In this document: positions 1 to 18,760 of the stretch, piece by piece
Layout: the number at the start of each line of letters is the position of its first letter
How positions within the stretch are numbered: position 1 is the stretch's first letter
Assembly: GCA_038884815.1 (NCBI GenBank)
Contig: JAWABC010000010.1
Span: 1 to 18,760 of the forward strand
Source: Candidatus Nanoarchaeia archaeon
Lineage (GTDB): Archaea > Nanobdellota > Nanobdellia > SCGC-AAA011-G17 > VGLX01
Direction of reading: 5' to 3'
Length of the DNA: 18,760 bases
Made by a program: the position numbers and the translations under genes
Notes under the pieces: model-generated
The model's input: only the letters and a program-made list of their open reading frames with translations
Database searches by the model: none
Told to the model about the DNA's origin: nothing

Positions 1-1
1 T

Positions 2-664
2 GGTAAGGCTTTGTTCCATTCTTCTCCTGCTGAGCCTGTTAACGTTTTTGATTTCAATGACAAGTTCGCTTCTGACTTTAGGTTGAGGTCTTTGAAGCCT
101 TTTCAGCGTGTTAAGGTTATTGGTGTTGTTGAGAACCAGATAACTACTAAGGAGCTCTCGACAGAGCTTAACGTTCGTGATAACATAGTTGAGCCTGATA
201 TAGGGATTGATGTTTTGAAGATTGCCGTTGTTGAGAGGTATGGTCATAACAACATGGCGGTTGGCTTTGTTAAGGGCTTTTCTCTTTTTGATGGTGCCAT
301 AGCTTCTTCTGTTGCACATGATTCTCATAACGTTGTTGTGGTCGGAACTAATGATAATGACATTGCTTTTGCAGTTAATTATTTGAAAAAGGTAGGTGGT
401 GGCTTTGTTGTTGTTTATGAGGGTAAGGTTATTGCTGGTTTGAAGCTGCCTTTTGCTGGTTTGATGTCTGACGAGTCTGCTGAAAAAGTTGCAGAGGCGC
501 TAAATAACGTTAATAATGAAGCTAGGTTTTTGGGTTGTAAGTTAAAATCACCATTCATGACCCTTTCTTTCCTTTCTTTGCTTGTCATCCCAAAACTTAA
601 GATTTCTGATAAGGGTTTGTTTGATGTTGAGAAGTTCAACTTCACGAATATATTTATTGATTAA
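2..664 (+). CDS. ade: Adenine deaminase, C-terminal portion (5' end outside window)
   Basis: The frame is open from the window edge (codons start at nt 2). The translation IASSVAHDSHNVVVVGTNDNDIAFAVNYL..GGGFVVV..LPFAGLMSDES...PFMTLSFLSLLVIPKLKISDKGLFDV matches the conserved C-terminal domain of adenine deaminase. Confidence 0.85.
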   Translation, partial: GKALFHSSPAEPVNVFDFNDKFASDFRLRSLKPFQRVKVIGVVENQITTKELSTELNVRDNIVEPDIGIDVLKIAVVERYGHNNMAVGFVKGFSLFDGAIASSVAHDSHNVVVVGTNDNDIAFAVNYLKKVGGGFVVVYEGKVIAGLKLPFAGLMSDESAEKVAEALNNVNNEARFLGCKLKSPFMTLSFLSLLVIPKLKISDKGLFDVEKFNFTNIFID

Positions 665-947
665 GGATTGTTTTTATCCTTTTTTGGAATCCATAGTTAC
701 TCATCCCTACTGGCCTCTTGTTTTTTACGCTATCTTCCAACTCTTCTACCATACCTTTTATTTTTTCTGCCAAGTCTTTTTCTTTCCCTATGTTTGTGTG
801 TTCTAATGCTGTCTTTAACAGCATCGCATACCCCACATCGTTTATGCTTGCTCCTTTTTCTGACATTCTGCTGCTTAAATCTTTTATCTCTTCTATTTTT
901 TGTTTTAGTGTGTACTGTTTGTCCTCCAAGAATTTGTATATGTCCAT
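654..947 (-). CDS. Hypothetical small protein (97 aa, charged, helical-looking)
   Basis: ATG-initiated ORF with balanced K/E-rich composition. The competing plus-strand ORFs (668-1036, 718-1008) are L/F/C-rich low-complexity mirror frames. No recognisable family. Confidence 0.5.
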   Translation of the reverse strand: MDIYKFLEDKQYTLKQKIEEIKDLSSRMSEKGASINDVGYAMLLKTALEHTNIGKEKDLAEKIKGMVEELEDSVKNKRPVGMSNYGFQKRIKTILNQ

Positions 948-989
948 GGCTTTTTACTTGCCTATGCTTATTTATATGTTTTATTGTGA

Positions 990-1064
990 TGGGGCTGAGA
1001 GGATTTGAACCCCTATCGCAGCGTCCCGAACGCTGAATCATAAACCAAGTTAGACTACAGCCCC
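990..1064 (-). tRNA. tRNA-Pro (anticodon CGG)
   Basis: The reverse complement folds as a cloverleaf. Acceptor GGGGCTG/CAGCCCC; D-loop with A14, G18G19 and A21; anticodon stem CAGCG/CGCTG; loop TTCGGGA (U33, CGG, G37). T-arm AGGGG-TTCAAAT-CCTCT; discriminator A. No encoded CCA. Confidence 0.9.
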
Positions 1065-1090
1065 TTCGTAACATTTTTATTTGTTCTCTT

Positions 1091-1098
1091 TATTTAAA
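1091..1098 (-). promoter_or_regulatory. TATA-like box about 27-34 nt upstream of the tRNA-Pro 5' end
   Basis: The minus strand reads TTTAAATA at the spacing expected for an archaeal TATA box relative to tRNA +1 (nt 1064). The background is AT-rich, so specificity is low. Confidence 0.3.
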
Positions 1099-1103
1099 TT
1101 TTT

Positions 1104-1565
1104 ATGTTTAGCAACAAGGTTACTCAGTTTTTGGATTCTAAAGGTATAAGGTATAAGTTGGTTATGCACTCCAAGCCTGTTTTCACAGTTGAGGATGCTG
1201 CTAAAGAGAGGGGTATAATAAAAAATGAAATGGTGAAAAGCATAGTTGTTACAGATGGCAGGGATGTTTTTCTTGCTTGTGTGCCAGGAGACAAAAGGTT
1301 GGACTTGGAAAAGTTGAGGTCTTACCTTAAGTGTGGTAAGCTTAGCTTGGCTAAAGCTCCTGACGTTATCAAATTTACGGGTTATGAGGTCGGTGCTGTG
1401 ACCCCTCTTTTATTGAAGAACCCTATGAGAATAGTTTTTGATTTTGATTTGAAGTATAAAACAAACTTGAGTGTTAGCTCAGGAAGTCATAATGCTGGTA
1501 TAATCCTTTTTGGAAGTGATTTGATTAATATTGTAAACCCCGAGTTTGCCATGATTTCTTGCTAA
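1104..1565 (+). CDS. YbaK/ProX/EbsC-family aminoacyl-tRNA deacylase (trans-editing domain)
   Basis: 153 aa, the family-typical size. Contains the conserved Lys strand (EMVKSIVVTDG) and the GYEVGAVTPL motif seen in YbaK/ProRS-INS-like editing domains. Confidence 0.75.
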   Translation: MFSNKVTQFLDSKGIRYKLVMHSKPVFTVEDAAKERGIIKNEMVKSIVVTDGRDVFLACVPGDKRLDLEKLRSYLKCGKLSLAKAPDVIKFTGYEVGAVTPLLLKNPMRIVFDFDLKYKTNLSVSSGSHNAGIILFGSDLINIVNPEFAMISC

Positions 1566-2494
1566 TAGTTCTTGAAGAATTGGAAGGTTTCTTCCATTCC
1601 TTTTTCAAAATTGTAATTTGGTTGCCAGCCAAGTATTTTTTTTGCTTTTTCTATACCTGCTAAAGTGTTCCTAGGTTCTATGACGGGAGGTCCATGTATT
1701 GGTTGTATGTTTTTATTTGCAGTTTTTAAAATTATTTTGGTCACTTCATTTACAGAAAATCTTTTTCCCGAACCTACGTTAAAAACTTCTCCAAAGGCTT
1801 GCTTGTTTTTTGTTTTTGCTGCAAGCATTAGCGCATCAACAACATCCTTTACATAAACGAAGTCTCTTGTCTGTTCTCCATCTCCGTTTATTGTTGGTCT
1901 TGTGTCCTTGTTTATGAGGTGTATGAATCTTGGTATCAAGCATGCGTAACCGCCTGATGGGTCTTGTCTTGGTCCAAAAATGTTGAAGCCTCTCATGCTA
2001 ATGGTTTCCATACCATAAAGCTGGTGATAAAGTTTGCAATACAACTCACCTACCAATTTGTGTAATGCGTATGGTGACATCGGATTAGGTTCCATATCCT
2101 CTGTGTAAGGCATTTTTTCTTGGTCTCCATACACAGATGAGCTCGACATGAATATGAATCTTTTTACATTATTTTTTCTGCTCATTTCAAGCAGGTTTGC
2201 CGTTCCGTCAACGTTTGTCTTGTGTGCTTCATCTGGATGGTCTATGGAATATTGTACTCTGGGCAAGGCTGCAAGGTGGAAGACAACATCAATACCCTTG
2301 AAAAGGTCACTCAAATCTTCACATATGTCCCTTTTGTAAATTTTTACATTTTTGTTATTTTTCAAATGCTGTACATTCTCTTCTTTTCCATATGAGAAAT
2401 TGTCTATTACTATAACTTCATACCCTCCTTTTAGGGCTCCGTCTACAACGTGGCTTCCTATGAACCCTGCTCCTCCTGTTATCATAACCTTCAT
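1562..2494 (-). CDS. NAD-dependent nucleotide-sugar epimerase/dehydratase (extended SDR, GalE/WbpP-like)
   Basis: N-terminal Rossmann motif MITGGAGFIGSHVVD, a catalytic YxxxK (SPYALHK), and 310 aa length. Its stop overlaps the YbaK-like stop convergently (CTAA). Confidence 0.85.
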   Translation of the reverse strand: MKVMITGGAGFIGSHVVDGALKGGYEVIVIDNFSYGKEENVQHLKNNKNVKIYKRDICEDLSDLFKGIDVVFHLAALPRVQYSIDHPDEAHKTNVDGTANLLEMSRKNNVKRFIFMSSSSVYGDQEKMPYTEDMEPNPMSPYALHKLVGELYCKLYHQLYGMETISMRGFNIFGPRQDPSGGYACLIPRFIHLINKDTRPTINGDGEQTRDFVYVKDVVDALMLAAKTKNKQAFGEVFNVGSGKRFSVNEVTKIILKTANKNIQPIHGPPVIEPRNTLAGIEKAKKILGWQPNYNFEKGMEETFQFFKNY

Positions 2495-2565
2495 ACCCTC
2501 CTTGAGTTTAGAAAAATTAATAAATGTAACGTATTTCTGCTAAAACATTAAAAAAAATTTAGGGG

Positions 2566-4119
2566 GTGATTTTTTTGAAACGTTTTGTTTTCTTATTTTT
2601 TGTTGTGCTGTTTTCTGTTTTTGTTTTTGCGGAATGCGTTGATGAAGATAATGATGGCTACGGTGCTGTTGGTACTGACATATCAACCTGTCCTGCTAGC
2701 CAAATGTACTATGATTGTGATGACACAAACTCTGGAGTGTACCCCTGGACTGATGTGGGTGCTTGCGGTATGTGTGACGGCTTACTTGGTATGGTGATTC
2801 CTAAGCCTGGTTATTATTGTCCACCTACGATTTGTTCGCCTGCTAGTGGTTGTGGTGTTGGCAATTGTGGCCCTAACGTGTTTGGTGTGATGCCTAGTGA
2901 GATGTTCAATTATTGTTTGATGGACGGCAGCTGTAGCGCTTTTGAGTGCCAGGCAACTTGCGAGCCAGATGAGGATATGGACAGTTATTCTACAAGCTGT
3001 GGCGACTGTGACGATACAAACGCACAAAGTTACCCTTGGCAAATCTTTGATGTTTGTGCAATGTGCGACCCGTTTGTAGGTGTGATAATACCGCCATTCT
3101 ACCCATGCCCTAACACGATCTGCCCAGAAAGCGGTTGTGGTGTTGGTGATTGTGGGGCTCACATTTTTGGTATTTACCCAGAGACAGTTCCAAACTATTG
3201 TTTAGAACCTTATGTATGCAGTGAGAACACTTGTAAATTGACATGTGAGTCTGATGGGGATGGTGACGGTTACTCAGTAAGTTGTGGCGATTGCAATGAT
3301 GAGGATGCCACAATATACGCAGGTGCAGTAGAGCTTTGTGATGGTAAGGATAATGATTGTGATAATGTAATACCTGAAGGGGAAGTTGACAGTGATGGTG
3401 ACAGTGTTTTTGTATGTGCTGGTGACTGTAATGATGCGGAATCCACAATTTATCCTGGTGCGATAGAGCTTTGTGATGGTAAGGATAATGATTGTGATGG
3501 CATCACACCTTCAGATGAGACTGATTCTGATGGTGATGGGTTTGCCTTGTGTGCTGGTGATTGTGACGATGCTGACTCAGCTATTAATTCTGGTGCAGAA
3601 GAAATATGTGATAACAAGGATAACAACTGTAATGATTTGGTAGATGAAATAGACGATGATAGTGATGGAGTTTATGATTGCACAGATGACAAGTGTTTGG
3701 GAAGTGTTCCTTGGTTTGCTCAAAATTTGAAACCTAACCATTATGATAGCAGTAACTGGCCTGCCTCAGTCCTAAATTATGGCTGTACCTGTGATCAGGT
3801 GCTTTATTGTAAGCCAGGTGGTGATGAGGGTGAGCTAAAGTTTGGTTGTACAATTGGTACAGTGAATGTTTGGACTCAGCAGATTGGTTGGAGTTTGGAT
3901 TGCCAGCAGGATGAGAAAGTTGCAATGGAAGGTGAGTCAAAAGATTTATTTGAGAATACGGACAATGATCTCTTGTTAGACTTAGTTGATGGCGACAAAG
4001 ATAACGATGGCATACCCAATAGCGAGGACTCGGAGTCAGAATCAAAACCTGTTGAGGAAGGCAAAAGTGGTAAGGGCAGCCCTGACTGGTGGTGTAATAA
4101 ACACCCGGGTAAGTGCTGA
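2566..4119 (+). CDS. Secreted Cys/Asp-rich repeat protein (MopE-like putative metal-binding motifs plus a TSP3-like Ca-binding motif)
   Basis: Signal-peptide-like N-terminus (KRFVFLFFVVLFSVFVFA|ECVDED). The likelier start is TTG 2575, preceded by GGGGGTGA. Three repeats of DxDGDG..C(A)GDCNDxxxxIYPGAxELCDGKDNDCD, and DGDKDNDGIPNSED near the C-terminus. Confidence 0.8.
   Translation: MIFLKRFVFLFFVVLFSVFVFAECVDEDNDGYGAVGTDISTCPASQMYYDCDDTNSGVYPWTDVGACGMCDGLLGMVIPKPGYYCPPTICSPASGCGVGNCGPNVFGVMPSEMFNYCLMDGSCSAFECQATCEPDEDMDSYSTSCGDCDDTNAQSYPWQIFDVCAMCDPFVGVIIPPFYPCPNTICPESGCGVGDCGAHIFGIYPETVPNYCLEPYVCSENTCKLTCESDGDGDGYSVSCGDCNDEDATIYAGAVELCDGKDNDCDNVIPEGEVDSDGDSVFVCAGDCNDAESTIYPGAIELCDGKDNDCDGITPSDETDSDGDGFALCAGDCDDADSAINSGAEEICDNKDNNCNDLVDEIDDDSDGVYDCTDDKCLGSVPWFAQNLKPNHYDSSNWPASVLNYGCTCDQVLYCKPGGDEGELKFGCTIGTVNVWTQQIGWSLDCQQDEKVAMEGESKDLFENTDNDLLLDLVDGDKDNDGIPNSEDSESESKPVEEGKSGKGSPDWWCNKHPGKC
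2632..3246 (+). repeat. Two tandem ~100-aa Cys-rich units inside the secreted protein
   Basis: Unit 1 (aa 23-132) and unit 2 (aa 133-227) share ..CxDCDDTNxxxYPW....C(G/A)MCD...G(M/V)(V/I)IP....CPxTICxPxSGCGVGxCGxxxFGxxP.....YCL....CS...C..TC. Confidence 0.7.
3247..3636 (+). repeat. Three tandem MopE-like 'putative metal-binding motif' repeats (~45 aa each)
   Basis: SDGDGDGYSVSCGDCNDEDATIYAGAVELCDGKDNDCD / DSDGDSVFVCAGDCNDAESTIYPGAIELCDGKDNDCD / DSDGDGFALCAGDCDDADSAINSGAEEICDNKDNNCND. Confidence 0.75.
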
Positions 4120-4213
4120 TTAATTTTTTTATTTTATTTTTCTTTAATCCTACAACCGATAGCTTTTTATACCCCTCCAATAAACCCATGTGTGGGGTGT
4201 TCTTGTTTAAAAA

Positions 4214-4516
4214 ATGATCCGTGTTGAAGACATTATAGTGAAGGATAAGAAAGAGCTTGATGTTGACATAGCCCACCTCGTTAATGTGGGGCATCATGCT
4301 TTTAAGGGCAGAAGGGAGATTCATGCTAAAGGCTTTATGAATGAAGGCAAGAATAATGCTATTTCTCAGATAATAAAACTTGCTGAAAGGCTTGAAGCAA
4401 ATCTTGCTGTTATTGAAAAAGAGCATTTTCATAAGAAAGGAATTTATAAGGCCATCGTTGGTTTCTACAAGAATTTATATGATGTTAACAAGGTTGAAAT
4501 CGGTAATTCTTATTGA
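4214..4516 (+). CDS. Hypothetical protein (100 aa)
   Basis: ATG ORF with ordinary globular composition, co-directional with its neighbours. The competing 232-aa minus-strand ORF runs into the preceding gene and has skewed composition. No family recognised. Confidence 0.45.
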   Translation: MIRVEDIIVKDKKELDVDIAHLVNVGHHAFKGRREIHAKGFMNEGKNNAISQIIKLAERLEANLAVIEKEHFHKKGIYKAIVGFYKNLYDVNKVEIGNSY

Positions 4517-4699
4517 GGTTTTTCTTTATCAACTCTTATAATAATCGTTTTTGATATTTTTATTACAATTTCATAACAAAAATTACGGGAGTACTTTAAA
4601 TAAGTGGTAACACACAAACATTTATTATGTTTTTTGCAGTTCTTTAATGATAACAAAAATCGGGGTATTGCATATAATATCTTGATAGGGGGTTTTATC

Positions 4700-5323
4700 G
4701 TGAAGAGAATTAATGTGCTTGTTGTTGGTGCACACCCAGATGATATAGAAATTGGCTGCGCCGGAACTATTTCAAAACACCTGTCATTGGGGGATAAGGT
4801 TTATGCTATGGTTATGACGAACGGAGAAAAGGGGAATCATAGTCCAGGAAAAAGGGAATGTTTAAAATCATTGGAAGTTCTTGGCATAAAAGACAACGTA
4901 ATCTTTGGCAACTTTGATGATGGCTTCTTAAGAGATGACCATAAGACTGTCAGTTTTATTGAAAAATACATAAATGAATTGAACATAACAAGAGTTTACA
5001 CACATTCCCCTAACGATAGACATCAAGACCATAGGCATTGTAGCTTCGCAGTTTCTTCTGCAGCAAGGAAACGGCCTGAAATACTTCTTTTCCAAGGCCC
5101 TTCAACAACTAATTTTGAACCACATTATTTTATTGAGATATCAAAGAAGGACCTTGAAAAAAAGCTGGCTGCAATAAAATGTTATGAAACCCAGATTAGG
5201 AAAGGCACCGTGAAACCTGAGCTTATTAAAAGCATAGCTATGATACACGGTTCCACTTGTAACAAGAAGTATGCAGAGGCTTTTGCTATTAACCATTTAT
5301 TCAGGGAGGGATTATATGTATGA
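4700..5323 (+). CDS. PIG-L/LmbE-family N-acetylglucosaminyl deacetylase
   Basis: VLVVGAHPDDIEIGCAGTI (AHPDD motif) and the HQDHRH motif. The likely start is in-frame GTG 4700, preceded by GGGGG. The ORF-track start at 4604 adds 32 non-domain residues. Confidence 0.8.
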   Translation: MKRINVLVVGAHPDDIEIGCAGTISKHLSLGDKVYAMVMTNGEKGNHSPGKRECLKSLEVLGIKDNVIFGNFDDGFLRDDHKTVSFIEKYINELNITRVYTHSPNDRHQDHRHCSFAVSSAARKRPEILLFQGPSTTNFEPHYFIEISKKDLEKKLAAIKCYETQIRKGTVKPELIKSIAMIHGSTCNKKYAEAFAINHLFREGLYV

Positions 5324-6053
5324 AAGGGTCATGGCTGCTCACCAGCCTAACTTTATACCTTACCTAGGATTTTTTGATAAGATGCAGAATTCTGACATCT
5401 TTGTTATTAGGGATGAGGTTCTTTTTGTAGAGCGCGACTTTCACCATAGGAACAGGATAAGGATTAACGGCAATGACAACAATAACAACCCTCAATTTAA
5501 ATGGTTGACTGTCCCAGTTCGTCAGGTTGAGGATTACATAAAACACCAAACAATTAAGAGGGAAACAAAACAGAAGAACAGACCTTGGAATGTTCTTATG
5601 TTGCATGACATAAAGGTTAATTATGAAAGGTCGCCTTACTTCAAGCAATACTTCCCCCTAATTGAGGGCATCTTTGACAATTCTGATGAGAAGTTGATTA
5701 CCTTAAATATGAAGATTATAAATTTTTTGAGGGAAGCTTTCGGAATTAAAACAGAAGTGATTATGGCAACTGACCTCGGATTAAAACCTGAGCATTACGA
5801 GAAGTCTGATGCCTCAGAAGATTTGGTCGCTATATGCAAAGCTGTCAAAGCCAATGTTTACCTATCAGGTGCGGGAGGTAAAAACTATTTGAACCTCGAA
5901 CCTTTCAAGAGAGAGGGCATTGAGGTAAGGTTTCAAGATTACAAGCACCCCGTTTACCCCCAGCAATACCCTGGTTTCCTTCCTTACATGGGTGCGATAG
6001 ATGCTTTGTTTTGTGTTGGTAAAATTCCAAAATCCCCAGACGGAGAAAATTAA
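5316..6053 (+). CDS. WbqC-like family protein (function not established)
   Basis: The N-terminus MAAHQPNFIPYLGFFDKM..DIFVIRDEV.F....FHHRNRIRI is typical of the WbqC-like family. ATG 5316 follows GGGAGGG and overlaps the upstream stop (ATGTATGA). ATG 5331 is an alternative start. Confidence 0.75.
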   Translation: MYERVMAAHQPNFIPYLGFFDKMQNSDIFVIRDEVLFVERDFHHRNRIRINGNDNNNNPQFKWLTVPVRQVEDYIKHQTIKRETKQKNRPWNVLMLHDIKVNYERSPYFKQYFPLIEGIFDNSDEKLITLNMKIINFLREAFGIKTEVIMATDLGLKPEHYEKSDASEDLVAICKAVKANVYLSGAGGKNYLNLEPFKREGIEVRFQDYKHPVYPQQYPGFLPYMGAIDALFCVGKIPKSPDGEN

Positions 6054-7592
6054 ATGGCATTAGAAATTAATTTAGAAAAAATAACTAAGGATAATCTACA
6101 TAGGATCCTGCCTGAACTTATCAGGCTTGAGAATAATTGGGTGGGTATTGGAGATGCTCCTTGGGCCCCTGAGAATTTTGAAAGGGAACTTCCTAAAAAG
6201 TGGGAGATGAGCAGGTACGCATCTGTTTTTGGTACCATAGTTGGTTATAACATAGCTTCTATAGATGGTAACGTTGGAAGACTAAATAAGATTGTTGTGG
6301 CATCTGATTTTAGGAACAAAGGTATAGGTGACATGCTATGGAAAGAATTTCTTGAGGATTGCAGGCGCAATAAAGTTGAGCGTGCTGAATTTAAAGTTTT
6401 GCCAGATAACGAATCTGCTATAAGCTTTTACAAGAAGCGTGGCTGTTTGTTTTATGGTGATGCCATCGGCACTGACAAGAAGATTCGCCACACAGTCATG
6501 TATCCTTTTCGACTTAAGGAGAGGGTTCCCCATTCCAAGCCAACAATTTCTTCTGATGACAAGGAGGCTGTGATTAGGGCGATAGAGCATGGTGACTTGG
6601 CAACTGGTAGGATGGTTAATTACTTTATAGATGCTTTCACTGAGTATATAGGTAAAGAGTTTGGGGTTGCAACAAACAGCGGAAGTGCTGCACTCCATCT
6701 TGCGCTAAGGGCGTTGGATGTCAAGTCTGGTGATGAAGTCATTCTTCCTTCTTATGTTTGTAATGCTGTTTTGAACGCTGTTAGTTACTGTAATGCAAAT
6801 CCCGTGCTTGTTGACATAAACCCTGATGATTACAACATATCTCTTGAAGATGCCGTTGCGAAGAAGAGCGACAAAACAAAGGCTATAATTTTACCCCATA
6901 TGTTCGGTAAGCCCATAAAAAACCTTGATGATTTTTTGAAATCTTTTGAAGGTACACCCATAATTGAGGACTGCGCTCTCTCAGTAGGTGCTTCTTATAA
7001 TGGAAAAAAGGTAGGGAGCTTTGGTCGTTTATCAATATTTTCGTTACGTGCCACTAAGATGCTTGCTGCTGGTTTGGGTGGTGTTGTCCTTACAGATGAT
7101 AAAGACTTAAAAAAAAGGTTGGATGATCTTGCCACTTATGATAACAGGGTTCTGGGTGGAGAAAGTTATAACTATCAGATGTGTGATTTTAATGCTGCTC
7201 TTGCTATGAGTCAACTGAGAAGGCTTGACAGCTTCGTAAATGCAAGGAGGAACGTTGCAAAAAAATACACTGAGATGTTCCAGAATTCCAAGGTTGATTT
7301 TGAATTTCCTGAATTTGATGAAGACAACATATTTTTTAGGTATATAATAAGGCATCCTAATAGTGAGGAGTTTATGGAAAATGTTAAGAGTCGTGGCGTT
7401 GATGTTGCGAGGCCTGTTTTCCTCCCTTTACATAAGTATTTAAACCTTCCAGACGATAATTTTCCTAATACCACAAAAGCTTACCAAACTGCAGTTTCAA
7501 TTCCAATATATCCTTTGATGGACCCGCTTATCGATAACAGGACAGTTTTTAACGTTGCAGGTATACTTGTAAATTGGAGATATGAGAAATAA
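6054..7592 (+). CDS. Fusion protein: N-terminal GNAT N-acetyltransferase plus C-terminal DegT/DnrJ/EryC1/StrS sugar aminotransferase
   Basis: aa 1-150 carry GNAT motif A (VASDFRNKGIGDMLW, SFYKKRG). aa ~165-512 carry DegT features (GxxxxxFExxF-like start, SGSAALHLAL, and the PLP lysine in SLRATKML). The start ATG abuts the upstream stop (TAAATG). Confidence 0.8.
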   Translation: MALEINLEKITKDNLHRILPELIRLENNWVGIGDAPWAPENFERELPKKWEMSRYASVFGTIVGYNIASIDGNVGRLNKIVVASDFRNKGIGDMLWKEFLEDCRRNKVERAEFKVLPDNESAISFYKKRGCLFYGDAIGTDKKIRHTVMYPFRLKERVPHSKPTISSDDKEAVIRAIEHGDLATGRMVNYFIDAFTEYIGKEFGVATNSGSAALHLALRALDVKSGDEVILPSYVCNAVLNAVSYCNANPVLVDINPDDYNISLEDAVAKKSDKTKAIILPHMFGKPIKNLDDFLKSFEGTPIIEDCALSVGASYNGKKVGSFGRLSIFSLRATKMLAAGLGGVVLTDDKDLKKRLDDLATYDNRVLGGESYNYQMCDFNAALAMSQLRRLDSFVNARRNVAKKYTEMFQNSKVDFEFPEFDEDNIFFRYIIRHPNSEEFMENVKSRGVDVARPVFLPLHKYLNLPDDNFPNTTKAYQTAVSIPIYPLMDPLIDNRTVFNVAGILVNWRYEK

Positions 7593-7635
7593 AGTATACC
7601 TCAATAAAAAAAGTTGGTAAAATGGAGGTGCCCAA

Positions 7636-10600
7636 ATGGGGGCGAAAACTATTTTTTGTATGGTGATCGTTTTAGTAATTACATCATTCTTTGTTAGCGC
7701 ATTAGAGTGTCAAGTTCCTGCAACTGTTAAAGTTCATTTTATGAATGCCAGCGGTGGCAACATGGGACCAAGAGTCTATGTGGGCACAACTCAGTTGCAG
7801 TTTAATGATAGCGAACCAATACCACTTTCTCAAAATGGTCAGTTCGTTGTTGATGCGGGTTACGTTGAGAACGTTCCTGGGATAGCTTTGCAGAGGCAGG
7901 ATGGTGCTTTGAGGTTCCTTCTTTTTGGTGGGAGCAGAACCATTAAGGAAATAGTGGGTGCTGAGATTATTTTGGAAAATGCTAAAATAGTTAATTTCAG
8001 CAACGATAATGGAAGGGCTGTTACTTCTCCTAAACAGCTTAACAAGCTTGAAAACCAAGGTAACGGGAATTACGCATGGGGTGGTAATAATGATGAGGTT
8101 TTTTGGAGTAATGGAAGCAGTAATGCTACTTGGTATAGTGCTGTATATTATGATAATGATGGTTTCTACCTTTACATAGAATGTGACAAGGAAGCTATAG
8201 TTTGCAGTTCCAGTTCTGATTGTGGTGTTGATGGTTATGTTGATGCTCCAGTTTGTTCCGGTGACAACGTAGTTAGGACCTACCAATCTTTTACTTGCAA
8301 CAATCCAGGCACCCCTCAATCAACCTGTTCAGCTAGTAACTCTACTGTTATAGTTGAAACATGCTCTCATGGCTGCTCTAATGGTGCATGCATCCAGCCA
8401 TGTAACCAAAATTCTGATTGTGGTGTTGATGGTTTTGTTTCTGATCCTGTTTGTACTGGTAATAATGTTACTAGGATTTATCAGACTTTTATTTGTAATA
8501 ATCCGGGTACTCAGCAGTCAAGCTGTTCTTCTTCTAACTCAACATTAGTTATTGAAGAATGCTCCTACCAGTGTTCCAACGGTGTGTGTCAGAATTATAC
8601 ACAGTCCCAGATAAGCTGTCAGTATGCTACTTCTGCTAATGCCACCTCAGAGAATGTTGCAGGTTCTTTGGCTGTTTATGCTACCGGCGCTCCTGATGCT
8701 CCTCAAAGTGGTAATTGTAACACGTGGAGTGGTTATGGTTACACTTGGACGCCTTCTAATTGGAATGTGAAGGCTAATTTGACTTTGACTTATGATACGC
8801 TTGTTAATGCCAGCAACATTACAGTTACTGGTGATTATGACATGTGTTGGGATAGTGTTTGGCTTAGGAACAGTAAGACGGGGCAGGAAAAATTGATTTC
8901 AAGTACATACACTACTACTTGTGTCACAACTATAAATCTTGCAGAAGATTTCCAGGCAGATCAAGTTATTTTGGAGACTTGTGGTTGGGCTTGGTGTGCT
9001 ACCGATGCCGTTGAGATGTGCGGCAAGACCACATCAACACCTCCGCCTGTTTGTAGTCAGAATTCTGATTGTGGTGTTGATGGTTTTGTTTCTGATCCTG
9101 TTTGTACTGGTAATAATGTTACTAGGATTTATCAGACTTTTATTTGTAATAATCCGGGTACTCAGCAGTCAAGCTGTTCTTCTTCTAACTCAACATTAGT
9201 TATTGAAGAATGCTCCTACCAATGCTCTAATGGCACTTGTACTTCACCAGCCATATGTAATTCTAACTCCGATTGTGGTGTTGATGGTTTTGTTTCTGAT
9301 CCTTTTTGTTCTGGTAATAATGTAGTTAGGACTTATCAAACCTTTACTTGCAGCAATCCTGGAACTAGTCAGGCTAACTGTTCTGCCTCTAATTCCACGG
9401 TTGTAATCGAACAATGTTTGGATGGATGTTCAAATGGTATGTGCCAAAACCAGACTTATATTTACGTCATCCCTTACATCGGAGATATTGACGGCTTCAA
9501 AAATCCAGAATGGTTCTACTTCTATCACCAGCTAATTGATTTCCATGATGCAAATAAGATTAACATCAGCTTCAGCTTCTTTCCCGGTGCAATGAGTAAT
9601 CATGTAAACTATACTGCAGCTATGAAGAAGATGTACCTAAGCAATTATACTGAGCTTATTCAGAAAGGTTATGACGGTGTTCAGGATTGGAATATAGACC
9701 AGCTTCCTTATGAAGAGCAAAAGGCTTTATTAAAAAAAGGTCAGGATGATTTTAGGGCTAACATGAGTGTTATACTTGGTATACCTGAGAGTGCAGTGGT
9801 TATGCCTATAACAGATGATCAGGAAGGTGCAAAATTCACAGAGGTTACAAGGCAGGCTCTTGAGGATTTGGGCTTCAAATCTTATCTGGATTTCTATCTT
9901 GCTCCTGGATTGCAACCTGTCCAGCCTGCTGACGATTTTGATGTTATGCAGTATGGTGTTAGCTTTACATCAACCGGAGGTTCTGGAAGTGATCTTGACT
10001 TCAGGTCTAAGGCTGAAATAATTAACGATATTAAAACTTACAACAGGACTGATGTACCGATCACATACATAAATGGTCATATGGTTGTCCCTCTCTATGC
10101 CCACCAGCAGGATTTTGAAGGCAGAGTAGTACCAGCGCAATACGATACTGCAAAGTGGAGTATTTACACAGATACTTTACTTACTCTTAAGAATGACCCT
10201 GAGATAAGGCTGGTTACCCCTAAACAGGTTTATGAGCTTAGGCATGGTCCCATACAGCCACCTGTAACCAATTGTAGTTCCAGTTCTGATTGTGGTGTTG
10301 ATGGTTTTGTTTCTGATCCTGTTTGTACTGGTAATAATGTTACTAGGATTTATCAGACTTTTATTTGTAATAATCCGGGTACTCAGCAGTCAAGCTGTTC
10401 TTCTTCTAACTCAACGGTTGTTATTGAGGAATGTTCCTACAGCTGTTCTGGTGGTGTTTGTCAGAATGAGACAAACCAAACGCAGACAACTTTATGTCAG
10501 TATGCTACTTCTGCTAATGCCACCTCAGAGAATGTTGCAGGTTCTTTGGCTGTTTATGCTACCGGTGCTCCTGATGCCCCTAATGGTGGCGATTGCGCTG

Positions 10601-11871
10601 CCTTTAGTGGTTATGGTTATGATTGGTCACCTTCTAATTGGAATGTAAAAGCTACATTGACCTTAACTTATGATTACCCCATTTATGTAAGCAATCTCAC
10701 AGTTGTTGGTGATTATGACATGTGCTGGAGCTCTATCACTTTAAAGAACAGCCAGACAGGAGCAACAAAGAAGGTTAGTAATGAAGTCACATCATGTGTG
10801 GTGAAGTTAAACTTGGCAGAAGATTTCCAGGCAGATCAAGTTATTTTGGAGACTTGTGGTTGGGCTTGGTGTGCTACCGATGCCGTTGAGATGTGCGGCA
10901 GCACAAACCAGACAATAACCCCACCACCTCCGCCACCACCACCCGAAAATTCAACCAACGTGACAGTTTGTAAGTGGAAGAACTGCAGGAAGGGTGCTGT
11001 CTCAGTTTCAGTCGATGATGAGTATAATTCTTGTATGGACAAGCTTGAAGCTAATGGATTTAGAGGGACTTATTTCCTGACGAACACAAAGAATTATAAC
11101 ATCGCTAAGTGGAGCCTGTTCGCTGAAGGCTTCAACAAAGGTCATGAGCTAGGTACGCATATGCAAAATCATCTCTGTTATGAGGTTTCTGATTCTGTAT
11201 TTTATGACAACATAGAGAATAACATAGTGGACATAATAAGTCATACCAATGCTAAGAGGGAGGACATAGTGAGTCATGCGTACCCCTGTGGTGTTGTCGG
11301 CCAGAACTATCCCACCCTACTCATCAACAACTCGAACTTTATCTCTGCTCGTGGTTATTTCTTCAATCAGCTTGAGGATTCTACGCCCAAGCAGTGGTTC
11401 AACTTGAAGAGCTTTAACACACCTCATTACCATGAGCCTTCTTTGGAACCGCCAAACCTGCTAACAGTAATTGATAGTGCAGAGAGCCAGGGTAAGTGGG
11501 CCAACTTGGTTTTCCACAACGAATGCAGTGATGATGGTGCGATTAATTACTTAACATCCAAGAATGTTTGGGTTGACACTATAGGTAATGTTGCTAGGTA
11601 CATAAGGCTGAGGGATGCTTCAGAGGTATACAACTATGCTGAGGTAGATAATGAGATAAGGTTCAATGTTAGGGTTAATGATAATTCGATGAATGCATCT
11701 TATTATAGGCAAAACCTTACTATGTGGGTTCCTGTCGGCTCCAGTCAGGTTAGTCAGGTTAGGGTTAACAATCAAGCAGTGCCATACTCATTTGGCCAAG
11801 GCGAGCCTAACTATGTTGTGTTTGACATTCCTTTCCCGATAGGCGCAGATATTGTAGTGGTGAAGGCTTAA
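7636..11871 (+). CDS. Giant secreted/surface mosaic protein (1,411 aa) with a C-terminal CE4 (NodB-type) polysaccharide deacetylase domain
   Basis: GGAGGTG lies 5 nt upstream of the ATG. Hydrophobic signal/anchor (IFCMVIVLVITSFFVSA). Five 63-aa 8-Cys modules, two ~135-aa domains, and a Pro8 linker. CE4 motifs: SVDDE (11011-11022), HMQNH (11158-11172), AYPCG, LVFHNE. Confidence 0.85.
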   Translation: MGAKTIFCMVIVLVITSFFVSALECQVPATVKVHFMNASGGNMGPRVYVGTTQLQFNDSEPIPLSQNGQFVVDAGYVENVPGIALQRQDGALRFLLFGGSRTIKEIVGAEIILENAKIVNFSNDNGRAVTSPKQLNKLENQGNGNYAWGGNNDEVFWSNGSSNATWYSAVYYDNDGFYLYIECDKEAIVCSSSSDCGVDGYVDAPVCSGDNVVRTYQSFTCNNPGTPQSTCSASNSTVIVETCSHGCSNGACIQPCNQNSDCGVDGFVSDPVCTGNNVTRIYQTFICNNPGTQQSSCSSSNSTLVIEECSYQCSNGVCQNYTQSQISCQYATSANATSENVAGSLAVYATGAPDAPQSGNCNTWSGYGYTWTPSNWNVKANLTLTYDTLVNASNITVTGDYDMCWDSVWLRNSKTGQEKLISSTYTTTCVTTINLAEDFQADQVILETCGWAWCATDAVEMCGKTTSTPPPVCSQNSDCGVDGFVSDPVCTGNNVTRIYQTFICNNPGTQQSSCSSSNSTLVIEECSYQCSNGTCTSPAICNSNSDCGVDGFVSDPFCSGNNVVRTYQTFTCSNPGTSQANCSASNSTVVIEQCLDGCSNGMCQNQTYIYVIPYIGDIDGFKNPEWFYFYHQLIDFHDANKINISFSFFPGAMSNHVNYTAAMKKMYLSNYTELIQKGYDGVQDWNIDQLPYEEQKALLKKGQDDFRANMSVILGIPESAVVMPITDDQEGAKFTEVTRQALEDLGFKSYLDFYLAPGLQPVQPADDFDVMQYGVSFTSTGGSGSDLDFRSKAEIINDIKTYNRTDVPITYINGHMVVPLYAHQQDFEGRVVPAQYDTAKWSIYTDTLLTLKNDPEIRLVTPKQVYELRHGPIQPPVTNCSSSSDCGVDGFVSDPVCTGNNVTRIYQTFICNNPGTQQSSCSSSNSTVVIEECSYSCSGGVCQNETNQTQTTLCQYATSANATSENVAGSLAVYATGAPDAPNGGDCAAFSGYGYDWSPSNWNVKATLTLTYDYPIYVSNLTVVGDYDMCWSSITLKNSQTGATKKVSNEVTSCVVKLNLAEDFQADQVILETCGWAWCATDAVEMCGSTNQTITPPPPPPPPENSTNVTVCKWKNCRKGAVSVSVDDEYNSCMDKLEANGFRGTYFLTNTKNYNIAKWSLFAEGFNKGHELGTHMQNHLCYEVSDSVFYDNIENNIVDIISHTNAKREDIVSHAYPCGVVGQNYPTLLINNSNFISARGYFFNQLEDSTPKQWFNLKSFNTPHYHEPSLEPPNLLTVIDSAESQGKWANLVFHNECSDDGAINYLTSKNVWVDTIGNVARYIRLRDASEVYNYAEVDNEIRFNVRVNDNSMNASYYRQNLTMWVPVGSSQVSQVRVNNQAVPYSFGQGEPNYVVFDIPFPIGADIVVVKA
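8203..8589 (+). repeat. 8-Cys 63-aa modules R1 (8203-8391) and R2 (8401-8589)
   Basis: Consensus CxxxSDCGVDGxVxxPxCxGxNVxRxYQxFxCxNPGTxQSxCSxSNSTxVIExCSxxCSNGxC. Confidence 0.85.
8617..9024 (+). repeat. Unassigned ~135-aa domain, copy X1
   Basis: CQYATSANATSENVAGSLAVYATGAPDAP...GDYDMCW...NLAEDFQADQVILETCGWAWCATDAVEMCG. The flanks are DNA-identical to copy X2. Confidence 0.8.
9052..9444 (+). repeat. 8-Cys modules R3 (9052-9240) and R4 (9256-9444)
   Basis: Same consensus as R1/R2. R3 is 161 bp identical to R2 (9061-9221 = 8410-8570). Confidence 0.85.
10273..10461 (+). repeat. 8-Cys module R5
   Basis: 10284-10415 is 132 bp identical to 8412-8543 and to the matching part of R3. Confidence 0.85.
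10495..10899 (+). repeat. Unassigned ~135-aa domain, copy X2
   Basis: 10495-10565 equals 8617-8687 (71 bp identical). 10816-10900 equals 8941-9025 (85 bp identical). The core between them is strongly diverged. Confidence 0.8.
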
Positions 11872-11875
11872 GGAT

Positions 11876-12796
11876 ATGAAAAAGACAACATTGGTTTTTG
11901 GGATATGTTTTGTTTTATTTTTTATATTTCTCATCACCTTTTTTATGATGCAAAACTCTGGCAATTCTGAAGGCTTTCCTTCTAAAAAAGAAGTTGGTTT
12001 AGAATCAGGCGATTGTGTTGTAACGAATATTTGGATAGATAGTTTTTCGAGGCTTGATGTTTTAAAAGATAATAAAATCAAGTACCTTTTTGTTGATGTT
12101 GGTGACACTGGCAAGGATGGCAAGCTTAAAACCTCTGAAGAAGAGTTGATAAATTTTTTGGAGTTAATAAAAAGTTATGAAACTGAGAAGAATCATAATT
12201 TTATTCTCCTTCCTTACAGCGAGATTATAACCGATAATTATGATATAACTTCCGAAACTTTCAAGCAGAATTTTATTGACGATTATGTTCATTTGTATGA
12301 TATGGGATTTGATGGTTTGCTTGTTGATATAGAGAAAATAGATCCGGATATGAAAGATGATTATCTTGATTTATTGAATAGGTTAAAGTTAAAACTAGGT
12401 GATGATGCAATCATTGCTGTTTACGCTGGTGCCTTATCAAATTCTGATAACCCTTGGGAATGGAATCATGATTTTTATCAATCGGTTTCTGAGCGTGTTG
12501 ACTTAATTTCTGCACCCCTTTATGATTCCGATATGACTGATAACGAATCTTATAAGGCGTATGTTAAGGGTCAAGTAACTTCCATATCTTCTGCTGGCTT
12601 CAATTCAAAATTTTTATTTGCCATCCCTACACACAAAGAACCTCCTGAAACTATTGATAATGCACTTGCTGCTTACAACGATGTTTTGCATGATAATAAA
12701 AATTTCATCGGATTATGCATTTTTGCCGAGTGGACTACCGATACTAATGAGTGGTCTGTTTTTGAAAAATATGTGGATAAACAGTTTATATATTGA
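11876..12796 (+). CDS. Membrane-anchored (beta/alpha)-barrel glycoside-hydrolase-like protein (GH18/GH114-like motif; family unassigned)
   Basis: N-terminal TM segment (LVFGICFVLFFIFLITFFMM). Alternating strand-like segments YLFVDVG, ILLPY, FDGLLVDIE, IIAVYAG, LISAPLYD, FLFAIP, GLCIFAEW. GFDGLLVDIE (12308-12334) resembles the strand-4 acid motif of GH18 (FDGxDxDxE) and GH114-type barrels. Starts 4 nt after the giant gene. Confidence 0.55.
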   Translation: MKKTTLVFGICFVLFFIFLITFFMMQNSGNSEGFPSKKEVGLESGDCVVTNIWIDSFSRLDVLKDNKIKYLFVDVGDTGKDGKLKTSEEELINFLELIKSYETEKNHNFILLPYSEIITDNYDITSETFKQNFIDDYVHLYDMGFDGLLVDIEKIDPDMKDDYLDLLNRLKLKLGDDAIIAVYAGALSNSDNPWEWNHDFYQSVSERVDLISAPLYDSDMTDNESYKAYVKGQVTSISSAGFNSKFLFAIPTHKEPPETIDNALAAYNDVLHDNKNFIGLCIFAEWTTDTNEWSVFEKYVDKQFIY

Positions 12797-12839
12797 ATAA
12801 TAAAAATATTAAAAAAGCTTTGCAGTTAGCGGTATTAAG

Positions 12840-14051
12840 ATGAAAGGTCCATTTTCAATCTGGGGTTTTTTCGGTTTGACCATATGGATAGATACTTTTA
12901 CGCACGCACTTTACGAAGTCAAAGGTGATAAGCAAAAGAAGATTGATCCATACAACCCTGTTAGAGAAGTTTCTGTAATAATCCCTGCCCATAAGGAGGG
13001 AAAGCACATAGAGAAAACAATAAGAGCTTTATACAATGAAAGGTATCCTTTAAAGAACATAATAGTTTGTTCTGATAAGGAGTCTACTTTCACAAAAGAA
13101 GTTGTTGAATCCTTACTTACAGAGTACGATACTCTTTATTATCTTGAGTGCCCTCATGTTTCAAAATCTAAGAAGATAAACTATGCTGTCAAGGTGCTTG
13201 GCGATGTTTTGGGTGAGTTTGTTTACGTTCGTGACTCTAAAGTTACTGGCAACTATGACTGCATAGAACGCATGATACCTTATTTTACAGACGAAAAGGT
13301 GGCTGCTGTGACTTCTTATGGTCGCTTGAGCGTTCCTAAAAACTTCCTTTCGAGGTCTTATTATTATGGAAAGTCATGGATTAATGAGATTGGTAGGTTT
13401 AGGAAGAATGCGCAAGTGAAGAGGCAAGCCCTTTTTGTTGTTTGTGGTGCTTCCACCATGTATAGGAGAGACGTTTTGAAGAAGATACCCATCCCTTATG
13501 GAACTAAGACTGAGGATACTCATTACACTTGGAAGCTTCAGATGAACGGCTACAGGGTTAATGTTGCTGATGATGCTGTTGCATCCGCTCCTGAGCTTGA
13601 CGGTGAGGGTTTGAACGGTATTAAGAATCAGATTAAGCAGTCTTACCGCTGGAGTGCTGGCACTGTGCAATGCATCTATCGTGAGGGAAGAAAGCTTCCT
13701 AAGAATAAGAGGCTGTTTTACACAACTATACTGCCTGGTTTTTTAGAAGCCTTGTCTTACTCAACCCCTTTAATTTTGCTTCCGATGCTTTTGATTTTTT
13801 ATCCTTTTTACGCAGGTGCTTTCTTGGTTGGTGACACCGTTTTTTCTTTGGCAGGTACTGTTGTTTTGATGCCTAAGAAGTTTTGGAAAACATTGCTTCA
13901 TTACCCTCAGATATTTTTCTTTAAGTACCTTAACGCAGCCATATTCCTTTATGCCTTTGTCAAGGTTACTGCTGAAGCTGTTGCAGGTAAGACTCGCAAC
14001 TGGCATAATGAGTGGACCCCTTTGCAGACCGATTACGTTTTGGCTAAATAA
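12840..14051 (+). CDS. Processive-type family 2 glycosyltransferase (PgaC/IcaA/NodC/chitin- or cellulose-synthase-like)
   Basis: N-terminal TM segment. GT-A core VSVIIPAHKEGKHIEKTI...VCSDKEST. TED (13509-17) and QSYRW (13638-52) lie 41 aa apart. Several C-terminal TM helices follow. Confidence 0.8.
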   Translation: MKGPFSIWGFFGLTIWIDTFTHALYEVKGDKQKKIDPYNPVREVSVIIPAHKEGKHIEKTIRALYNERYPLKNIIVCSDKESTFTKEVVESLLTEYDTLYYLECPHVSKSKKINYAVKVLGDVLGEFVYVRDSKVTGNYDCIERMIPYFTDEKVAAVTSYGRLSVPKNFLSRSYYYGKSWINEIGRFRKNAQVKRQALFVVCGASTMYRRDVLKKIPIPYGTKTEDTHYTWKLQMNGYRVNVADDAVASAPELDGEGLNGIKNQIKQSYRWSAGTVQCIYREGRKLPKNKRLFYTTILPGFLEALSYSTPLILLPMLLIFYPFYAGAFLVGDTVFSLAGTVVLMPKKFWKTLLHYPQIFFFKYLNAAIFLYAFVKVTAEAVAGKTRNWHNEWTPLQTDYVLAK

Positions 14052-14278
14052 TAAGAAAAAAATAAGGAGTTACTTTATTGCATAAAATCATAATATAACT
14101 CCAAAATATATATTCCAGCCAATAGACGTTCCGTCACTCACACACAAATTATTTATAAGCAATACAACATACTAACGTATTACCTCATGAAATAGAATCC
14201 GAAAAGGGAGGTAAAAGATGATATTCTCTTTTCCTAACTTTTCTGAAAAAAAATGCGAAAGCAAGGAGGTAAAGAAAA

Positions 14279-14554
14279 ATGGGGGACAGACCTGTGCAAA
14301 AATGGAGGATAGGTAACATGGAGGCTGCTCTGTGGGAAAATAAAAAAAGCATGAACGGCGCCGAAGTTACTTATTGGACTGTGTCCTTAAGCAGGGGCTA
14401 TAAAAAGAAGGATGAAGGTGTTTGGCGTAGTGAGGTTATAAATAACTTGAGGAGGAATGACATCCCAAAGTTGATTGCCATACTTGAGAAGGTTCAGGAC
14501 CACTTGTTTTTTGAGGTGCCAAAGTCTGAGCGAGAGGAAGAGGATGAGGAATGA
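14279..14554 (+). CDS. Small basic protein with an acidic C-terminal tail; possible PC4/YdbC-like ssDNA-binding protein
   Basis: AGGAGGT lies 8 nt upstream of the ATG. 91 aa ending SEREEEDEE. WRIGNMEAALWEN...VSLSRGYKKKDEGVW...L.RNDIPKLIAILEKV resembles the PC4 C-terminal-domain pattern by eye. Its stop is 9 nt from the radA ATG. Confidence 0.6.
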   Translation: MGDRPVQKWRIGNMEAALWENKKSMNGAEVTYWTVSLSRGYKKKDEGVWRSEVINNLRRNDIPKLIAILEKVQDHLFFEVPKSEREEEDEE

Positions 14555-14563
14555 GGTGGTAGC

Positions 14564-15559
14564 ATGAAAGAGGATAAAGTTGTTAAGGAAGAAAAAAAGG
14601 AGACGAAGAAAAAGAAGGAAGAGCTTACTATTTATGACTTACCTGGTGTCGGTGCTGCCACAGCAGAAAAGTTGCTCGAGGCTGGCTATTCTGATTTGAT
14701 GTCAATTGCCGTGGCTTCTCCTGGCGAGCTTGTGGAGGTTGCGGGTGTTGGCGAGGCTGTTGCAAGGAAGATGATTAATTTTGCAAGGAATTCTCTTGAC
14801 ATGGGTTTTGAGTCTGGTGATGAGTTGCTGCGGAAAAGACAAAATATAATCAAGATTACTACAGGAAGCAAGGCGTTGGATGCTTTGCTTGGAGGCGGCT
14901 TTGAGTCTGGTAGCATTTCTGAGTGTTTTGGTGAGTTCGGTGCAAGCAAGTCACAGATTGCCCACGCATTGGCTGTTAATGTTCAACTGCCAAGAGAGAA
15001 AGGAGGTGCTGAAGGTACTGCAATATTCATAGATGGTGAGTCAACTTTCAGGCCCGAGCGTATAATGCAGATTGCTAAGGCAGCAGGTTTAGACCCTCAC
15101 GAAGCTTTGAAGAACATAAAGGTTGCTCGTGCTTTCAATTCAGACCATCAGATGCTTCTTGCTGAGAAGGCTGAGGAGCTGATTAAGGAGAACAACGTTA
15201 AGTTAATCGTGGTTGATTCTTTGACTGCCCATTTCAGAGCAGACTTTACTGGCCGTGGTCAGCTTGCTGACAGGCAGCAGAAGCTTAACAAGCACATGCA
15301 CACTTTGATGAGGCTTGCTACTAAGTATAACCTTTGTGTTTATGTTACCAATCAGGTCATGGCAAAGCCAGATGTTTTCTTTGGTGACCCCACAGCTGCC
15401 ATCGGTGGTAATATTGTGGGCCATAACTCTCAGACAAGGGTCTATTTGAGAAAGGGGAAGAAAGGAACCAGAGTTGCTAAGCTTATTGACAGCCCGCATC
15501 TTCCTGATGGTGAAGCGATATTCCAAGTGACTGAAGAGGGCATCAAGGACGTTGACTGA
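14564..15559 (+). CDS. radA: DNA repair and recombination protein RadA
   Basis: HhH N-domain ([18 protein letters not shown]), Walker A region GEFGASKSQ, and FRPERI. Walker [14 protein letters not shown]. Also [13 protein letters not shown] and IGGNIVGH. Near full-length collinearity with archaeal RadA as recalled from Pyrococcus. Carries a 20-aa K/E-rich N-terminal extension. Confidence 0.93.
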
Positions 15560-15573
15560 TTTTTTCTTTTTTT
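15560..15573 (+). terminator. Oligo-T tract after radA (archaeal-type terminator candidate)
   Basis: TTTTTTCTTTTTTT lies immediately after the radA stop codon. Confidence 0.35.
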
Positions 15574-15584
15574 AATTTAGAAAA

Positions 15585-15593
15585 TTTTATAAA
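15585..15593 (+). promoter_or_regulatory. TATA-like box upstream of the 15623 gene
   Basis: TTTTATAAA lies about 30-38 nt upstream of ATG 15623, which implies a very short leader. The AT-rich background limits specificity. Confidence 0.3.
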
Positions 15594-15622
15594 CCTCTTA
15601 CTATCCGCCGTTGTGTCCAAAA

Positions 15623-16123
15623 ATGAAAATATTCAGGTCTAAACACAGCGAATTTCACGTATCAGACGACTTGATTAAAGAGTTTGAAGAGGATGTTGGT
15701 TGTTTTGATGAAGATCTAAACATCGAAATGGTTTTAGAAGATTTTGTTAAAGGTGACATAAAGGAGTATGTCAGTTTATATTCAAAACTTAGCGGGTTGA
15801 AAGGGTTTGGTTTGTTGTATGCCCACGGACAGGAAAGCGTTAGGGGGTGGCGTTATACCGATAAGGGTAAATCTTATAGCGTTCAAGGTTGGGTAAACAA
15901 TATGGATGGTAGATTCAATGCTTTGGTTATAGATGTCTGTAACCCAAACTCAAGAGGGGTGCATTCAAAAAAGTCTCTTATCATAGCCCCCAATCAGATT
16001 TACTCAAGTTTGAGGCAGGACATCGGTGATGTTCAAGTAGAACTTTTTGTTCCTAAAATAGGTTACCTTGATAGCTACATCTTTGAAGAAGAATTGGAAT
16101 CGTTGAGAAGGAAGATAAGTTAA
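15623..16123 (+). CDS. Hypothetical protein (166 aa from ATG 15623)
   Basis: ORF-track frame 15611-16123; ATG 15623 (MKIFRSK) is the more plausible start. No family recognised. Contains a strand-HG (LLYAHG) and a strand-C (LVIDVCNP). Confidence 0.55.
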   Translation: MKIFRSKHSEFHVSDDLIKEFEEDVGCFDEDLNIEMVLEDFVKGDIKEYVSLYSKLSGLKGFGLLYAHGQESVRGWRYTDKGKSYSVQGWVNNMDGRFNALVIDVCNPNSRGVHSKKSLIIAPNQIYSSLRQDIGDVQVELFVPKIGYLDSYIFEEELESLRRKIS

Positions 16124-16651
16124 CTACCACTTCTCTTTTCTTATTTTTAAGTAAAATGCTAAATGATTTATTGCTATGTGCCCCAAAGGGCTTATAATCA
16201 AAATTATAATCATGTAAGTTATCGGTGGTATAAAAATTATAAAACTAAATAATAAGCCAAAAACTATGAAGTCGATCTGGTCGAAAGGTATCCACGGCTT
16301 TCCTGACTCTATCCCAATCCTTCTTTTGAAGAAGCTTTCAAACATATCACCAAACATAGCTCCGAATCCCATCAATGCTCCAAGCAGTATAGAAATCCCA
16401 AGTTTATAATCAAAAATGCTTATCATTCTAAAACTTTCAAACCCATAAAACCGATATTGTAGAAGCGTTATTATGATTCCAAAAACCACACCCATAACAA
16501 GCCCTCTAAATGTTTTGTTCTTTCCCAGTATTGGTTTTCCTTTCCATGTTTTTCCAAAGTCTATTGGCTTTACCAATGATGGCAGTATTTTTTTTGTTAT
16601 TACTGGCGCCATGTTTGCAAAATATATGGGTGCAGCATAATATGCTGCCAT
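16124..16651 (-). CDS. carS: CDP-archaeol synthase (CarS, DUF46 family)
   Basis: ANMAPV...KPIDFGKTWKGKPILGKNKTFRGLVMGVVFG and FGAMFGDMFESFFKRRIGIESGKPW.PFDQIDF match the CarS signature regions. 175 aa, multi-TM. Confidence 0.85.
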   Translation of the reverse strand: MAAYYAAPIYFANMAPVITKKILPSLVKPIDFGKTWKGKPILGKNKTFRGLVMGVVFGIIITLLQYRFYGFESFRMISIFDYKLGISILLGALMGFGAMFGDMFESFFKRRIGIESGKPWIPFDQIDFIVFGLLFSFIIFIPPITYMIIILIISPLGHIAINHLAFYLKIRKEKW

Positions 16652-16676
16652 CAGAACTTCTTTGAAAGTTATTATT

Positions 16677-17174
16677 TCAGATCACCTTTTTTATCCTTAT
16701 TGGGCTTATGAAAAGTATTCCTATAACTAAAATAACAAAAGTTATGTATGGTAACCTTATAAAATACCATAAGGGTATTATCCAACCTGCATTTGTTATA
16801 GGCAGTCCATTATAATAATCTTTCATTTCTGTAATGTTAAATCTTGCAAGTCTTAATGCTCCTGCGCATACGAAAAACACGAGTATTATAAGGGTTAGTA
16901 TTGAATAAACCTCAGCTTGGTAGACAAAAATTGCCGGTGCAACACCAAACGAAACTAAGTCACAAAGGCTGTCCAGCTCTTTCCCAAAATTTCCCTCTCT
17001 TCTCATCATCCTTGCTACTCTTCCATCAAGGAAATCAAGGAATACCGCTGCTATCATCATCGTTGCAGCTGTGTTAAAGTCTTTTTTTATGCTAAAGATT
17101 ATGCTTAATACTCCCAATGTCAAATTACCTAAAGTAAGAAAGTCCGGTGCCTTTACTAGTTCTTTATATCTCAT
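16677..17174 (-). CDS. pssA: CDP-alcohol phosphatidyltransferase, archaetidylserine synthase-like
   Basis: D-x2-DG-x2-AR...G-x3-D-x3-D motif (DFLDGRVARMMRREGNFGKELDSLCDLVSFGVAPA) and RLARFN, as in PssA-type enzymes. Serine specificity is inferred from motif flavour and the nearby psd. Confidence 0.75.
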   Translation of the reverse strand: MRYKELVKAPDFLTLGNLTLGVLSIIFSIKKDFNTAATMMIAAVFLDFLDGRVARMMRREGNFGKELDSLCDLVSFGVAPAIFVYQAEVYSILTLIILVFFVCAGALRLARFNITEMKDYYNGLPITNAGWIIPLWYFIRLPYITFVILVIGILFISPIRIKKVI

Positions 17175-17253
17175 CTTTTATTCAGTTGAGAACAGTAAAG
17201 ATTATATACTTTATTAAATTTTTTACTATTACAAAACTTAGGAGGTTTTTAAA

Positions 17254-17505
17254 ATGAATGATTGGGGATTGATTGTTTTTCTGCTTGTTATTGCGATGAT
17301 TTGGAGCTTGATTTGGAAGGGCATTGCTTTGTGGAAGTCTGCTAGACATGGTCAGACTGCTTGGTTCGTTGTTTTGTTAATACTAAACACAGTTGGTCTT
17401 TTGGAAATAATATACTTAGCCTTCTTCCAGAAAAGACCTCCTGTTCAGAAGTTTGCTAGGCCAGCTCCTGCAATGCAGAAGAGACCTGTTAGAAGGAAGA
17501 AATAA
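17254..17505 (+). CDS. Small two-TM membrane protein (DUF5652-like)
   Basis: GGAGG lies 8 nt upstream of the ATG. WSLIWKGIALWKSARHGQTAWFVVLLILNTVGLLEIIYLAFF is the pattern I associate with DUF5652, common in CPR and DPANN genomes. Basic C-terminal tail. Confidence 0.7.
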   Translation: MNDWGLIVFLLVIAMIWSLIWKGIALWKSARHGQTAWFVVLLILNTVGLLEIIYLAFFQKRPPVQKFARPAPAMQKRPVRRKK

Positions 17506-17559
17506 TTTTTATTTATTTTCATTACTTCATTTTAGAAACAAAAACTTAAATATGGCATT

Positions 17560-18435
17560 TTGTTTAATTTCTTTGTGAAACAAAAAGTAAAGAGGGTTGT
17601 GGTATTCTTTCTGCGTTTTTTAGGAGTAATTCTTATCTCAATTCTAAACCCGTGGGGTGGCCACGCACTTTCAGATGAGATGCGTATGGTGTTTTCTTTC
17701 ATAGGTGTTTTGTTTGCTATCCTTTCAGGATTTTTTATTTCTTCTTTGTGGGACAGATTTACTAAGATAAGGGCTTTGCTTTCTTCTGAGAGCGGCAGCT
17801 TGGAGAACATTTACGAATTTTTAGGTCTGGTTGACAAGAAGCTTGCTGATGAGTCCGCTAAGCTCATAGACAAATACATCATGAAAGCTTTGGAATCTAA
17901 GTTTAGCGAATATCAGGAAAAGTTGAGGCCTGAGTATTTTGCTTTTTATAGTCTTTTGAGTAAAATCAAGGGTAAGGGTGGTGATGTGCCTTACACCAGG
18001 ATATTGAATATACTTGACCATTTCACAAGGACTAGGAAGGAGATAATTGCAAGGATGAAGGACCGTATTGGTTTATACCAGTGGATTGCTCTTTTGTTGC
18101 TTTCTTCACTTCTTATAACACTATGGTTGTATATTCAGCCTCCTGGAATTTTTGGGGTTATAATAGGTAGCATATTTATCTTTGCTGTGCTGGTTGTCCT
18201 TATAGTGATTCATGACTTGGACAGGTTGGTGTGGAGCGGGAGAAAAGTTGCTACAGAAGTTTACGATATGGACATAGAAGTCTATGAGCGTGTCTATGAT
18301 GTTATAGGGCTTCCAAGGTACTATCCTGAGGAGTTGTTTGATAAGAAAGCCATTCCTGAAGGTGTAAAGCTTGTAAGGGTTGGTATCCCACAAAAGAATA
18401 ATAAAAGAAAAATAAAAATTTTTAGGGTTAAGTGA
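17560..18435 (+). CDS. Hypothetical multi-TM membrane protein (DUF4239-like topology, tentative)
   Basis: Two N-terminal and two central/C-terminal hydrophobic helices flank a helical soluble segment. The start is uncertain (TTG 17560 or GTG 17575). Confidence 0.6.
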   Translation: MFNFFVKQKVKRVVVFFLRFLGVILISILNPWGGHALSDEMRMVFSFIGVLFAILSGFFISSLWDRFTKIRALLSSESGSLENIYEFLGLVDKKLADESAKLIDKYIMKALESKFSEYQEKLRPEYFAFYSLLSKIKGKGGDVPYTRILNILDHFTRTRKEIIARMKDRIGLYQWIALLLLSSLLITLWLYIQPPGIFGVIIGSIFIFAVLVVLIVIHDLDRLVWSGRKVATEVYDMDIEVYERVYDVIGLPRYYPEELFDKKAIPEGVKLVRVGIPQKNNKRKIKIFRVK

Positions 18436-18436
18436 T

Positions 18437-18529
18437 TGCCCCCGCTGGGATTTGAACCCAGGCCTCAAGCTTTTTGCAAATTGATTAATTCCGCAAGCTC
18501 GTATACTATCCAGGCTATACTACGAGGGC
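18437..18529 (-). tRNA. tRNA-Arg (anticodon GCG) with a 19-nt intron at the canonical 37/38 position
   Basis: Acceptor GCCCTCG/CGGGGGC; D-loop AGCCTGGATA (A14, G18G19, A21). Anticodon stem CGAGC/GCTTG with TTGCGG (U33, GCG, G37). T-arm CTGGG-TTCAAAT-CCCAG; discriminator A. The intron is 18472-18490. TTGC pairs with the intron GCAA as the 4-bp central helix, and 3-nt bulges are positioned at both splice sites. Confidence 0.85.
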
Positions 18530-18760
18530 TCAGTATGTAGCTATTATTGTGCTTCCTGCTTTTACTTTTTGGTTTTTCCTGACTTTTAAATCTATTGATG
18601 TCGGCATTATTATAACTACCTGCGAACCAAGATTTATCCTTCCTATCCTCTCACCTGTTTTTATCTCCTGCCCTTCTTTTGTCCAGCACTCTATCCTTCT
18701 TGCAACAAGCCCTGCTATCTGTATTACCTTTATTCTTAATTTCCCTTTAATAAGAATTTC
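18530..18760 (-). CDS. psd: Phosphatidyl-/archaetidylserine decarboxylase proenzyme, C-terminal 76 aa (5' end outside window; absent from the ORF track)
   Basis: The minus-strand frame is open from the window edge. The translation ...VIQIAGLVARRIECWTKEGQEIKTGERIGRINLGSQVVIIMPTSIDLKVRKNQKVKAGSTIIATY* carries the ARRI and G-x-I-x-(F/L)GS motif region of short archaeal-type PSDs, where the GS is the self-cleavage site. Confidence 0.7.
   Translation of the reverse strand, partial: EILIKGKLRIKVIQIAGLVARRIECWTKEGQEIKTGERIGRINLGSQVVIIMPTSIDLKVRKNQKVKAGSTIIATY

Follow-up and report, generated by a model that had tools for sequence, protein, structure and literature searches.

A candidate six-gene cassette for a cell-surface amino-sugar glycan in DPANN archaea

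Genes of the locus and their conservation

The window, that is, the whole stretch of DNA analysed here, comprises 18,760 nucleotides of a contig from a Candidatus Nanoarchaeia archaeon. Six of its genes concern us:

4604..5323, + strand: PIG-L (LmbE) family cytoplasmic de-N-acetylase (PF02585, E 8e-25)
5271..6053, + strand: WbqC-family protein (PF08889, E 2e-59)
6054..7592, + strand: GNAT N-acetyltransferase fused to a DegT/PseC-type PLP sugar aminotransferase (PF00583, PF01041)
7636..11871, + strand: protein A, 1411 aa (ORF listing), secreted or N-terminally anchored, multidomain (hydrophobic segment, sequons)
11876..12796, + strand: protein B, 306 aa (ORF listing), N-terminally membrane-anchored (β/α)8 barrel, divergent GH18-like (AF2, Foldseek, profile search)
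12840..14051, + strand: protein C, 403 aa (ORF listing), membrane-embedded GT2 of the cellulose-synthase/PgaC/NodC/HAS type (Pfam, NCBIfam, PDB profile, hhalign, AF2, Foldseek)

The initial annotation had singled out A, B and C as a module of three same-strand genes, and the ORF listing agrees: they are co-directional, with gaps of 4 nt (A-B) and 43 nt (B-C). All motifs quoted there are found in the translations. Since homologs are numerous and the family alignments show little or no variation at the quoted motif residues, A, B and C are genuine genes and not chance ORFs. Their linkage is real, but the unit is larger than proposed, as PIG-L, WbqC and GNAT-DegT (4604-7592) are inherited together with them. 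From PIG-L through WbqC, GNAT-DegT, A and B to C, the spacing is an overlap, 0, 43, 4 and 43 nt, and within the window it is operon-like.

The cassette occurs in 15 distinct loci, in Nanoarchaeia, Woesearchaeota, Pacearchaeota and Aenigmatarchaeota, and its components remain clustered through fusion, fission and reordering. The synteny of A, B and C in relatives is less than complete: the genes are linked there, but B is missing from three (L003/L014, L004 and L015) of the 13 relatives' loci with flanks long enough to judge.

The PIG-L gene accompanies the cassette in 11 of the 15 loci. Its best NCBIfam model is BshB1 (88 bits, under the cut-off of 182). The GTG at 4604 is probably not its true start, which would lie about 100 nt further downstream, because homology to the orthologs begins at about residue 34. 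The WbqC gene always adjoins PIG-L in the archaeal loci, and in bacteria WbqC belongs to nucleotide-sugar clusters with PIG-L, DegT and GNAT. No NCBIfam or PDB relative of WbqC was found; it presumably tailors amino sugars. The third protein consists of a GNAT part (aa ~35-150) and a DegT/PseC-type part (aa ~158-490; Pfam E 8e-73). PseC (201.8 bits) and LegC (192 bits) are its best NCBIfam models, both under their cut-offs. GNAT and DegT are separate but still clustered in L007, L009, L010, L015 and L017. Among the conserved genes of the cassette there is neither a sugar dehydratase nor a dehydrogenase to give the aminotransferase a keto-sugar.

Protein A and its deacetylase domain

Protein A has an N-terminal hydrophobic segment (1-29), 63 Cys and 37 N-glycosylation sequons, the latter at a density of 2.6 per 100 aa, whereas its cytoplasmic neighbours reach at most 0.84. 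Because of the signal-like N-terminus, the cysteines and the sequons, A is taken to be extracellular. The following parts can be distinguished in it:

8200..8589, + strand: Cys-rich ~65-aa repeats 1 and 2, aa 189-252 and 256-318 (internal BLAST)
8617..9045, + strand: 140-aa Cys-framed domain, copy 1, aa 328-470 (internal BLAST)
9049-9249, 9253-9456 and 10273-10473: further copies of the Cys-rich repeat (internal comparison)
9460..10275, + strand: "mid" domain, aa 609-880, divergent DUF2334/CE4-superfamily (profile search, hhalign)
10495-10914: 140-aa Cys-framed domain, copy 2, aa 954-1093 (internal BLAST)
aa 1096-1102: poly-Pro linker before the CE4 domain
10963..11595, + strand: CE4 (NodB-homology) de-N-acetylase domain, aa ~1110-1320 (PF01522, invariant motifs)
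11596-11868: C-terminal tail of ~90 aa after the CE4 domain

The CE4 motifs first noticed at the C-terminus are present and invariant, and they align with those of solved NodB-homology deacetylases. They are DD (1127-1128), H1175-x3-H1179, AYPCG (1215-1219) and LVFH (ending at H1294); the invariant residues are D1127, D1128, H1170, H1175, H1179, P1217, G1219, R1239 and H1294. GHELGTHTQxH aligns with GHxIGxHTxxH of peptidoglycan GlcNAc deacetylases of solved structure. PF01522 scores 18.2-20.7 bits on the window's domain, under its GA of 23.1, and 30-45 bits, over GA, on the positional orthologs. Judged by the alignment, the domain keeps the full Asp-His-His metal triad together with the catalytic Asp and His.

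The mid domain on its own matched nothing in Pfam or the PDB, and an exhaustive search with its profile yielded only 78 clusters. GDIDG (616-620) and HQQDFE (823-828) are invariant. Both matches from the tail of that search that were scanned (P0206 and P0215) are bona fide DUF2334/PF01522 proteins. Comparison with P0206 by hhalign (probability 98%, E 2.8e-13) places QHGYDH against QKGYDG. By this alignment, the mid domain is DUF2334-like and has lost both metal-binding His. In some genomes it is also found as a separate secreted gene product of ~300 aa.

The two copies of the 140-aa domain are 74% identical. Invariant Cys, Trp and GD residues mark the domain, and in 13 of 15 loci it neighbours the CE4 or mid domain; neither Pfam nor the PDB yielded a relative. 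It may be a carbohydrate-binding module. The Cys-rich repeats are 65-97% identical by internal BLAST (at the DNA level, five copies of 182 nt with 69-96% identity) and match nothing in Pfam. Orthologs have DUF4215 or MopE repeats in their place, and the repeats are a lineage-specific decoration. The orthologs range from 486 to 1450 aa and share a core of mid domain, 140-aa domain and CE4. Display of the deacetylase on a huge adhesin-like scaffold thus describes the 1411-aa protein of the window, but it is not a conserved trait, the scaffold being lineage-specific.

A GH18-type barrel and a synthase-type glycosyltransferase

Protein B has 42 homologs (best E 1e-138). Its N-terminal hydrophobic helix (1-29) is kept throughout the family alignment. 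The β/α pattern of about eight strands that had been read from its sequence is borne out by the AF2 model (pLDDT 91.2), which has eight β-α units, and the fold is indeed like that of a glycoside hydrolase, namely GH18. The leading Foldseek matches (4wiw, SleL and ChiNCTU2; E 6e-10 to 1e-7) all belong to GH18, as do 23 of 23 PDB matches of the family profile, with YdhD the best (7.4e-5). B itself matched no Pfam family, and PF00704 is matched by five of 41 family members (best E 3.2e-8). One of 41 homologs weakly matches Spherulin4 (GH135; E 0.015). None of the 50 best structural matches to B belongs to GH166, GH135 or GH114, and an assignment to GH153, the PgaB-type domain, was rejected (hhalign probability 0.15%). 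In the family alignment and the AF2 model, the invariant residues lie at the C-terminal ends of β-strands. The putative catalytic residues lie on β4 (D151 and E153, in GFDGLLVDIE, 144-153) and on β6 (Y216 and D217); W286 is on β8. The second Asp of DxxDxDxE is missing, and only D-x-E is kept, as in the SleL/YdhD subgroup. B is a membrane-anchored GH18-type barrel of the SleL/YdhD type with a D-x-E plus Y-D signature.

Protein C has ~85 close homologs, the window's own sequence at 100% identity included. Its key residues are D79, K109/N114 (a KAxxN-like motif), D132-S-K134 (an altered DxD), T224-E-D226 and Q267-S-Y-R-W271. The spacing of 41 residues from TED to QxxRW in the initial annotation is that from D226 to Q267. 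K109, N114, E225, D226, R270 and W271 are invariant in the family, and T224 and Q267 nearly so (34 of 35 members); the second Asp of DxD is Arg or Lys in 23 of 35. PgaC_IcaA is the best NCBIfam model (83.8 bits, E 1e-23, covering 30-319), far under its equivalog cut-off of 422.3 bits; NodC (33 bits) is second-best, with CelA (25), HpnB (25) and HpnI (13) also scoring. Comparison with E. coli PgaC by hhalign gave a probability of 99.1% (E 1e-18, 265 columns, 24% identity), and the family profile aligned with E. coli BcsA over 41-326, TED and QxxRW included (E 1.9e-11). The AF2 model (pLDDT 88.1) has CvHAS, BcsA, XlHAS and Chs1, that is, hyaluronan, cellulose and chitin synthases, as its leading Foldseek matches. 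Identity to the annotated synthases found is 28% or less, and more distant GT2 relatives have chitin-synthase Pfam matches. The Dol-P-Man synthase 5mlz matched the N-terminal half of C only (30 bits, PDB profile search). C groups with synthase-type GT2s instead of non-processive Dol-P-sugar or N-glycan GT2s. It is a membrane-embedded family-2 glycosyltransferase with a cellulose-synthase/PgaC/NodC/HAS fold, a TED base and a QxxRW acceptor motif.

That it is also a processive synthase, as was proposed, is less firm. C has one N-terminal and three C-terminal TM helices, with hydrophobic helices from ~290 to 381, and a small membrane partner resembling PgaD/IcaD is not conserved in the loci examined, so a complete translocation channel is not evident in C. 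The replaced second Asp of DxD is a further reservation. Processivity and export are what we infer.

What the cassette might make

We lean, somewhat beyond even chances, towards reading 4604-14051 as a single conserved cell-surface glycan cassette of six genes, with which DPANN archaea make a surface polymer of N-acetyl-amino sugars and partly deacetylate and trim it outside the cell. PIG-L, WbqC and GNAT-DegT, all cytoplasmic, would provide or tailor the amino-sugar donor or primer. C would polymerise a β-linked chain of the N-acetylhexosamine type from a UDP-sugar, from the cytoplasmic face outward. The CE4 domain of A would take off some N-acetyl groups, leaving a partly cationic polymer, and the mid and 140-aa domains would hold the chain. 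Since substrate-assisted catalysis requires an intact N-acetyl group, B would cut acetylated stretches only, and might trim or release the polymer near the membrane. Candidate products are a β-1,4-linked chitin- or chitosan-like chain, a β-1,6-linked PNAG-like chain, or a polymer of a modified diamino sugar. The enzyme classes and the synteny partly support making, deacetylation and trimming as originally proposed, but the sugar (GlcNAc or GalNAc) is, like processivity and export, conjectural. A role as an attachment matrix is speculation.

What if C does not make a polymer? It might be a non-processive or short-chain GT2, comparable to PcManGT, NodC, HpnI or ceramide glucosyltransferase. The cassette would then build a defined oligosaccharide, glycolipid or S-layer glycan to be remodelled outside by A and B, while PIG-L and GNAT/WbqC would act like NodB and NodA, deacetylating and then re-acylating. 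This is clearly less probable, and still a serious contender. PcManGT of Pyrobaculum calidifontis (6yv7) is an archaeal GT2 that is close to C in size and has a minimal cellulose-synthase-like fold. Its global superposition on C is the best (Foldseek; TMq 0.66, TMt 0.76, rmsd 5.0), it is the top single-sequence PDB match of C (phmmer), and it fits C at least as well as the synthases do. PcManGT draws on GDP-mannose for N-glycan synthesis and is not known to be associated with CE4 or GH18 genes. Its profile match, however, is limited to residues 40-168, mainly the nucleotide-binding half, and its DD aligns at the TED position, whereas C conserves QxxRW, TED and KAxxN as processive synthases do. 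The 1+3 helices, resembling NodC topology, and the missing partner suit a short-chain enzyme, as do a Glyco_transf_21 (Pfam) match and ceramide glucosyltransferase among the PDB profile matches; but the PgaC_IcaA score is far above those of HpnB and HpnI. A cytoplasmic deacetylase and a GNAT beside the GT2 recall the Nod system, but the bacterial PIG-L/WbqC/DegT/GNAT sets belong to nucleotide-sugar pathways and not to Nod-like ones. A large extracellular CE4 protein with additional putative binding domains and an endo-type GH18-like enzyme are also easier to explain with a polymeric substrate.

The target of A and B might instead be foreign peptidoglycan or chitin, attacked for offence or nutrition, with the GT2 and the cytoplasmic enzymes mere island neighbours. 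Among solved structures, B is closest to hydrolases of the peptidoglycan cortex (SleL, YaaH and YdhD), and the CE4 domain to peptidoglycan GlcNAc deacetylases. In the woesearchaeotal L004, a TM protein in B's position has a borderline SLT (lytic transglycosylase) match (PF01464, 20.7 bits against a GA of 21.3). PIG-L enzymes also take part in archaeal chitin catabolism, in the Thermococcus pathway. We nevertheless consider this unlikely: its conserved helix tethers B to the archaeon's own membrane, beside the synthase and away from a target wall; the linkage of A, B and the GT2 persists across four DPANN groups; and sugar transporters, kinases and catabolic enzymes are absent from the conserved gene set. 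That the adjacency is coincidental, or an artefact of annotation or assembly, is most improbable. The window is one MAG contig, and near-identical DNA repeats inside gene A (up to 96-97%) can mislead assemblers. Yet the same set turns up in 15 independent loci, spread over various assemblies and lineages, which effectively refutes this reading; L001 has a collinear 1450-aa ortholog of A (72% identity); and catalytic residues invariant across the families indicate purifying selection.

For the polymer reading there are precedents. The strategy is already known in bacteria and fungi; the parts here are unusual and partly unannotated. PNAG systems (E. coli pgaABCD, staphylococcal icaADBC) likewise pair a membrane GT2 bearing D, TED and QxxRW with a CE4 de-N-acetylase that acts outside the cytoplasm once the chain is made, and encode a dedicated glycoside hydrolase in the same cluster. 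The archaeal cassette differs in having no PgaD/IcaD-like partner and, the host being an archaeon, no outer-membrane porin. Its hydrolase is GH18-like, where PgaB has a GH153 domain; its deacetylase belongs to a multidomain protein of its own, which also carries a second, metal-site-less DUF2334-like domain; DxD has become Dx(R/K); and cytoplasmic PIG-L, WbqC and GNAT-DegT are added. Chitin and chitosan machineries (fungal chitin synthase, CE4 and GH18; rhizobial NodC and NodB) share a GT2 with QxxRW, a CE4 and a GH18, whose chemistry needs the 2-acetamido group, and S. cerevisiae Chs1 and NodC are among the matches of C. However, C is much weaker to NodC than to PgaC, fungal chitin genes are unclustered, NodB is cytoplasmic whereas the CE4 of A is extracellular, and B departs from classical chitinases in its reduced motif.

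In Pel (PelA) and fungal galactosaminogalactan (Agd3/Sph3/Ega3) systems, too, a HexNAc polymer is made and partly deacetylated outside the cell, becoming cationic and adhesive, and a (β/α)8 hydrolase is encoded in the cluster. The enzyme families differ: PelF is a GT4, Agd3 a CE18, and the hydrolases are GH166, GH135 and GH114. In the Bacillus spore cortex, PdaA (CE4) is partnered with SleL/YaaH/YdhD (GH18), likewise with only D-x-E retained, on a GlcNAc-containing glycan. That glycan is peptidoglycan, from a different pathway whose genes are absent here, and those hydrolases have LysM domains in contrast to the membrane anchor of B. Actinobacteria offer a last parallel, the MatB-like PNAG synthase/deacetylase. 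In that protein, CE4 and synthase form one chain, unlike the separate secreted protein here, and identity to C is 23-26%. Since remote matches of C are GT2-PF01522 fusions (P0129, P0132 and P0133, and also a Kocuria "bifunctional polysaccharide deacetylase/GT2"), the partnership of GT2 and CE4 is shown to be ancient and recurrent.

A six-gene cassette and its neighbourhood in related archaea

The initial annotation proposed an exopolysaccharide module made of three consecutive genes, which we call A, B and C. Their reading frames lie where it placed them, all on the plus strand and with gaps of 4 and 43 nt, as it described. Directly upstream are three further genes, tightly spaced and on the same strand. 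We refer to all six as the cassette. The features discussed here, including two archaeal marker entries of the window, are as follows.

4604-5323, plus strand, PIG-L deacetylase
5271-6053, plus strand, WbqC-family protein
6054-7592, plus strand, GNAT-DegT/PseC-like aminotransferase fusion
7636-11871, plus strand, A, a secreted protein of 1411 aa
11876-12796, plus strand, B, a barrel protein of 306 aa
12840-14051, plus strand, C, a membrane glycosyltransferase of the GT2 class, 403 aa
14564-15559, RadA, archaeal marker gene
16124-17174, CDP-archaeol synthase-like and CDP-alcohol phosphatidyltransferase genes, archaeal markers

The PIG-L frame that opens with GTG at 4604 is probably over-extended, judging from the alignment with its orthologs (about 208 aa), where similarity starts around residue 34. 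If the ATG at 5271 is the start of WbqC, the PIG-L and WbqC frames overlap by 53 nt.

Loci of other genomes were gathered by look-ups of homologs of the GT2 and of the mid domain of A, and by one scan of GTDB species representatives. Fifteen distinct loci resulted, whose labels are Nanoarchaeia, Woesearchaeota, Pacearchaeota, Aenigmatarchaeota or simply "archaeon"; they were surveyed by tblastn with each component of the window. In this survey PIG-L, WbqC, GNAT, DegT, three domains of A (mid, 140-aa and CE4) and the GT2 stay together. The grouping is kept in L007 although the fusions are split there, and in L015 and L017 the order is rearranged (PIG-L, WbqC, GT2, GNAT, DegT ... 140-aa, CE4, mid). 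Ten of the 15 have B. L003/L014, L004 and L015 lack it, and two more contigs end too soon to judge. The trio proposed initially is syntenic in relatives, B being the member that some of them lack.

Some loci differ in other ways. In L004 (Woesearchaeota) the usual place of B is taken by a 444-aa membrane protein (8510-9844) whose match to SLT/lytic transglycosylase is borderline (PF01464, 20.7 bits, with a gathering threshold, GA, of 21.3). This may be a non-orthologous replacement of B by another enzyme that cleaves GlcNAc-containing glycans. In L001, B and the GT2 are separated by an NTP-transferase gene and two NUDIX genes (7987-9902). The window also encodes, at 1562-2494 on the minus strand, an NAD-dependent sugar epimerase/dehydratase (GalE, TviC or LegB-like). 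L008, the closest locus, is the only one with a counterpart in the corresponding place, and this is 79% conserved. The window enzyme may supply a sugar substrate to the cassette but lies outside the conserved set.

What might the three cytoplasmic enzymes do? For WbqC, a single-sequence search of the PDB gave no relative, and we found no functional study in the literature. Bacterial WbqC genes share nucleotide-sugar clusters with PIG-L, DegT and GNAT, and one such cluster is of pseudaminic-acid type. Examples are L020 (a Mariluticola plasmid) and L021 (a B. cereus plasmid), and one bacterial cluster reads pseB-pseC-pseF-PIG-L-pseG-neuB-like-hypothetical-WbqC. Such clusters suggest a recurring module that deacetylates and re-derivatises amino sugars. 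By analogy with them, the archaeal PIG-L, WbqC and GNAT-DegT are best read as an amino-sugar tailoring set.

The glycosyltransferase and the barrel protein

That C is a synthase-type GT2, as the initial annotation had it, and not of the Dol-P-sugar type, is borne out by several profile comparisons. Pfam assigns it to GT2 families (PF13641, E 8e-16). Among NCBIfam models PgaC/IcaA is clearly the best (83.8 bits, residues 30-319), followed by NodC (33 bits) and CelA (25 bits); all these scores are far under the equivalog cut-offs, which for PgaC/IcaA (TIGR03937) is 422.3. A profile of 35 C-family members aligns E. coli BcsA over residues 41-326 (E 1.9e-11), an alignment that spans KAxxN, DxD, TED and QxxRW and reaches into the membrane region. 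With E. coli PgaC, hhalign gives the same profile a probability of 99.1% (E 1e-18, 265 columns, 24% identity). Dol-P-mannose synthase matches only the N-terminal half, at 30 bits. C belongs to the cellulose-synthase-like branch of GT2, apart from the Dol-P-sugar synthases.

The family has a sharp boundary: there are about 85 homologs at 37-100% identity, and the next match is at 28%. The closest annotated bacterial proteins (among them PgaC, a Listeria GT2 and bifunctional CE4/GT2 proteins) are at most 28% identical to C. Within the 35 aligned members, the UDP-binding Asp (D79) is present in 33, and K109 and N114, which align to HAKAGNIN of E. coli BcsA, are invariant. The TED (224-226) and QSYRW (267-271) motifs, reported earlier as 41 residues apart and followed by hydrophobic helices, are indeed so placed and align to those of BcsA and PgaC; T224 and Q267 are each found in 34 members, and E225, D226, R270 and W271 in all. 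The DxD site, whose aligned counterparts are DCD in BcsA and DGD in PgaC, is different. Its first Asp (D132) is invariant, while the second position is Arg or Lys in 23 of the 35 members and Asp in two (D132-S-K134 in the window), and a full DxD metal-binding motif is absent from most of the family. A basic residue at a metal-ligand position hints that donor binding may be metal-independent.

In the AlphaFold2 model of C (pLDDT 88.1) a single N-terminal TM helix precedes the GT-A domain, three more TM helices lie at the C-terminal end, and QxxRW opens a long helix (258-288). Foldseek matches the model best to the hyaluronan synthases of Chlorella virus and Xenopus, to BcsA and to yeast Chs1. 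A single-sequence PDB search with the C-terminal half gave nothing useful. In the loci surveyed we saw no conserved small membrane ORF beside the GT2 that could be a partner like PgaD/IcaD. Since such a partner is missing and the second Asp of DxD is mostly Arg or Lys, caution is due in regarding C as a processive enzyme that forms a channel.

Between the GT2 and radA there is a 91-aa ORF (14279-14554, plus strand) with an acidic C-terminal tail and no Pfam family, 77% identical in L001 and present in L022. We considered it as an analogue of PgaD/IcaD and rejected it: it is soluble and kept only in the closest relatives. It is more likely tied to radA than to the glycan genes.

B presented a harder case, as neither Pfam, NCBIfam nor a single-sequence PDB search gave it a significant match. 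Its 42 homologs, few of which carry any annotation, are about 300 aa long and share a hydrophobic helix at the N-terminus. The expected glycoside-hydrolase-like fold is supported by the AlphaFold2 model (pLDDT 91.2), a regular (β/α)8 barrel. In a Foldseek search of the PDB, GH18 proteins come first (4wiw, SleL, B. cereus ChiNCTU2 and others, E 6e-10 to 1e-7) and make up 8 of the top 10 matches (E 6e-10 to 1e-6), generic TIM barrels appearing from about 1e-6. All 23 PDB matches of the B-family profile are GH18, YdhD being the best (7.4e-5). PF00704 is matched by 5 of 41 family members (best E 3.2e-8), and the EndoS TIM barrel by one.

Alignment and model together place the invariant residues of B at or just after the C-terminal ends of β-strands (N51/W53, D74, Y114/E116, D151/E153, Y183, D217, H253, E285/W286). 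The GFDGLLVDIE motif noticed earlier is at 144-153, preceded by the N-terminal hydrophobic helix. It holds the β4 motif D146-G-x-L149-V-D151-I-E153, to be compared with DxxDxDxE of GH18: in the family the first Asp is kept in 37 of 41 members, the second is replaced by Leu, Phe or Tyr, and the third Asp and the Glu are invariant. The same reduced motif is found in YdhD. Alignments of the B family with PDB entries pair VDIE with IDFE/LDFE, and the Tyr-Asp that follows β6 (Y216 in 39 of 41 members, D217 invariant) with the (M/A)YD motif of GH18. Sequence and model thus argue that B is a divergent, membrane-anchored GH18-type enzyme, whose reduced D-x-E motif is characteristic of the SleL/YdhD subgroup. 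GH18 chemistry is a substrate-assisted cleavage that needs a neighbouring N-acetylated sugar, and B is therefore predicted to cut next to such a sugar. A GH153 assignment was also tried and rejected (hhalign of the B family against E. coli PgaB, probability 0.15%).

Domains and repeats of the large secreted protein

Internal sequence comparison and DNA repeats gave the following layout for A, in residues.

1-29, signal or anchor
up to 185, N-terminal domain
189-252, 256-318, 472-538, 540-607 and 880-946, five Cys-rich repeats of about 65 aa
328-470 and 954-1093, two copies of a 140-aa domain
609-880, "mid" domain
1096-1102, poly-Pro linker
about 1110-1320, CE4 domain
1321-1411, tail of about 90 aa

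Its 63 Cys and 37 N-glycosylation sequons fit an extracellular protein. Pfam gave nothing useful for the N-terminal domain, the Cys-rich repeats or the 140-aa domain, and a PDB profile search likewise detected no relatives of the last. Orthologs of A range from 486 to 1450 aa and have only the mid, 140-aa and CE4 domains in common. The huge scaffold on which the deacetylase was said to be displayed is hence not a general feature of A, and its repeats are a lineage-specific decoration. The gene itself carries five 182-nt direct repeats (8203-10454, 69-96% identical) and a duplicated block of 234 nt and 93 nt (8617-10900, 82-97% identical), which give scope for recombination and copy-number variation and are a risk in short-read assembly.

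The CE4 domain of the window scores under the PF01522 gathering threshold of 23.1 (18.2 bits for the whole protein, 20.7 for the domain alone); its positional orthologs all score over it (45.2, 39.8, 36.9, 35.4 and 30.4 bits). The motifs that had been listed are all present: DD at 1127-1128, H1175-x3-H1179, AYPCG at 1215-1219 and LVFH ending at H1294. Among them are the catalytic His of motif 5 and the Asp-His-His triad that binds metal, and all 8 orthologs compared have D1127/D1128, H1175-M-Q-N-H1179 and H1294 unchanged. They align with those of solved peptidoglycan GlcNAc deacetylases, motif 2 with HTxxH of 5o6y, 4l1g and 8hfa. Motif 3 (AYPCG) has another residue in place of its Arg, but an invariant R1239 is nearby.

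The mid domain has no direct Pfam match and none in a PDB profile search. When 1.84 billion representative proteins were searched exhaustively with its profile, just 78 clusters came back, in which the two weakest informative matches are genuine DUF2334/PF01522 proteins. With one of these two, which itself matches PF10096 and PF01522, hhalign gives a probability of 98% (E 2.8e-13). In the alignment the metal-binding segment QHGYDH of the DUF2334 protein faces QKGYDG of the mid domain, which means that both His ligands have been lost. GDIDG and HQQDFE are invariant, and the domain also occurs alone as a secreted protein of about 300 aa. From these profile comparisons, its tie to the CE4 superfamily is only transitive, via the DUF2334 proteins; the idea that it is a duplicate of the C-terminal CE4 domain was rejected (hhalign, probability 0.7%).

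The A ortholog of L001 (2692-7044), the relative at 70% identity, has an extra C-terminal domain of canonical DUF2334/PF01522 type, which has kept its His residues. Shortly before the cassette, at 2566-4119 on the plus strand, a 517-aa secreted protein with 46 Cys carries MopE-type repeats. MopE and DUF4215 repeats also decorate A orthologs in other genomes.

A possible surface glycan, its rivals and its relatives

The comparisons establish the enzyme classes, the conservation of their catalytic residues and the joint inheritance of the components, and the predicted topology puts the GT-A domain of C in the cytoplasm and A and B outside it. In the mechanism proposed on this footing, C would polymerise a β-linked chain of HexNAc type and pass it outward. 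The CE4 domain of A would remove part of its N-acetyl groups, the mid and 140-aa domains would bind the chain or act on it otherwise, and membrane-held B would cut those stretches that are still acetylated. The cytoplasmic enzymes would supply a modified donor or primer. On balance we lean towards this synthesis, deacetylation and trimming of a surface glycan as the function of the cassette.

In the main rival reading, the product of C is a short glycan or one linked to a carrier, like those of NodC and PcManGT. PcManGT, an archaeal mannosyltransferase, also matches the model of C, giving the best global superposition, and Foldseek does not separate it from the synthases. The conserved TED, QxxRW and KAxxN motifs are on the side of a polymer, and we find the short glycan rather unlikely. 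Alternatively, A and B may attack foreign peptidoglycan or chitin. The likeness of the CE4 domain to peptidoglycan deacetylases and of B to SleL and YdhD is compatible with this; the A domains are found in the relatives together with the GT2, and such an offensive role seems quite improbable.

If a surface glycan is made, the nearest systems are those of PNAG, Pel and fungal GAG, whose logic is parallel. In sequence C is closest to the PNAG synthases. In contrast to the cassette, pga/ica has PgaD/IcaD and GH153. As the cassette lacks both and C scores far under the equivalog cut-off, it is not a member of pga/ica. The chitin/chitosan machinery uses the same enzyme classes as the cassette, GT2, CE4 and GH18. 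A search of the accessible literature on DPANN archaea with synthase and deacetylase found no description of the cassette.

The prevailing view is that DPANN archaea live attached to other cells, and to our knowledge few of the molecules that mediate the attachment have been described. The cassette is a concrete, conserved candidate for a DPANN surface polysaccharide. It would bring to archaea the strategy of a synthase with partial de-N-acetylation and a dedicated hydrolase, familiar from bacteria (PNAG, Pel) and fungi (chitosan, GAG). It also offers a testable function for three "hypothetical" families (the GH18-like B, the DUF2334-like mid domain and the 140-aa domain) and flags a GT2 clade with Dx(R/K) in place of DxD.

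One can speculate further. The product could be an undescribed cationic, chitosan- or PNAG-like polymer of DPANN surfaces, built with or primed by a diamino sugar from PIG-L, WbqC and GNAT-DegT. It would be made by a metal-independent GT2 clade with a basic residue in place of the metal Asp. An offshoot of GH18 and a DUF2334-like domain that has lost its metal site and gained a new activity, both of them new enzyme families, would process the polymer, and its role would be to glue these episymbionts to their hosts. That all of this is correct together we consider unlikely.

Two tRNAs of the window may be mentioned as well. An ordinary tRNA-Pro(CGG) is at 990-1064 on the minus strand. Rfam also places a tRNA of 93 nt at 18437-18529 on the minus strand (47.7 bits); ARAGORN does not report it, and it is probably an intron-containing archaeal tRNA.

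Follow-up and report, generated by a model that had tools for sequence, protein, structure and literature searches.

The gene for the recombinase RadA on one contig of a Candidatus Nanoarchaeia archaeon (JAWABC010000010.1; the window, meaning the whole stretch of DNA analysed, spans 18,760 nucleotides) is directly preceded by a small open reading frame for a protein of 91 residues, P0001, which raises the question of whether the protein belongs to the machinery of homologous recombination and what it might do there. The original prediction, made from the letters alone, described a PC4-like, single-stranded DNA (ssDNA) binding partner of RadA that might even stand in for RPA or SSB in a reduced genome. 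What it had read directly from the sequence holds throughout: the ribosome-binding site of P0001 contains GGAGGT, the basic body ends in the acidic tail SEREEEDEE, the stop codon lies 9 nt before the radA ATG (14564), and GAGGTGG overlaps that stop (Table 1). The ORF that follows is an archaeal RadA (NF003301, E 2.9e-146; Pfam Rad51, E 8e-97, plus HhH). The worry that the real start lies further downstream is lessened, since the 27 close homologues of about 90 residues found by a word-indexed search (55–80% identity) align without frame problems from the first residue onward, which supports the start codon, and by these sequence comparisons P0001 is a real gene. A 32-codon ORF with its own GGGAGGT (14218–14316) overlaps the start of P0001.

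Table 1. Features of the P0001–radA locus, with PC4-domain genes of the family f38 in the same phylum
Feature	Position	Strand	Basis and remarks
Shine-Dalgarno-like AAGGAGGT	14263-14270	+	8 nt 5′ of the P0001 ATG; read directly
P0001, 91 aa, family without annotation	14279-14554	+	ATG 14279, TGA 14552-14554; ORF listing, homologues
P0001 basic core, residues 1-78	14279-14512	+	AlphaFold2 models, conservation, charge
P0001 acidic C-terminal tail, residues 79-91	14513-14551	+	Translation, models, tails of relatives
radA ribosome-binding site GAGGTGG	14553-14559	+	Overlaps the P0001 stop codon; read directly
radA, 331 aa, N-terminal HhH domain	14564-15559	+	NCBIfam, Pfam
f38 PC4-domain genes	L133:1369-1692 (-), L134:1438-1743 (+), L141:1405-1680 (-), L144-L162		PF02229 above cut-off (39.9 bits for L133:1369-1692)

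The family to which P0001 belongs is large, and it has escaped naming. An exhaustive phmmer search of 1.8 billion cluster representatives returned 375 representatives at E ≤1e-3, and a profile search added 213 further proteins. Within the phylum of the window the family is found, almost always as a single copy, in 325 of 401 high-quality genomes and 230 of 280 genera (six genomes flagged as unpublished, G243, G244, G322, G333, G360 and G396, contribute to this tally alone, and none of the conclusions rests on them). Pfam offers no family for P0001 even at E 10, and scans of P0001 and 80 relatives against Pfam, NCBIfam and PHROGs gave nothing meaningful. Being nameless in all three collections, the family is invisible to routine annotation, and the only name carried by homologues is “hypothetical protein”. 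Sequence searches of the PDB with two profiles gave no match, the ESM Atlas returned unnamed clusters only, a search for longer forms found almost no fusions of the domain, and in the literature we found no description of the family or of a conserved small gene before archaeal radA. Taxon labels in the Atlas had first suggested a bacterial family, a reading that we rejected when members about 40% identical proved to be archaeal and also to precede radA; true bacterial or mobile-element members exist as a minority.

The original prediction called for the pairing with radA to be checked in related lineages, and there it proves to be nearly universal. The radA gene lies directly 3′ of the P0001 homologue in 35 of 36 species-level genome loci, the remaining one ending at a contig edge. 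We extended the comparison to metagenomes with a query from a distant subfamily, 27–40% identical to P0001, for which 403 relatives were returned and 80 kept; an archaeal radA (58–71% identical) directly follows in 71 of these 80 loci. Where metagenome loci lacking a visible radA were checked, the contig edge was too close to tell, and among the 36 genome and 80 metagenome loci none with enough 3′ sequence was seen to lack it. Translational coupling, which had also been proposed, fits the 9-nt gap of the window but not the family as a whole, as the gap to radA across 101 related loci has a median of 42 nt and is at most 60 nt in 75 of them. The varying gaps indicate that the conserved trait is operon-like adjacency and not translational coupling as such. 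In 94 of the 101 loci the gap is at most 150 nt, and on this spacing co-transcription of the family with radA is therefore likely everywhere.

The wider surroundings are looser. The glycosyltransferase upstream in the window recurs only in the closest of the related loci compared, CarS has a single weak match there at a different position, and the 170-residue ORF after radA (15611–16123) has neither a Pfam family nor a match in those loci. In 49 related loci an RPA1-like gene, with OB and Rep_fac-A_C domains, is encoded upstream in the same orientation, at a distance of at most 2.5 kb, and a gene for a YdjM-family membrane protein is found directly upstream of the P0001 homologue in 27, giving a recurrent order of RPA1-like gene, YdjM, P0001 homologue and radA (for instance in L083:2185-3681, L104 and L165-L167). 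In Escherichia coli, ydjM is a member of the LexA regulon. Many relatives thus have a loose ssDNA and recombination neighbourhood around radA. The window's own RPA1-like/YdjM/radA cluster is broken, with RPA on another contig (C31).

Two features of radA itself were seen along the way. The Walker A motif of RadA in the window (14930–14953) reads GEFGASKS, as against GEFGSGKT; among 116 related loci GEFGSGKTQ occurs in 42 and GEFGASKSQ in only four, all close relatives, so that the variant is a recent change in this small clade. Separately, the radA alignments of L005, L013, L016, L017, L021-L023, L027-L029 and L036 are split by inserts of about 1.2–2 kb, which recur near residues 130, 160 and 290–300 in P0002 numbering and are probably inteins.

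The genome is well supplied with canonical ssDNA-binding proteins. The host assembly (926,773 bases, 90.4% complete) encodes an RPA1-like protein of 344 residues that has a Rep_fac-A_C zinc domain besides two OB stretches, an RPA2-like protein of 235 residues that combines an OB fold with RPA_C, and an Ssb-like OB protein of 120 residues; PF00436 has no match in P0001 or anywhere in the genome. The suggestion that P0001 replaces RPA or SSB in a reduced genome is refuted by these three OB-fold ssDNA binders encoded in the same genome.

Two AlphaFold2 models, built from 27 sequences (pLDDT 80.8) and from 136 diverse sequences (pLDDT 91.0, pTM 0.76), agree on strands at residues 7–11, 14–25, 28–42/43 and 48/49–53 and on a helix from about residue 60–61. 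In the first model the tail is disordered or has low confidence; the second draws it as an extension of the helix (61–90). The conserved positions of the family (P5, K8, R10, G12, W19, N21, R39, Y41, K42, W49, D61, P63 and K64) are mainly aromatic (W19, Y41, W49) or basic (K8, R10, R39, K42, K64). Charge is divided sharply along the chain: residues 1–78 have a pI of 9.6 and a net charge of +4, and the tail (79–91) a net charge of –6. The same layout recurs among 136 family members: the core is positive in 97% (median pI 9.6), and the tail, with a median net charge of –3, is at –2 or lower in 69%. The tail of P0001 ends in EE, while 50 of 115 related tails end in a hydrophobic or aromatic residue, and in many relatives an acidic stretch runs into hydrophobic residues (EEDIY, IIEEVI, FEEIVM).

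Whether this fold is that of PC4 is a harder question, on which different methods disagree. PC4-like domains are defined by a beta-beta-beta-beta-alpha repeat and form helix-swapped dimers (PMC7549692, PMC3575825), and P0001 is predicted to have the same topology. Direct searches are negative. PF02229 has no match in P0001 or in the whole host genome at E 10, and PC4 was absent from the best 25 of the 28 Pfam families listed at E ≤1 when 80 P0001 relatives were scanned; the same model does recognise true PC4 genes elsewhere in the phylum, in 42 of the 401 genomes, of which 10 pass the curated cut-off. The Foldseek comparison with PC4, YdbC and Whirly that the original prediction had proposed gave no significant match: the two P0001 models reached at best E 0.19–0.3 against the PDB, with PC4, YdbC and the PC4-like protein of phage T5 not among the hits; against BFVD the best E was 0.045, to unnamed proteins. 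Members of the PC4-like superfamily recur among the weak hits, as do levivirus coat proteins, which a review also counts as PC4-like (PMC7549692), and this recurrence is a hint and no test. A monomer model may also superpose poorly, because P0001 probably works as a helix-swapped dimer.

Profile comparison gives a more favourable picture. With PF02229 matches from the phylum and the phage T5 PC4-like protein (PDB ID: 4bg7) as the comparison set, hhalign aligned a 136-sequence profile of the P0001 family (A4) to 13 PC4 proteins with P 0.017 over 33 columns, and to 33 PC4 proteins with tails removed with P 0.019, the two runs covering 31–33 columns. The register places R39-x-Y41 on the PC4 motif R-E-Y/F, W49 and the following T/S on Y-T-G-x-T, and the start of the helix, N-D-I/L-P-K, on R-I-P-x-E-K-F/W. 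Its score of 14.8 exceeds all of 200 column shuffles (mean 8.65, sd 1.73, max 14.6), the reversed profile scoring 9.9, and two independent subsets of the family gave the same register with P 0.011–0.22. The signal is gone with a narrow Woesearchaeota-only profile or with a PC4 profile from f38 only (P 0.2–0.8), hhalign against the single T5 sequence returned a probability of 0.1%, and HMM-to-sequence cross-scoring of the P0001 family and PC4 proteins did no better than reversed sequences. The proposed PC4-like fold therefore stands in part: the predicted topology agrees with it and the register first drawn by eye is the one found by hhalign, but neither a PC4 HMM nor a significant structural match backs it. 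We regard kinship of the family to PC4 as plausible, perhaps about evenly balanced.

The true PC4 proteins of the phylum provide a natural comparison. Their PF02229 matches cluster in one sister family, f38, with genomes of 0.5–0.9 Mb, in which the P0001 family is found in only 2 of 81 genomes and a PC4-type gene in 75 of 81 (a second draw, at completeness ≥85%). In the f38 proteins, of 82–116 residues, a linker connects the PC4 domain to an acidic tail whose last residues read ELPDY, DIPDY, EIEDY and the like, a build that matches the tips of bacterial SSBs. They are like P0001 in size class and in having a beta-rich core, a helix and an acidic tail, and unlike it in having a recognisable PC4 domain and in not lying beside radA; HMM-level similarity between the f38 PC4 proteins and the P0001 family was not found. 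We considered whether the f38 gene is the positional orthologue of P0001 and rejected this, as no radA lies within 1.5 kb of the f38 PC4 genes, and in four f38 radA loci (an RPA1-like gene being identified in three) radA directly follows YdjM, with no room for a P0001 homologue. One reading is that the f38 PC4 protein functionally replaces the P0001 family, though the complementary distribution, being a single lineage event, is not proof of replacement.

Relatives found away from radA occur in three settings linked to replication. One of 80 residues is encoded on a contig of an archaeal tailed virus (IMG/VR, L049:4992-5234), where an MCM helicase/YopX block lies to one side and the terminase, portal and Mu-F genes to the other. 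Another belongs to a planctomycete plasmid, its gene lying about 2 kb from that of RepA. In the third setting, P0172 (460 residues), the P0001 domain follows an AEP-TOTE primase domain (E 1.8e-29) as the C-terminal part of the chain. A further rare composite, P0149 (177 residues), has the domain duplicated in tandem within one chain, a duplication that points to a pair of repeats as the working unit. The virus, plasmid, primase-fusion and tandem settings are consistent with a module that binds DNA, probably ssDNA, and works in pairs.

On balance, we think P0001 is probably a lineage-wide accessory protein of homologous recombination, an ssDNA-binding partner of RadA that acts beside RPA. P0001 and RadA would be made from one transcription unit. 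The basic four-stranded sheet, with its aromatic (W19, Y41, W49) and basic (K8, R10, R39, K42, K64) residues, would most likely bind ssDNA or a junction of single- and double-stranded DNA, and the protein would probably act as a dimer. The acidic tail would most likely either cover the DNA-binding face until it is displaced by DNA, or dock on RadA or RPA, in the manner of the tails found in SSBs of bacteria and phages. P0001 would thus be at work beside canonical OB-fold RPA at the point where RadA takes over RPA-covered ssDNA, and the net effect would be to help RadA displace RPA from the strand. A bolder version, in which P0001 is a non-OB, PC4-type ssDNA binder with an SSB-like tail, a lineage-wide recombination mediator and obligatory partner of RadA in DPANN archaea that loads RadA onto RPA-coated ssDNA or hands such ssDNA to it, and functionally interchangeable with the f38 PC4 proteins, is tentative, and we would sooner expect it to fail than to hold.

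The main rival is a regulator of RadA that does not bind DNA, in which the acidic C-terminal helix or tail would mimic ssDNA, bind RadA and tune filament assembly. DinI and RecX modulate bacterial RecA in this way, and recX is commonly co-transcribed with recA. The fixed operon partnership with a recombinase, the conserved acidic C-terminus and the better model, in which the tail prolongs the long helix 61–90, are all as such a regulator would have them, but a pure DNA mimic has no need of a core that is basic in 97% of members or of conserved aromatics of the exposed type. Relatives on a virus and a plasmid and in fusion with primase, without any recombinase, also speak against it, as does the lack of similarity to any Pfam family, DinI and RecX included. 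Small size and genetic coupling to the recombinase are shared with recX and dinI, and DinI has an acidic C-terminal helix; those proteins differ from P0001 in having other folds, in acting as DNA mimics or filament cappers that have no basic body for binding DNA, and in showing no sequence similarity. We consider this regulator unlikely, if still the reading to be weighed most carefully against an ssDNA-binding partner of RadA.

The lesser rivals concern a role less closely tied to RadA. P0001 could be a general nucleic-acid binder parked before radA: a protein of the nucleoid, or one that controls transcription of the radA operon in the way that eukaryotic PC4, Whirly and PUR proteins control transcription. 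This is improbable in our judgement: strict synteny in more than 200 genera, amid neighbours that are otherwise shuffled, argues for a functional tie to RadA itself, and transcription factors are not characterised by acidic tails with SSB-like tips. Alternatively, it could belong to the archaeal RPA complex, as a small subunit comparable to RPA14/RPA3 or as an associated factor; its C-terminal helix would then join the helix bundle of RPA, and the link to radA would be secondary. The frequent closeness of an RPA1-like gene, the small, beta-rich build with a long C-terminal helix, and the presence of OB proteins (uS17 and the Mycoplasma SSB 2hql) among the weak top Foldseek hits are in keeping with such a subunit. 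The AlphaFold2 model has four strands and not an OB barrel, P0001 has no Pfam match to Rep_fac-A_3 or the RPA small subunit, and we hold this reading to be quite improbable. That the ORF arose by chance or by an annotation artefact and has no function is scarcely credible, as it has nothing in its favour beyond small size and the want of a database name and is refuted by its conservation, with hundreds of homologues aligning from residue 1 in an intact frame, motifs kept at protein identities down to about 30%, and a pLDDT of 91.

An ssDNA-binding partner of RadA would have parallels among known systems, none of them exact. P0001 has a longer hairpin between strands 2 and 3, by about 10 residues, than PC4/Sub1, YdbC (DUF2128), PUR and Whirly proteins. 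The phage T5 PC4-like protein has been implicated in recombination-dependent replication (cited in PMC7549692); like P0001 it is a small, stand-alone protein of this fold class that is tied to recombination and not to transcription, and unlike P0001 it carries an additional helix and lacks an acidic tail. Bacterial and phage SSBs (E. coli SSB with its DDDIPF tip, T7 gp2.5 and T4 gp32) share the proposed arrangement of a DNA-binding body and an acidic tail, and phage recombinase–SSB pairs such as Sak4 and its cognate SSB (PMC5928155) are, like P0001 and RadA, encoded side by side with a RecA-family recombinase. P0001 differs from the SSBs in lacking an OB fold and a PF00436 match, in its purely acidic tail, and in having canonical RPA in the same genome.

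To our knowledge, archaea have no BRCA2, Rad52 or RecFOR, and it is understood only in part how RadA reaches ssDNA that is covered by RPA, the helpers that we know of being RadA paralogues. Fixed before radA, often within a few kb of RPA, and with a charge layout like that of SSBs, P0001 is a concrete and testable candidate for such a helper, found before radA in more than 200 genera of genome-reduced archaea, and at 91 residues it should be easy to express. PC4 and PUR-alpha were stated to be absent from archaea in the 2013 paper on YdbC (PMC3575825), and the word “archaea” is nowhere used in a review of PC4-like domains from 2020 (PMC7549692); the true PC4 proteins with SSB-like tails in f38, reported in neither, extend the PC4 fold to this domain of life. 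If the bolder version set out above should hold, archaea would have in PC4-fold proteins a second and ancient class of factors for handling ssDNA.
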